A DNA stretch of 64,000 bases, taken from contig CAWDOY010000001.1 of the NCBI GenBank assembly GCA_963803975.1, positions 96,001 to 160,000 on the forward strand, read 5' to 3'. Origin of the DNA: an uncultured delta proteobacterium (lineage in GTDB: Bacteria; Desulfobacterota; WTBG01; CAIYCZ01). Made by a program: the position numbers and the translations under genes. Below, piece after piece: positions 1-64,000 of this stretch. The first letter of the stretch is position 1. Every line of letters starts with the position of its first letter. The notes below the pieces were generated by a model that saw only the letters and a program-made list of their open reading frames with translations, searched no databases and had not been told where the DNA came from.

Positions 1-142
1 GCGGCATTGTTGTTTCAAATGATGAGGTATTTTTAAAGAGAGGTTTTGGTGTTTCAGTTTTAAGACATCCTGAAATTGCGATTGAACTTATCAGGCAACC
101 TGCTAACAGAGAGTACCAAGAAATTTTTAAACTGTTGTGCAT
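1..142 (-). CDS. Putative lipoprotein, N-terminal part (runs off the window edge)
   Basis: Read by hand: AAGGAG RBS, ATG at 142, then MHNSLKISWYSLLAGCLISSIAISGCLKTETPKP..., a hydrophobic signal with an ISGC lipobox-like motif. Confidence 0.6.
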   Translation of the reverse strand, partial: MHNSLKISWYSLLAGCLISSIAISGCLKTETPKPLFKNTSSFETTMP

Positions 143-319
143 GACGTTCTCCTTTTATGTTGTTGATTGTTTAATCACCAGTAACTACCAGTCTATGGGC
201 TGTAGTAAATCTATTTCAGGTTATGCACCTCATTATCATCGAGCAAAGTAAACCCGGCTCTGGTGAGCACTGATACTGCTTCAGGCATTTCTTCTACATC
301 TAAAATCATCAATGCCCAT

Positions 320-410
320 TTATTTAATAGTATGTTTCACTTTTTCTAAAATAGCTCTAAATATTTTCATCAACTCATTGATCCCCTGTATCAGCCTTTC
401 CTTATTCCTT
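320..410 (-). pseudogene. Possible C-terminal remnant of a four-helix-bundle protein gene
   Basis: KERLIQGINELMKIFRAILEKVK* resembles the last helix of four-helix-bundle (TIGR02436-like) proteins. No N-terminal part is present. Confidence 0.3.
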
Positions 411-611
411 GTGGCATTACAGGAAGCTGCCGAAGACTGTGTCGCCGTAGAGGATTCCGCCAATGGCGTTATGGCGGCAAAGGAGGCGAGCATGAAATGT
501 ATAGGTTTTAAAAACGCGAATTCCGGTGAACAGGATTTGTCACTGGCAGATATGGTGATTGATGATTTTAGAAAAGTTAATTTAGAAATCATTGAACCAC
601 TGTATAATTAA
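405..611 (+). pseudogene. C-terminal fragment of a HAD-family phosphatase (beta-PGM-like)
   Basis: EDCVAVEDSANGVMAAKEASMKCIG...DLSLADMVIDDF is HAD motif IV plus the C-terminus. The N-terminal DxD motif is absent upstream. Confidence 0.65.
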
Positions 612-927
612 ACGGAAATAAGGAAAATTAATTGGACATCTGGAAGAAAAACTGGGTAAGATATTGAAACCGCAAAAAGGCGGGAGACCGAAGAAGCAGA
701 AAAACTAGTATGGTCCCCTGATTTCCTGATTTCTGTTTTCGTCCCCTGATTTCAAAATCCTCGAAGCACTCTACAAATAGCCCCGCTCTTTTATCTATTC
801 CTATTGCTTCAGGCATCTTTTATTCCGCAACCCCGAATCCCCAATCCCTATCTTCTATTTTCTATGAGGCAATTAGGGACGGGCTTCTATTATGTAAATT
901 AACGTCGATATTATCCTTGTTTTGCCT

Positions 928-3718
928 CTAAACGCTTTTAATTTTGTGCTTTCTTTTAATGACTTTCTCCGAAGCATGCGTGATTGGATTAATGTACTTT
1001 TGGTAAAGGTCAAAAAGAAACTCAAGCCGTTCAAGTTCAGTTTTAAAAGATTTTGAGCGGTAGCAGACATCAACAGCGGCGTCTAATGCCTTGTGCGCAT
1101 CAACAAGCGCCTTGGGCATGGTGTTGGGATCATACAGATCAGCAAGTGTAGAATCGTGAAACTTGGCGCGGCTATCTAAAACCTTCTGAGCTGCCTCTTC
1201 CACTCGCTGCTTCTGTATCGGGGTGAGTTGTTCGGGCCAGGGGAAATTGTTATATACGATGTTGTTTGAATAACGATAACGGGCTTCAAGCCGCCCACAC
1301 ACCTGCCGCATCCAAGCCATATGCATAGAGGATTGCAGTATGCCGAAATGATAAAGGGTCGCGTTGGGCAACATGGCACAAGAATTATTAGCAATATAAT
1401 TTTTATCAAAAAACGACATAGGAACAAAACGACTATTTTCCGAGGAATGCAGAGGTATTAAAACATAGTTACTTTTGGGTTGACGGATTTCTCCAAACAA
1501 ATATGGGGTGCTTGCGAGGCCAACGGTTTGAGCTTTTTTGCTGTCTTTACGAAAATTAATACTCCTTCAACTCTTTTCATGATTTCTAAGAGTTTGCGAA
1601 ACTCAGAAGGTTCTGCATCTGCCAGCCAAACACACCATCTTTTTTCGCCATTAATAAACTCGTGGGCGCTTATCAGCGGCTTAATAAATTTATCTGCAGC
1701 TGGTTCCTTTGAAAGCAGCTCTGCTTTTTCATCATCAGCCAGCAATAAGAATCCGCCATCAGTGGGTTTGCTTCCATACACCATTTTAGGCGCATCACAT
1801 ATCGGCTTACTTCTGCTGACAGCCATTACATTTGCCGCATCAACCAAATACGGGTTGATATTACGGACAATTATTTCATGTGGCTCCGCATCAGGTTCAG
1901 CGTAATCATATAACCGTTTGGGTTTTGCATCTTGGAGACCAAATCCTATAACCACACAAAACACCGCTGCTTTACCACGCGCGTCGTTTGACCATCGAAA
2001 CGTGCGATGCGCAAAATGGATTTTTACCCCCTGGTCAATAAGCCATTGCCACAAAGCCCCGACCTGCTCACCTTGAGTAATTGAATTTGTGGATACGAAT
2101 GCAACTTTAATTTGTGTGCTCTCGATAAACTGCGTTGCCTTCACATACCATGCGCATACATAGTCAAGCATTCCTGAGTTTGGTAATGGCGCGCAAGCCA
2201 GTTCCATATCCGCATTTTGCGAAGTATTGCGAAGATGTTTGCCTATAAACGGTGGATTGCCGAGAATATAGAGAGAAGTGTCGCTTGAGTCATTCGGCTT
2301 GGAAACTATAGCAGCCCAATCAAGCTGCAAAGCGTTGCCGTGTTTGATATTGGCAGATTTTTTAAGCGGCAACCTGACAAAGCTCTGCCCGAACTCTTCC
2401 GAAAGCTGCATGTTCATCTGGTGGTCGGTAAGCCAGAGCGCAACCTCTGCAATGCGGACGGGAAATTCCTCGATCCTCTATCCCATACATTGCATCAACA
2501 TCGATTCGGGATATAATCTTTATATCAACCACAAGCTGGTGCGAAGCTCTGCCGGATAAGGTGCGGAGCTGTTTAAGAATGGCGATTTCAAGAAGCCGCA
2601 GTTCGCGGTAAGTAATAATCAAGAAATTGCCACAGCCGCAGGCGGGGTCGAAAAACCGTAGTTTGGCGATCCGCTCATGCAGTTGCTTCAACTTCCTTTC
2701 ATCAAACTTTGATTTTTCAAATTTGCTGCAACTCATCCAGAAACAGCCCGCGCACGACCTTTAAAATGTTTTTCTCAGAGGTGTAGTGCGCGCCCAGATT
2801 GCGGCGCTTGTCTTTATCCATAACCGACTGAAACATAGAGCCGAAAATGGCAGGAGAAACTTTGCTCCAGTCGAAAGCGCAGCATTCCGATAGAACAGCC
2901 CGCATTTTTCCATTAAAGGAGGGAATGGGAAGACTTTCGTCAAACAGCGAGCCATTGACATAGGGGAACTGTTGCAGCTCCTCGTCGGAGGTTCTCTGCC
3001 GCAGTTCCTGGGGCCGGTTTAATGTCTGAAATATGTGGGCTATAATGGCGCCGGTGTCTGAGCCGTTTTCACTGGTTCTGGATCTCGATAAAATATTTGA
3101 AATGATCTTTGGGGAAAATGCCGGTATCATCGGCAAAAAGGCAGTAGAGCAGACGAACCAGAAATATTTCCAGTTCATGACCTGCATAGCCGCTCTCTAA
3201 AAGAGCGTCATGCAGCTCACCCATTTTTTCTGCAACTTTGATATTAACGGGATCTTCGTCAGTGTAGGTTTGCTTTGTATAACCTGAGATGAACCCGAAT
3301 AAATGAATTTTATTAGGTAATTGGGATAGTGTGAAGCTGGAAGCATCATTAGTTTCCAGATTGTAAAGATAAAAGTCTGTGAAATCGGATACCAGCACAT
3401 ATCTGCGGCAAGTCCTGCTCGCTGATGCCGGTAAAATAATCAAGTGCCTGTTCGTATGCCTTGTTTAAATCTTTGCCCCTGGATTTATGCTCGACTATCA
3501 GCGTGCCTTTCCAGAGCAAGTCTATTGACCCGCGATTAGCACCGCAGTTTTTTTGCCGGCTCTTCAAATGAGGCAACCCGCCTGCGGGTGAGGCCGAAGA
3601 TGTTAAAGAATTCATTCCAAAACGTTTGAGCTTCGGCTTTCTCGCTGGTTGCACCTTCCCACTCTTTTGCAAAGGCCCGTGCGCGATCTCTTATTTCTTG
3701 CTGGCTAAGGAGAGGCAT
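928..3718 (-). CDS. MmeI-family (type IIL) restriction-modification enzyme / YeeA-like DNA methyltransferase, split by several frameshifts
   Basis: Seven consecutive ORF pieces reconstruct one protein: nuclease IDLLWKGTLIVEHKSRG, helical spacer, GAHYTSEKNI, motif I FFDPACGCGNFL, motif IV GNPPF, and target-recognition C-terminus YRYSNNIVYNNFPWP...LADLYDP. Confidence 0.9.
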
Positions 3719-3877
3719 ATGGTTTCTACATTAAAATAGTTTGTGGAAAATAATGGAAACCGTTGGGAAACATGCGGCCTAATTTTCATATGGCAATTTA
3801 AGGCCGACAATATTCATGGGAAAACCATTCCCTTTATTTTAATAAATGTAAACAAAACCTCAATCATCAATAACAAC

Positions 3878-5038
3878 CTACCTGCTATACCTATCCATCA
3901 CCTTTCTCACTGCATCTATCACATCCTGCACATCATCATCAGTAAGTTTCGTCGACAGGGGCAGGGAGATGGTGCGCTCGGAAACATAGAGGGCTTTGGC
4001 GAAATCATCCGGCTTGAATCCATAGCGTTCGCGGTAATACTCGTGCAGGTGCAGGGAAATATAATGGATGCCGGTGCCGATATTTTCTTCATGGAGCGCC
4101 TGCTGGATGGTGTCACGGTCTGCCTTGACGTCTTCAAGCTTCACCAGAATGGTGTAGAGGTGGCGTGCGTGACGGGTATTTTTCTCTGGAGGGGCAGGGG
4201 TCACGACTGGCAAATCTTTGAAAGCCTCATCATAGCGCTTCCATAGTTCTTCCCGGCGCGCGAGTCCTGCTTCAAGGCGCTTTAACTGATGGATGCCCAG
4301 TGCTGCCTGAAGGTCCATCATGTTATATTTAAATCCCGGGAAAATAATCTGGTAGTGCTTGAACCCCTCGTCGGAATATCTGCGCCAGGCCCCTTTGCTC
4401 ATGCCGTGCAGCCCGTAGGTCTGAATTTTTTCCGCGTATTCGTCATTATCCGTTGTCACCATGCCGCCTTCGCCGGTCACCAGGTTTTTCGTCACATAGA
4501 AGCTGAACACCGCCATATCACCGATGGTGCCAATCTTTTTGCCTTGGTATTGTGCTTCTATGGCATGGGCAGCATCCTCAATGACAAGCAGGTTATGGTT
4601 TTTTGCTATTCCCATAATGCGGTCCATATTGCATGGCCTGCCGCAGAGATGCACCGGGAGAATTGCTTTTGTTTTTGGAGAAAGTTTTTCCTCGATCAGC
4701 CCAGGGTCTATAGTCATGGATGATAACTCTATGTCAACGAAGACCGGGCTTGCGCCGGTGTGCAGGATGGCGTTCGCTGTGGCGGCAAAGGTCATGGGCG
4801 TGGTAATGACTTCATCGCCGGGCTTCAAGCCGGCAACAATCATCGAGAGATGGAGGCCAGCGGTACAGGAGTTAAGCGCAAGAGCATGTTTTGAGCCGAT
4901 ATACTGTTTAAACTGTTCCTCAAATTGAGCGACCCGGGGCCCGGTGGAAATCCATCCCGAGCGCAGGCAGTCGACAACCTCTTTAATTTCATCTTCCTCA
5001 ATCTGCGGATTGCCAAAAACTAAAAAATCTTTACGCAT
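3878..5038 (-). CDS. DegT/DnrJ/EryC1/StrS PLP-dependent sugar aminotransferase
   Basis: GWISTGPRV, NSCTAGLHL, IEDAAHA, SFYVTKNLVTGEGG (PLP lysine), GFKYNM. Confidence 0.95.
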   Translation of the reverse strand: MRKDFLVFGNPQIEEDEIKEVVDCLRSGWISTGPRVAQFEEQFKQYIGSKHALALNSCTAGLHLSMIVAGLKPGDEVITTPMTFAATANAILHTGASPVFVDIELSSMTIDPGLIEEKLSPKTKAILPVHLCGRPCNMDRIMGIAKNHNLLVIEDAAHAIEAQYQGKKIGTIGDMAVFSFYVTKNLVTGEGGMVTTDNDEYAEKIQTYGLHGMSKGAWRRYSDEGFKHYQIIFPGFKYNMMDLQAALGIHQLKRLEAGLARREELWKRYDEAFKDLPVVTPAPPEKNTRHARHLYTILVKLEDVKADRDTIQQALHEENIGTGIHYISLHLHEYYRERYGFKPDDFAKALYVSERTISLPLSTKLTDDDVQDVIDAVRKVMDRYSR

Positions 5039-5152
5039 GGTGCATATTCCTTTCGTATCATGGGACGCAGATAAATGCTGATATTAAGAAGCGCAGTATC
5101 AGCAACTATACCATAGAAATGAAATCTGCAGGTATCTGCGAAAATCTGCGTC

Positions 5153-6100
5153 CTATCTGTTTTTTCTCAGGCCCCAGGAATCCGGGCACAGCAGCAGGTG
5201 CCACCAGAGCAGATATGCATAGATTGCAGTTTTCTCACGGAGCCTCTGGCTGGCGCCAAACGTAAGGCAGAGGCCTGCCAGGTTAAGGACGCAGTTAATA
5301 ACCAGCTTTATAAAGCGAACAATTCTAAGTAGAGCATAGGACACAATCGGGCGGTTTTTCTTAAAAAACAGATACAGGGACCGGTAATATTCAATGCGCG
5401 CTTGTGCCGGCCGGCGCTTTTTGCTCTGTCCCTGGAGGTGCATGATTTCAGCCGCAGGATGATGATACATTTTCCACCCGGCTGCGCGCAGGCGAAAACA
5501 CCAGTCGGTCTCTTCAAGAAAGAAAAAGTAATCCTCATCAAGCGGGCCTACCTGCAGTATTGCATCACGCCGTATCGCCATGCAGGCCCCGATTATGGAA
5601 TCTACCTCAAAAGGCTCGGACGCGAAAGAATTTTTCCCGGCGTATTTCTCCGGGAAAAGGGCCCGCAGCAGGCTTTTGTTGAGCAGCTCTGTTGTGAGTG
5701 ACGGGAAATTGTCATAGCTGTTTTGCAGGGACCCGTCACTGTCAATCATGCGCGGCCCAATTGCTGCCGCGGCTGGATTGTTTTCCAGAAACGCTATAAG
5801 CGTGCTGATTGCGCTTTCTTGCAGCACGGTATCGCTGTTCAGCAGAACTATATACCTTCCCTGAGCAATCTTCAATGCCTGGTTGTTTGCCTGAGCAAAA
5901 CCCCGGTTCTCACTGTTTTCAATGAGGGTTACCTGTGTGCCGAACTGCTCCTTTACTGCACCGACACTCCCGTCGGTAGACCCGTTATCCACCACAAAAA
6001 TCTCATAACTGCATCCGGTTACCGTATTGGCAATGGAGCGCAGGCAGTCAAGCAGCAGTTTGCAGGTATTCCAGTTCACAATGATAAAGGATATATCCAT
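5153..6100 (-). CDS. Glycosyltransferase family 2 (rhamnosyltransferase-like)
   Basis: ISFIIVNWN, VVDNGSTDGS, NRGFAQANN, LLNSDT, FFFLEETDWC. Confidence 0.92.
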   Translation of the reverse strand: MDISFIIVNWNTCKLLLDCLRSIANTVTGCSYEIFVVDNGSTDGSVGAVKEQFGTQVTLIENSENRGFAQANNQALKIAQGRYIVLLNSDTVLQESAISTLIAFLENNPAAAAIGPRMIDSDGSLQNSYDNFPSLTTELLNKSLLRALFPEKYAGKNSFASEPFEVDSIIGACMAIRRDAILQVGPLDEDYFFFLEETDWCFRLRAAGWKMYHHPAAEIMHLQGQSKKRRPAQARIEYYRSLYLFFKKNRPIVSYALLRIVRFIKLVINCVLNLAGLCLTFGASQRLREKTAIYAYLLWWHLLLCPDSWGLRKNR

Positions 6101-6248
6101 AAAAACATGCAACCCTTACGCTTAATTTATGAGGGGAATATCACAAGCAGGGTAATTGTCAAATAATTTTGAAATCATTATCAGGTGCGGCTTTTCTACA
6201 GAGCGGTTCAGCGATTGGGCTGAGAGCTGTTTGGCAGGAGCAGTGAAG

Positions 6249-6710
6249 TTAGTAGGTTTCCCTTAAGATTTCACGGGCGGTTATATGAAGCTGAGACCCG
6301 GGAGTTTCGCGAGACACAATGTTAATGCGGAGGAGGAGTGAAAATTCTTCATCCTGATTATCGTTGTTTGTGTCTGTCGTTGTGTATTGAAGCCAGTTTT
6401 GAAGCCCGAGGCGCGCAGGGTCATCAGGCAGGTCCGCGCCATGGGGATTGCAGACTGCCACCAGCTGTGACCATGAGGTTATGTCACTCTCCGCAGGAAA
6501 CACCCCGTATCGCGTGACGGTCGAGTAGCTTATAAGGGATGCCTGAATAGAATGCGCTGAGGCCAAGCTTGCTGCTATGGAGGATTTTTGCCGGTAGGAC
6601 ATGAAGAGAAGAGTGGCAACCGCGGCCAAAATGCCAATGATTGCAACCGTTATCATCAATTCGATGAGCGTAAAGCCCGAATGTTTATCCTTACCCTTAT
6701 ATGCTGTCAT
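6249..6710 (-). CDS. Type IV pilin-like protein (prepilin N-terminal methylation motif)
   Basis: G|FTLIELMITVAIIGILAAVA class III signal after a short basic leader from ATG 6710. Confidence 0.9.
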   Translation of the reverse strand: MTAYKGKDKHSGFTLIELMITVAIIGILAAVATLLFMSYRQKSSIAASLASAHSIQASLISYSTVTRYGVFPAESDITSWSQLVAVCNPHGADLPDDPARLGLQNWLQYTTTDTNNDNQDEEFSLLLRINIVSRETPGSQLHITAREILRETY

Positions 6711-6848
6711 GCGCTTTACGAGTGGGCCAATATCCTCATGTGTATACCTATTACTTATGTATCTATACATAATACTTATAATAGTCAACTAATTTGTAAA
6801 TATTTTTAATTTATTATAGTTTTTAATTACTTCCCCCGGGATGGATAG

Positions 6849-8354
6849 CTAATTCCTTGATGATGCGCGGATGGCTCGCTCAAATGCCCAGGTTCTTATG
6901 TGGTTCATCTGTTCCTTCATGGTCTTTGAGAGCGGCACAATCTGCTTGCAGGAAAAAAACAGGTCATTGTTATCGACAGAACGGTCGTTCAGCTGTGCAG
7001 ATACGAGCGCCCCGATAACGCACTGCTCCACTTCAGCCCCGGTCCAGCCGTCACTCAACTTTGCAAACAGCTCCATATCAAGGGTGTCAGGGTTGACCTC
7101 GCGCTTGAGCAGATGAATCTTCAGGATCTCAACACGCTCTGCCGGTGTTGGCAGGTCGATGAAAAAGACCTGGTCAAAGCGTCCTTTGCGGAGCATTTCA
7201 GCGGGGAGCAGATCAATGCGGTTGGCCGTTGCTGCCACAAACAGGCCGGGCGTCTTTTCCTGCATCCAGGTGAGGAAGAAGCCGAAGATCCGGCCGAGCA
7301 TGCCACTTGCTGTTGCAGAATTGCTGGAAATTGAGGTTTCAATCTCATCGAACCAGAGCACAGCAGGGGCTATTTCCTCCATGGTTTTACATGCATCGAC
7401 AAATGCCCGCTCCGGGTTGGAACTGGCGGAAAAAATCTGAATCATGTCTATGCGGTACAGCGGAAGCTCAAAACTGCCGGCGATGACTTTCACCGACAGG
7501 CTTTTGCCGCAGCCTGATATTCCCATCATCAGAACCCCTTTGGGAATTATTTCATGGCTGATGCTTTCGCGCTGCTGAAACAGCTTGCGCCGCTCCTGAA
7601 GCCATCTCTTAAGATTGTCAAGACCTCCCAGATCGCTGAGCGGAATATTGTCAGGGATATATTCGATGAGCCCTGTTTTGCTGATGAGGAGACGCTTCTC
7701 TTCCAGCAGGATGGGAATTACCCCGGTGCTGAGGGTTTTACCCCGGGCCGTTGCGCGGCGGATGGCATGGAGGGACTCGTTGAAGGTGAGGCCCTGGAGC
7801 GCGCGGGCAAGCACATAGGTTTTATCCTCATCCAGATCAACCGAGCCGCCATCGGCGGCAATGCGCTCTGCCTCTGCATGAAGAAGCATCTGCAACTCCC
7901 CGACATCGGGAATCGGCAGCGCCAGAAACAGCAGTTCGCGACTTATCTCATCGGGAATGGCCTTGACGGGCGAGACCATGACCACGAAAATGTTGCGTTC
8001 GAGGCCGGCATAGTATATATCGCGCAGCCGCCGCCTGATCTCCGGGACCGTCTCTATAAGCCCATGAAAGTCCTTGAGGAGAAAAAGGGCCGGGCCGGGC
8101 TGTGCAATAATAAAATCAAGCAGCGCGTGCGGCTCTCGGGGCAGGTTTTCCGCCACAATGCCATGCTGCTGCAACCCGTCAGTGATACTCCAGGTAAAAA
8201 ACGGGACGCTTTCCCTGAAATATGTTTCAGTGGCCGATTGCAGGAGGCGCACTACCCGCTGTTCTTCAGATGATTGAATGTATATGAGCGGCCGATGCGC
8301 ATCAAATGCATCACAGATGGCGGATAGTGATTTGCTTTCAGCCTGCTGTGCCAT
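6849..8354 (-). CDS. AAA+ ATPase, Ycf46-like
   Basis: Degenerate N-terminal domain (FLLKDFH...RRLRD), Walker A GISGCGKS, Walker B VLWFDEIE, MLRKGRFDQVFFIDLP. Confidence 0.88.
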   Translation of the reverse strand: MAQQAESKSLSAICDAFDAHRPLIYIQSSEEQRVVRLLQSATETYFRESVPFFTWSITDGLQQHGIVAENLPREPHALLDFIIAQPGPALFLLKDFHGLIETVPEIRRRLRDIYYAGLERNIFVVMVSPVKAIPDEISRELLFLALPIPDVGELQMLLHAEAERIAADGGSVDLDEDKTYVLARALQGLTFNESLHAIRRATARGKTLSTGVIPILLEEKRLLISKTGLIEYIPDNIPLSDLGGLDNLKRWLQERRKLFQQRESISHEIIPKGVLMMGISGCGKSLSVKVIAGSFELPLYRIDMIQIFSASSNPERAFVDACKTMEEIAPAVLWFDEIETSISSNSATASGMLGRIFGFFLTWMQEKTPGLFVAATANRIDLLPAEMLRKGRFDQVFFIDLPTPAERVEILKIHLLKREVNPDTLDMELFAKLSDGWTGAEVEQCVIGALVSAQLNDRSVDNNDLFFSCKQIVPLSKTMKEQMNHIRTWAFERAIRASSRN

Positions 8355-8396
8355 AAAAGCTCCTTTGTTGTATGGACATCAAACAGCATCCGCCGG

Positions 8397-9479
8397 TCAC
8401 TGCTTATTACCGGCAGTGGTAATGGATAGACGGTATGAGTCTTCTTCAGGTATATAGCTAATGTTTTCAGCGTGCTCAGGGGCAAGCAGGAACTTAGCGG
8501 TAACCAGTTCATTAAGAGATGCGGGGTACCGGCCATTTCTTATTTTATACACGTCAAGCGCGTGTTCAATCTGCAGCAGCGCCTGGTTTTTTTGATATTC
8601 TGTAAGATACGGCTGTTTTACCAGTTTCGGGTTGCGCAGCAGGATATTTTCAGGGAACGAGGTCGGTAAAAGCATGACCATGAAAAGCACCAGCCCCAGA
8701 GCAGCATAGTGAATGGCAGCGCTGAACTTTTGCGTGATCATGGCAATCAGCGCCCTTGCAGGGGCGGCAGCAGGTGGTGCGGCCTCTGTTATGTAGCCGG
8801 CCCGCAGCAGTTCTGACAGTATCTTGCAGGTGTTGAATTTGCCCAGAAGGCTTTCATCAATAAGCTCCTGGGTGTTACGCCGGCCATCCAGGAGGTTGTA
8901 CACGAGCAGACCGTCATCTGCCAGATCTGCCGGAAAGATGCCCGGCATCGGTTGAAACGTCATCTCAAACGAAGGAACAAACCGTTGGACATTAGGCCAT
9001 TCATCAATCATGCGCAGGACATCAAGAAGAATTGATTGAATATTTATGAGCTGATAGAGGGGTGATTTTACTTTGACTTCTTTCGGGTTGAACTGGTACG
9101 AACCCTCTTTCCACTGAAAAATATCATAAAACGTTCCATATATCTGGATTTGAATAGCCCGCTTCAGGTCTTCCCGGGTAATAGCCCCCTGTTGTATAAG
9201 GATTTCACCAAGCTGCTCACCGGTTTGTTTTTGCATGACAAGGGCGGCCTGCAGCTGCCCGGGAGATATTAATTTTGCTTTTACCAGAAGAGTGCCCAGG
9301 TTATCTCTTCTGGATCCGGTGGTGGCGTGCGCAGCAGAAATGTTGCCTTCCTCAAGATATATTTCAACGTTAGCCCCCCTTGATTCGACCATGAGGGCGC
9401 CGGTTTTCTGCTGCTGACATATGAGCTGTAATATATCAGCAACCCCGAACTCTTTGATGGTGCCTTCTAACCCTGGCAT
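8397..9479 (-). CDS. DUF4388 (PatA_N) protein with MshEN/GSPII_N-like repeat, one TM helix and a GspG-like C-terminus
   Basis: LEGTIKEFGVADILQLI...KTGAL; LGTLLVKAKLIS...LGEILIQQG; TM segment; IEHALDVYKIRNGRYPASL. Confidence 0.8.
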   Translation of the reverse strand: MPGLEGTIKEFGVADILQLICQQQKTGALMVESRGANVEIYLEEGNISAAHATTGSRRDNLGTLLVKAKLISPGQLQAALVMQKQTGEQLGEILIQQGAITREDLKRAIQIQIYGTFYDIFQWKEGSYQFNPKEVKVKSPLYQLINIQSILLDVLRMIDEWPNVQRFVPSFEMTFQPMPGIFPADLADDGLLVYNLLDGRRNTQELIDESLLGKFNTCKILSELLRAGYITEAAPPAAAPARALIAMITQKFSAAIHYAALGLVLFMVMLLPTSFPENILLRNPKLVKQPYLTEYQKNQALLQIEHALDVYKIRNGRYPASLNELVTAKFLLAPEHAENISYIPEEDSYRLSITTAGNKQ

Positions 9480-9485
9480 AGCGTG

Positions 9486-11441
9486 TTATCCCTTTACGAT
9501 GGCAGCTTTATGGTGCGGCGCAGAACGTTTTTTTGCTGCAGCCGCCGGCGTCCCTGCGGTCATATCCAGTTCCTTACGGCGATGGGCAGCGCCTATGACC
9601 ACGACGCCGCAGAGGAGAATAAATCCCAGGCCGATACGAGATAGCCCCGGCGCGGGAGGGAGCGTGATGTCCCATGAATACGTCATAACAAACCCATGCA
9701 AGACCGTAAAGAACAAAAAAAAGGCAAATAGCACGGTGCACAGTAATCCCGGGACAAGATATCCTTTTCGCAGCAGGCCGGCACCGGGGAACAAGAAGGT
9801 GAAAAACGTGGTGATGGTTTTTTGCCGACCCTGATATTTTTTAATAGTAAGCATTTTCATTTCCCTGAGCGCTGGATCGAGCCCCTCCTGCTTTCCCAGA
9901 ATATTTGTGCACTGGGTACAGGACCGGGTTTGGTCAGAGACGCGCTCACATCTCCTGCAGAATGATCTTCCGCACGTCATGCAGCGCTTTGCAAGGGCAA
10001 AGCGTTTATATTTTACCACCAGCAGGGCGCAGATGATAAAAGCACCCGGCGCTGCCCATCCATACGCAAAGGGAATTCCTCTGCAGGTAACATCCCAGAG
10101 CTGCTGCGCAAGCAGCCTGTTTTCAGGCGTGGAGGAGAATGCTTTCTGCCAGATCTCCGCCCGCGGCAGCGGCTCATCAATAAGCAGCCGGTTGGGGTTT
10201 TCAGCATACGTGACCAGCAGATAGGTTACGGCTGAGCTGTCCAGATGTTTAGCCTTCATGAACTCAGCTTCACTCTCGGTAAACATAAATTTTTGCAGAT
10301 AGGCACGGCTGAGGTTGAAATGCGCTGCTGCGCTTGATGGCTTGAGCGCCAGAGCCTGCTGGTACTGCTCAATAGCCTGGTCCGGTTTTTTTATGGCGCA
10401 GTAGACATTTCCCAGGTTGACACGCGCCAGGGAGTTTTGCGGGTTACGCTCGAGAACTTTTTGATAATAGCGCTCTGCTTCTTTGTAATCGCCCTCTTTT
10501 TTAGAGATGAGACCCAGGGTGAACAGGCTTGCGGTGTCCTCGGGATGAGCCTCGCTGTAGCTCTTCAGATAGACAGCATCCCGGTCCTGCCAGCTGCCAT
10601 AATTTGCGGTCCAGAGTGTTTTAACCAGCGGTGACTGTGGTGCCGCCAGCATCGTGGCAGTAACAGCCAGGAATTGAGGGATGAGCGATAAAAAAAGCAT
10701 CAGGCAGATGGTGGCCTTCTGCTCCTGTTTAGTTTGATAGCTGAACATAAGCAGCAGCCAGTAACAGAGCACCCAGCAGAGGGAAAAATTAAAAAACAGG
10801 GGCACACAGAAGATACACAGTGCCCATCCCCGTGAAACTGCGTGCGGCATGCTGAGCGGGAAGATATGCTTCAGATCGTGATAGGCGCGCGGGAGATATT
10901 TTGCCAGCAGCGCCAGACAGAACAGAGCCAGGGTCAGCAGAAGAGCGCCAGCGAGTGAGAGCATTGCTGCCGCAAGAAACCGTGCCGGCGGCTCAAGCAC
11001 ATAGAGTTGTTTGCAGAATGAGGTTAGCTGCCCCCATATCAGGTGATGGAAAAATAACTTATTCCGGACCCAGCGGGATTGTGCCAGTGCAGCTGTCGCA
11101 GCGGGAAGATCAGGTGAGAGCTGTTCTGCATATTCGGATAACAGGAGTGCTTTATCATACTGTCCCGTATCAAGGGCGGTATAGCATTCCCTGATGAGAG
11201 CAAAAGAATAGGGATAATAATTTTTTATTCCCCGGTCCAGTGACTGCTGGTACATGTTTTCTAAAAATGGCTTGAGGGTTTTGACACTGTTGAGGATATC
11301 ATCAGAGAGAACAGCGGGGGCGGAATCTGCGGCACGTGCCGGACTTCCTGAAGAGTACTGGCTCAACAGGGAAACAAGTAACATAATGATGATGATGAAG
11401 GTCTGTGCGCGTGGAAGAAAAAAGGGGTTGTTTTTTATCAT
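9486..11441 (-). CDS. Multi-pass membrane TPR protein with a Cys-rich Zn-finger-like segment
   Basis: Signal peptide, several TM helices, TPR repeats (LGNVYCAIKKPDQAIEQYQQAL), CMTCGRSFCRRC...CTQC. Confidence 0.8.
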   Translation of the reverse strand: MIKNNPFFLPRAQTFIIIIMLLVSLLSQYSSGSPARAADSAPAVLSDDILNSVKTLKPFLENMYQQSLDRGIKNYYPYSFALIRECYTALDTGQYDKALLLSEYAEQLSPDLPAATAALAQSRWVRNKLFFHHLIWGQLTSFCKQLYVLEPPARFLAAAMLSLAGALLLTLALFCLALLAKYLPRAYHDLKHIFPLSMPHAVSRGWALCIFCVPLFFNFSLCWVLCYWLLLMFSYQTKQEQKATICLMLFLSLIPQFLAVTATMLAAPQSPLVKTLWTANYGSWQDRDAVYLKSYSEAHPEDTASLFTLGLISKKEGDYKEAERYYQKVLERNPQNSLARVNLGNVYCAIKKPDQAIEQYQQALALKPSSAAAHFNLSRAYLQKFMFTESEAEFMKAKHLDSSAVTYLLVTYAENPNRLLIDEPLPRAEIWQKAFSSTPENRLLAQQLWDVTCRGIPFAYGWAAPGAFIICALLVVKYKRFALAKRCMTCGRSFCRRCERVSDQTRSCTQCTNILGKQEGLDPALREMKMLTIKKYQGRQKTITTFFTFLFPGAGLLRKGYLVPGLLCTVLFAFFLFFTVLHGFVMTYSWDITLPPAPGLSRIGLGFILLCGVVVIGAAHRRKELDMTAGTPAAAAKKRSAPHHKAAIVKG

Positions 11442-11474
11442 AACCGGTAATTACTGGCTCAGCTGAAAACATAT

Positions 11475-12614
11475 TCAACGGGGTTCTCGCATAGTAAAAT
11501 TATCAAAGGAAATAGTGATATTAATCAAGCACTCCTTATTCAATTCGCTGATTTGAAATATAAGAGGAACCTTAATGGATGTTGCGCTTTCTTTTTGCGG
11601 CTGCCCACAGGCAATTATTTTAAACTGAGCCTCCTGCTCCGGCTCTATTTCAGCTGAGATCGTCAGCGACTGTATGGAGGCCGCAGCGCTGCCGGCTGCC
11701 AGCAGGGTTCCGGAATCAGGCGTTGCAGCATCTTGTGTAAGATTGAACGGCCCCTGCGGTACTTCATCGCCTGCCGGGATTATATCTGCAACCGTGGATG
11801 GCGGTCCGGCGGGCAGGTGCAGGGTCGCCGGCTGTTCAGGAGGAGAGGACATCTTAAACGGAATCGTTTCGGGCGGTTCTGCGCTGAGTGGCTCATCGGC
11901 AATGGCTTCGCTGCTGATCCGTATAACCGGACCAGTTCCTGCCGCCGCTTCTTCCTGCTGCTGCAATACCGAAGCAGCATACGGGGCAGGTTCTTTGAAT
12001 ATTCTTATGAGCGGCCCTTCTTTTTTTACTGAGCTCTCATCAAGCTGTTTTAAAATCAGTTTGCAGCAGGCGGTGAGTGTTTCCAGAACGCCGGGACCTT
12101 GAACAGCACTGGCCTCAAAAAAAGGGAACTGCAGCTTATTGAGGGCGGTATTAATCTCATCCACGGGCATGATATCGGGTAAATCCCGCTTATTATACTG
12201 TATAACAACAGGCGTAGAGAGTATGTTCTTTTTATAGAATTTAAGATTTTCTTCCAGGTCTTTGAAACTCTCAAGATTTGCTTCCATTTTGTCTTTTTGT
12301 GAGTCAGCAACAAACACCACTCCGTCAACATTGGTTAACACCGCTCTTCTGGTTAATGCATAATATACCTGCCCCGGGACCGTATAGATGTGAAATCGAG
12401 TTTTAAACCCCTTGACGTTACCAAGCTCTATAGGGAGAAAATCAAAAAACAGGGTTCTGTCATCTTTGGTGGCCAATGAAACCATTTCCCCGCGCTGATG
12501 AGGAGCGAGTTTTTCATGGATGGTCTGTACATTGGTCGTCTTGCCACATAAGGAAGGACCACAGTAGACAATCTTGATGTTGATCTCTTTTTTTGCGCTA
12601 TTAAAAACAGCCAT
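11475..12614 (-). CDS. mglA: MglA-family small GTPase with a ~190-aa C-terminal extension
   Basis: KEINIKIVYCGPSLCGKTTN, DRTLFFDFLP, YTVPGQVYY, VDGVVFVADSQ, QYNKRD, FEASA. Confidence 0.9.
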   Translation of the reverse strand: MAVFNSAKKEINIKIVYCGPSLCGKTTNVQTIHEKLAPHQRGEMVSLATKDDRTLFFDFLPIELGNVKGFKTRFHIYTVPGQVYYALTRRAVLTNVDGVVFVADSQKDKMEANLESFKDLEENLKFYKKNILSTPVVIQYNKRDLPDIMPVDEINTALNKLQFPFFEASAVQGPGVLETLTACCKLILKQLDESSVKKEGPLIRIFKEPAPYAASVLQQQEEAAAGTGPVIRISSEAIADEPLSAEPPETIPFKMSSPPEQPATLHLPAGPPSTVADIIPAGDEVPQGPFNLTQDAATPDSGTLLAAGSAAASIQSLTISAEIEPEQEAQFKIIACGQPQKESATSIKVPLIFQISELNKECLINITISFDNFTMREPR

Positions 12615-12655
12615 ATCGAGCACCTGCCCTTGCGATTAATTACGGCATATCTTTA

Positions 12656-13675
12656 TCAAGGCTTTTCTTTATTTGTATGCTTTTTAAAAAATCCAAAAAG
12701 ACCGCCTTTGCCGCCCTTTGCTTTTCGCACATCTTTCAACTCATCGCGCAGGCTCTTTATTTCATCTTCTGTCAGAAAATCAAGGGCAAGGGCCTGGTTG
12801 ATGTATGCTTCTGCTTTCTCCAGATTATTCAGGGCCTGGCAGCAGTGAGCCAGCTGCAGGTAGCTGTGAGCGACTTTCTGCTTATGCTCTATGGCCTTTT
12901 CAAATTCTTTCATGGCTTCTTCCAACGCGCCCAGGCGCTGCTGTGCCATGCCCAGCTCATAATGTAAATCAGGGGCTGCTTCATCAGGCGCTGCTTCCGC
13001 TTCCGTCTTAATCTGGGTGAAAATGTCATCATAGGGCTGCTGCTGTGCAGGTGCGTCGCGGTCCTGTTCTGCCGGGGCTGATACATGTATTGAGCTGTCA
13101 CTCTCCAGAGCAGCCTCAAGATCAAAAAAAACTGATGATGGCTTTTCTTCCAGCGGCTTTGTAACCGGTTGCTGCGTTTCAGCACCTTCAGGTTCCGTAT
13201 CAGAGCGGATTCCTGCGCTCTCATAAAACCTGGCTACTTTTTGCCTGAACTGCTCATTTGACGGGTCTATTTCAAGAATTTTCTGGAGCACTTCAGCGGC
13301 CTTATTGCTAAAACCGTTCTGATGATAGTAGACAGCTAATTTTCCCAGCGTGGCAACAGCATCTCCCTTAAACCCGCTTTTCTGATGAATGTCCGCCAGG
13401 GTGGTATATACGGCTGTCTGGCCAGGATCAAGTGCCAGGATGTGATTGTAGATTGAAATTGCGATCTGAAAAAGCTTTTTCTTCTTATAGGTGTCGGCAG
13501 CATACAGATATTCACTGATGGCTTTATCCTTGTTATTCGTCTTAAAATAAAGCTCAGCAATTTTTATGTGAATACGTATGTCATCCGGATTTTTTGCAGC
13601 AGCATCCAGATACGCAGCCAAGGCTTTTTCAAAAGCTTTTTGGGGAGATATTTCTCTGGCAAACGGTACTTTCAT
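12656..13675 (-). CDS. TPR protein resembling a compact SgmX/Bd2492-like polarity scaffold
   Basis: N-terminal TPRs, acidic linker with FFDLEAAL and DDIFTQIK, C-terminal TPRs starting HYELGMA...EAMKEFEKA. Confidence 0.7.
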   Translation of the reverse strand: MKVPFAREISPQKAFEKALAAYLDAAAKNPDDIRIHIKIAELYFKTNNKDKAISEYLYAADTYKKKKLFQIAISIYNHILALDPGQTAVYTTLADIHQKSGFKGDAVATLGKLAVYYHQNGFSNKAAEVLQKILEIDPSNEQFRQKVARFYESAGIRSDTEPEGAETQQPVTKPLEEKPSSVFFDLEAALESDSSIHVSAPAEQDRDAPAQQQPYDDIFTQIKTEAEAAPDEAAPDLHYELGMAQQRLGALEEAMKEFEKAIEHKQKVAHSYLQLAHCCQALNNLEKAEAYINQALALDFLTEDEIKSLRDELKDVRKAKGGKGGLFGFFKKHTNKEKP

Positions 13676-13784
13676 AAACAGCGTCTAATGACTGGTTTTA
13701 TGCCTAAAATTCCCGGCACCGATCCCGGATACTTTGCAGTTACGGGATGGGAGGGGAGCTTCTCTTGCTGCGTACCATACAGCC

Positions 13785-13944
13785 GCAGTTTTGACAAAGT
13801 CGTAAAAAGTCCCCTGCTGTCATTGCGAGGAGGAGTGAAACGACGAAGCAGTCTCATGGAATGTCAGAAAGCGGTGAGATTGCCGCGCTTTGCTCGCAAT
13901 GACAAATTGTTCGTTTTACGACTTTTTACGACGTCAGCAGTTTT
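13785..13944. mobile_element. ~150-bp MITE/REP-like element, family A, copy 1
   Basis: Perfect IR GTCGTAAAAAGTC (13799-13811)/GACTTTTTACGAC (13920-13932). Inner IR TGTCATTGCGAG/CTCGCAATGACA. Direct repeat GCAGTTTT at both ends. Confidence 0.8.
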
Positions 13945-14443
13945 AATTTAAAAATTTACTATCTATTCATCGGCAGCGCCAATAAAAAGATAATTAAAAT
14001 AAAGTCAATTAAATGAGTTAAAGCTGCCCAGGGCGCCGTATAGCGGCAAAAAAATCTGTTTAATAATAAATGCAGCAGCAGGTTCTTCTGCTTCACTCAA
14101 TCAAACATATTGACCTTACCAGCTTTTTTCGTTATTCTTTGTGTCATAATATCACAAATGAATTAAAATTTATAGCAAATCCATTTGAAAAAGGGAAACT
14201 TTTTCACCGGGCTATTCTGTTTCGCTGTCATAAGCATAGATACTGCCCTATAATTTGTTGGTACTTAGTGCTTCGATTCGCAAATACGGTGACGTATGGG
14301 ATCCAAAGAAATGCCATGCAATGCTCACTCAGCCCTTCGAAAAGAAATTTCCGCGGGGAAATTGATCGATAAAATTCGACACAAGTGCCTTACCTGAGGG
14401 AAGGGAAACAGATACAACATTACATAAACGGGGATCATGGGCA

Positions 14444-15079
14444 ATGAACAAACAGCGACACTATCTGCGGGTTACCTTGTTGAAAACAGTACTGTCAGTT
14501 CTTATATTGTCATGCGTGTGCGGGTGTATGTTTTTTCGGCAACCCAAACGCCAGGACGTGAATAAAGCGTTTAATGAGTTTAAAAAGCAGGACCGGGCCG
14601 CACTGGATGAAGCGCCGCAACTGCTTATAGCTGATTACCGTGATATGAAAGAAGATGACCTCGTAGCATGGGTGTGGTGGATGCCTGGTTTTGAATTAGG
14701 GCTTTGCCGGTCATTTGAAATTGATCCGGTGATCAACAACAGCACTTTTTCATATCCCTGGGCTGAAGCAAAAGTCGCCCAGGGATTACAAAAGATATTC
14801 AATGCCAGCGTTAATAAAGGTCAGGGGACGATAAACGCTGAAGTCAAATGTGCCATTGTTGACATGAGGCCGCGCAAGAAGCTCACCAGCAGGCTGCTCC
14901 CCTTTGAGGAGGATTTTGTTTATATTGAGATGCAGCTCGTTATACTTGACAAAAGCTCAAAGGAAATTCTGTGCAAACTAATCCATGGTAAAAGAACCGA
15001 GGATTTCAAAACTGCCGTCGATGGCATGATGAAAGATGTAGAACAGTACTTTGCAAAAAGTAAGCTGCAGAAACAGTAA
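14444..15079 (+). CDS. Hypothetical lipoprotein
   Basis: 211-aa ORF with basic N-terminus, hydrophobic stretch and VCGC lipobox-like motif. Confidence 0.7.
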   Translation: MNKQRHYLRVTLLKTVLSVLILSCVCGCMFFRQPKRQDVNKAFNEFKKQDRAALDEAPQLLIADYRDMKEDDLVAWVWWMPGFELGLCRSFEIDPVINNSTFSYPWAEAKVAQGLQKIFNASVNKGQGTINAEVKCAIVDMRPRKKLTSRLLPFEEDFVYIEMQLVILDKSSKEILCKLIHGKRTEDFKTAVDGMMKDVEQYFAKSKLQKQ

Positions 15080-15107
15080 CTATACCGCAGGAAACCTGAG
15101 CCGGGTT

Positions 15108-15755
15108 ATGCTTACCAAAAGGAGCTTTAAAAACAGTATCTATTTGACCATTCGTCTTGTTTTTAAAGGATTAGCGAAAGTTTTTTTAAAATTTGAGGTG
15201 AGAGGGGCTGAACACATCCCCCGTACCGGGGCCGCAATCATTGCCTCAAACCATGCCAGCTACCTTGACCCGCCCCTGATCGGCATGGCGATACCGCGCC
15301 CTATTTTTTATTTTGCCAAAGAAGAACTGTTCCGCACTTTTTTTGGTACTGCCATAAGAATTGTTAATGCCATTCCGGTCAACCGGGATCAGCTTGACCG
15401 GAAAACCCTGCGGATTGTTTTAGCGGTATTGGCACGGGGGGAGATGATACTCATGTTCCCCGAAGGAACGCGCACGGAGACCGGCGATTTACAGGCGGGC
15501 AAGCCCGGCACCGGCTTCATAGCCTATCACGCAAAAGTCCCGGTCATTCCTGCCTGCATCAGGGGGAGTTTTGAAATACTGCCGCGGGGCGGAAAGTTTT
15601 TTCATTTCAGAAAATGCACGGTGACCTTTGGCCCTCCCGTTGAGCTTGATCAGTTTTATGCTGCGGCACGGACAAAAGATATGTATGAGCGCATGAGCCA
15701 GGAAATCATGCGAAGTATTGCACAATTGAGAGGCTTACATGGGCATCCAGGTTAA
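15108..15755 (+). CDS. plsC: 1-acyl-sn-glycerol-3-phosphate acyltransferase
   Basis: ASNHASYLDPP (HX4D), FAKEELF, MFPEGTRT, KPGTG. Confidence 0.92.
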   Translation: MLTKRSFKNSIYLTIRLVFKGLAKVFLKFEVRGAEHIPRTGAAIIASNHASYLDPPLIGMAIPRPIFYFAKEELFRTFFGTAIRIVNAIPVNRDQLDRKTLRIVLAVLARGEMILMFPEGTRTETGDLQAGKPGTGFIAYHAKVPVIPACIRGSFEILPRGGKFFHFRKCTVTFGPPVELDQFYAAARTKDMYERMSQEIMRSIAQLRGLHGHPG

Positions 15756-16410
15756 GATCTGCGGGATTACCCGCGTCGAGGATGCCCTGGCTGCAGGAGA
15801 AGCAGGCGCAGACTTTATCGGGGTTATCGTTGAAATTGGCGGCTCTCCCCGCTCGGTTTCACCCGCAACAGCCCAGCGCATAATCGCAGCGTCACGTGCG
15901 CCGGTGGTGGTGCTGCTGGAAAAATCGCCGGCTGAAATAGAAAAAATTGCGGACAGCTTGCAGCCCTACGCGGTGCAGCTGATAGGAGCGGCAGCGCCCG
16001 GCATGGTAGAGAAGCTTGCCTCGCGTATTAGTGCCCGGATCTGGAAGACGGTGCAGGTGCCGCAGCGAGGGGCAGAGGACGCGCACCTGGCTGAGTTACA
16101 GACAGTAATTGAGCAGTACCACGCTGCAGGCGTCGAGGTGGTGGTGCTTGATACCCTGGTAAAACTGCCGGATAGACAATACAAGGGCGGCACCGGGCAG
16201 GTGTGCGACTGGGAAACCGCACAGCGGCTGGTGGCTCAATCGTTGCTGCCGCTTTTTTTGGCAGGCGGAATAACCCCGTCCAATGCGCGTGAGGCAATCA
16301 CGTCGGTGCATCCTGCTGGTATAGATTTATCAAGTGGTGTTGAAACATCACCGGGCAGGAAAGACCCGCACAAGATATTGGAATTGATGGGCATTGTGCG
16401 CACTATTTAA
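15739..16410 (+). CDS. trpF: Phosphoribosylanthranilate isomerase family protein
   Basis: VKICGITR, AGADFIG, GGTGQVCDW, FLAGGITPSN, GIDLSSGVE. Confidence 0.85.
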   Translation: MGIQVKICGITRVEDALAAGEAGADFIGVIVEIGGSPRSVSPATAQRIIAASRAPVVVLLEKSPAEIEKIADSLQPYAVQLIGAAAPGMVEKLASRISARIWKTVQVPQRGAEDAHLAELQTVIEQYHAAGVEVVVLDTLVKLPDRQYKGGTGQVCDWETAQRLVAQSLLPLFLAGGITPSNAREAITSVHPAGIDLSSGVETSPGRKDPHKILELMGIVRTI

Positions 16411-16442
16411 TATACTATTAGGACTATAGACAGGAGCTGCAG

Positions 16443-19373
16443 GTGTTTGGAACATTGCTGAAAAAAGTATTTGGTAGCGATAACGAGCGGGAGCTGAAAA
16501 AACTCGGGCCGCTGGTGCAGGATGTCAATGAGCGTGAGCCGGAACTCAGAAAAAAATCGGATGATGAGCTGCGCGCCATGACCAGCGTGTTCCGCGAGCG
16601 GCTTGGCCGCGGTGAAGCGCTGGACGACATTCTAGCCGAAGCATTTGCCACCGTGCGGGAGGTTGCCCGGCGCGTGCTTGACATGCGGCACTTTGATGTC
16701 CAGATTATCGGCGGCATCGTTCTGCATCAGGGAAAAATTGCTGAAATGGCGACCGGCGAAGGGAAAACCCTGGTTGCCACGCTGCCAGCCTATCTTAACG
16801 GATTAACCGGGCGCGGCGTGCATATCGTCACCGTGAATGACTACCTGGCCAAACGTGACCGGGACTGGATGGGGAAAATTTATGAATTCCTTGGCCTGAC
16901 GGTCGGTGTCGTACACCATGACATTACTCAGGAAGAACGGCAGCAGGCGTATGCCGCTGATATCACCTACGGCACCAATACTGAATTCGGGTTTGATTAT
17001 CTGCGCGATAATATGGCCGTTACTTTTGAAGGGCAGGTGCAGCGCAAGCACTACTATGCAATTGTCGATGAAGTTGACAGCATCCTCGTTGATGAGGCGC
17101 GCACGCCGCTTATCATTTCCGGGCCTATCGAGCGGTCTGAGCGCCATCACTTCGGCGAGCTGAAGCCGCACGTTGAGCGGCTTATGCAGGGCCAGAGCCG
17201 CCTGATGAGCCAGCTTCTCACCGAAGCGGAAAAGCTCGCGGAGGAGGGCAAGGAATACGAGGCGGGGGTTAAACTGCTCCAGGTGAAGCGGGGCTCGCCC
17301 AAGAACAAGCGCTTCCTGAAAATGATCAAAGACGGGAAGCTGAAAAAGGTGATCGACGGCATCGAGCTCGATTACATCCGCGACAAGCGCCTGGGAGAGC
17401 TCGATGAGGAGCTCTACTTCAGCATCGATGAAAAGTCAAACATTATTGACCTCGCCGATAAGGGGCGCCAGCTTCTTTCTCCCAATGATCCGGATTTTTT
17501 TATCCTGCCTGACCTGAGCATGGCCGATGATCAGAGCCTGCCCGACGAAGAGCGCAAACAAAAGCTGACGAAACTGGAGCGGCAGTTTTCCGAGACCAGC
17601 GAAAAGATCCAGACCATAACCCAGCTGTTAAAGGCCTATTCGCTCTTTGAAAAGGACGTGAACTACGTGGTGCATGAGGGCCAGGTGCAGATCGTGGATG
17701 AGTTTACCGGCCGGCTCCTTCCCGGCCGGCGCTACAGCGATGGCCTGCATCAGGCGATTGAGGCCAAGGAGGGGGTGAAGATTGAGGGCGAAACCCAGAC
17801 CTTTGCCACCATCACCATCCAGAACTATTTCCGCATGTATGAAAAGCTCGCCGGCATGACCGGTACTGCCGAAACAGAAGCGCCGGAATTTTTCAAAATT
17901 TATAAGCTGAACGTAGCTGTTATCCCCACCAATGAAGCGGTGCGGCGGGTTGATTACACTGATATGGTGTATAAGACCAAAAAGGAGAAATATAAGGCGG
18001 CCATCAGGGAAATAGTGGACATGAATGCAATGGGGCGGCCCGTGCTGGTGGGGACCGTTTCCGTAGAAACATCAGAGCTTTTGAGCAGGATGCTGCCGCG
18101 GAATATAAAACATTCAGTGCTCAATGCCAAGCGCCACAAGGAGGAGGCCGAGATCGTTGCCAATGCCGGACAGCCGGGCGCGGTCACCATAGCCACCAAT
18201 ATGGCAGGCCGCGGAACCGACATCAAGCTCGGGCCGGGTGTGGTCAAATGTGCCGCCATGTGCTGTATCATCTGTGACCGGGAGCGGGCCGAAGGATGCA
18301 AAAACTGCCCTGACCCGCAGAAGCAGGGAAAGAAAAAGACCGAGTGTTTCACCAATGTTCCCTGCGGCCTCCATATCATAGGAACCGAGCGCCACGAGGC
18401 GCGCCGCATTGACCGCCAGTTGAGAGGCCGCAGCGGCCGTCAGGGGGATCCGGGCTCGTCACGGTTTTATATGTCCCTGGAGGATGACCTGCTGAGAATC
18501 TTCGGCGGCGAGCGCATCTCAAATATTATGGACCGCTTCGGCATGGAGGAAGATCAGCCCATAGAGCACCCCCTTATTACCCGGGCGATAGAGAACGCCC
18601 AGGCGCGGGTTGAGGGGCACAACTTTGATATCCGCAAGCACCTCCTCGAGTATGACAATGTCATGAACAAGCAGCGGGAGATCATTTATGAGCTGCGCAA
18701 CCGGGCGCTGCGTGACGAGAGCCTGGAAGACCTGGTCACGGAATATACGGAAGAGTTTGCCGCGGGCATTGTGGACACCTTCTACAGCAAGGACATTCAC
18801 CCTGAGGACATGGATGTAAGAGGCTTTAAGGAAGCGGTATTCAGGCAGTTTTCGCTTCCCCTGTGGCAATCGGCAGATGACATCAGAAAGCTGCAGGGTG
18901 ATGATGCCGAGCAGCTCGTTATTGATGAGGCGAAAAAGCTGTATCTGAAAAAGGCCGAAGAATTTACCCCGGAGATGCTGCACCGGCTGGAAAAATGGAT
19001 TTACCTGCGGGTCTTAGATGAGCGCTGGAAAGAGCACCTCCTGGACCTGGACCATGTAAAGGAAGGCGTCGGGCTCAGGGGCTATGCCCAGCAGGACCCG
19101 CTTCGCGAGTATCAGAAGGAGGCATACGACCTTTTTACCGGGCTGGTGGACCGGATTAAGGGAGAGTTTATTGAAAAGCTCTACATGGTGCAGCTGGCAA
19201 AAGAAGAAGAGGTGCGCGTCCCGGAGCAGCGGCCGCAGCAGTTTGTGCTCAACCGGGGCGAGGAGGACGTGAAGGGCAAGACCGTGACACGTGACGCGAA
19301 GAAGGTCGGCAGAAACGACCCCTGCCCGTGCGGCAGCGGCAAGAAATATAAGAAATGCTGCGGGGCAAAGTAG
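16443..19373 (+). CDS. secA: Preprotein translocase ATPase SecA
   Basis: EMATGEGKTL, DEVDSILVDEARTPLIISG, ATNMAGRGTDI, QLRGRSGRQGDPG, C-terminal SEC-C GRNDPCPCGSGKKYKKCCG. Confidence 0.99.
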   Translation: MFGTLLKKVFGSDNERELKKLGPLVQDVNEREPELRKKSDDELRAMTSVFRERLGRGEALDDILAEAFATVREVARRVLDMRHFDVQIIGGIVLHQGKIAEMATGEGKTLVATLPAYLNGLTGRGVHIVTVNDYLAKRDRDWMGKIYEFLGLTVGVVHHDITQEERQQAYAADITYGTNTEFGFDYLRDNMAVTFEGQVQRKHYYAIVDEVDSILVDEARTPLIISGPIERSERHHFGELKPHVERLMQGQSRLMSQLLTEAEKLAEEGKEYEAGVKLLQVKRGSPKNKRFLKMIKDGKLKKVIDGIELDYIRDKRLGELDEELYFSIDEKSNIIDLADKGRQLLSPNDPDFFILPDLSMADDQSLPDEERKQKLTKLERQFSETSEKIQTITQLLKAYSLFEKDVNYVVHEGQVQIVDEFTGRLLPGRRYSDGLHQAIEAKEGVKIEGETQTFATITIQNYFRMYEKLAGMTGTAETEAPEFFKIYKLNVAVIPTNEAVRRVDYTDMVYKTKKEKYKAAIREIVDMNAMGRPVLVGTVSVETSELLSRMLPRNIKHSVLNAKRHKEEAEIVANAGQPGAVTIATNMAGRGTDIKLGPGVVKCAAMCCIICDRERAEGCKNCPDPQKQGKKKTECFTNVPCGLHIIGTERHEARRIDRQLRGRSGRQGDPGSSRFYMSLEDDLLRIFGGERISNIMDRFGMEEDQPIEHPLITRAIENAQARVEGHNFDIRKHLLEYDNVMNKQREIIYELRNRALRDESLEDLVTEYTEEFAAGIVDTFYSKDIHPEDMDVRGFKEAVFRQFSLPLWQSADDIRKLQGDDAEQLVIDEAKKLYLKKAEEFTPEMLHRLEKWIYLRVLDERWKEHLLDLDHVKEGVGLRGYAQQDPLREYQKEAYDLFTGLVDRIKGEFIEKLYMVQLAKEEEVRVPEQRPQQFVLNRGEEDVKGKTVTRDAKKVGRNDPCPCGSGKKYKKCCGAK

Positions 19374-19434
19374 CGCTGCATCTTACCGCCTCTTTGCCGG
19401 GCAAATGTATCTGAAAAGAATAATTAAACTCCGG

Positions 19435-19465
19435 GAAGCCCCGCCTTTTAGGCGGGGAGCTTCAC
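19435..19465. repeat. GC-rich palindrome downstream of secA, resembling an IS200/IS605 end hairpin
   Basis: GAAGCCCCGCC-TTTTA-GGCGGGGAGCTTCAC hairpin. No U-tract follows it. Confidence 0.5.
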
Positions 19466-19561
19466 TAATATAATCCTCCCAAACGTAGAATTAGTATAAA
19501 AAACAATGTTAGACGGGCCAAGGCAACGAAACCATACATTATTTTTCAGGAGGGACATTCT

Positions 19562-19855
19562 TTGAGTGAGCATAGAGGAGGAGGGAAGTTTGGGAAAGTG
19601 CAAAATTCCTGGCCGTTCGTGAAGTTGACGATAAACGAAGATGGCATTTCGATGAGAACCATCATCCAAGAGGTTCAGCTGAAGCGTGAATCCATCCGGG
19701 CGATCATTCTACATAGAGGTTTTCTCAACAGTCGCTTTGTCTTCAAACATGACGACTCTACGATCAAGCAAGAACTCGAATTTTGGACGTTTTCGCCTGA
19801 TTCAATAGCAAACGCTCTAAAATCACAAGGGTATTCCATTTCAGAAGGAGAATAA
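19562..19855 (+). CDS. Small hypothetical protein
   Basis: 97-aa ORF with a plausible beta-rich composition in a low-GC patch. Start is uncertain. Confidence 0.4.
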   Translation: MSEHRGGGKFGKVQNSWPFVKLTINEDGISMRTIIQEVQLKRESIRAIILHRGFLNSRFVFKHDDSTIKQELEFWTFSPDSIANALKSQGYSISEGE

Positions 19856-20850
19856 GACAGTTCCGCCTAACAAGACGTTACGATATATAGTGCTTACATC
19901 TAAAATCAAAAAGTAATGCTATCTGCTATCATTTTATTCCTGCCACTTACGCTTTGCAAAAGAAGTATGCAATGAATTTAAGCTGCTAAACTACTCTCTC
20001 TGCTGATACATAAGCTGCACTTTCCTGCCTGTAATACACACCACAAGATGTTGATTTTTGTCCGGACAACACGTGTCCATATCTTACGACGGATTCTTTA
20101 TTGTCGTACAATCTCTCCACTACTATACTTCCATCATCCGAAAGCGAGTCTCTATCAATAAATAATTCATTGGTCACAAAGAACCACTGATAATGTTTTG
20201 TGCTGTTTGTTTGGTCAATCAAAGCCAATAGTTGTGCTGATTATTTTACATGTATACATTAATTTTGCCACGACATAACTTTCAAGTTTTAAATTTACTT
20301 CGCAATTTTTTATATTTTCAGAAATCGCAGTCATTATTTAATTTTGGTATCTAACTTGAATAAACTTATTTTCAAAATGCACCTTATTTAAAAACCCATT
20401 CATAACGCCGGGGCATCCCATGGTTTGGGATAAGAAGAGGGTGACACCGATGAGTATTTGGGGATACTTATCAAGACAAGTGAATATAGTTTTTAGTGAA
20501 GAATACAAGAGACCGTCTTCAGGTTGCATAATAGACCTGCAGGCGGTTTTCTGTTTAAAGGGGGAGACAGAAGAAAAGAAACAGCATCGCATCCAGAAAC
20601 GCCAAGAGTCCAGTCAATTCAGTTAATCAACAGGCAATAGACGCCTTTCAGATAAATTCCGGACTACCGCCTTTCCATCAACCTCCGACACTTGATATTG
20701 AATTTCACCGTCAGTATGATTGAGACTGAGCAATAATGACAGCTCATGAAAATAAGAATGACTCGGCAGGCCATAGCGACAATTATCCCGTGTCGAGCCC
20801 TATGCTCCAATAACGGAGACTGCATACATATAAAAAAGGAGGGGTTGTTT

Positions 20851-22686
20851 ATGGGAAAATATTTCATAGTTTACAACCCGGCCACCTATGAGTTGATGAA
20901 CATAGACAGGGACAAATGCACGTCGCCTCTGGGGCTTATCACGTATCTCACGAATCGCGACGCGTCCCATCTCAACCAAGAGAACTATCTCGACTTCCTG
21001 TATTTTGATCTGCACAAACGCAGGGTCGGCATGGTGGAGACCTTCGGCATTGAGAACGGCGCTGCAATCTATATCGGCAATCAGATTGCAAGGCTGGCAC
21101 CCGACACCCAGGTGATCCAGGCGGATGACAACCGGGCGGCGCTGCGGGAAGCCATAGAGCGTCAGGGAACAAAGCCTGCCGCAGTGTTCATGACCTCTAT
21201 CAGCTCAAACTTTCCGGGCGCTGTTGCGGCAGCTATCGTTCTCAACCATGCCCATATTCCGGTGGTGCTGGGCGGGATTCATGTTTCCACATCCCCACAG
21301 GATGTAGATCTGTTTATACGTGCCTTCTGCCCCTATCCAGAGCTGGTCATTCAGGTACGGGGGCCCGGTGACTCCCCGGTAATCGGTGGCGTGCTGCGCG
21401 ACCTGGAGCAGGGAACGCTGCAGAGCCAGTACGAGGGCCACATCACGATTGAAAATGGGGTATGGAGGACGCCGGAGAATGTCCTGCCGCTGCCGCCGAT
21501 GTCAATGAGAACCCGCGGCAAAGTCTCCTTCATCGGGCAGTTTCTGGAGCATAAGGTGCGGCTGATCCCGGTGGCTCCGCTGCTCGGCTGCCCGTATTCC
21601 TGCAGCTTTTGCTCTGTATCCACTCTGCCCTTAGGTCAGCGGCGTCTTACCATGCGAACGCCCGGTGATTTTCTTGATGAATTGGAATCGTTACAGGATA
21701 CCAATGCCGACGTTACCTTCCCGATATTTTTGTTCTGCACGGACAATCTCCTTCTGGGAGGAAACGTGCTGGATGAGATGCTGGCAGGAATGATTGAGCG
21801 CAAGATAAAGGTGCCGTTCATGGCGCAGATTTCCATTGAGGTGGCGTCACATGAGGATCTGTTAAAACGCATGCGCCAGGCCGGGGCGCTGCTCTTCGAG
21901 ATCGGGTTTGAGAGTTTGGACATGCAAAACCTCGAACACATCAACAAGCACTGTGTACACGACATCAGGAAGAGCAAACTGTCCGTGCCTGAGTATTACG
22001 CACGGCAGATACAGAAAATACTGGACCACGGCATTGCCATTCAGGGCTCTTTCATATTCGGACTCCCCTTTGACCGGTTTGATTCGCTTGAAGATAATAC
22101 CGGAACCGAGGTTACGCAGTTCTGCCTGGACACGCACATCAGCTTGATGGCGGGCTGCTTCTGCGCCTCGCCCGGCGCGCCAGACTTTGAGGCAAGCCTT
22201 CAGGCGGGTACGTTCTTGTATGGCAGGCCCGGGACCATGGAGTATTTGCGGTCGTTATGCATTGCGGACCATTGTGAGATGAACACGCAGCCGCCGGAGG
22301 GCCTGAGAAAGAGCCCGCTTTTGGTGGCGATCATGGCCATTGAAGCTCTGCGGAGGGTAGGGATAAAACGCCGCAGTATAAGGAATGCGGCTTACATGGG
22401 GCGCAAGGCCTTTGCGTATCCCACGGCGCGTGGTCGTATTTCGTATCAGGGGCACGCGATGGACTATATAGCTGCATTTGCGAATCATCTCATCACAACC
22501 AGCCTGTACCGGGAACAGGGAGTGCGCCTGGCTACTTCACGGAACGGTCTTAGGGGAGTACTGGAGAGACTCTTTGAGGCAGAGAAGGACCCGGAAGTAC
22601 AGAAGCTCTGCAGAGATTATGTGGCGGGGTTCATCAAAAAGGAACGACAGCCGCTGATGCCGGAAACGATAGCTTCTCCAACCTAA
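20851..22686 (+). CDS. Radical SAM protein with an N-terminal B12-binding-like domain
   Basis: AAGGAGG RBS before ATG 20851. VVLGGIHVS, GCPYSCSFC (CX3CX2C), IGFESL, GSFIFGLP. Confidence 0.85.
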   Translation: MGKYFIVYNPATYELMNIDRDKCTSPLGLITYLTNRDASHLNQENYLDFLYFDLHKRRVGMVETFGIENGAAIYIGNQIARLAPDTQVIQADDNRAALREAIERQGTKPAAVFMTSISSNFPGAVAAAIVLNHAHIPVVLGGIHVSTSPQDVDLFIRAFCPYPELVIQVRGPGDSPVIGGVLRDLEQGTLQSQYEGHITIENGVWRTPENVLPLPPMSMRTRGKVSFIGQFLEHKVRLIPVAPLLGCPYSCSFCSVSTLPLGQRRLTMRTPGDFLDELESLQDTNADVTFPIFLFCTDNLLLGGNVLDEMLAGMIERKIKVPFMAQISIEVASHEDLLKRMRQAGALLFEIGFESLDMQNLEHINKHCVHDIRKSKLSVPEYYARQIQKILDHGIAIQGSFIFGLPFDRFDSLEDNTGTEVTQFCLDTHISLMAGCFCASPGAPDFEASLQAGTFLYGRPGTMEYLRSLCIADHCEMNTQPPEGLRKSPLLVAIMAIEALRRVGIKRRSIRNAAYMGRKAFAYPTARGRISYQGHAMDYIAAFANHLITTSLYREQGVRLATSRNGLRGVLERLFEAEKDPEVQKLCRDYVAGFIKKERQPLMPETIASPT

Positions 22687-22887
22687 AATGCGACACAAGG
22701 AGAATCAGTGCCCACGCCTGACGACTGCGCTTTCGCTGCGCCAGTAGAACAGAAAAAGGCACATGATGGCAGATAGTGACCCTGCATTTTCTTTTATCGT
22801 TTAGCACCTATATGTTAGTAGTGGTTAAAATGCGCGACTACTGCTATCTATTAGATTCTCATATTTATATAAAATAATTTAATTATC

Positions 22888-22915
22888 TTGACACAGACAT
22901 ATAAAGGCGTAAAAT
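22888..22915 (+). promoter_or_regulatory. Putative sigma70 promoter for the surface-protein gene
   Basis: TTGACA-16 nt-TAAAAT with AT-rich upstream sequence. Confidence 0.55.
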
Positions 22916-23034
22916 CGAATTAATGGCTATCCAACATAGCATAAATTTTATAAGGTTGTTACAAGAGGCAACAGCGATGGGTGCCGGGGTGATACTCTTT
23001 AAAAGCATAGTTGCCGAGTACTGTAAGAATAAGT

Positions 23035-23078
23035 AACCGTCATCAGCAGCAGACTATGCCTGAGACGGTTTTTTATTT
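23035..23078 (+). terminator. Intrinsic terminator-like hairpin inside the 5' leader (possible attenuator)
   Basis: AACCGTC(A)TCAG...CTGAGACGGTT followed by TTTTATTTT, about 100 nt upstream of ATG 23170. Confidence 0.5.
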
Positions 23079-23169
23079 TGCTCAAGGAACTGAGGAAAAA
23101 AATTAAAAAACTGACAGAGGTTTTGCATAGCAGCTTTATTCAACTGCTACTGTTTTTCAAGGAGGCGTT

Positions 23170-26100
23170 ATGAAGAAGACAAGAGTTATCTTCTTATTAT
23201 GCATAGGTATTGTTTTTGTTACTGGTAATGGATTTGCAGCAGACTGGTCTGCCATGACCAGCGGCACGACGAATAATCTCAATGGACTCTGGGGGAGTTC
23301 CGGCAGTGATGTTTTTGCCGTGGGTGACAGCGGCACCATCCTCCACTATGACGGCACTGCCTGGTCTGCTATGGCAAGTCCTACAACAGATAATCTCAAT
23401 AGCATCTGGGGCAGCTCTGCTACCCATGCATTTGCCGTGGGTGATAATGGCACCATCCTCCACTATGACGGCTTAAACTGGCTTACGGTACCAAGCACGA
23501 CAACAAATAATCTCAATAGTGTCTGGGGCAATTCAGACCAGTAATGTGCTTATGCAGTGGGTGATAACGGCACATTTCTTTACTACAATGGGAGCTGGTC
23601 TTCCCCCATGCCCCCTGGTACATTCAAAACCAATCTCAACGCTATCTGGGGTCTCTCAGGTTCAAATATTTTCGTAGTTGGCGATGGCGGCACCATAGGT
23701 CACTTTGGTGGCATTCCCGGCGGTTTCATGGACAGCGGGACGACTGAAAACCTCAAAGATATCTGGGGCCCCTCAAGCAATAGTGTTTATGCGGTGGGCA
23801 GCAATGGAACGTTTCTGATCTACAATGGGTATAGCTGGTCTGATCCCATGGCAGGTCTTTTTACCTTCAATTTCAATGCTATCTGGGGAAGTTCCGGTTC
23901 AGATATTTTCGTAGTTTGTGATGGTGGTGCCATAGGGCGTGTCGATGGCAGGACCCCGGGCGGGCAAATGGACAGCGGGACAACTGAAAACCTCAAAGAT
24001 ATCTGGGGCAGTTCAGGGCATGATGTTTTTGCTGTGGGAGAGAACGGGACCATACTGCACTACCACCCGGCATACTGCAGCGCTGTTAATCCGCAATATG
24101 GTTATAAAGGGCAAACCCTTGATGTAACAATTACTGGATTGAATACTAATTTTACAGATACTGACTCCATTGTTTCATTTGGCTGCAGTGGCATTACCAT
24201 TAACAGTACGACGGTTAGTTCTGCGACCCGGGTTACAGCCAATATTACCATTGCCCCTGATGCCCCGCCGGGAATTTGCGATGTGACAGTAACCACCGGC
24301 GAGGAGATCATCACCTGTACCGATGCATTTGCTTTGCAAGGCAGCATTTCGGGGACGGTGACTGACGCTGTAACGGGTGAGGCGCTCTCCGGCATAGAAG
24401 TGACGGTTTATGATGCAACAACTGGTAACTATGTATCATCCGGTTATACTGGCACTGACGGCACCTACACCGCAGGAAGGCTGCAAAGCGGGAGCTATAA
24501 AGTTCAGTTTCATGATCACAACGGCATTTACTTCGATGAATGGTATAATAACAAGGCAGATTTTTGCGCTGCATATGATGTAGCGGTAACAGCGCCCTCT
24601 ACCACGATTGTTAACGCTGCGCTTGATCGTGGCGGCAGCATTACCGGGACGGTGACTGACGCTGAAACAGGTGAGGCGCTCTCCGGCATAGCTGTGGCGG
24701 TATATGATGCAACTACTTATAGCTATGTATCATACGGTTATACTGGCACTGACGGCACCTACACCGCAGGAAGGCTGCAAAGCGGGAGCTATAAAGTTCA
24801 GTTTTATGCTAACAACGGCATTTACTTCGATGAATGGTATGATGACAAGGCAGATTTTTATACTGCAGATCTTGTATGGTTAACAGCGCCCTCTAACACG
24901 ACGGTTAATGCTGCGCTTGATCGTGGCGGCAGCATTATCGGGACGGTGACTGACGCTGAAACAGGGGAGGCGCTCTCCGGCATCTATGTGGAGGTATATG
25001 ATGCAACTACTTATAGCTCTGTATCATCCGGTTATACTGGCACTGACGGCACCTACACCGCAGGAAGGCTGCGAAGCGGGAGCTATAAAGTTCAGTTTCG
25101 TGCTGACAACGGCATTCACGCCAGTGAATGGTATGATGACCAGGCAGATTTTGAAAGTGCAGATCCTGTATGGTTAACAGCGCCCTCTAACACGACGGTT
25201 AATGCTGCGCTTGGTCATGGCGGCAGCATCACCGGGACGGTGACTGACGCTGAAACAGGGGAGGCGCTCTCCGGCATCTATGTGAACGTACATGATGCAA
25301 CTACTGGTAACTCTGTATCATACGGTATATACTGGCACTGACGGCACCTACACCGCAGGGGGGCTGCAAAGCGGGAGCTATAAAGTTCAGTTTCATGCTT
25401 ACAACGGCATTTACTTCAGTGAATGGTATGATAACAAGGCAGATTTTTATACTGCAGATCTTGTATGGTTAACAGCGCCCTCTAACACGACTGTTAATGC
25501 TGCGCTTGATCGTGGCGGCAGCATCACCGGGACGGTGACTGACGCTGCAACGGGGGAGGCGCTCTCCGGCATCTATGTGAAGGTATATGATGCAACTACT
25601 GGTAACTCTGTATCATACGGTTATACTGGCACTGACGGCACCTACACCGCAGGAAGGCTGCGAAGCGGGAGCTATAAAGTTCAGTTTCATGCTGACAACG
25701 GCATTTACGCCAGTGAATGGTATGATAACAAGGCAGATTTTGAAAGTGCAGATCTTGTATGGTTAACAGCGCCCTCTAACACGACTGTTAATGCTGCGCT
25801 TGATCGTGGCGGCAGCATTACCGGGACGGTGACTGACGCTGCAACGGGGGAGGCGCTCTCCGGCATAGATGTGGCGGTTTATGATGCAACAACTGGTAAC
25901 TATGTATCATACGGTTATACTGGCACTGACGGCACCTACACCGCAGGGGGGCTGCGAAGCGGGAGCTATAAAGTTCGGTTTTATGATTACAACGGCATTT
26001 ACCAGAGTGAATGGTATGATGACAAGGCAGATTTTGAAAGTGCAGATCTTGTATGGTTAACAGCGCCCTCTAACACGACCGTTATTAATGCTGCGCTTGG

Positions 26101-27235
26101 TCGCGGCGGCAGCATTACCGGGAGAGTGACGGGAGCGAATGGATCTGGAATATCCGGTTCAATAGGGGTGTATGATACTGATCACCAACAGATAGCATGG
26201 GGTTATACAGATGAAAACGGTTATTACACGGTGGGCCTTCCAAACGGAATCTATAAAGTAGTTTTTTACGGCCTTTGCGGAGAGGCATGGTATAATAACA
26301 AGAACAACTTCGACAACGCTGATACAGTACTGGTAACAGCCCCAAATCCTACAACAGGTATAGACATAGTATATCCGCCGACATCTGCAAATGACAGTGA
26401 TGGTGACGGTGTGCCGGATACTATCGACAACTGTCCCAACACAGCAAATCCTGACCAGAAAGATTCTGATGGTGATGGGGTCGGTGATGCATGCGATGGC
26501 TGCCCGAATGACCCATTAAAGACAGCCCCCGGTATATGCGGCTGTGGCGTAGCAGATACTGACAGTGATGGTGATGGAACACCGGACTGTATTGACAAAT
26601 GTCCCGCTGATCCGAAGAAGACAGATCCTGGAATTTGCGGCTGCGGCGTAGCTGATACTGACAGTGATGGTGATGGGGTGCCGGACTGCATTGACAAATG
26701 TCCCACTGACCCCAAGAAGACTGACCCGGGGACCTGCGGCTGTGGCGTAGCTGATACTGACACTGACGCAGACGGAGTACCGGACTGCAAGGACAACTGC
26801 AAGACTACCTCAAATCCAGATCAGAAAGATTCAGATGGAGATGGTATTGGCGATGCCTGCGAGCAGCCGACTCAATCATACCTGCCATTGGCAGTTGCAG
26901 CAATAGATGATGCGGTTAATCTGGAAACTCAGGCAAAAGATACCATGAAAAGTTCTGCTATTACCGTGCTGAAGGCTTTGCTTGAAAGTTCAAAAACAAA
27001 GATAGGAGAAGCATTAACCAGCATCGCAAAAGCAAAACAGAATGGCGAGCTGAGCAAACTAACCAGGGCAGATATAGTTACTGCTCAGTACTCACTTGAG
27101 ACTGCCAGGGCATTAGATAGCACAGCGATAAGTCTGCTGAAAAAGGATAGCAGTCAAACAAGGAAAGCTGCCCAGGAATTGATAAAGGCTGCCATCTCCC
27201 TAAAATTGTCAGCCAAGAAAATTATAACGAAATAA
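23170..27235 (+). CDS. Large secreted/surface protein: beta-propeller-like repeats, IPT/Ig-like domain, 7 carboxypeptidase-regulatory-like repeats, TSP3-like Ca-binding repeats (interrupted at ~23542 and ~25327)
   Basis: Signal peptide; repeated WGSSGSDVFAVGDxGTILHY; repeated GSITGTVTDA..G..LSGI; DSDGDGVPD..DxCP repeats. Comparison with sister repeats shows the breaks are small insertions. Confidence 0.88.
24340..26107 (+). repeat. Six near-identical intragenic tandem repeats of 294 bp (98 aa), followed by a seventh degenerate copy to ~26370
   Basis: Unit starts (GGCAGCAT) at 24340, 24634, 24928, 25222, 25517, 25811 and 26108. Unit 4 is 295 bp and unit 6 is 297 bp. Confidence 0.95.
26392..26860 (+). 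repeat. Thrombospondin type-3-like repeats, ~99-bp (33-aa) units
   Basis: DSDGDGTPDCIDKCPADPKKTDPGICGCGVADT-like unit repeated about 3 times, with flanking DNCP/DACE units. Confidence 0.85.
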
Positions 27236-27254
27236 ACAGCATAGAGAAATTAGT

Positions 27255-27295
27255 AACCAGAGGCAGGGTCAGCAGTGGCTCTGCCTCTGGTTTTT
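27255..27295 (+). terminator. Rho-independent terminator of the surface-protein gene
   Basis: AACCAGAGGCAGGG...CTCTGCCTCTGGTTTTT, 20 nt after the stop codon. Confidence 0.85.
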
Positions 27296-27369
27296 ATCTA
27301 TAGGTAGCGGCTGAGCATTATTCACAAAAAGTCACTCTTTGCTGCCGTAAAAACTCGCGACTGATGCTG

Positions 27370-28551
27370 CTATTTTATAAGATAACCTTTCATCCTCTGC
27401 AGGGCTTCCTCAATATTCTCTTTTGAGTTCGCGTAGGTGAAGCGCAGATAGCCTTCGGCGTTCTTGCCAAAATCAATCCCCGGCGTGCAGCCGACTCCCG
27501 CACCCTCAAGGATATCATAGGCAAGCTTGAGTGAGTTTCCCCCAAAGCGTTTGGCATTGGCCAGAATGTAGAAAGCTCCGGTCGGCTCGACGGCAATGCC
27601 GAAGCCCAGTGCACGCAGTCCATCCAGCAGCACCATGCGCCGCTCATTATAGAGCGCCTTCATCTCTTCCACCTCTTTTTGGCACTCTCTGAGAGCAGTG
27701 AGTGCTGCCCTTTGGACAAATGAGTTTGCAGAGATGAAGAAATTCTGATGCAGGGTCTGCAGCGCCCGCATGTACTTAAGCGGCGCAATCAAATAGCCGA
27801 TGCGCCAGCCGGTCATGGCATAGAGCTTGGAAAAACCGTTAATGACAAAGGCATTGTCAGTATATTCAAGGATGCTGTGCTCTTTTTCTTCTCCGTAAAC
27901 CAGTCCGTGGTAAATTTCATCTGAGATTATGCAGGGGCCCAGACCGCTCAGCTCCGCGAGAGTTTTTCCGGAAATTACGGTCCCCGCGGGATTTGACGGG
28001 GAGTTAACGATGAGCGCTTTGGTGTTTTCGGTAAGAGCCTGCGTGACTTTATCAACCGTATACTGAAATCCATCCTGTTCATCGACGTTAACGTATTGCG
28101 GTTGCGCCCCGACATAACAGAGGAAATTGGGATAGCAGGGATAGTGGGGGTCGGAAAGGATGACTTCATCTCCCCGGTTAAGAAGCACCGAGCAGATGAG
28201 AAGCATGGCGGGCGATGTGCCTGAGGTTATGACGACGCGGTCGGCCGTAATGCTCACGCCGTATTTCTCAAAATAATGCTCGCAGATTGCCTCGCGCAGC
28301 TCCAGCAATCCCAGGCTGTGGGTGTAGCGGGGCCGGGTTTCCTGAAGCGACCTCATGCAGGCCTCTTTGATGCGCAGCGGCGTGTCAAAATCAGGCTCGC
28401 CGATCTCAAGGTGTATGATGTGTTTACCTGCTGCTTCAAGCTGCTGCGCCCGCTCCATTATTTCCATGGCAAGAAACGGCTTCAGGCATTGAATGTGGGA
28501 CGGAAGGCTTACTTCGTTCTGTTTTTCTATCAGGCATACGGCCTCTTGCAA
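27370..28551 (-). CDS. Class I/II PLP aminotransferase (aspartate aminotransferase-like)
   Basis: LEIGEPDF, NSPSNPAG, ISDEIYHGL, GFSKLYAMTGWRIG. Exact start is uncertain. Confidence 0.93.
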   Translation of the reverse strand: MQEAVCLIEKQNEVSLPSHIQCLKPFLAMEIMERAQQLEAAGKHIIHLEIGEPDFDTPLRIKEACMRSLQETRPRYTHSLGLLELREAICEHYFEKYGVSITADRVVITSGTSPAMLLICSVLLNRGDEVILSDPHYPCYPNFLCYVGAQPQYVNVDEQDGFQYTVDKVTQALTENTKALIVNSPSNPAGTVISGKTLAELSGLGPCIISDEIYHGLVYGEEKEHSILEYTDNAFVINGFSKLYAMTGWRIGYLIAPLKYMRALQTLHQNFFISANSFVQRAALTALRECQKEVEEMKALYNERRMVLLDGLRALGFGIAVEPTGAFYILANAKRFGGNSLKLAYDILEGAGVGCTPGIDFGKNAEGYLRFTYANSKENIEEALQRMKGYLIK

Positions 28552-28635
28552 TTGTTTCTCTCTGTAGAGTATGATACTTTCTAAATCCAGACTCTGTCAG
28601 GAGCAGATTAACAGGATTTATTTTCTTTTACAATT

Positions 28636-30071
28636 ATGAAAGTACTGCTTGCCTATCTCTGCCATTACCAGGACCGGCATGATTATTTTCTCTCCCTGAT
28701 GCCGGTGGGGCTGGTGTCAATAGCCGCGTGTCTCGAGAAAGAGGGCCATGATGTAACGCTTGCCAATTTCTCTTCCGCTGGTCTTCGTAAAGCTCTCAAG
28801 CAGATTGTGGACATAAAGCCTCGAGTGATCGGGCTCTCGCTTTTTACCCATAACCGGGTTGACACGTTGAAGCTCATTCAGGAGATACGGAAAGCTTTGC
28901 CCTCTGCAGTCATTGTGCTGGGCGGCCCTCATGCAACATTTCTTGCTGAAAAGATTATCAGGCGTTATCCGGCGGTTGATTATATAATTCAAGGTGAGGG
29001 TGAAGGGCCTTTTTCTAAACTGCTGAAGAAGTTTGCCGCGGGAAAGAAGCCTGCAGATAAAATTATTTCTCGCGGAGACAGTTGATAGCCTTGATGACCT
29101 GCCGGCTCCCGGGCAATTCTCCGGAAAGCTCGTTGGTGTTAATCCCGCTGACCAGTTTCAGTTTATCATCACCTCCCGCGGCTGCCCGCATGAGTGCGTG
29201 TTCTGTTCTTCGCCTAAGTTCTGGCAGCGAACGGGTCCGCTACCGCAGCCCGGAAAGCATATTCCGCGAAATTAAATATCTCTATGACCGCTACGGCATC
29301 ATCTATTTTTCCGTGCGGGATGATAACTTTACCCTGAGTAAAAAGCGGGTCCTGAAATTTACCCGGCTTCTGCGCAACAGCGGCATGTATATCATGTGGA
29401 ACTGCCAGGGCCGGGTGGACACGGTGGATGAGGAGATGCTCGTCGCCATGAAAAGGGCAGGGCTTGAGCATATTCAGTACGGGGTAGAGTCCGGGTCAGA
29501 AAAAATTCTCAGTCAGTATGCCAAGCACATAACGCTCAAGCAGATAGAACATGCCGCGGCCATAACAAGAAGGGTGGGGGTCTATCTTTCCATTTATCTC
29601 ATGACCGGCATGGAAGGAGAAACACAGCGCGACACTGATGCAACCAGGGCTTTAATAAAAAGAGTTCTCCCGTCAGATGGTATCGTGTCGCCGGTGGCCC
29701 TGTACCCGGGGACCGCGCTGTATGAGCAGGCAAAGAACGAGAGACTGGTGAGTGATGCTGTCTGGTTTGAAAATAAAAACGCAGGCGTTTTTCTCAGGGA
29801 TGACGGGCAGGTAAAGAGATGGATGAATGAGCTCCTCTCCGAACTCGCTTCAATCAAGAAAAAATCTCAATATCGGGAAGAAGATTTCAGGAAGCACCGG
29901 CAGGTTGTTGGTGATGACTGCTGGGTTACGGATATCATGGAAGGTGATTATTCTCTTACGAGAAGGCGCTATCGGAATGCTGAGGAATGCTACCGCAGGG
30001 TTATTACAAAATATCCTCAGAATCCCTGGGGACATTTGAGAATGGATACATTGAAATTGAATAGTTGCTAA
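28636..30071 (+). CDS. B12-binding radical SAM protein with a C-terminal TPR-like segment (frameshifted near 29075 and 29230)
   Basis: VLGGPHATF, GEGE, TSRGCPHECVFC, RDDNF, YGVESGS, spread over three overlapping ORFs. Confidence 0.88.
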
Positions 30072-30134
30072 ATGCGCTGACCCTTATTTGCCACCAAGCC
30101 TTGTGGTAACTGACCGCGTCAGGCACCGGCACCC

Positions 30135-31235
30135 TTAGAAGTCCCAAACGTCCCCGTAGCGGAGCTCGTTATTGGCCAGCATCTCGGGTATCATGGCCTC
30201 GATCTCGGCGTCAGAATGTCCCCTCAAACTCACCAAGCGCGGGGACCAGCTCAGGGTAGCCTTGTAGAGGCCGGACGCACGGCATGTATCCACGTAGCGC
30301 ATAAGGCTTGTTTCACTGGTATCACCGTCCCGCACTGCAACGGCGGCGGCCTCACCGGCGTGACGGCCAGAGACAATCCCGTGGGTAATGCTGGTGAAAC
30401 CGGCGGCGTCACCCACCAGTATCAGGCTGGACTTAACGGGCCTCTCCAGTTTGACACTGGCCGCGGAACCCACCATGTTGCCGAAGATCTGAACCGGACG
30501 CGCGTCCTTGAATTTACGCCCGGCGAAGGAGTCGCCGCTCAAGAGCTGATGGTACCCCTTCATACTCCCGAAGCCCATGAGCCCCGAATGCTGATTTTTG
30601 GTCCAGAGGACGCTGATGCCCATCTCGAAAGCCGCGCCCAGGTAGGTCTCGATCACGCCGGGATCGAGGTCGCGAATGCCCACCAGATCCACCAGGAAGC
30701 CGCCGAAAGAGGTCTCGCCGGGCTGGGTGAGCCCTTCCTGCTTGGGGATTCCGGAAAGTCTGCCCTTGGTGCCTGAAGCGGCGATCACCACCTGGCCGTG
30801 CACCACCGGCATATCGCCTGAGGCCGTGGTCACGCCCCGGATACGGTCCTTCTCTTTATAGAGGCCGGTGACCCGTGTATTCAAAACGATCTCGGCTCCG
30901 GCCAGTGCTGCCTGCCGCGCAAGCTCCCGGTCAAACTCGTCACGTTGCACCTGGTAGACGCTGCCGGGCGGCAGCGCTGTCTCCTTGATTACCCTGCCGG
31001 AGGGCGCGAAATAGCGGCGGCTCCGGTATTCGCAGACGATGACACGCGGGTCCAGGTCCTCGAGGATTTCCCGCGTGAAGCTGGAGCTATGGAGCCTGCC
31101 GGGGCAGTGTCGCGGGGCCCCGATGACCGGGTGCTCCTCGATCATTATAACACTGGCACCTTGCCGACTCGCTGCTTTGGCCGCGGCGCAGCCCGCTGGC
31201 CCGGCACCGACCACGATAACGTCATATTCTTTCAT
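30135..31235 (-). CDS. NAD(P)/FAD-dependent oxidoreductase, geranylgeranyl-reductase-like
   Basis: YDVIVVGAGPAG, RDEFDRELA, LVGDAAG. Confidence 0.88.
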   Translation of the reverse strand: MKEYDVIVVGAGPAGCAAAKAASRQGASVIMIEEHPVIGAPRHCPGRLHSSSFTREILEDLDPRVIVCEYRSRRYFAPSGRVIKETALPPGSVYQVQRDEFDRELARQAALAGAEIVLNTRVTGLYKEKDRIRGVTTASGDMPVVHGQVVIAASGTKGRLSGIPKQEGLTQPGETSFGGFLVDLVGIRDLDPGVIETYLGAAFEMGISVLWTKNQHSGLMGFGSMKGYHQLLSGDSFAGRKFKDARPVQIFGNMVGSAASVKLERPVKSSLILVGDAAGFTSITHGIVSGRHAGEAAAVAVRDGDTSETSLMRYVDTCRASGLYKATLSWSPRLVSLRGHSDAEIEAMIPEMLANNELRYGDVWDF

Positions 31236-31380
31236 TGCTACACCCCTTCTGGTTTTACAACTCCTGGTCCCAATTGATAATTATTGATATTGATCTGGAC
31301 TGCACCCCATTAATTGTTTTTTATGATCAGCCGGTACTATCGATTCAAACTCCTCCGGGGCAATAAAAAATCAAATTGGT

Positions 31381-32288
31381 TTAAATATTAAGGTGCCAGT
31401 AAAAAAGTATGATTGACGTGGCAATCGCTGCGTTGAGGGATTCTATCTCTCCGCTTATGGGGATAGAAATTGAGCTGGCTTTCAGAGCTTCCGGGATTCC
31501 CTGCCCTTCGAGTCCGGGCAGCAGAATGAATTTCGCAGGGAAGTGAAAAGACTCTATTGGCGTTCCCGCCATATCAAGAGCGATAATATTCAGCTTGCGC
31601 TGGTCACAAATTGTTTTCAGTTCATTGATAGACGGGCCTCTGCATAAATGAGCATTATACGACCTCTGTTCCCCCTCCTCTTTAATCTCCTCCCGCCAGG
31701 GGAGGGAGAGAACAGTTCCCTCTCCCTTGTTGCAGATATTGCTTGCGATGATGGGAGCGGGGCAGGGTGAGGGTGTATAAATCTAAAGACTGCTCCGGCT
31801 GATGCCCTGATGCTTCTGGGGTGAAAGGGATGTGCCGCCTCTTTGAGCATGATGATTTTTCTTACGCCGAACCCGGCGGCAGAGCGAATGACCGCGCCAA
31901 CATTCACCGGGTCCTGAAACGGAATTAATAGATTGCAGCCTTCTGCAAGGCCGTAATCCCATTCAGGCAGGTCCGGAATTTGAATGACGAGCAGCGGGGC
32001 ATTGGTGTTGAAAGTGTCAAGCTCGTTGTAGAGATGCTTCTTTAAGGTATAGAGGAAGCCTGCGTCAGCGAAGCTTGCACAATGGCTTGCATCTCGCGGT
32101 CTTCATCAGCGTAGCGCTCATAGATTATGAGCGAGCACAGAGGCTGGCGAGCGCATGGCGCAATTTCCTTTATCAGTTTTTTCCCCGACAATGATTACTC
32201 TGCCGTATTTGCTCACGCCGTCAATAGCGGTTAATTTTTTAAACTCCTTGAAGTGCTTGTTGTCTTTTGATTCGATAATCATCTTCAT
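31381..32288 (-). pseudogene. TrmH/SpoU-family RNA methyltransferase disrupted by a MITE and by additional frameshifts
   Basis: MKMIIESKDNKHFK..., PFQDPVNVGAVIRSAAGFG, HPRSIRASAG, GLEGQG, IESLNAAIA. Confidence 0.85.
31656..31779. mobile_element. 122-bp MITE/REP-like insertion with a TA duplication inside the TrmH gene
   Basis: Ends TATACGACCTC / GAGGGTGTATA form an imperfect IR. Internal CCCTCTCCC...GGGAG..GGG..GGGTGAGGG palindromes. Removing it restores the reading frame. Confidence 0.85.
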
Positions 32289-32374
32289 GAAGCTTTACAT
32301 TTTGTACTTGTATGTGCTTATATAATACACAGGTACTGTATAGGATAGCACACGGTTTCATTGCAATATAAATC

Positions 32375-34560
32375 TTGGAGAGAAGCGATGCCGGAAGAGA
32401 AAGACTAGTAATCACCACCTGCACCCATGACTGCGGCGGCAGATGCCTGCTTAAGGTGCATGTGAAGGACGGGGTAATTACCAGGATTGAAACTGATGAC
32501 GGTGAAGAGCCGCAGCTCAGGGCCTGCGCCCGGGGCCGGGCCTACCGGCAGCGGATTTATTCTCCTGAGCGCCTCAAATATCCCATGAAGCGAACTGGTG
32601 AGCGGGGTGAGGGGAAGTTTGAGCGTATCTCCTGGGATGAAGCCCTTGATACGGTGGCGGGCGAATTAAAACGCATTAAAAATACCTACGGCAACCCGGC
32701 TATTTTTCATGTGAGCTATTCCGGCAACACCGGCACCATGCTGCACAGTCAACTCGCGGTGGTGCGCCTTCTTACCATGTTCGGCGGGTTCACCCCTACC
32801 TGGGGGTCAGCCTCCTTCTGGGGCAATCTGTTTGCATCCCAGATGACCTACGGCACGCTCACCACCGGCAACTACCCGTGATGACCTACCCAACGCGCGC
32901 CTCATCATTATGTGGGGCTGGAACCCGGCAGAATCAATCCAGATTACAACCACCAGCTATTACATGACCCTGGCCAAAGAGGCCGGGGTAAAAGTTGTTG
33001 CGGTTGACCCGCGCTTTACCGACTCTGCCGCAGCGTATGCATCGCAGTGGATACCGATCAGGCCGGGAACCGATACGGCCATGCTTATAGCCATGGCTTA
33101 TGTGATGATAAAGGAAAACCTGCAGGATCAGAAGTTTCTTGATACCTATACCATCGGGTTTGAGCAGTTCCGGGAATATGTCATGGGCATTGCTGACGGA
33201 ATACTAAAGACACCTGCCTGGGCGGAGGATATCACCGGAGTGTCGGCAGCTACCATCGAGCAGCTTGCCCGGGAATATGCCACGACAAAACCGGCAAAGC
33301 TTCTGACGCTTGGCGCTCCGGGACGCACCGCGTTCGGCGAACAGTTTCACCGCGCGGCAGCCACCCTTGCGGCAATGACCGGCAACATCGGCATCTATGG
33401 CGGTGAATCTGCCGGCTTCGGCCTTGCGCCGGTCGGCCTCCAGCCGCTTGCTTCGGCAGCGCTGCTGCACGGGGGCAAGCCCGGCAATCTGCCGGAAGGG
33501 ACCTCCCCTAAAAAAGGAGTGCACATCACCAAGGTGTGGGATGCCATCCTCAAAGGCACGCAAGGGGGTTATCCCGCTGATTTCAAGATGGTCTATACCA
33601 CCAACGGCAATCCCGTGAACCAGTTCATGAATTCAAATAAAGCCGTTCAAGCGCTGAAGAGCCTTGAGTTTGTGGTGGTGCATGAGCAGTTCATGACCGC
33701 GACCGCCCGCTATGCTGATATACTGCTGCCGGTCAATACCTTCTTTGAGCGAAATGATATTGTGCGGCCATGGCACGCTGCCCCGTATTATATTTATGCA
33801 AACAAGGTAATTGATTCGCTCCACGAGTCAAAATCAGATTTTGATATATGCACGGAACTGGCCCCGCGATTGGGTATCGAAGGATACAGTGACAAGACCG
33901 AGGACGAGTGGCTGCGGCTTGCCTGGCAGTCGGCTGAGCACTTCACCCTCACAAAACCGCTTGCGGGCTATGATGAGCTGAAGCAGAAGGGGGTGCATAA
34001 GATTCCCCTTAAACAGCCTGCTGTTGCTTTCAAGGAGCAGGTGGAGGATGTCAAGAACCATCCGTTCCCCACGCCTTCAGGGAAAATCGAGATCTACTCG
34101 CAGCGCCTGGCAGACATGAACAACCCGAAGCTTACCCCCATGCCCACCTATATTGAGCCCTGGGAAGGGACGCGTGACGCGCTTGCGCAGAAGTATCCGC
34201 TGCAGCTTATTTCAACACACTACAAGAGACGCATTCACTCCCAGATGGATAATATCCCGTGGATGAGAGAGCTTGAGCCGCAGACCGTCTGGATAAGCTC
34301 TGCTGACGCGCAACAGCGCAGCATTCAGCACGGCGATATGGTGAAAATATTTCAATGACCGGGGCACGGTGGTGCTTCCGGCAAAGGTGACGGAGCGGAT
34401 TATGCCCGGCGTGGTGAGCATTGATCAGGGCGCATGGTTTAAGCCGGATAAGGAGGGTGTTGACCGGGGCGGCTGCGTTAATGTGCTGCTGAAAGACGAG
34501 CATTCACCGGCAGGCGCGTTCTGCAGCAACACCGGTTTGGTGCAGATACAGAAAAGTTAA
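32375..34560 (+). CDS. DMSO-reductase-family molybdopterin oxidoreductase catalytic subunit, DmsA-like (2 frameshifts, no Tat signal)
   Basis: CTHDCGGRC...RACARG [4Fe-4S], [43 protein letters not shown]. Confidence 0.9.
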
Positions 34561-34620
34561 AACCGCAGAAGAGCAGCCTGAAAGCTGACCGCTGACGGCT
34601 GATAGCAATTGGAGCTTGTT

Positions 34621-35176
34621 ATGCAGATGGCATTTTACTTTGATCAATCCCGCTGTATCGGCTGCTACGCGTGCAGCGTGGCGTGCAAGGACTGGAATAA
34701 TATAGAGGCCGGCCCGGCACAGTGGCGGCGGGTGACGGCACAAGAGTGGGGCGCATACCCCGAGGTTTTTTTAACCTATGTTTCGCTCTCATGCAGTCAC
34801 TGCGCGCAGCCTGCCTGCGCAGATGCATGCCCGGTGAATGCCATCACCAAGAACGGGGAAAACGGGGTTATGGCGGTCAACCGGGAAGAATGCCTGGGAT
34901 ATGATGCCTGCGGGGCCTGTAAGAAAGCCTGCCCGTACGCGGTGCCGCAGTTTGGCAGCGAAGAGAATGCGAGGATGCAGATGTGCACGTTTTGCAATGA
35001 TCGATTGAAGGAAAACAGGAAGCCTGCCTGTGTGGATGCGTGCCCGGTGCGGGCGCTTGACGCGGGACCAATAGAAGAGCTGCAGGCAAAATACGGGAAG
35101 CGTAATGCAGGTGCCCGGCTTCACATATTCCGGCACGACAAAGCCGTCAATTCTTTTTAAACCAAGATATAAATAA
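34621..35176 (+). CDS. DmsB-like 4x[4Fe-4S] subunit (frameshift near the C-terminus)
   Basis: CIGCYACSVAC, CSHCAQPACADACP, CLGYDACGACKKACP, CTFC...ACVDACP. The natural end KPSILFKPRYK* lies in a shifted frame. Confidence 0.9.
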
Positions 35177-35208
35177 AACCCGAAACCCCAGTCCCGAACC
35201 CCTGATCC

Positions 35209-35637
35209 CTACTCAAGGGGCTCCACAAATTCAATGAGCATGCCGCCGGTGTCCTTCGGGTCAAAATAGGCAACTTTGCTTCTCTTCATGTTGAGGATGC
35301 CGTTTCTGGTGACGTGCCCCAGATGCACGCCCTTCTTTTCCATGGCTTTCACGTCTTCTTCAAGATTGTCCACCACGAACGCAATATGATTGATGCCTTC
35401 CCGCGGGTTCCCGAGAAACGTTCTGAAATTCTCTGTCAGCGGCTGGATAATCTCCAGCTCTATGTCGCCGATTGACAGGAAAGCGAATATGGTCTCGGTC
35501 TCCGTGCCTCTTTCCGGGACAAAACGGATGTCTTTGTCTTCAAGTCCCAGAAGATTCTTATAGACCGCAAGTGACGCGTCAATATCATTTACAATGATGC
35601 CCAGATGCCGTATTTTTTTTATCATGGTATTATGCAC
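35209..35637 (-). CDS. VOC-family protein (methylmalonyl-CoA epimerase-like)
   Basis: IRHLGIIV, ELEIIQP, GINHIAFVV, GGMLIEFVE metal ligands. Confidence 0.82.
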   Translation of the reverse strand: MHNTMIKKIRHLGIIVNDIDASLAVYKNLLGLEDKDIRFVPERGTETETIFAFLSIGDIELEIIQPLTENFRTFLGNPREGINHIAFVVDNLEEDVKAMEKKGVHLGHVTRNGILNMKRSKVAYFDPKDTGGMLIEFVEPLE

Positions 35638-35748
35638 CTCCTTATATATGATTAATGGAACGCTTTAAGCCAGTCAAGATAAAAAGGGCTTTGAGGCAAC
35701 CGGTCAGCAACTGTTGACTATTTGGAAACAGGTATGTTAAAGCACTAT

Positions 35749-35874
35749 CAGGCTGTTGAAAAACACCCATCTGCGGCGTTTCCCTCTTCCTTCGTTGTTG
35801 CGGCGTACCCTGAAGTACGCCTCACTTCTGGAGGATTTCGGGAGCCTTGCATCTGTGCATTTTTGACCAGCTCG
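35749..35874. mobile_element. ~125-bp MITE/REP-like element, family B
   Basis: Imperfect terminal IR CAGGCTGTTGAAAAA / TTTTTGACCAGCTCG and internal hairpin GGCGTAC-CCTGAA-GTACGCC. Confidence 0.6.
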
Positions 35875-35909
35875 GGAAAAACAACTGTTTCAAAAACATG
35901 ATAGGTACT

Positions 35910-36761
35910 ATGAAAAAAAATGTGCCTGCCAAGTCCAGCCTTTCAAAGGGTGTGATGACACTGTCAGGATGGTTGGGAATTTTAATAACCATCTGGACCA
36001 TCTGGTTTACTCAGATCGCTTACGCTGCCCCTGTAGAAAAAACTGTTCCCCGCAATCCGGATATTTTTAAAGGAGAAGTGCTTACGTTTGATATAAGTTT
36101 CTGGCTGTTTAAAAATGCAGCCCATGCCCGGATGACTTTTAAGAAAGCCGGGGACACCTATATCGCAACAATGGAAGCGCAGACCAGCGGATTTATTGGT
36201 TTTATCAGCCGCAACTTGAAAGAGAGCATGACCAGCACCATGCGGTTTGATTCCCGGAGGGGATGTTTTCAGCCGTTGTCTTATCAGGAGGTGTTCACCC
36301 AGGGCGAGCGTACCAGGAAAAGAACCGTAACCTTCAGTCATGACAAAAGAGTTCTTGCGGTCACCTATGAAGGCACCGGCGTTAAAAAGAAGACCATCAC
36401 GAAAAAATTTTTCAAACCGGACTGCGATGACCTGCTGACCGCATTTTATAACGTGCGCCTGGGGTACTATGGAGACATGCAAAAGGGCAACAGGTACCCG
36501 GTCATCATTTATACTAAGGAACGACCTTCAACCATGCAGGTATCATTTCCTGACGACAGCAGAACACCTCCGAAAAACCCCTGCAATGGAACCCGCTACG
36601 TTGTTGTTTCCATGGATAAGGACCTTACCAATATCGCCAGCCGGCAGCTCAACGGATGGCTTTCACAAGACCTTGTTCCTTTGTGCGGCACTGTTGAAGA
36701 TGCCTATCTGCTTGGCGATTTAAAGGTAATGCTGAGAGAGCGAATAATTTCAAGCGAGTAA
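35910..36761 (+). CDS. DUF3108-like exported protein
   Basis: Signal/TM segment, GEVLTFDISFW, DDLLTAFYNVR, beta-rich body. Confidence 0.7.
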   Translation: MKKNVPAKSSLSKGVMTLSGWLGILITIWTIWFTQIAYAAPVEKTVPRNPDIFKGEVLTFDISFWLFKNAAHARMTFKKAGDTYIATMEAQTSGFIGFISRNLKESMTSTMRFDSRRGCFQPLSYQEVFTQGERTRKRTVTFSHDKRVLAVTYEGTGVKKKTITKKFFKPDCDDLLTAFYNVRLGYYGDMQKGNRYPVIIYTKERPSTMQVSFPDDSRTPPKNPCNGTRYVVVSMDKDLTNIASRQLNGWLSQDLVPLCGTVEDAYLLGDLKVMLRERIISSE

Positions 36762-36915
36762 ACACTGCTCACGACTTTGCGTTCACAAGCACACGGTATC
36801 CCCATTCTGCCTCCGGTCTCTTCCCTTTACCATCAGCACGGCGCTAAACAATACTCAACCGATTGCCCCCGCACCGCACCCCCATAAAACAAAAGTTATT
36901 TGCTTCCACCAGTAA

Positions 36916-37075
36916 ATCAAGGTTGATGCTCTCGTAAAAAAGTAAAAAAACTGTCATTGCGAACGAAGTGAAGCAATCTCTGCCTGTGTAAGTGCTTGAA
37001 AAAGCGAGATTGCTGCGTCGCTCCGCTCATGGCAAAGACATACGTCGAGGCTTTTTTTACGAGACCATCAAGGTT
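36916..37075. mobile_element. ~150-bp MITE/REP-like element, family A, copy 2
   Basis: TTGATGCTCTCGTAAAAAAG / CTTTTTTTACGAGACCATCAA IR. Inner TGTCATTGCGAA...GAAGCAATCTC...GAGATTGC. Direct repeat ATCAAGGTT at both ends. Confidence 0.8.
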
Positions 37076-37283
37076 CCTTTACAAATTTGCACCAGGCCCT
37101 GAAGCATAAACGATGGGGGAGAACGGTGTCATGCAGCTTGCGCGTTCCTAATTAAAGCAATAACAGTCAGTTATCGCCGGGTTGGGGGCATCTAATTTAT
37201 TTTATTATCTTTTGGCAATAAAATTGCTTCTGTATACGCGCGACATGATATGCGGTGCATTAGACTAATGGAGGATTAAATAA

Positions 37284-39360
37284 ATGCAATACGAGCTGGC
37301 AAAAAACATTAAATACAACAAAATGTCGTCTATAGACATTATTAATAAAGACAATGGCAATGGAACAAAGATGTGCGGAACAATGCCTGAAGGAGTGGTT
37401 GAATCATTATACGAAAATGCTCCCATAGGAATTTTTGTCATTAATCAAAAAAAAGAAATAGTAAACTTTAACAAAGAAGCGGTAAAAATATTTGGCTATC
37501 AACCTGAAGAGATTATCGGGAAACATCTGGTCACACTTATTCCGGACCGCTATCGCAATTTCCACTTCAAAGTTTTTGGTGCTGTGATGGGCAGCCCGGA
37601 GAGCAGTTCCAAGACCTATGAGTTCATAGGGTCTGAAAAAAAACGGTGAAGAATTTTCTGCTGAATTCAGCTTTTGTCTCCCGCAGGACCAACATGAACC
37701 GGTTATGATAATCAGCGCCCGGGATATCAGTTCACGCAAAGGGCTTGAAATCGAGATGAAGGAACGGGCTGATGTCCTCCAGGAATATTTAAAGCTGCAT
37801 AATCAGTGGCTTGTTGAAACCGAACAAAAATACACTGTTCTGTTCGAGGCATCAAAAACCGGGCTTTTTTATGTGCAGGAAGACGGAACCGTCTTTGATC
37901 TCAACACGGTAGCAGAGGAAATGCTCTGCCTGGACAAGAGCGCGGTCATCAATAAGCCGCTTATTCAGATCATGCCGGAGCATGAGTGGGAAAAGAAAGA
38001 AGAGCTTATAAAAAAGATTTTTAAAGATGTGCTGCAGTTCAATGCAGATAAGGTAATGGAAGGTTTTATTGTCAACAGCCAGGGCCGGGAGATTCCCAGC
38101 GAATTTTGTTTCAGAAAAATAGAGAAAGGGGCAGAGCGGCAGATCGTGTGCATGGTGCGGGATATATCGATTATGAAACAGATCGAAGATCAGCTCATTC
38201 AATCCCAGAAATTTGAAGGGCTCGGGGTGCTCATAGGGGGCATGGTGCACAACTTCAAGAATATAATGACCAGCATTATGGGATATGTTTCTCTTATGAG
38301 AACCATGGTGACACAGGATGAGAAACTCTGCAGATATTTAAATATTGTTGAGACCTCCTGTACCCGGGCTTCTGATCTGTCCAAAGAAGTGTTAGCAATC
38401 GGCAAAAAGCAGGAAAGCGTCAAAAAAATTATTAATATCAACAGCGTGATAGAGAGAAGCACGGTACTGTTTGAAGACTGTACCGATAAACGGTTTGTCG
38501 TGGATAAGGAGCTTGACCCTGCCCTGGGCCGTGCCGAGTGTAATGAAAGCCAGGTGGAGCAGGTAGTGCTCAATCTTCTGCTCAATGCACGGGATGCGAT
38601 GCCCGATGGCGGAGAAATTTTTGTCCGGACGCAGAACATCTATCTGAACCATGAAGCGTGTAAACATTACCACAATGTCACCGGTGGAAATTTTATCGAA
38701 ATTTTAGTAAAAGATTGCGGCAGCGGCATGTCGCAGGAAATACAGAAAAGGATTTTTGAACCGTTTTTTACCACTAAGGAAGAAGGACGGGGTACCGGGC
38801 TGGGGCTCTCGACCGTAGAGCGGATTGTGAAAAATCATCGAGGTTTTGTAGAAGTATTCAGCAGGGAGGGGCAGGGAACAACGTTTAAAATATATGTACC
38901 CGTCTATGAGGCCGCTGCAACTGATGCCAGGGACAACCGGCTGCATCCGGTTATGAAAAAAGGCTCGGAAACCATTCTGGCCGTTGATGACGAAAACAAG
39001 ATTATCCGCTTGATCTCTGAATCCATGGGAGCACTGGGCTACAACATTATATCCGCATCAGACGGGCAGGAAGCGGTCAAGCTGTTTGCGCAAAACAAGT
39101 CAGACATTGATCTGGTGATACTTGATCTCATGATGCCGTCCATGAACGGCTACGAAGCATTTAAGGAAATTAAAGCCATAGACCCAGCAACCAAGATTAT
39201 CCTGTGCACCGGATATGTGGCTGATGAGAATGTCCAGGAGATGCTGAATAATGGCGTCAAAGGGCTCCTCAAGAAGCCGTACCGGATAGAAGACCTCTCC
39301 CGTGCAGTCCGGCTGGTGCTGGACGAGCACGCTGCCGCCACGCCCTATTACCAGCAATAG
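37284..39360 (+). CDS. Hybrid PAS-PAS histidine kinase/receiver (frameshift at ~37630)
   Basis: Two PAS domains, GGMVHNFKN H-box, NLLLNARDAM, DCGSGM, FFTTK, GTGLGL, receiver ILDLMMP...KPY. Confidence 0.92.
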
Positions 39361-39413
39361 GGCGTCTTCAGGAAATTTCATCCTGTATCTGTCTTGCTTT
39401 AAGCATAAAGTTA

Positions 39414-39442
39414 TTGACATTAGCCCCGGTATCCGCTACTTT
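39414..39442 (+). promoter_or_regulatory. Putative sigma70 promoter for greA
   Basis: TTGACA-17 nt-TACTTT. Confidence 0.45.
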
Positions 39443-39566
39443 TTAACCAACTATATGACATGGTGCATTCCAGAGGGTAACCAGCAGGTTATCCTCTCTG
39501 TTTTTTATATGTGCCGATCATTATCCGGCAGTGCAATTTTTTAACAGGGAGGCAGACAGAGCGTCT

Positions 39567-40040
39567 ATGGATAAAGTTCCTATGACCAGGCAGGGGTATG
39601 AGGCCCTGATGGAAAAACTCAGAAAGTGGAAGGCAATTGACCGGCAGCAGATTATCAAGGAGATTGAAGTTGCCCGCGACTTTGGTGACATATCAGAGAA
39701 CGCGGAGTATGAAGCTGCGAAAGAAAAACAGGGCCTTATCGAGAAGGGGATCAAAGAACTCGAACAGAAGCTTACCCATGCCATGGTGATTGATCCCGGA
39801 TCGCTCAGTTCCGACAAGGTTATATTTGGTGCCACGGTAAGCCTGAAAGACCTGGACCGGGGGGAGAAAATATACTATCAGATAGTAGGCGCTGATGAAT
39901 CAGATGTTGAGCAGGGAAAAATTTCCATCAACTCGCCCATTGCCCGGGCGCTCATCGGCAAAGAGGAAGGTGACGATGTGGCGGTGCAGACCCCCGGAGG
40001 GGTGCGTAACTATTCAATTCTTGAAATAAACTTTAAATGA
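39567..40040 (+). CDS. greA: Transcription elongation factor GreA
   Basis: PMTRQGY, ARDFGDISENAEYEAAKE, ISINSPIARALIGK. Confidence 0.97.
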   Translation: MDKVPMTRQGYEALMEKLRKWKAIDRQQIIKEIEVARDFGDISENAEYEAAKEKQGLIEKGIKELEQKLTHAMVIDPGSLSSDKVIFGATVSLKDLDRGEKIYYQIVGADESDVEQGKISINSPIARALIGKEEGDDVAVQTPGGVRNYSILEINFK

Positions 40041-40050
40041 GCATGATCCC

Positions 40051-40434
40051 ATGAAATTCTGCCCGAACTGTGAAACAGAATATGTTGACAGCATAGAGTC
40101 CTGTGCTGACTGCAATGCCCGCCTTATTGGCGAAGAAGAAATGAAAACCATTATGGCAGCGCGGGCACGGGAGGCAGAAGAAATTTTTATCAAGGTTGAA
40201 ACCATCGACAATCAGTTTGAAGCTGATGTCATAAAAAATGCTTTAGAAAACGAACATATCCCGGTCATGGTGCGAAGCTTTCACGACACTGCCTACAACG
40301 GCATCTATATACCGCAAAAGGGATGGGGCCTTGTGCTGGTGCCTCAGGCGCATCAAGAAAAGGCCCGGGAAATCATTGCCGCCTTAAAAAGCAGCTTTAA
40401 AAATGATGATGATAGTAGTATAAGCTCAGAATAA
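40051..40434 (+). CDS. Zinc-ribbon + DUF2007 (PII-like) protein
   Basis: FCPNCETEY...CADC; EADVIKNALENEHIP...VLVP....KAREII. Confidence 0.75.
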   Translation: MKFCPNCETEYVDSIESCADCNARLIGEEEMKTIMAARAREAEEIFIKVETIDNQFEADVIKNALENEHIPVMVRSFHDTAYNGIYIPQKGWGLVLVPQAHQEKAREIIAALKSSFKNDDDSSISSE

Positions 40435-40523
40435 GCAGCCCGGTGCTGATGTGAGGATTGCGCGCGTAGCACGCTCCGTGGCTGAAACCTGCACACAATT
40501 ATTTCGCTGACAGTTCACCCGCT

Positions 40524-41033
40524 ATGACTATGCCAGCAAAACCCAGAGTTGCTGCACTCGGGGTTGATCCAGGCCTTGCTGCAACCGGATATGCCGTAAT
40601 CCGCACCAATGCACGGGGTGGTGAGGCCTGCGCCTGGGGCAGCCTTACCACCTCTTCAAAGCTTTCTCTTCCGCAGCGTCTTCAGATCATCTATCATGGC
40701 ATCGAAGCATTGCTTAAAGACTGGCAGCCGGTGCTGCTCATTATGGAAGATATCTATGTAACAGGGCATTTCCCCAAGGCCGCCATCCAGTTAGGAGAAG
40801 TGAAGGGGGTCATTTGTCTTGCCGCGCAGGAGCACCAGGTGGCAGTTATGAGAATGAATCCGACCGAGGTTAAGTGCTCAATAACCGGCCATGGCCGGGC
40901 TGCCAAAGAACAGGTCAGAAAAGCGGTCAAGCGGGTTCTGCAGATGCAGGAGGACATTACCCCGGATCACGCCTCTGATGCTGCAGCACTTGCCATAACC
41001 GGCCTGTCGCGGAAGGGATATTACCGGTGGTAG
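40524..41033 (+). CDS. ruvC: Holliday junction resolvase RuvC
   Basis: LGVDPGLAATGY, ED, PTEVKCSITGHGRAAKEQV, DHASDAAALA. Confidence 0.96.
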   Translation: MTMPAKPRVAALGVDPGLAATGYAVIRTNARGGEACAWGSLTTSSKLSLPQRLQIIYHGIEALLKDWQPVLLIMEDIYVTGHFPKAAIQLGEVKGVICLAAQEHQVAVMRMNPTEVKCSITGHGRAAKEQVRKAVKRVLQMQEDITPDHASDAAALAITGLSRKGYYRW

Positions 41034-41042
41034 AGGTTTGTC

Positions 41043-41684
41043 ATGATTCGCTACCTTAAGGGGCAGTTGCTGAAAATAGATGAAGACCGCATTGTGGTGC
41101 TGACCGGCGGGGTCGGGTACGAGATACTGCTGCCGGATATTGTGCGCGGGACCTATCATGATAAAAAAGAGGGTGAAGACACGGTTGAGCTCTTCATCTC
41201 CTTCCAGCAGACCGCGCAGCAGCCAAAGCCGGTTCTCATCGGATTTAACAGCGAGATTGAACGGGAATTTTTTGAGCGGCTCATTCAGGTAAAGAGCATC
41301 GGCCCGGTGATGGCCGCCCGTTCCATGACGATGCCGGTTTCCTTAATTGCCCGGGCAATTGAGGAGCGGGATGTGGCAATGCTTAGAAAACTGAAAGGCG
41401 TTGGAGCCCGCAAGGCAGAGATGATAATATCGGAGCTTCATGGCAAGGTGGGCAAATATGCGCTGATGCGGGAGGGGGAGCGCCCTGCCGCAGACACGAT
41501 AGAGGATTTCCGCAAGCAGGTCGAGGAGGTTCTGGTGAAACAGCTCGGGCACAGCCGGGCTGAAGCTGCTGCTATGGTTATTGAAGCAGTAAAGCGCAAT
41601 CCCGCGGCTGCGACTCCTGAGGATCTGTTTGAAGAAGTTTACCGGGGGCAAAAAGAACACTCCCGGTCACACACACCTGTATAA
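41043..41684 (+). CDS. ruvA: Holliday junction branch migration protein RuvA
   Basis: MIRYLKGQL, GGVGYEI, HhH motifs VKSIGP and LKGVGARKA, located between ruvC and ruvB. Confidence 0.95.
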   Translation: MIRYLKGQLLKIDEDRIVVLTGGVGYEILLPDIVRGTYHDKKEGEDTVELFISFQQTAQQPKPVLIGFNSEIEREFFERLIQVKSIGPVMAARSMTMPVSLIARAIEERDVAMLRKLKGVGARKAEMIISELHGKVGKYALMREGERPAADTIEDFRKQVEEVLVKQLGHSRAEAAAMVIEAVKRNPAAATPEDLFEEVYRGQKEHSRSHTPV

Positions 41685-41687
41685 CGG

Positions 41688-42740
41688 TTGATGATGAAAG
41701 AAGAAGACAATACTTTTGATCTCCTGGCACCGGATAAGGACGAAGAGGATACCCGCGCACCCTTTGATCTTCGCCCCAAGCGCTTTAACGAGTATATCGG
41801 CCAGCAGCAGATAGTGGAGATGCTGAAAATCGCCGTTGAAGCTGCACAAAAGCGGGGAGAAGTGCTTGACCATGTGCTGTTCTATGGCCCGCCCGGCCTC
41901 GGGAAAACCACTCTTGCCCATATTATCGCCAATGAGATGGATGTCTCGGTAGTCCACACCTCGGGGCCGGCACTTGAAAAGGGCGGGGATCTGCTGAGCA
42001 TTCTCACGCACCTGGAACAGGGGAACGTGCTGTTTATTGATGAAATACACCGCCTTCCCAAAGTGGTTGAGGAATTTCTCTACCCCGCCATGGAAGACTT
42101 TGCCGTTGATATCATATTTGACAAGGGGATGAATGCCCGGAGCTACCGCTCAAAGCTTGAGCAGTTCACCCTGGTCGGGGCCACCACCCGGGCCGGGCTT
42201 CTTTCCGCGCCGCTGCGGGAACGCTTCGGCATTTTCGGTTCGCTCGACTTTTATTCTGAGCAGGACATTGAAAAAGTAATCGTGCGCTCAGCCGCTATTC
42301 TTAATGTTTCTATTGATGAAGAAGGAGCGCGGGAGATTGCGCGCCGCTCGCGGGGCACCCCGCGCATTGCCAACCGGCTGCTGCGCAGGATCAGGGATTA
42401 CGCCGAGGTGCGGGCTGACGGCATTATAACTGCAAAAGTTGCAGACCGGGCACTGGCACTGGAAGGCATTGATGCGCTGGGACTTACGCCTTTGGACATC
42501 CGGTTTCTGAATGTCATTATCCAGGTGTATAAAGGCGGGCCGGTCGGGCTTGAAGCTATCGCAGCAACCCTGCAGGAAGAGCCTGACACGCTGGTTGATA
42601 TGGTGGAGCCATTCCTGCTGAAGGCGGGCTTACTTGCGCGCACCTCTTCAGGGCGGAAAGCAACGGAGCTGGCATTTAAGCACCTCAACATAGCGCCGCT
42701 CAGTAAAGGCGCTCAGCAGATGGAACTGCCGAAGCTGTAA
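41688..42740 (+). CDS. ruvB: Holliday junction helicase RuvB
   Basis: [50 protein letters not shown]. Confidence 0.98.
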
Positions 42741-43151
42741 CACGCCATTACCGCAGCTGGCCTTTCTTCACTCCTCTTTTTCTCTCCAATATATGTTTCC
42801 CCTGCGCAGCGTTGTCTGAGGAATGATTTTTGCGCAAACACCCCAGGCAGCTTTTAATATCTGATTGACTCTCATATATAAATAGCTTACAAAAGATTCA
42901 TACGCCGGCACCGTTCATTAACAAGGCGCAGCATTACAACTTTTCTTCTGTTTCCCTAACCCGGACAAGCCGGAACCAAAGTTAACCGCAAAGACTAAAA
43001 AAGAAACAAAGAAGATTGAATTCGGAACTCACAAAGGTAAAAATAAAAATTTCCTGATTTCTTGAGTTCCAGATTTTTAATTGAAACAGATACTATGCGG
43101 CAGTTAATTCATGGGCATTGAAAAAAACAGAATAAACAGGAGGGCGTAACA

Positions 43152-44498
43152 ATGAAAGAACGATATGATGTGGTAGTGGTCGGCGCCGGTCCGTCAGGGC
43201 TTCTGGCAGCAAAGGCAGTGGCAGAGAACGGCTTTGATGTGGCAGTGGTTGAGCGCAAGGAAAAGATAGAAGTTATCGGCAGAACCTGCGGCCAGACGCT
43301 GTTGCCCCCCAATGATTATTTTTTCGGCGACCTGTTTCACTATAATGCGCGGGATAAAAGATTCTGCTTTCCCAAAAGCGGCCTCAGCTTTCCCTACAGC
43401 GGCCCGATTAAAAATCTTTATGACTGGTATATGTATTCCCCGGGGATGAAGCGGATGCACTTCGGCTACCCGGAAGGATATACTCCGCCCATACCGGGGA
43501 TGCTCAAGGCGCCCATCGCCCTCACCTATGACAAGGAAGTGCTGACCGCGGACCTGCTGAAGGAAGCACGCAGCGCACGCGCAGAGATATTTGAGAATTG
43601 TGAGTTCACCGATATCACCTGGGCCGGCCCCGAGACCATCGTAATTGCCGGGGGCAAACAGTTTCGCTGCACCTATGTGATTGCCGCCGACGGCACCAAC
43701 TCGCGGGTAGTGCAGAAGCTCGGGTTCAACAATGAGCGGCGGCACATCACCAATCTTTTCGTCAAATCGTTTTTCGTCAGCGGGTTTAAGTCGCCGGTTG
43801 CCGGAGAGCCCATTGTTACGGGTGTCAACATTTTTCAGGGCAAGCCGGTATATCTGTTCGCGGTGCCGCGGCCGGAAGGCGGGGACTGGAACCTGCTCTT
43901 CCTGACGCTTGAGCAGGGGATTGATATTGGCGCTGCGGCAGAACAGATCATGAAAGATTCTCCCTTTGCCCAGTACTGCAAGGGCGCGAAAATCGAGCGT
44001 GAACTGGCCGCCATGGAAGTGATTCAGTCGCCCATTGTGAAGCCGTTCAAGAACAACGTGGTCATTGTCGGCGACGCCGGCTCCTGCCAGGAGCTTGAAT
44101 GCCTGGGCGCGATGATCACCGGGTGGAAGGGCGGCCTTGCCGTGGCCGCTGCCCTGAAAGAGTTTCAGCTTGGCATTGCTCCCCGGGCTATTGCCGACTA
44201 CTGTGACTGGTGGCTCAATACCTACATCAAGCAGTATGACTACCAGGACTACCTGCAGGTGTTCGGCATTGCCTACATGTTCCCGAAGCCTGAGATTATA
44301 GATTATATATTCAGTCTGTTGAACCAGACCTTCCCGCCGACCTTTAACCCGTACACCGCGGTTAAGCATCTCGGCCTTGCCATGCAGATGGCCTTCCCGA
44401 AAATAATGGCTGAGCGGCCGGACATACTGCAGGAGCTGGTGCCGAACATGCTGGCATTTCCGTCCGATGTGCTGGCTAAGACGTTGAAGGACAAATAG
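43152..44498 (+). CDS. NAD(P)/FAD-dependent oxidoreductase, geranylgeranyl-reductase/FixC-like
   Basis: YDVVVVGAGPSG, IAADGTNS, IVGDAG. Confidence 0.88.
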   Translation: MKERYDVVVVGAGPSGLLAAKAVAENGFDVAVVERKEKIEVIGRTCGQTLLPPNDYFFGDLFHYNARDKRFCFPKSGLSFPYSGPIKNLYDWYMYSPGMKRMHFGYPEGYTPPIPGMLKAPIALTYDKEVLTADLLKEARSARAEIFENCEFTDITWAGPETIVIAGGKQFRCTYVIAADGTNSRVVQKLGFNNERRHITNLFVKSFFVSGFKSPVAGEPIVTGVNIFQGKPVYLFAVPRPEGGDWNLLFLTLEQGIDIGAAAEQIMKDSPFAQYCKGAKIERELAAMEVIQSPIVKPFKNNVVIVGDAGSCQELECLGAMITGWKGGLAVAAALKEFQLGIAPRAIADYCDWWLNTYIKQYDYQDYLQVFGIAYMFPKPEIIDYIFSLLNQTFPPTFNPYTAVKHLGLAMQMAFPKIMAERPDILQELVPNMLAFPSDVLAKTLKDK

Positions 44499-44718
44499 CA
44501 GTTTATTGGGGACGCAGATTTTCGCTGATACCGAGCAGATTTATAGAATAGGCCACAGAAGTTTCACAGTTAAGAGGCACAGAATTTTCAGGAAAATATT
44601 GATTCTGTGCTTTTCTGTGTTTTCAGTGGCTAACCTGAAAAGGGCAGAGGTTATCACTGGCTTCTGCCCTTACTTTTTTCTTGAGCCTAACTATCGGATA
44701 TGGTATCACTAATTAGCA

Positions 44719-46050
44719 GTGAGCACACTCACGAAAAGGAAGGATATTCAAGGGCGTATGGTCTGGCCTGAGGTTGGAATCTATGTAGGCGAAGGCGCAT
44801 CACATTCATGGACCTGGTTTGCTGACATCTTTGACCGGAGAGGCATCTACAGCGTCAGATTCTTTGATGAAGCTGCAATAGCAGATGGGGCTTTGGACGC
44901 TATAGACGTGCTTTTTATTTCCGGCGGTGACACGTTTGCCATTGCCGAGGGACTCGGCAGCACGGGGGCTGCACAGCTTGAGGCATTCATTCTCCAGGGC
45001 GGGGTTTACATCGGCTCATGCGCAGGTGCGTATCTGCCGCTCAAGTCATCGCTCTATCCGCTCAATCAGTTCAACCTGGTGACCTCGCGGATAACCAACC
45101 TGACAAAAAACCTTCCTGCGCCTAAACAGATGGCAGAAAAATTCTGCACTGAGTACGGCTGCCGGTATGTATTTCATCCGGTGCGTGAAGAAGTGAGGGT
45201 GAAAATAGCTGGCGGCTTTTCCTGTGCCGGGAAGGAAATGCGCGTGCCGCTCTATGGCGGGCCGGCCATGACCGCATCAGATGATATTGAAGTACTGGCA
45301 TACTATACCGGATTCACGGATAAGACAGAGTTTCTGGTGGACCGGGAAGTAGCTGAACAAACCCTGATCAGGTAACGTCGCCATTGCCCGGAAACGCCTG
45401 GGGCAGGGGGTCATTTATTTATTAGGACCGCATTTTGAGCATCCCCATTATCCGGCAGCCAACAGCATAATTTTTGAAGCCATGCTCGATGGTTATGCGG
45501 AGCCGCGGCTGCAGCCGGAGCAGTGCTGACATTTGCCTGCGATGAACCAGGAATTGCTAACAAGAATTTGATGCGCGCGTTCAAGAGTGAAATAAGCAAC
45601 GGCCGCATTGTCGCCCTGGCTCTGGAGCGAAAGCCGCTCCAGTGGCTTATTGGCAAAAAGGTTTATGATCCTGAAAAAATACGGGTATTTTTGGAAGCGG
45701 TGTGGTCACGGATTTCCGTGATTGACCGGGTGGAATGTATGGCTGAGGAAGAAGGGTATTACCTGCTGCACACCGCTCAAAGCGTGACCACCATGCTGAA
45801 GACATTGAAAAATGAATCCGACGCCGGACATGCGGTGACGGTTGCTGCAGAAGAACTGTTTGCTAAGCTTAAAGCATTAGCAGCGGCATTTTTAACGCTC
45901 TATTTCAGATTGAAAGAGTTCGGGAGTTCAGGAGTTGAGGGGTTCAGGAGTGCTCAGAAGCATCAAAACTGCGCAGCAGAACTCCACACTCCTCAACTCT
46001 CACAACTCATTAACCAGAGGAGGCTACATGAAACACTATCTCTACTTTGA
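44719..46050 (+). CDS. BPL_N / class I glutamine-amidotransferase-like protein (2 frameshifts)
   Basis: IYVGEGAS, ISGGD, GGVYIGSCAGAY nucleophile elbow, YGGP. In the shifted frame after 45370, GPHFEHP (His-x-Glu). Confidence 0.75.
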
Positions 46051-46835
46051 AGCAACAGCGCTGCTCTACATTTTAACGATTCGTCACCTTTATATTTTTC
46101 TTTGCCGGGGTATTTGTGACCATTTCCCTCTGGCGGCGCGGCAAGGCAAAGAGCCTGTATCACAGCGTCAGCACGCCGGCCATCATCAAAGCGTTTATTG
46201 TCAATGTGGTACTGCAGCTGCAGATCATTAAATTCAGCTTCATCCGCTGGGTTATGCACTTCTGCATATTTATCGGGTTCATGGGCCTGCTGGCCCTGAC
46301 AGCATGGGAAGCGTTTCTTGCCGATATCCTGCCGGCAAGTTCCGCCCTGGTGAGAGTATTTTTTAACAACGGCGGCAGGCTGATCCTGGATGTATGGGGT
46401 GAGGTGTTTGGCACGATGCTCCTCGCGGGGCTCATCATTGCGCTCCTGCGGCGCTATGTTTTCAGGGTCGCCCAGCTTGATACCATCCTGAAAGACACGG
46501 TTTCCATAGTTCTGCTGCTCATAATCAGCGTGAGCGGGTTCATCGCCGAGGCATTCAGGCTCATGGCGATACCGGGATCACCTGATCTTATCTACTCGTT
46601 TGTTGGTCTTCTGTTTGCAAAAGTTTTTGCAGCAGCAGGCATCCCGATGCTTAATTATAAACTGTTTGTCTGGCTGCACGGCCTGGCAGCCATGCTGTTC
46701 ATTGCGCTCATTCCGTTCAGCAAAATGTGGCACGCGTTTGCGAGCCCCATTGAAATTATTCTTGATGCATCCGAGAAGCAGGGGAAACATGAAGAAGAAG
46801 TTGCTGCCGCCCACTATTCAGTGTCCCGCAGCTGA
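46028..46835 (+). CDS. HdrE/NarI-like membrane b-type cytochrome (frameshift near 46080)
   Basis: GAGGAGG RBS; about 5 TM helices; RWVMHFCIFIGF, SGFIAEAFR, WLHG...PFSKMWHAF heme-ligand histidines. Confidence 0.85.
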
Positions 46836-46918
46836 TGAAAAAATATTTGTACCACTGAGAGCACAGAGAATTGTGTGCTCTGTGGTTTGTTATTGGCCAG
46901 AGATAAAGGAGTCTACCC

Positions 46919-48251
46919 ATGGAGAACGAGGTAAAAATAGATCAGGAAACACCAGTACGGGAAGTTAAAGTTGAAAACCTGAGTATGCGCCAGCTGCTGG
47001 AGCTTGATGCCTGCACCCGCTGCGGTGAGTGCTCAAACTGGTGCCCGGCCTATGAGCAGGACAAGCGGGAGCCCATCAACCCCCGCGGCAGGGCCTATGA
47101 TTTCAGGAGGCTCATCAGACGGCAGTACGGTTTATTCAGGCCGGACGGCTTTCTGGGAAAGTTATTCGGTAAGAAGCCCATCAGCTGAAGCAGAGATAAA
47201 GAGGATGGCCGCTGACCTGTATGAGTGCAGCACCTGCCGGCAATGCCATTTTGTGTGCCCGGCGAGCATTGATACGGTTGAGCTCTGGGAAGCCATCAGG
47301 CGCTCGTTTGTGGAGGCAGGATACGGGCCGCTGGATTCTCAGAAAGATCTGGTCACCAGCGTAAAATCTTATGATAACCCGTGGCGACAGCCGCGCAGCT
47401 CCCGCGCCCGCTGGACGAGGGTGGCAAAAAAGAAAAAGAGAATTAAGGAAGAGCCGAAAGATCTTGGCAAAAACAAGGCAGAGGTGATCTACTTTGTGGG
47501 CTGCACCGGCTCCTATGATGTGAATGTTGAAGAAGTGGCAATAAATACGGTAAACATTTTAGAGCACTCACAGACTGATTTCGGCATCCTCGGCAACAAG
47601 GAGAAGTGCTGCGGCAGCGTGCTGCTGCGCATGGGCGACCGGGAATCATTTGAAACCATAGCCCAGGAGAACATAAAACAGTTTAATGAACTGGGCATCA
47701 AGACGCTGGTGACCTCCTGTTCCGGCTGTTTCAAAACCATTAAGGAAGACTATGCAAAAGTGGGCGGGATGAATTTTGATATCAAGCACACTGCAGAGTA
47801 CCTGGTTGAGCTGATTAAATCAGGCAAGCTCGAGCTCAAGCATGAAGTGAAGATGAAGGTCACCTACCACGACCCGTGTCATCTGGGCCGGCACAGCGGT
47901 GTGTATGATGCTCCCCGGGAACTGCTGCGGAGCATCCCGGGCATTGAGTTTGTGGAGATGGAGCGCTCCCGCGAATTTTCCCGCTGCTGCGGGGCCGGCG
48001 GCGGGCTCAAGGCAGGGTATCCCGATATCCAGAACAAGATTTCCCAGCAGCGCATCAGTGACGCGATAGCAACCGGAGCAACCGAGCTGGTCTCTGCCTG
48101 CCCGTTCTGCTATCAGGGGCTGCAGGTGGGAATCCAGGCCATGAATGCGCCGATCACCATGCGCGATATCACCGAGCTGGTCTACAGGTCTCTTACCGGA
48201 AAAACCGAGCAAGAGAGACCCGCAGCCGAGGGAGAGGCTGAGGCAGAATAG
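46919..48251 (+). CDS. HdrD-like heterodisulfide reductase Fe-S subunit (2x[4Fe-4S] plus 2 CCG domains; frameshift at ~47185)
   Basis: ELDACTRCGECSNWCP, CSTCRQCHFVCP, IDTVELWE, KCCG...TSCSGC, YHDPCHLGR...RCCGAGGG...SACPFC. Confidence 0.9.
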
Positions 48252-48356
48252 TGATTCATAGCGGGGACTAGAGGAAACCGGAATACTCTTTTTTCGTGAG
48301 TTCTTGATTGATATGTGGACAGAGAAGACCCCTATAGTAACATCATTTTGAATGGT

Positions 48357-49334
48357 ATGTTTAGCAGCAAAAGACAATCTTCCCCACCGTATCGTCACTG
48401 CTTTTTATTAATACTGCTTTGCCTGGTATTACTGTGCACTACCGCATGCTCTCCGTCAAAAAGCGAGGGCATGAAAATCCGCCTTGGCTATCTCCAGAGT
48501 GATCTGCACCATCTGCCTGCTTTTGTTGCCATAGAAAAAGGATATTTTCAGCAGGAAGGATTAGCTGTTGAAGTGATCGGCGCGTTCAGGGCCGGCCCCG
48601 AACTTATGAGCGCTTTTTCCGCACAAGCACTTGATGTCGGGTATGTCGGCCTGGCGCCGGCTATCACGGCAAAGGCCAATAGCACTGCACATATTAAATG
48701 CATTGCCCTGGTAAACACGGAAGGCTCTGCCATCGTAGCAGGGAAAGAGTCGTCCGGTAAGAGCGTGGCTGATTTAAAGGGGAAGGTGGTAACTATTCCC
48801 GGACATGCAACGATGCAGGATTTTCTGCTCAGAAGAGCGCTCAAACAACAGGGAATCGCTGTTAATGAAATTAAATTGCTGGTCCTCAAACCCCCCGAGA
48901 TGATTCCTGCCCTCAGCAGAAAAGATATTGATGCCTTTATTGCATGGGAGCCGTATCCGTCAAAAGCGGTCACTGAGAACGCAGGCAGGATCTTAATGAC
49001 GTCGCATCAGATCTGGGCGCAGCATCCCTGCTGTGTTATTGTTGCGGATGAAGAGTTTTGCGGAAAGCACCCGGAGATGGTGCAAAAGCTGAAAAGCGTT
49101 CACCGACGAGCCGTTGAATTTATAAATGCCAACAGGCCGGAAGCCATAGCTATTGGTGTTAACTATACCGGCATGGATGGTAAAACAGTAGCCGCGGCTC
49201 TGGGCAACATCACCTATGGTGGCGTGCTTGAGCGGCAGTATGTGGCTGAATATGTTGATTTTTTAAGGGAGTTACGTTATATAAGGCCAGACATAGCAAA
49301 GGATTTTTTAATGAGTATCTTGCCTGAACAGTAG
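48357..49334 (+). CDS. ABC transporter substrate-binding lipoprotein, SsuA/NitT/TauA/NMT1 type
   Basis: TAC lipobox, IRLGYLQSDLHH, GYVGLAPA, IAWEPY, HPCCV. Confidence 0.9.
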   Translation: MFSSKRQSSPPYRHCFLLILLCLVLLCTTACSPSKSEGMKIRLGYLQSDLHHLPAFVAIEKGYFQQEGLAVEVIGAFRAGPELMSAFSAQALDVGYVGLAPAITAKANSTAHIKCIALVNTEGSAIVAGKESSGKSVADLKGKVVTIPGHATMQDFLLRRALKQQGIAVNEIKLLVLKPPEMIPALSRKDIDAFIAWEPYPSKAVTENAGRILMTSHQIWAQHPCCVIVADEEFCGKHPEMVQKLKSVHRRAVEFINANRPEAIAIGVNYTGMDGKTVAAALGNITYGGVLERQYVAEYVDFLRELRYIRPDIAKDFLMSILPEQ

Positions 49335-49396
49335 TTTTCCCTCTACGCTGCTCATTAAAAACAAGAGTTACGGGGAATAATACAGCAGCTGCGCGC

Positions 49397-50165
49397 ATGA
49401 ATTATCTTAAAAAGAACAGTAAACTCCTTTTTCCCCTTCTGCTGCTTGTTTTATGGCAGATATTTTCCTCATCCGGGTTATTTCCCTCCGCAGATACTTC
49501 CCTCACCGCTCCAGATTGTGACCGGTATCAAAGAGCTTGTGTTTGCCGGGCTTCCGCCGGGCAACAGCCTGTTGCTCCATTGTTTTGAAAGTCTTCTGCG
49601 TGTTTCAGCGGGCTTTGCTCTAGCGCTTATTATGGGAGTGCCGCTGGGCATTATGGTCGGAAGGTTTAAGCTGCTGAGAAACATGCTGACCCCGGTTATA
49701 GAAACCATTCGCCCGATTCCACCCCTTGCCTGGATCCCGCTCGCCATTCTGTGGTTTGGCATCGGCTTTAAATCAGCGCTGTTTATTATCTTTTTGGGAT
49801 GCTTTTTCCCGATACTGCTGAGCACCATTTCAGGTGTGCTCTCAGTAGACACGATACTCATTGATGCAGCAAAGACCCTGGGAGCAACAGAGAAGAAAAT
49901 ATTCCTTCAGATATTGATCCCTGCTGCCACTCCTTCAATTTTTACCGGCATCCGCATCGGGGTTGGTATTGGCTGGATGACCCTGGTTGCCGCGGAATTT
50001 ACCGGCGTGAAGAGCGGCTATGGCCTGGGATATATGATTATGGTGGCGCGTGATATTCAGCGGCCTGATCTGGTTATCGGCGGTATGGCGGCCATCGGAT
50101 TGATGGGCTATCTGCTTGATGCAGGGCTGCGCATGCTGGAAGCGCGGACGCTGAAATGGAGATAA
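49397..50165 (+). CDS. ABC transporter permease, SsuC/TauC type (frameshift near the 5' end)
   Basis: RPIPPLAWIPLAILWFG, DAAKTLGA (EAA loop), WMTLVAAE. Confidence 0.92.
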
Positions 50166-50252
50166 AGAATCAGCTGACAGCGTTCAGCAATCAGCTGTCA
50201 GGGACATGTTTGCTGAAAGCTGACGGCTGATAGCTACAGTGCTTAAAAAACT

Positions 50253-51017
50253 ATGACCTTAGAGCTGAAAAATCTCTGTAAAACATATACTGACGAATCG
50301 GGCGAAAATACGGTTGCAGCGCTCAGTAATATTACCCTTACCGTGAGGGCAGGGGAGTTCCTCTCTGTTATCGGGCCCAGCGGATGCGGCAAGACCACCA
50401 TGCTGCGGATTATCGCAGGCCTGGAGCAGCCTACTGCGGGTGAAGTATTCATTAATGGTGAGCAGCTGGCAGAGCCCTGGAGCAGGGTCGGCTTTGTTTT
50501 CCAGGAGTATGCGCTGTTTCCGTGGCGCACCGTAAGCGAGAATGTGGAGTTCGGTCTTGAGCTTAAAAATATACCGAAGCAGGAGCGACGGCGCATGGCG
50601 CTTGAATATATTAATCAATTTGGCATGGGGGGCTTCGAAAATAAGTATCCCAAGGAGCTTTCCGGAGGCATGAAACAGCGCGTAGCCATAGCGCGCACGC
50701 TCATTACCAATCCCTCCATTATCCTCATGGATGAGCCGTTCGGGTCCCTTGATTCACAGACCCGCAATGCGCTTCAGGAATTCCTGCGGGACGTGTGGCA
50801 AACATCGCAAAAGACCATTATCTTTATTACGCACAATATCGACGAGGCGGTATTTTTAAGCCACCGGGTAATCGGATTCTCGCGGCGGCCCGGGACTATC
50901 AAGTTTTCCCTCGACATTGATATACCTGCGCCACGCGACCGGACCGGCTCAGAGTTCAACCAATGCCGGAAACAGATTCTTGGTTTTCTGCAGCAGGAGA
51001 GCATGGCAGATAAATAA
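50253..51017 (+). CDS. ABC transporter ATPase, SsuB/TauB type
   Basis: GPSGCGKTT, FQEYALFPW, LSGGMKQR, MDEPF, ITHNIDEA. Confidence 0.95.
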   Translation: MTLELKNLCKTYTDESGENTVAALSNITLTVRAGEFLSVIGPSGCGKTTMLRIIAGLEQPTAGEVFINGEQLAEPWSRVGFVFQEYALFPWRTVSENVEFGLELKNIPKQERRRMALEYINQFGMGGFENKYPKELSGGMKQRVAIARTLITNPSIILMDEPFGSLDSQTRNALQEFLRDVWQTSQKTIIFITHNIDEAVFLSHRVIGFSRRPGTIKFSLDIDIPAPRDRTGSEFNQCRKQILGFLQQESMADK

Positions 51018-51078
51018 ACAGACTGCAGCGATTAGCGGTCAGTTTTCAGCTTTGAATAATTTATGGAAATAATATTTC

Positions 51079-51756
51079 ATGGAAGAATTATTTTCTAAAG
51101 CTCTTGCAAAAATTGAGGAGAAATTCACGCTCACCCCTGTTGAGCTTCCGCATGATTTGAAAGAAACCCGCTTTCCCCTGGGGCTTCTGGAAATGCAGTG
51201 CTTCAACTGGAAGGCCGGGGGAATTCGAAAAATATATGCCATGCGGCTGAAGATCAAGGTGCCCTCACTTGATATCCTGGGAATGGCAATCTATCCGGAG
51301 CCTGATGTTGATGTTCCCATATTTTGTTTTGATCTCTCCTGTGCCAGGAAAAAAATCGTGACGTATATAAATGCTATCCCGCTGTTGCAGGATGAAGCAT
51401 TTACAAAAAAGTATCTTGACCCTTTCAAGCCGGCCCATGATGCATACCGCAGTTTCCCGCCGCACAAGAAGCCTGAATGGATGCTTCGCTATACATCGCC
51501 CTATACTATTTACTCAATGCCTGAGCTTGAACGGGCACGGGACATCAAGGCTTGTGTGCTTGATTATTTAGCAGTGTACCTGGATATCATTGCCGGTGCG
51601 CCCAGGATAGACAATCCCCAATACCGGATGCGCATTGAGCAGGAACAAAAAAACTACATAAACGAATTGCTGACAAAAGATAATTCGCAGAAAATGCTGG
51701 CAAAACTGCTGGGAAAGGAAAAGACCGGCAGGATCTTTCACGAAGTGCTGGTATAA
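51079..51756 (+). CDS. Ferredoxin-dependent bilin reductase (PcyA/PebA/RCCR)-fold protein
   Basis: IRKIY...LDILGMAIYPEPDVDVPIFCFDL, PEW...SPY, Q..Y......D....ML...LG......IFHEVL. By eye these match PcyA motifs (LDILHCVMFPEP...PLFGCDI). Confidence 0.75.
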   Translation: MEELFSKALAKIEEKFTLTPVELPHDLKETRFPLGLLEMQCFNWKAGGIRKIYAMRLKIKVPSLDILGMAIYPEPDVDVPIFCFDLSCARKKIVTYINAIPLLQDEAFTKKYLDPFKPAHDAYRSFPPHKKPEWMLRYTSPYTIYSMPELERARDIKACVLDYLAVYLDIIAGAPRIDNPQYRMRIEQEQKNYINELLTKDNSQKMLAKLLGKEKTGRIFHEVLV

Positions 51757-51763
51757 TGTGCAT

Positions 51764-52832
51764 ATGGACATAAGAACAATACAGGTTGAACTGCAGAGCC
51801 TTGGACTCAGGGTTCCGGACAGCTGCCCCGGCAGAAAAGGCGGGGCAGGGCCTGCTGAAGGCCAGGTGATCATCCTGGCCGGCCGCGCCATCAGCGTCCC
51901 CACGCAGAGCGCCTATGTCGCCGCATCACCCTATGCATTACAGCAGCGGGGCAGCTCTTTCATGCTGTTTAAAGAGACCCGTGAAATAGGGGAGGTCATA
52001 CTGCCCGCACGGCCGCGCTATTATGACCTGCAAACAGCTAACGGGGTTACCTTTGACACGGATTGCCCTGACCCATGGCATAGAGTGCCTGGCATCAACC
52101 GTGTACCAGGACTGTGTCTACTGGAAGACTGCGGACGGCTGCACTTTCTGCGGCATCGGGCTTTCTCTTGCCGGCAACAGCACGGTTCTTGAAAAAGAGC
52201 CGGAAGATATCGGCCTGGTTGCAGAAAACGCCGCGCGTCTTGACGGCGTCACTCACGTGACCCTTACTACCGGCATGCGGGTAAGTGAAAAGACGGTCAT
52301 TCATCATCTCTCCGGCTGTGTAAGGGCGATTAAACAAAGAACCAGTCTGCCGGTGCATGTTCAGATATGCCCTCCCGGGGACCTTAAAGACCTTGAAGCC
52401 CTCAAGCAGGCAGGCGTTGATACCATCGGTATCCATATTGAGACGTTTGATGCTGCGGCGCTCAAGCGGGTGGCTCCGGCAAAAGCTGCGTGTGGACTTG
52501 AGCCGTATATAAAAACATGGAAACATGCTGTTACGGTGTTTGAGAAAAACCAGGTCAGCAGTTTTCTTATAGCAGGGCTTGGCGAAGAGCCTTCAAGCAT
52601 TCTCGCGGGCGCAGAGCTGCTCTGTAAGCTGGGAGTGTTTCCGTATCTTCTGCCGCTGCGTCCCATCCCGGGAACAGCGCTGGCAGAAACAAGACCACCA
52701 GCTCCTGAGACAATGCAATACCTGTATGAGCAGGTAGGGGCTATGCTCCAGAACTACGGGCTGTCTTCAAAGGCATGCACGGCAGGTTGTGTGAGGTGCG
52801 GGGCATGTTCGGCGCTTGCGCTGTTTGAGTAG
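51764..52832 (+). CDS. Radical SAM protein, MSMEG_0568/NitD family (frameshift at ~52050)
   Basis: ELQSLGLR...GRKGGAGP, LASTVYQDCVYWKTADGCTFCGI, HVTLTTG, C-terminal AGCVRCGACSAL. Confidence 0.88.
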
Positions 52833-53010
52833 CTAAGTCCTCGATTCATAAATTCGGTGACGAATTTACTCACTCAGGACTTAGTGCTGAGTCAGCATTG
52901 TAAAGCTTTTATTTGGATCACATACGTCACTGTATTTGCGAATCGAAGCACTAAGGGGTTGGGGTTTGGGGGTTCGGGATTAGTGGTTCACGGGACTAAG
53001 CGGCTTTTAT

Positions 53011-53457
53011 ATGATGCTTGAAATAGAATGCAGGCCGGTTCAGAATAACGACGAACTGCGCGAGAGCTTTGCTCTCCGCAAAAAAGTTTTTGTTGAAGAG
53101 CAGCAGCTGTTCAGACGGACTGACCGTGACCGGCATGATAAGCAGGCCATTCATATTGTTGCCCTGTGCCATAATAATGTTGTCGGCACGGTGCGGGTGC
53201 ATCACCAGAAAGCCGGCATCTGGTTTGGCAGCAGGCTGGCAGTGTTACAACAGTTCCGCGGCAGGGCAGGGAAATTGCTCATACAGAAAGCGGTGCACGT
53301 GGTAAAAGAGAAAGGGGCACAGCAGTTTCGTGCGCATATTCTGCTGAGAAATGTTCCTTTATTTAAGAGGCTCGGGTGGGTGACGGCAGGGCATGTTTTT
53401 ACCTACCGCGGCCAGCCTCACCAGATGATGGAAGCTAATCTTGACCACAAACAGTGA
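53011..53457 (+). CDS. GNAT N-acetyltransferase, MSMEG_0567 N-terminal/NitE family
   Basis: LRKKVFVEEQQLF..TDRD.HD, VGTVR, WFGSRLAV, FRAHI...NVPLFKRLGW, G.PH..M.A.L. Confidence 0.88.
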   Translation: MMLEIECRPVQNNDELRESFALRKKVFVEEQQLFRRTDRDRHDKQAIHIVALCHNNVVGTVRVHHQKAGIWFGSRLAVLQQFRGRAGKLLIQKAVHVVKEKGAQQFRAHILLRNVPLFKRLGWVTAGHVFTYRGQPHQMMEANLDHKQ

Positions 53458-53564
53458 ACGGTCGTCAATGAATAGTCAGGTTACAATCTTGAATATGTAG
53501 CTGCTGAGGGTTATTGTAACTATTCACCATTCACTATTCACTAATACGGCAGGCGAGGACTCTT

Positions 53565-54563
53565 GTGATGCTAAGAGACATAATTAATGAAATCAGAACC
53601 TATCCCGGCTTAACCCGAAAGCGGAACATATACCGGATCACCAATATGCTCGCCCCGGTTGCAGATTATGGCGCAACGATTGCTGATTTTGGGGAGGATG
53701 CGGCAGCCATTTACCATAAGGGTGAGTTTCTCCTGCTTGCTGCCGACGGCATCTGGAAAGGCCTCATCGAGGCAAATCCCTATGCAGCAGGTAAAGCTTC
53801 GGTCATGGCCAGCGTGAATGATATTTATGCCATGGGCGGCCGTCCGCTGGCGATGGTGAATGTCATTGGTATTTCAGAGCCGCGATACTATGAAGAAATA
53901 ATGCGGGGCATTCAAAAGGGGTGCGAAAAATTCCGCGTTCCCATGGTCGGCGGGCATCTCCATCCGGATTCGAGCGAGGTCTCTCTGTCGGTGTCGATAC
54001 TGGGTGTGGCAAAAAAGCTTCTCCTGAGCACGAATGCCCGTGACGGCCAGGATATTGTCTTTGCCGTTGACCTTGAGGGCCGGGGCTATCAGTGCAAGCC
54101 GGTCATAAGCTGGGATACCAATTCAGGGAAAAATTCACAGCAGGTGCTGGAGCGGCTTGAAGTGCTTCCCTGCATTGCAGAAGCAGAGCTGTGTCAGACG
54201 GCAAAGGATGTGAGCAACGGCGGGCTATTGGGCACTATTGCTCTGATGCTTGAAGTATCGGGGAAGGGGGCGCTTATTACTATGGACAGCATTCCAAAAC
54301 CTGATTTATTTTCCATGACTGACTGGCTGAAAGCATTCTTAAGCTATGGTTTTGTGCTCAGTGTTGATAAGGAAAAAACCGGGTCTGTCATAGCGCGCTT
54401 TCGGGAGAAAAATATAGCTGCCAATGTTATTGGCGAGATTACGCTGGATAAGCGCATGGTTCTTTCATATCAGGGTGAACAGGATCTGCTGTTTGACTTT
54501 GAGAGAGAGGCAATTACCGGCATCACCACAGGCCTTGATGTCCCGGGATTCAGCTTTGGATAA
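53565..54563 (+). CDS. AIR-synthase-related (PurM-like) protein, sll0787/NitF/methanogenesis-marker-2-like
   Basis: GEDAAAI, LLAADG, SVNDIYAMGGRP, VGGH, AKDVSNGGLLGT. Confidence 0.88.
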   Translation: MMLRDIINEIRTYPGLTRKRNIYRITNMLAPVADYGATIADFGEDAAAIYHKGEFLLLAADGIWKGLIEANPYAAGKASVMASVNDIYAMGGRPLAMVNVIGISEPRYYEEIMRGIQKGCEKFRVPMVGGHLHPDSSEVSLSVSILGVAKKLLLSTNARDGQDIVFAVDLEGRGYQCKPVISWDTNSGKNSQQVLERLEVLPCIAEAELCQTAKDVSNGGLLGTIALMLEVSGKGALITMDSIPKPDLFSMTDWLKAFLSYGFVLSVDKEKTGSVIARFREKNIAANVIGEITLDKRMVLSYQGEQDLLFDFEREAITGITTGLDVPGFSFG

Positions 54564-54643
54564 AGCACGTGCGGCACAAGGAAGCGTCGAGCGTTTCCGG
54601 GTGCCGGTGATTTAATTACGGTCAAATCAAGAGGAGGGCTATC

Positions 54644-55804
54644 ATGTATTGTAAAAAATGCGGGATCGAGATACACGGGGTGACGGAAACGGTATGTCCG
54701 CTTTGCAGCATGCCGTTAGAAGAACGACCTGCAGAACCACCGGGAGCAGCAGCAGATGAATCACTTGAGGTTCTGAAGCTCAAAGAGTTGATCTCTGATA
54801 TTGAGGGGACGGTTGAGAAATCAATCGGTACTGAGGAAAAGATCGCAGAATCAAAGGAAGAAGAGTTCCGGTTTGACCTGGAAAAGGCTCTCACAGAGGA
54901 CATTTCCGCAAAGCCGGTAAGTGCCGCACCAGCGGTCCCTGTTGGGGCAACAGCCAGTGACTATGAAAAAACCAGGGCTGTCATGGAGCAGACGCTCGCT
55001 GAGCTTGATCTGCCCACAGCCCCCCCGGAAGCACTATCCCCAAAACCGCCATCAAAGAATCTTGCCGCAGTGCTTATCCTCGTCCTTGTGGTAGGTGCTG
55101 GTGTTGCTGCAGGGTATATCTTCTCCGCAAAAGAGCCGCAGACAGTACCGCAGGCAGTTCCAGCGAAAAAAATATCTTCTCCGGCCCCGGTCAGCGCAAC
55201 CCCGCCTGCAATGGCAAAACCGCTTGTGCCGCAACCGCAGCAGCAAGAGATGCCGGCAACAGTAGAAAGCAAACCTTCAGCGCCCCCGGTCCCGTCAGCA
55301 GCAGAGCCGGTCAAAGAGCCGGCTGCTGCTGAGACGGTGCATCCCGTAAAACAGGAACCCGCGCCCCCTGCAGCCGAACCACTCAAAACCGCCAGTGAGC
55401 AGCCTCCGGTAGCTGCTCCGGTTTCACCACCACCAGAACCGGTCAAAGAACCGGCAGCTGCGTTGGTAACGTCCCCTGCTCAACCTCCTGCCGCAGAGCA
55501 AAAAGATACTGAGCCGCCACAAAATGCTCTCGAGCAGCCGAAGATGACGAAGGCCGTTGTTGCGGGTTTTTATTGTGTCAATGTGGGATCATTTAAACTG
55601 AAGGACAGCACAGAGCGGGTATGCGGGGATCTAAAGAAACAGGGCTATGAGCCAACTGTCGAAACAGTGACATTAAAGGACGGAAACACCTGGTACCGGG
55701 TTACTGTCGGCAACTTTGCGACGCGTGATGAGGCAGCACAGTTTGGCAGGGAGCTTGAGAGCAAAACCAACATAAAACCAATGGTAGTAAAAAGGAAACA
55801 ATAA
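54644..55804 (+). CDS. Zinc-ribbon/TM/Pro-rich/SPOR domain protein
   Basis: YCKKCG...CPLC, one TM helix, Pro/Ala-rich linker, SPOR domain YCVNVGSF...WYRVTVGNF. Confidence 0.85.
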   Translation: MYCKKCGIEIHGVTETVCPLCSMPLEERPAEPPGAAADESLEVLKLKELISDIEGTVEKSIGTEEKIAESKEEEFRFDLEKALTEDISAKPVSAAPAVPVGATASDYEKTRAVMEQTLAELDLPTAPPEALSPKPPSKNLAAVLILVLVVGAGVAAGYIFSAKEPQTVPQAVPAKKISSPAPVSATPPAMAKPLVPQPQQQEMPATVESKPSAPPVPSAAEPVKEPAAAETVHPVKQEPAPPAAEPLKTASEQPPVAAPVSPPPEPVKEPAAALVTSPAQPPAAEQKDTEPPQNALEQPKMTKAVVAGFYCVNVGSFKLKDSTERVCGDLKKQGYEPTVETVTLKDGNTWYRVTVGNFATRDEAAQFGRELESKTNIKPMVVKRKQ

Positions 55805-55891
55805 CAGCGCGCCGTTTATCCATATAGTATTCCACATGCCGCAATCTTTTGTGTACATAGAGTCCGGGACTCCTGCCCCTCGTTCATCTTG

Positions 55892-56777
55892 TTACAGGTA
55901 CAGTATCAGCCCGACCGTTAACCCGTAAAGCAGGATACAGATGATGAGCGGCAGGTCATTGAGCAGCACGTGCTCGGGACTGCCCCCCTCGTTTTTCTGA
56001 TGGATGAGGTAGAGGTATCTGAAGATCCCGTACAGCACAAAGGGGATGGTATATTTCAGCCGGTCAGTGCCGAACTTGCTCACCGTATCTTCTGACACGG
56101 TGTAGAGGGTATAGGTGATGACGGTTGATGCGGTAACCACTGAGATCATCTGGTCAAGAAGATAGGGGCTGTATTCAAAGAGAATCTTGCGGTGGTGGAC
56201 GGCATCATCCTCCAGCAGCAGCAGTTCGTGGCGCCGCTTGCTGAGCGCAAGAAAGAGCGAGAGCAGCATGGTGCAGAAGAGCAGCCAGGTGGAGAAGGGC
56301 ACGTCAATAACTTCCGCGCCGCCGATAGCCCGTAACACAAAGCCTGCAGCTATGCAGAAGACATCAAGGATAACGACATGCTTGAGCAGCGTTGAATAGG
56401 CCAGCTGCAGTACAAAATAGATGAGGGCGACGAGCATGAAGGTGAGGTTGGTAAACGCTGCAGCGCTGCCAAATGAGAGACAAAACAGCGCGATGGCGGC
56501 AATGACAGCAGTTGCCGGTTTTAATTTGCCGGAAGCCAGGGGGCGCTTTGATTTAATGGGATGTATCTGGTCCTGCTTGAGATCAAGGAGATCATTTATA
56601 ATATAGACACAACCCGAGAGAAAGCAGAAGATGGCAAACGCCGCAACTGTCCTGAACAGCAAAAGCGGAGAAAAAATATTTTGCGAAAAGATGAGGGCGG
56701 CAAAAAGGATGAGATTTTTTGTCCACTGCCGGGGCCTCATGCTGCGAAACACGAGGAATGCAGTTGTATTGACGCAT
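55892..56777 (-). CDS. UbiA-family polyprenyl-phosphate phosphoribosyltransferase (DPPR synthase-like)
   Basis: MRPRQWTKN, YIINDLLDLKQDQIHPIKSKRPLASG, KRRHE. The likely ATG at 56777 is 1 nt out of frame; an in-frame GTG lies at 56752. Confidence 0.9.
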
Positions 56778-56791
56778 GTGCGAACTCTCTT

Positions 56792-57142
56792 TCAATGGGC
56801 AACCATCCATACACCCGCGATGATTAAGGAAAAGCCGGCAATCTGTATCGCGGTTATGGTTTCTTTTAGAAAAAGCCACGAGGCTATGATGACAATCACA
56901 TAGCCTACGCTGGTCATGATGGGATAGGCAACACTCAGGTTCAGTTTGGTCAGCACGTAGCAGTATGCGGCAAGGCCCAGGGCAAAACAGATCATTCCCG
57001 CCATAAGTACCGGATTCAGAATCATGCCCATGATAAATTCAGCAACACCGGTCACCGGCTTCTCTTTGAGCATTCCGACTTTCATTAAGATGTTTGCGAC
57101 AGCGTTAAAAGTAATGGCCAGAATGAGTATAACATAGCTCAT
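56792..57142 (-). CDS. SMR/EamA-like 4-TM protein (ArnE/F-like flippase candidate)
   Basis: 116 aa, four TM helices, LSVAYP, FLKETIT. Confidence 0.85.
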   Translation of the reverse strand: MSYVILILAITFNAVANILMKVGMLKEKPVTGVAEFIMGMILNPVLMAGMICFALGLAAYCYVLTKLNLSVAYPIMTSVGYVIVIIASWLFLKETITAIQIAGFSLIIAGVWMVAH

Positions 57143-57406
57143 AGAAGTCCCTTCAACTATTGTTTTAATTTTATTTTAAAATTATCAAATAGTACCTATA
57201 TCATTAGGTAATTGTCAATTAAAATAGAAAAGCCTGCCAGGGAGAAGGTTACTGGGTGGCGAGTTCAGTGAACAGTGACTCGCACTGGAGAGCGCTTAAG
57301 ACGTGAACGACGTTGATGAATCAGTAAATTACCAGGTGCAGCCCGCACGTTAAAACAGGGATACGGCAGTAGCAGCGGTACAGAATTGCATCGTATCTGA
57401 ATAAAT

Positions 57407-57437
57407 TTGACAAGGATAGTAATTGCAAGTATACAAT
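57407..57437 (+). promoter_or_regulatory. Putative sigma70 promoter for purM
   Basis: TTGACA-17 nt-TATACAAT. Confidence 0.5.
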
Positions 57438-57539
57438 TCTACCAAATGAAGGTGATGAATGTTGAATATAAAACAGATATACACCATGTGCTGCACAGCA
57501 GGGGAACTGCCCCGAGGTACATAGAAAGCACTTAACGGT

Positions 57540-58583
57540 ATGGTAAAAAAAATAAGCTACAAGGATTCAGGGGTTGATATTGATGCGGGCAATGAATTCG
57601 CGCGTTCGGTAAAGACCCTGGTGAAGCCGACATTCCGGCCTGAAGTTATTTCCGAGATTGGCGGATTTGCCGGCCTGTTCTCTCTCAACACAGGAAAATA
57701 CCGCACTCCGGTACTTGTTTCATCAACTGACGGCGTGGGGACAAAGCTGCGCATTGCTACCATGATGAACAAGCACGATACCGTGGGCATAGACCTTGTT
57801 GCCATGTGTGTTAATGATATTATCGTGCAGGGAGCAGAGCCCCTGTTCCTGCTGGATTATATTGCCACGGGGAAAATCGAGCAGAGCGTGCTGCTCGATG
57901 TCATCAAGGGCATTGTCAGGGGCTGCAAGGAGTCCGGCTGCTCGCTCATCGGCGGCGAAACCGCGGAAATGCCCTCATTCTATAAAGAGGGCGAATATGA
58001 CCTGGCGGGCTTTGTGGTCGGCGTGGTTGATCGTGAAAATATTATCGATGGCTCAAATATTACGGTGGGCGATAAGCTCATGGGCATAAGCTCAAGCGGT
58101 CTGCACAGCAACGGCTATTCACTGGTGCGAAAAATACTGTTCGAAAAACACCGCATGAAGATAGATGATTATGTAAAAGATCTGAAAAAAACGCTGGGAG
58201 AGGAACTGATCACCCCCACCCGGATTTATGCCAAAACCATAAGCAATTTATTGCGGGATTTCCCGCTGCACGGGATGTCCCACATTACCGGCGGCGGGCT
58301 CGTGGATAATATCGAGCGCATTCTTCCCCAGGGCTGCATGGCGCAGCTTAAGGCCATGAGCTGGGAGGTTCCGCCCATCTTCTCTTTCCTGCAGGAACAG
58401 GGCGGGTTAGACCAGAGCGAGATGTTCAGGGCGTTTAATAACGGTATTGGTATGGTGCTGCTCGTTGCAGAAGAGGATGCTGATGACATTATGCTGCGGC
58501 TGAAGGGCCTTAAGGAAAAGGCGTTTGTTATCGGCGAGATTGTTGAGCAGACGGAAAAAGGAGGGAGGATTGCATTTTCATAG
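57540..58583 (+). CDS. purM: Phosphoribosylformylglycinamidine cyclo-ligase
   Basis: YKDSGVDID, STDGVGTK, AMCVND, GGETAEMP, SSGLHSNGYSL, HITGGG, FNNGIGM. Confidence 0.98.
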   Translation: MVKKISYKDSGVDIDAGNEFARSVKTLVKPTFRPEVISEIGGFAGLFSLNTGKYRTPVLVSSTDGVGTKLRIATMMNKHDTVGIDLVAMCVNDIIVQGAEPLFLLDYIATGKIEQSVLLDVIKGIVRGCKESGCSLIGGETAEMPSFYKEGEYDLAGFVVGVVDRENIIDGSNITVGDKLMGISSSGLHSNGYSLVRKILFEKHRMKIDDYVKDLKKTLGEELITPTRIYAKTISNLLRDFPLHGMSHITGGGLVDNIERILPQGCMAQLKAMSWEVPPIFSFLQEQGGLDQSEMFRAFNNGIGMVLLVAEEDADDIMLRLKGLKEKAFVIGEIVEQTEKGGRIAFS

Positions 58584-58653
58584 CATTGTTATTTATTCTT
58601 AGTTTTCTCCAGACCGCATAGGTCAATACGAACTCGGTCGCTTAAGAGTATCC

Positions 58654-59325
58654 TTATTCTTTTAAAATACCCACCACTGTTTCTCCGGCCGTAACTGCAT
58701 CCCCCTTTTTTACCGTTATCTCGGCTGACAGCGGGCAGTAAATTTCCGCGCGGGAGCCGAAGCGTATCATGCCGATGCGCTCGCCCCGCTGGAGCTCGTC
58801 CTGGGCCTTTTTATACAACACAATCCTGCGCGCAATAAGCCCGGCAATAAGTTTTACGGCAATCGCGCGGGAGGAAGTTTGATCCTTTATCCCGATAAAC
58901 ATGCTCTCATTGTCAAGGGAGGCTTTTTCTTTGAACGCGGAAATAAATTTCCCCGGATGATAGTGCACGAAATCGAGCATTCCCTTCATGGGCGCGCGAT
59001 TCACATGAACACTGAAAACAGACATGAAGATGCTTACCCGCTTGACCGTGGTCTTGAGATAGAGCGGCTCCTGCACCTCCCTGATATCAATCACCGTACC
59101 GTCTGCAGGGGAGAGCAGTGAGCGGCTGTCAGCGGTTGCAGTGCGCTCAGGGTCGCGGAAAAACCAGGTGCAAAACAGGGCAAACAGTAACGACACGACA
59201 GCGACAGCACGGGCCGCGGTAACCAGGGACGAAGGGAGAACAGACGAGAGCCCATAAAGCGCTATGGCCAGAACCAGCGCACCTGCTATAAACGGATACC
59301 CTTCACGGGCAATAAGCGGAGTCAT
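58654..59325 (-). CDS. psd: Phosphatidylserine decarboxylase proenzyme
   Basis: FFRDPER, SPADG, IFMSVFSVHVNRAP, IRFGS self-cleavage motif. Confidence 0.95.
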   Translation of the reverse strand: MTPLIAREGYPFIAGALVLAIALYGLSSVLPSSLVTAARAVAVVSLLFALFCTWFFRDPERTATADSRSLLSPADGTVIDIREVQEPLYLKTTVKRVSIFMSVFSVHVNRAPMKGMLDFVHYHPGKFISAFKEKASLDNESMFIGIKDQTSSRAIAVKLIAGLIARRIVLYKKAQDELQRGERIGMIRFGSRAEIYCPLSAEITVKKGDAVTAGETVVGILKE

Positions 59326-59344
59326 GGATTATTATCCGATATTG

Positions 59345-60745
59345 TTACGAGTGTTTGCTCTTGTTTTTAGAGATTTTCCGGTTAAAGACAGCTTCAATTG
59401 CTTCCTGTATGGTTTCAACACCAATGAACTCTATTGTTCCCTGAGCGGGAATATTTTTCAAGCTGTTTTTTGGCACGAGGCATTGAGAAAAACCAAGCCG
59501 TGATGCCTCTTTGAGACGGACAGCTATCTGGCTGACAGCGCGGACTTCGCCCGTGAGACCCACCTCCCCGCAGACTGCCGTGTGCGGCGGGACCGGCTGG
59601 TCAAGCTTGCTTGACGCTATGGCGATGACTATCCCGAGGTCAACGCCCGGCTCGTTCAGGCGGATACCTCCTGCAATATTGACGAAAATATCCTGGTTGT
59701 AAAGGGGCAGCCCCAGTTTTTTTTCAAGTACTGCCACCAGCAGTGAAGTCCTGTTTGAATCCACGCCAATTGCTGTTCGCCGCGGAAGAGCCAGTGACGT
59801 GGGTGACACCAGGGCCTGAATTTCAACCAGTATGGGCCGCGTGCCTTCAATACTTGGCACCACCACAGAGCCAGAAGCATGCTCAGGGCGCTCTGAAAGA
59901 AACAGTTCTGAAGGGCTCAATACTTCGATAAGGCCGGCTTCCCCCATTTCAAAAACCCCTATTTCATTGGTCGAGCCAAAACGATTTTTAACCGCACGAA
60001 GTATTCTATAGGAATGCCCCCGGTCCCCTTCAAAATAGAGCACCGTATCTACCATGTGCTCCAGAACCCGCGGCCCGGCAATTGCCCCTTCTTTGGTTAC
60101 ATGGCCGATAAAAAACGCTGCCATATCAGCTGCCTTGGCAAGGAGGATGAGCTTACCCGAGGTTTCCCGTATCTGGCTGACACTTCCCGGCGCTGACTCA
60201 AGCTCGGCAGTGAACATGGTCTGAATTGAATCAATGACCAGGATGGCAGGATTGAGCTTCTTAACTTCTTCGATAATATTTTCAAGAGAGGTCTCGGCAA
60301 GAATAAAGAGATTGTCCGGCAAGTCGCCCAGCCGCTGGGCGCGCATGCGGGTCTGGCGCAACGATTCTTCACCGGAAACGTAAAGCACTTTCTGTTCTTT
60401 ACGGGCAAGGTGGATGAGAGCCTGCAGCGCAATGGTTGATTTGCCGATACCGGGATCGCCCCCGATAAGAATGACCGCGCCGCGTACCAGCCCGCCGCCG
60501 AGCACCCGGTCAAGTTCGCCGATACCGGCTGAGACTCTGTCTTCACTGTTTACGGTAATTTGATTGATCGGCTGCGGATGATTGTCGCGTTCGCCGGTTA
60601 TAGCAGAAAAAGAGGCAGCAGGTTTACTGCGGGCCAGCTCCTCGTAAAAAGTGTTCCACTGGTCGCAGTCAGGACATTTCCCCAGCCACTTGGGTGCCTG
60701 AAAGCCGCAGAACGAGCAGGTATAAATGGTTTTTATTTTAGACAT
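59345..60745 (-). CDS. radA: DNA repair protein RadA/Sms
   Basis: CSFCG...CPDC zinc finger, GDPGIGKST, KNRFG, Lon-like C-terminal domain. Confidence 0.98.
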   Translation of the reverse strand: MSKIKTIYTCSFCGFQAPKWLGKCPDCDQWNTFYEELARSKPAASFSAITGERDNHPQPINQITVNSEDRVSAGIGELDRVLGGGLVRGAVILIGGDPGIGKSTIALQALIHLARKEQKVLYVSGEESLRQTRMRAQRLGDLPDNLFILAETSLENIIEEVKKLNPAILVIDSIQTMFTAELESAPGSVSQIRETSGKLILLAKAADMAAFFIGHVTKEGAIAGPRVLEHMVDTVLYFEGDRGHSYRILRAVKNRFGSTNEIGVFEMGEAGLIEVLSPSELFLSERPEHASGSVVVPSIEGTRPILVEIQALVSPTSLALPRRTAIGVDSNRTSLLVAVLEKKLGLPLYNQDIFVNIAGGIRLNEPGVDLGIVIAIASSKLDQPVPPHTAVCGEVGLTGEVRAVSQIAVRLKEASRLGFSQCLVPKNSLKNIPAQGTIEFIGVETIQEAIEAVFNRKISKNKSKHS

Positions 60746-60929
60746 ATATGAAAAGAGAAGAAAGAGAAACAGAGCAAAGAAGACAGACGACAGACAAAAG
60801 ACTAAGACATTAATAATCAGATACGTTTTTTTTAGTCTGTCATCTCACGTCTTGCGTCTGTATTCTGATGTTGTTCTGCATATTAGCAATTCTGCCGCAG
60901 CTGTCTATAGGTGCTTTATTCTGTTGAGT

Positions 60930-61028
60930 CAGCACCATATAACCGATTGTCAGCGGGAGAAGTGTTCCGAAATCACCCATGGGGCCGGCAAACTCTCGCA
61001 GGTTGAACTCAAAGGATTTTATTTTCAC
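60930..61028 (-). pseudogene. N-terminal remnant of a putative sulfate/molybdate transporter
   Basis: MKIKSFEFNLREFAGPMGDFGTLLPLTIGY matches the N-terminus of MOT-type transporters, then similarity stops. Confidence 0.6.
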
Positions 61029-61064
61029 CGGCTGCTTTGATGCAGGAGGAGTTTAAAAAAACTT

Positions 61065-61742
61065 CTATATTGTTCCGGTAGTGAACGTGATAACGCGGGC
61101 ACTTTCGCGGTAGCTGCCCTGACTATCAGTTGTTTTTTTAGCGCCCAGCGATAATGTGTACTGGGTTATTGGTTTGAGCAGACCGATCGGCAGCGCCAGT
61201 GTAGTTGTATTGGAAAGAAGCTCTATCCGGTAATTAATCCCGCCTCCCTTAATCTCTAAGAAGAGATTATCAATATCTGAGCTGCTAAACTGCGCCCATT
61301 CGATGACCGGAGTGAGCTGCACATTTGCTGCACCGTCTGTTGGATAAATGAGTACGGGGGTGTTGGGAAAGTCATGGGACATTAAAACGCTCTGTGAGTT
61401 TTTAAACGGACGGGGAAACAGGTAGAAATTGTACTTTCCTTCGGGGAATGATTCTATAAAATCTTCATAGGATGTATTTATTGATTCTAATGTTATCTTG
61501 TTCAGGTTCAAGCGGTTGCGGATTACCATGTTCTTATTGCGCGGTACCGTTATATAAACTTTTCTGGTATTTTTTAAAACATCGCCTTCAAGATCAAAAT
61601 TTACTTTGTAGGACTCGCCGGAGGAGGTGACATCCTTTCGCGCAATGAGACTTATTGTTAAGCCATCCTGCGCCAGGAGGTTAGAGATTGATCCGCTGAT
61701 CAGCATAATAATTGCAATCGTAATAACCGTAACTCTTTTCAT
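61065..61742 (-). CDS. Secreted hypothetical protein with a C-terminal Ig/FN3-like domain
   Basis: Signal peptide; P.LIYPTDGAANV..TP.IEW; LKPITQYTL; ITFTT. Confidence 0.75.
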   Translation of the reverse strand: MKRVTVITIAIIMLISGSISNLLAQDGLTISLIARKDVTSSGESYKVNFDLEGDVLKNTRKVYITVPRNKNMVIRNRLNLNKITLESINTSYEDFIESFPEGKYNFYLFPRPFKNSQSVLMSHDFPNTPVLIYPTDGAANVQLTPVIEWAQFSSSDIDNLFLEIKGGGINYRIELLSNTTTLALPIGLLKPITQYTLSLGAKKTTDSQGSYRESARVITFTTGTI

Positions 61743-62117
61743 TTCTTGCTACTCCTTTCATTAAAAAAACTTATTATCTTATTTAATATTCCCAGAGTGG
61801 GAATATTAATAGCATACAACTTGTTTTGATTCTACCATTTATCTTTTAGGCTGTGCGGAGGAATATAAACTACAGGAGCTTTGTGTTTAAAATATTATAT
61901 ATTTAATAAATGTAGTCTGCAGTAGAAATCTGATTTAGTCCACCTTATCAGAAGGCTTAACAACCGCAGCCTGGGATGCCGGGGGCAGCTGCAGGTTGAT
62001 CCACTCTTCGCACAGTTATTTCTTTTGGCCCGGTCAGCGCCACTTCGAGCCCTGTATGGTTTCACGGGAAGCCCTCTGTCTTTACCCGGATACTTACCCT
62101 GTCATTCAACGTCCCTG

Positions 62118-63152
62118 CTATTCTTTGGAAAATATCTCCAGCAGTTCATTCTTCCGCTTAATTACCGGCAGGTTATAGGGGCATTTCTCTTCACACCGGC
62201 CGCACTCCTCGCACCCCTGCCACCAGACCGTGAGCTTCCTCCACATCTCCTTCTTCTGCTCGGACATCTCCTCGTAGCTGCAGCCTTTCACCATCTCCCA
62301 GGGAAGCTGAATCATAATCGGAATAAGAATATCATTGGGACAGGGCATGCAGTAGCTGCAGCGGCGGCAAAAATCCTTTCCCAGCGGGGCAACCTCTTGT
62401 TCAAAACCCTTAAGCTCCTCCGGGGTGAGCGGGTCTGCGCTCTCTGCGTACCTTAGATTTTCGTTTAACTCGGCCAGGTTGGAAACGCCGTTGAGGATAA
62501 GATCAACGGGATACCCGTTCAGGAATTTAAAACATTTTTCAACACTTCTGATCACCCCGCCGGCCAGCGGCTTCATCACGATGGTGCCGATGTCCAGAGA
62601 CCGGGCCAGGGGAATCAGCTCCTGCTCCGGCTCCCGCTCGATCACGTTAAACGGAAACATCACCGTATCAAACTCACCGGTCTTCAGCAGCTCAACCATA
62701 ACGGCTGGATGGTGGCTGGTGAGCCCGATAAAATCGATCATTCCCTGGTCTTTTGCTTTTTTGAAAGCATCCAGCGCTCCCCCCTTACCCATTACCTGGG
62801 GGACCTCATGGGGCTCAAGCTCATGCACCTGGTAAATCTCTATCCGGTCTGTCTGCAATTCTTTCAGGCTTTCCTCAATATCTTCCAGCACTTCATCATA
62901 GCCCCGGCGGTGAGATTTGCTGGCAAGGATGCACTCCTTGCGCCGGGTTTTCATCACCGCGCCGATGTTGGTTTCAGAATCCAGGTACACCCGTGAGGTG
63001 TCGATAAAGTTTATCCCGTAATCGAGCGCGGCGTGGAGCACCTGCTCAATGGTCTCTTCATCCTTGCCGCCCATACCCGTGGCGAGAGGGATACCGCCCA
63101 GGCCCCACCTGGTGACTTCAAGATTAGTTCTTCCCAGCCTGATCTTTTTCAT
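62118..63152 (-). CDS. Aldo/keto reductase with a C-terminal Fe-S domain
   Basis: LGRTNLEV, GINFIDTSRVY, MKPLAGG, CRRCSYCMPCP, CEECGRCEEKCP. Confidence 0.92.
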   Translation of the reverse strand: MKKIRLGRTNLEVTRWGLGGIPLATGMGGKDEETIEQVLHAALDYGINFIDTSRVYLDSETNIGAVMKTRRKECILASKSHRRGYDEVLEDIEESLKELQTDRIEIYQVHELEPHEVPQVMGKGGALDAFKKAKDQGMIDFIGLTSHHPAVMVELLKTGEFDTVMFPFNVIEREPEQELIPLARSLDIGTIVMKPLAGGVIRSVEKCFKFLNGYPVDLILNGVSNLAELNENLRYAESADPLTPEELKGFEQEVAPLGKDFCRRCSYCMPCPNDILIPIMIQLPWEMVKGCSYEEMSEQKKEMWRKLTVWWQGCEECGRCEEKCPYNLPVIKRKNELLEIFSKE

Positions 63153-63296
63153 GCAGTGCCTCACGTATAGCTATTATTAAATTCTTTTATTTCTAATAGG
63201 CTCTTTAAGACAGTCAGCCACTTTAAGGGGATACGAACAAACGCTGCTTCTTTGCTGCTTTTGGGATTATGCCAAACTCATATCTCTAAATAAACA

Positions 63297-63881
63297 TCAT
63301 TTTTTTCGAAGAGCATCCCCCAGCTTTTTGCCAGCATCTTCCGCGCGATTTATGACCTCGGGCATGTCATCGACATCATTCATGCCAATTGCCTCTGCAA
63401 TTTTATCTACAAGGTTCAGCCTATGGGAGCCTCCCATACAAAGTGTTAGTTCCTCTATCGTCTTTTCGTGGCCTGCCCCGGCAACAGTTGTTACAACCAC
63501 GCCGAACTTCCCTGCAAGAGGCCGCTGCCCCATAAAGGGCATATCAGGGTCATACATAGGGCCGATACCCCGGTAGTAAAGAGCCAGACTCCTGTCAATA
63601 AAACATTTAACAGCACCAGAGATGTTCATAAAGTAAGTCGGTGAACCGAGAATAATCGCATCAGCACCCAATAATTTTCCGTAGAGTCCCTGCATATCAT
63701 CCTCTATGGGGCACTTCCCTTCATTCATCATACATTCAGAGCATCCGGTACAGGGCTTTATTTCAAGTTTGCCCAGTTCTACAATTTCATAATCGACCCC
63801 GGATGCTTTAGCAATTTTTTTAACCAGCTTGTTTGTATTACTTTCTTCCCTTAAACCTCCACAAATAGCTAAAATTCTCAT
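63297..63881 (-). CDS. Flavodoxin-fold iron-sulfur flavoprotein (Isf-like)
   Basis: SNT, PCTGCSEC.....CPIEDDM, GSPTYF, KCFIDR. Confidence 0.9.
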   Translation of the reverse strand: MRILAICGGLREESNTNKLVKKIAKASGVDYEIVELGKLEIKPCTGCSECMMNEGKCPIEDDMQGLYGKLLGADAIILGSPTYFMNISGAVKCFIDRSLALYYRGIGPMYDPDMPFMGQRPLAGKFGVVVTTVAGAGHEKTIEELTLCMGGSHRLNLVDKIAEAIGMNDVDDMPEVINRAEDAGKKLGDALRKK

Positions 63882-64000
63882 AACGCATTCCTCCTGTTTT
63901 AATAAGGTCTATGATCTTTTGTTTGATAGAAACTGCCTTGTCATCTACAGGTGTAGAATTTTGCCAAGCCACTGATCATTTTATTGTTACATTGCCTGCG

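Follow-up and report, generated by a model that had tools for sequence, protein, structure and literature searches.

Organization and integrity of the gene module

Ten co-oriented genes lie in the window, which here means the whole 64,000-nucleotide stretch of DNA analyzed (Table 1). Profile matches to BPL_N, NarI-like, Fer4 plus CCG, SsuA_fam, permease, ATPase, PF05996, TIGR04043, TIGR04045, and AIRS confirmed all ten genes in the order given by the first-pass annotation. The gaps are not short throughout as described there: the 178 bases 5′ of the GNAT gene contain a dispersed repeat with 19 blastn matches in the genome. The geranylgeranyl-reductase-family gene upstream adjoins the module in the closest relatives only and has 30 tblastn matches in the genome.

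Five of the ten genes are frameshifted in the assembly, namely the GATase gene (twice), hdrE, hdrD, and the permease and radical SAM genes. Surplus bases are located at 45369, 45520, 46078, 47184, 49475, and 52057, and one base is missing behind 44750. Contigs built from short reads in two independent DNA runs lack each of these surplus bases, and 33 of the 133 orthologs tested genome-wide are broken likewise. The apparent breaks in the five module genes are assembly errors only. The GATase-like gene probably starts near 44758 and ends before 46050. An intact copy of the module is found at locus L068 (64–95% identity per gene), and 14 studies contain near-identical DNA in their metagenomes from freshwater and sediment.

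Table 1. Genes of the module and the hairpin at its 5′ side
Feature	Role	Position	Strand	Remarks
Terminator-like hairpin, 14 pairs and T-run		44640..44671	+	Consensus match only; separates upstream geranylgeranyl-reductase-family gene from module
Class I glutamine-amidotransferase-fold protein (GATase; BPL_N, PF09825)	Core	44719..46050	+	Three ORF pieces by assembly error; Cys-His-Glu triad and C-terminal helical domain
HdrE/DsrM/NarI-like membrane subunit	Core	46028..46835	+	PF02665; counted in loci, not by genome-wide profile
HdrD-like protein, Fer4 and two CCG domains (PF02754)	Core	46919..48251	+	Two ferredoxin motifs and two complete five-Cys CCG motifs
SsuA/NMT1-type binding protein, HPCC motif	Accessory	48315..49334	+	TIGR01728 over cut-off (197 versus 163.5)
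ABC permease	Accessory	49397..50165	+	Frameshift error near 49475
ABC ATPase	Accessory	50253..51017	+	Profile match
Ferredoxin-dependent bilin reductase fold	Passenger	51079..51756	+	PF05996, 103 bits; confined to part of source family
MSMEG_0568/NitD-type radical SAM	Core	51758..52832	+	TIGR04043; CX8CX2C and C-terminal GCxxCxxCS
NitE-type GNAT	Core	53011..53457	+	TIGR04045 over cut-off (136 versus 68); counted in loci, not by genome-wide profile
PurM-fold ATP-dependent enzyme (AIRS)	Core	53565..54563	+	Intermediate between NitF and methanogenesis marker 2

Core enzymes and the membrane pair

The GxCAG and GPHxEHP motifs are conserved in all 71 aligned members of the GATase-like protein. Its predicted structure (pLDDT 90) and the Cys-His-Glu triad read from the sequence motifs give it the characters of a class I GATase, with Pdx2 (Z 19.6), HisH (18.2), and PurQ (18.0) as the best folds. 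Further fold matches include hydrolases built on the GATase fold, with gamma-glutamyl peptidase at Z 14.3.

The last three genes had been assigned to NitD, NitE, and NitF. This assignment stands for the radical SAM, whose intact L068 copy passes TIGR04043 (372 versus 304), and for the GNAT. It fits AIRS less well, which falls below the cut-off of the sll0787/NitF model TIGR04049 (297 versus 321) and scores higher with methanogenesis marker 2, though also below cut-off (TIGR03267, 330 versus 365). A quick tree, moderately supported, puts AIRS outside the clade of NitF, and its nearest solved relatives are PurL, ThiL, and SelD. In most of the other families, GNAT and radical SAM form a single fused protein. 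The C-terminal GCxxCxxCS motif is found in 52 of 56 radical SAM sequences. The best folds for the radical SAM model (pLDDT 93.6) are lipoyl synthases (Z 19.7 and 18.5), MqnE (17.9), and BioB (17.8), though the gaps among these Z scores are small (19.7 versus 17.9). In LipS2, C-terminal Cys residues ligate an auxiliary cluster and a terminal carbon is thiolated (PMC9585515). A second radical SAM copy lies among cysteine desulfurase-like, ThiF, TtcA, and CysK genes in one genome (G011) and beside a CoA-disulfide-reductase-like gene in another (G039).

NarI-type membrane subunits of HdrDE have four heme-binding His residues. In an alignment of 31 HdrE-like members, two His residues are invariant, families f50 and f20 have another residue in place of the third, and no fourth was seen. 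The HdrD-like members form their own clade (SH-aLRT 100), separate from 11 paralogs of the source genome, and all 30 members carry two ferredoxin and two complete five-Cys CCG motifs. The best curated family is TfrB (232 bits versus a cut-off of 385). Since two complete CCG motifs are also found in 5 of the 11 paralogs, and further CCG proteins such as GlpC, LdhH, and the 9ojn reductase give matches as well, disulfide chemistry of the HdrD-like protein is not proven. We know of no thiol substrate for the bacterial HdrD-like proteins of hosts without DsrA. In HdrB, the heterodisulfide is reduced between two non-cubane clusters (PMC5861303).

Four core genes are kept as one unit across 13 families

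We surveyed 401 same-phylum genomes with profiles for GATase, AIRS, the HdrD clade, and the radical SAM. GATase and AIRS match the identical 42 genomes in 13 families, or roughly one in ten of those sampled from the phylum; these genomes are related, so they do not represent 42 independent events. The HdrD clade is found in 40 and the NitD-type radical SAM in 37 genomes, all inside the 42, and split or contig-edge copies raise both to 41. None of the four was found in the other 359 genomes at the thresholds used. These results show that GATase, the PurM-like enzyme, the HdrD clade, and the radical SAM are kept as one unit in anaerobic Desulfobacterota-type bacteria. The coupling of the trio to GATase and HdrD, proposed from this single locus, holds across the 13 families, and many relatives have the trio next to hdrDE and to the importer.

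The positions of the genes relative to each other should also be noted. GATase and AIRS lie within 20 kb in only 22 of the 42 genomes and apart in 20, some of the apparent separations being contig breaks; in a single-contig genome (G074) they are 2.8 Mb apart. The GATase gene is most tightly linked to hdrE/hdrD. It lies beside hdrD in 35 of 40 genomes, versus beside AIRS in 22 of 42, and a PurQ/PurL-type pairing therefore fits poorly. Within families the module is patchy (5 of 12 genomes in f23, 1 of 11 in f17). DsrA is found in 21 of the 42 module genomes and in none of the source order.

The importer had been regarded as a component of the system. It does adjoin the trio in many relatives but is accessory, its binding-protein clade being present in 31 and missing from 11 of the 42 module genomes. 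The HPCC motif is found in 24 of 25 members of this clade. The closest relatives of the binding protein are binders of nitrate, taurine, and sulfonates; ssuABC is described as the CoM importer of methanogens (PMC10658910). The bilin-reductase-fold protein, also proposed as a component, is a passenger. Its gene is missing from G003, from each of the 17 sister-family loci, and from all but one of 21 long metagenome loci, and is deleted in G001 and in the strain of run X20 (joint 51056-51680); three weak paralogs lie elsewhere in the source genome. A DsrE-type protein distantly related to NitB, with a conserved Ala-Cys, is encoded directly 5′ of the radical SAM gene in 11 of the 42 module genomes and is likewise accessory. 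None of the five such proteins scanned matches TIGR04044 at 1e-8, and the DsrE clade is missing from 31 module genomes, including the source genome.

Relation to known systems and possible functions

The module resembles the Nit1C/gpr cluster (nitBCDEFGH; MSMEG_0565-0572; sll0783-0787) in having radical SAM, GNAT, and AIRS genes in the same order and in the C-terminal motif common to both radical SAMs, as well as in the occasional NitB-related protein. It differs in its dedicated GATase and HdrDE clade, its anaerobic hosts, and the lack of DUF1348 in the source genome. NitC, NitB, NitG, and NitH, reported as absent from the cluster, were found neither there nor elsewhere in the genome, which is 98% complete and in which no Nit1C remainder was found. 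The best NitC match (TIGR04048) in the source genome reaches 51 bits versus 503, and none of the 42 module genomes exceeds the cut-off; NitB gave no match, TIGR04046 gave 23.5 bits at best versus 498, and tblastn with three NitG queries and one NitH query gave none. The module is not Nit1C. Within Nit1C, the trio has been linked to starvation for nitrogen and to the use of cyanide (PMC7815647, PMC11049912). The Mycobacterium smegmatis cluster confers resistance to peroxide and raises the NADPH/NADP ratio (PMC6039565). The function of NitD/E/F is still called obscure in PMC7815647. Here no nitrilase accompanies the trio and its redox partner is obligatory, which speaks for a redox carrier as its product rather than for a role in cyanide use only. 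A literature search turned up no description of this gene combination.

Our preferred explanation, to which we give a probability of roughly 0.45, is that the six core genes make and recycle a dedicated small thiol redox carrier, four enzymes building the thiol and the HdrDE-like pair cycling it with the quinone pool. The GNAT would acylate an amine, and the radical SAM would put sulfur on an unactivated carbon via a C-terminal auxiliary Fe-S cluster, as in lipoyl and biotin synthases. The PurM-fold enzyme may carry out ATP-dependent phosphorylation like ThiL, or amide activation with ammonia from GATase like PurL/PurQ; an intact triad beside a PurM-fold enzyme recalls the latter pair, but the likeness is at fold level and the module genes are often apart. 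Alternatively, GATase may be a hydrolase that releases the product. The HdrD-like subunit would interconvert thiol and disulfide at two non-cubane clusters and exchange electrons with the quinone pool via the HdrE-like subunit, to which other families would add periplasmic cytochromes or an NrfCD/Psr-like unit. The importer may salvage the carrier or a sulfonate partner, and importer-less lineages tend to have the NitB/DsrE-like protein as a possible sulfur carrier. Many anaerobic sediment bacteria have the Nit1C trio together with a new, putatively amide-splitting enzyme and a membrane pair resembling disulfide reductases; this suggests that they make and regenerate an electron carrier containing sulfur, comparable to CoM and CoB in methane-making archaea. 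Candidate enzymes for making a thiol substrate thus accompany the HdrD clade. One testable gene set ties together three problems: the NitD/E/F trio, the bacterial HdrD-like proteins, and marker 2 with coenzyme B.

It is possible, though clearly less probable, that the product is protein-bound. LipS1/LipS2 lipoylate LbpA for the sHdr complex, HypE makes cyanide ligands, and DsrK is thought to act on DsrC. Correspondingly, the four enzymes may have a protein as their target, namely HdrD, the GATase-fold protein itself, or a carrier of the DsrE/NitB type, or they may assemble an uncommon ligand or metal cluster. HdrDE would then act on a disulfide bound to protein. The Ala-Cys proteins beside the radical SAM and the tight linkage of GATase to hdrE/hdrD fit this alternative, as does the f50 form (NrfC-NrfD-Mo enzyme-cytochrome-HdrE-HdrD), which resembles DsrO/P/M/K by family matches. 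Cytochrome b-like and CCG subunits, extended by NrfC/NrfD or multiheme cytochromes in other families, also recall DsrMK(JOP), Hmc, and Tmc, but the HdrD-like protein is far below the DsrK (103 versus 400 bits), TmcB, and HmcF cut-offs, the pair is always coupled to four biosynthetic-type enzymes, and 21 of the 42 genomes, among them the source genome, yielded no DsrA. In the sHdr-LbpA system (LipS1/LipS2-sLpl(AB)-LipT-LipX), radical SAM sulfur insertion and the GATase-like LipX serve the thiol carrier of an Hdr-like enzyme (PMC10332631). The module, by contrast, has one radical SAM of another family (43-49 bits versus 270 for the LipS2 model; CX8CX2C, not Cx3Cx2C), a membrane HdrDE in place of the soluble sHdr, a GNAT, and AIRS. 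Its annotated neighbors include neither a ligase (lipoate ligase among them) nor a lipoyl-domain or GcvH-like protein. The 42 genomes have no single carrier protein in common, and the sulfonate-type importer in 31 of them points to a small molecule.

A degradative or assimilatory role, as an anaerobic counterpart of Nit1C, is slightly less probable again. An imported nitrile, thiocyanate, amide, or sulfonate would be degraded, the Cys-His-Glu hydrolase standing for the nitrilase and HdrDE, as electron source or sink, for the NitH flavoprotein. A C-N hydrolase and an oxidoreductase are indeed swapped one-for-one around the unchanged trio (L093-L095 versus L068), and both the hydrolases among the GATase fold matches and the nearest relatives of the binding protein agree with this role. 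However, all-or-none single-copy retention, even after cluster break-up, resembles cofactor housekeeping more than a dispensable catabolic pathway, the importer clade is not universal, and the annotated loci show no regulator conserved next to the cluster.

Like Methanosarcina HdrDE with CoM/CoB and SsuABC, the module has a NarI-like and double-CCG pair, an SsuABC-type importer, and an AIRS related to marker 2, which is present in all methanogens surveyed in PMC4153887. A comA-comB-comD-comE operon, which under our preferred explanation could supply a coenzyme M-type partner in the source class, lies unlinked to the module at G000:C37:14948-17174 (ComA 312 versus 280 bits; ComD 176 versus 148; ComE 161 versus 221, shortened by a frameshift; ComB by family match in the G003 ortholog). 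All four genes recur in every one of the 13 loci of the class but one, whose contig ends after comB. On the other hand, none of the 27 module genomes negative for ComA yielded ComD, which exceeds its cut-off in 1 of 30 genomes lacking the module. The host is bacterial, comABDE occurs in only 13 of the 42 genomes, ComC is not in the operon, and ComF/MMP16 and L-ASST were not found in the source genome (TIGR03287 gave ferredoxin-stretch matches only, best 31 bits, and PF01837 none). In two methanogen controls, marker 2 is present but the module's GATase, GNAT, and radical SAM are missing (neither BPL_N nor NF045502 matched, and no GNAT exceeded its cut-off).

A heterodisulfide cycle like that of methanogens, but run without methane, is rather unlikely. 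By N-acylation, terminal sulfur insertion, and phosphorylation, the GNAT, radical SAM, and PurM-like enzyme would make a coenzyme B-like omega-mercaptoacyl-amino-acid phosphate; CoM would come from comABDE or the importer, and membrane HdrDE and a cytoplasmic HdrABC-like complex (G000:C34:46121-49561) would cycle the mixed disulfide. If the cycle did exist, the AIRS step would point to a role of marker 2 in coenzyme B biosynthesis, a pathway described as unknown in PMC12068725, and Nit1C would be an aerobic version making a related thiol.

Finally, passengers inside the cluster (the bilin-reductase fold, a MORN protein, and toxin-antitoxin pairs) would suit unrelated genes travelling together without a common function, but this reading is largely refuted by the finding that GATase and AIRS occur in exactly the same 42 of the 401 genomes though apart in 20 of them, the patchiness within families, and the radical SAM-GNAT fusions.

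Conservation and coupling of the core genes

The first-pass annotation had described ten co-oriented genes as a candidate new system, and all ten are found in the order that it gave (Table). The neighborhood in which it had placed the trio of radical SAM, GNAT, and AIRS (PurM-like) genes, beside hdrDE and the importer genes, is conserved among same-order relatives. The radical SAM gene is present in 20/20 of them, and the full order GATase-hdrE-hdrD-SBP-permease-ATPase-radical SAM-GNAT-AIRS is found in 8 of the 20 loci; three lack SBP in place, three stop at GNAT, and six are split or cut by contig ends.

An even sample of 401 same-phylum genomes, each at least 85% complete, was searched four times. 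The AIRS alignment (E ≤ 1e-40) found 42 genomes and the GATase alignment found the identical 42 at E ≤ 1e-63, the only extra being one weak N-terminal hit in genome G235. The HdrD-like search (E ≤ 1e-105; best hits at 53–94% identity) and the search with TIGR04043, the NitD-type radical SAM model (E ≤ 1e-60), gave 40 and 37 genomes, respectively, both wholly within the 42. Inspection revealed split genes (radical SAM in G273 and G378, hdrD in G273) and radical SAM pieces at contig edges in G022 and G028. The remaining gaps are radical SAM in G258 and hdrD in G182, and the contigs end there in both. These profiles cover GATase, AIRS, HdrD-like, and radical SAM genome-wide, and HdrE and GNAT are known from the loci. 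The co-occurrence is stated without a P value, since related genomes are not independent. The data show that GATase, AIRS, and radical SAM are coupled with one HdrD clade.

The 42 module genomes belong to 13 families and are patchy within some (f23, 5/12; f17, 1/11). GATase and AIRS lie within 20 kb of each other in only 22/42. Some of the separations are contig breaks, others are flanked on both sides by unrelated genes, and in G074, a single contig, the two are 2.8 Mb apart. Among metagenome GATase loci (from the best 80 of 529 hits), the HdrD clade is present in all 21 with at least 9.5 kb downstream. Three Asgard genomes that carry AIRS by itself gave no GATase hit. The protein record P0343, a module-type GATase with 41% identity to that of genome G067, is labeled as from a Halobacteriota archaeon and comes from a 7 kb contig that may be mis-binned.

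Gene integrity and cluster boundary

Five of the ten genes are split in the assembly of this genome (G000). The six surplus bases are missing from short-read contigs of X1 and X2, DNA runs from different studies, so the splits are assembly errors; in both runs the contigs also carry one more base behind 44750 than the assembly. When 258 queries from genome G003 were compared, 133 were well matched, and 33 of these orthologs (about a quarter of the genes tested) carry frameshifts or stops across G000. Real pseudogenization is ruled out by the short-read contigs and this genome-wide rate, and selenocysteine read-through by the breaks being single-base frameshifts. Locus L068, where all ten genes are intact, served as a stand-in for the broken genes.

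The upstream geranylgeranyl-reductase-family (GGR) gene is ruled out as a LipT-like member by the terminator-like hairpin, its many paralogs, and its being a neighbor in close kin only. AOR-family genes are also abundant in G000 (24 hits). No riboswitch or ncRNA was found at E ≤ 1 in the window or at gathering score in seven related loci, and a promoter scan (11 versus 12.7) is at chance level. Contigs from two RNA-library runs of one study span parts of the cluster; DNA may be present in these libraries, and the contigs cannot show transcription or co-transcription. Bins without RNA-run contigs over the cluster prove nothing.

Table. Positions of the module, its surroundings, and related features (window coordinates unless a contig or locus is named)
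Feature	Position	Strand	Context
Ten-gene cluster	44719-54563	+	GATase-like (BPL_N), hdrE, hdrD, SBP, permease, ATPase, bilin-reductase fold, radical SAM, GNAT, AIRS
GGR-family flavoprotein	43152-44498		about 30 paralog hits in G000
Terminator-like hairpin	44640-44671		between GGR-family gene and GATase
PAS kinase	37284-39360		apparently split like the cluster genes
Dispersed intergenic repeat	42940-43090		47 blastn hits in G000
Dispersed intergenic repeat	52835-52960		between radical SAM and GNAT; starts with inverted repeat; 19 blastn hits in G000
Weak bilin-reductase-fold genes (three more)	G000:C39:93432, C40:2964, C40:62558		genome of an anaerobe
AOR-like protein	L125:1000-2307, L127:786-2105, L128:2761-4266, nine further loci		directly 5' of GATase
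c25 family	L125:10555-11286, L103:5769-6392		behind hdrD
Threonine synthase	L109:150-1484, L114:12309-13649		directly behind AIRS, family f39 only
comA-comB-comD-comE operon, archaeal type	G000:C37:14948-17174 (L246:8949-11175)		conserved in families f1, f2, f4
HdrA/HdrC/HdrB-like genes	G000:C34:46121-49561		behind formate-dehydrogenase-like gene
Second radical SAM copy (G011)	L043:2472-13102		among cysteine desulfurase-like, ThiF, TtcA, NMT1-type ABC, CysK genes
Distant variant radical SAMs	L063:6503-11569, L064, L062		beside PALP, JAB, ThiF (sulfur-carrier-type context); sulfate symporter in L063
Two related radical SAMs (G067)	L100:100-6440		one run with methyltransferase, B12 radical SAM, DsrE, GNAT, AIRS

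Core proteins and their proposed chemistry

Both triad motifs of GATase are conserved in 71/71 sequences. Its confident predicted model has Pdx2, HisH, and PurQ as the closest folds, and the residues after about 250 form a helical domain; an ESM Atlas search returned BPL_N clusters and nothing beyond. HdrD retains two ferredoxin motifs and two full CCG motifs, scored by the CCG spacing, in 30/30 sequences. In a quick tree, the HdrD clade (SH-aLRT 100) has a long stem and is separate from 11 paralogs in G000; the best curated model is TfrB, with a score below the cut-off. The radical SAM protein carries CX8CX2C and, in 52/56 sequences including two Nit1C copies, a C-terminal GCxxCxxCS; the four exceptions are two truncated sequences and two distant variants. 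Lipoyl synthases are the nearest match to its predicted fold, with a narrow lead, and ThiH and BioB are the closest in sequence among solved structures. Comparison of GNAT with N-acyl amino acid synthases provides a lead only (FeeM, 24.5 bits, below the cut-off of 27).

We infer the chemistry of the whole module as follows. Because the four enzymes are kept all-or-none with one HdrDE clade, the simplest account is that together they would make its substrate, GATase acting as a Cys-His-Glu hydrolase, radical SAM as an enzyme of the sulfur-inserting type, GNAT as an acyltransferase, and AIRS as an ATP-dependent PurM-fold enzyme. The mechanisms of PurL/PurQ, ThiL, HypE, and DsrK/DsrC form the background to these roles. 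The product may tentatively be regarded as a small-molecule thiol (probability about 0.45). A similar design is known for Hdr, which is paired with coenzyme M/coenzyme B, and for sHdr, which is paired with lipoylated LbpA (PMC10332631, PMC9585515). A protein-bound carrier, as in the latter, or cluster maturation is a rather unlikely alternative to the small thiol.

A catabolic analogue of Nit1C, sharing the trio, is unlikely. AIRS scores are intermediate between methanogenesis marker 2 and NitF. In a quick tree (103 rows, deep branching order weak), the module AIRS sequences are not one clade and fall in a group (support 94) together with the NitF clade; the marker-2-like sequences branch outside that group (support 99). 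Nit1C is described as defined by seven genes (PMC1199592). NitB, NitG, NitH, and DUF1348 were not found in G000, where the only nitrilase candidate is a 26% nitrilase-family hit; a nitrilase-bearing Nit1C remainder elsewhere, which the first-pass annotation had set against its own proposal, is thus not seen in this 98% complete genome. NitC exceeds the cut-off in 0/42 module genomes (best, G294, 434 versus 503, on a different contig). Unlike in the module, GATase was not found with Nit1C in the one cyanobacterial genome compared. DsrA occurs in 21/42 module genomes and in none of the order of G000. Judged by gene content, the module is not a Nit1C member.

A coenzyme B-like product of radical SAM, GNAT, and AIRS is compatible with the data, since the three activities fit, but is doubtful indeed because two methanogen controls have marker 2 without the other enzymes. 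Beside the all-or-none pattern, a chance neighborhood is highly improbable. The module is real and widespread, would work like a thiol-carrier/Hdr system, and does not belong to Nit1C. It is apparently undescribed so far: the combination is absent from the open-licence PMC and bioRxiv literature searched.

Accessory genes and coenzyme M genes

The bilin-reductase-fold gene, counted as a component in the first-pass annotation, is a passenger. It is limited to G000, G002, and loci L068, L167, and L169, with a remnant in G001, and is missing in G003, 17/17 sister-family loci, all of a set of 25 loci, and 20/21 long metagenome loci; a contig of run X20 runs past its position without it. This narrow distribution rules it out as a module member. 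Bilin-reductase-type proteins are described from non-photosynthetic bacteria (PMC10151467). The SsuABC-type importer does stand beside the trio in many loci but is accessory, its HPCC binding-protein clade occurring in only 31/42 module genomes. A DsrE protein aligning with NitB at its Ala-Cys is found in 11/42. Importer only, DsrE only, both, and neither are seen in 28, 8, 3, and 3 of the 42, respectively.

Electron-transfer partners also vary. Families f23, f37, f75, and f90 carry insertions of a multiheme cytochrome c and a cytochrome b561, together with a fusion of HdrE with a cytochrome c, and the first three families mostly gain a flavodoxin-like FMN protein ahead of a fused radical SAM-GNAT. 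NrfC, NrfD, and a Psr/Phs-like molybdoenzyme are inserted in f50 and f17, and other families have a cytochrome b6 together with a fusion of HdrD with a cytochrome c. The HdrD-like subunit thus forms the fixed terminus of several different electron-transfer chains.

In many other families, a degenerate AOR-like gene precedes GATase. The protein (436–524 aa) matches AFOR_N only, with its Cys motif partly lost, and has no ortholog in G000 (171 bits versus 625–713). The c25 family (about 210–245 aa, with Cys motifs) is encoded in 11/21 long loci; it has no Pfam match and no ESM Atlas hit above 0.77, and two relatives in G000 share 31–32% identity.

To see if coenzyme M might be handled by the importer and HdrD, we searched for com genes. 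The comABDE operon lies between queH and a radical SAM gene. It is found in 12/13 class loci, and the remaining contig stops after comB. A second set comprised 50 genomes; there, archaeal-type ComA occurs in f1 (2/2), f2 (8/9), and f4 (5/8). It is missing from all 8 genomes of f3, a family that also yielded no strong module hit, and from all 23 others; the radical SAM gene is present in two of these 23. A strict link between com genes and the module is weakened, since ComD is absent from 27/27 ComA-negative module genomes and present in one non-module genome. ComF/MMP16 and L-ASST were not found in G000, so that by the known enzymes (PMC12068725) the route to coenzyme M ends at sulfoacetaldehyde. 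The HdrB model scores 160 bits, below its cut-off, on the HdrABC-like set of contig C34. In G067, a divergent comA (L251:2942-5150; 32% to that of G000) stands beside an MmgE/PrpD gene, without comB, comD, or comE.
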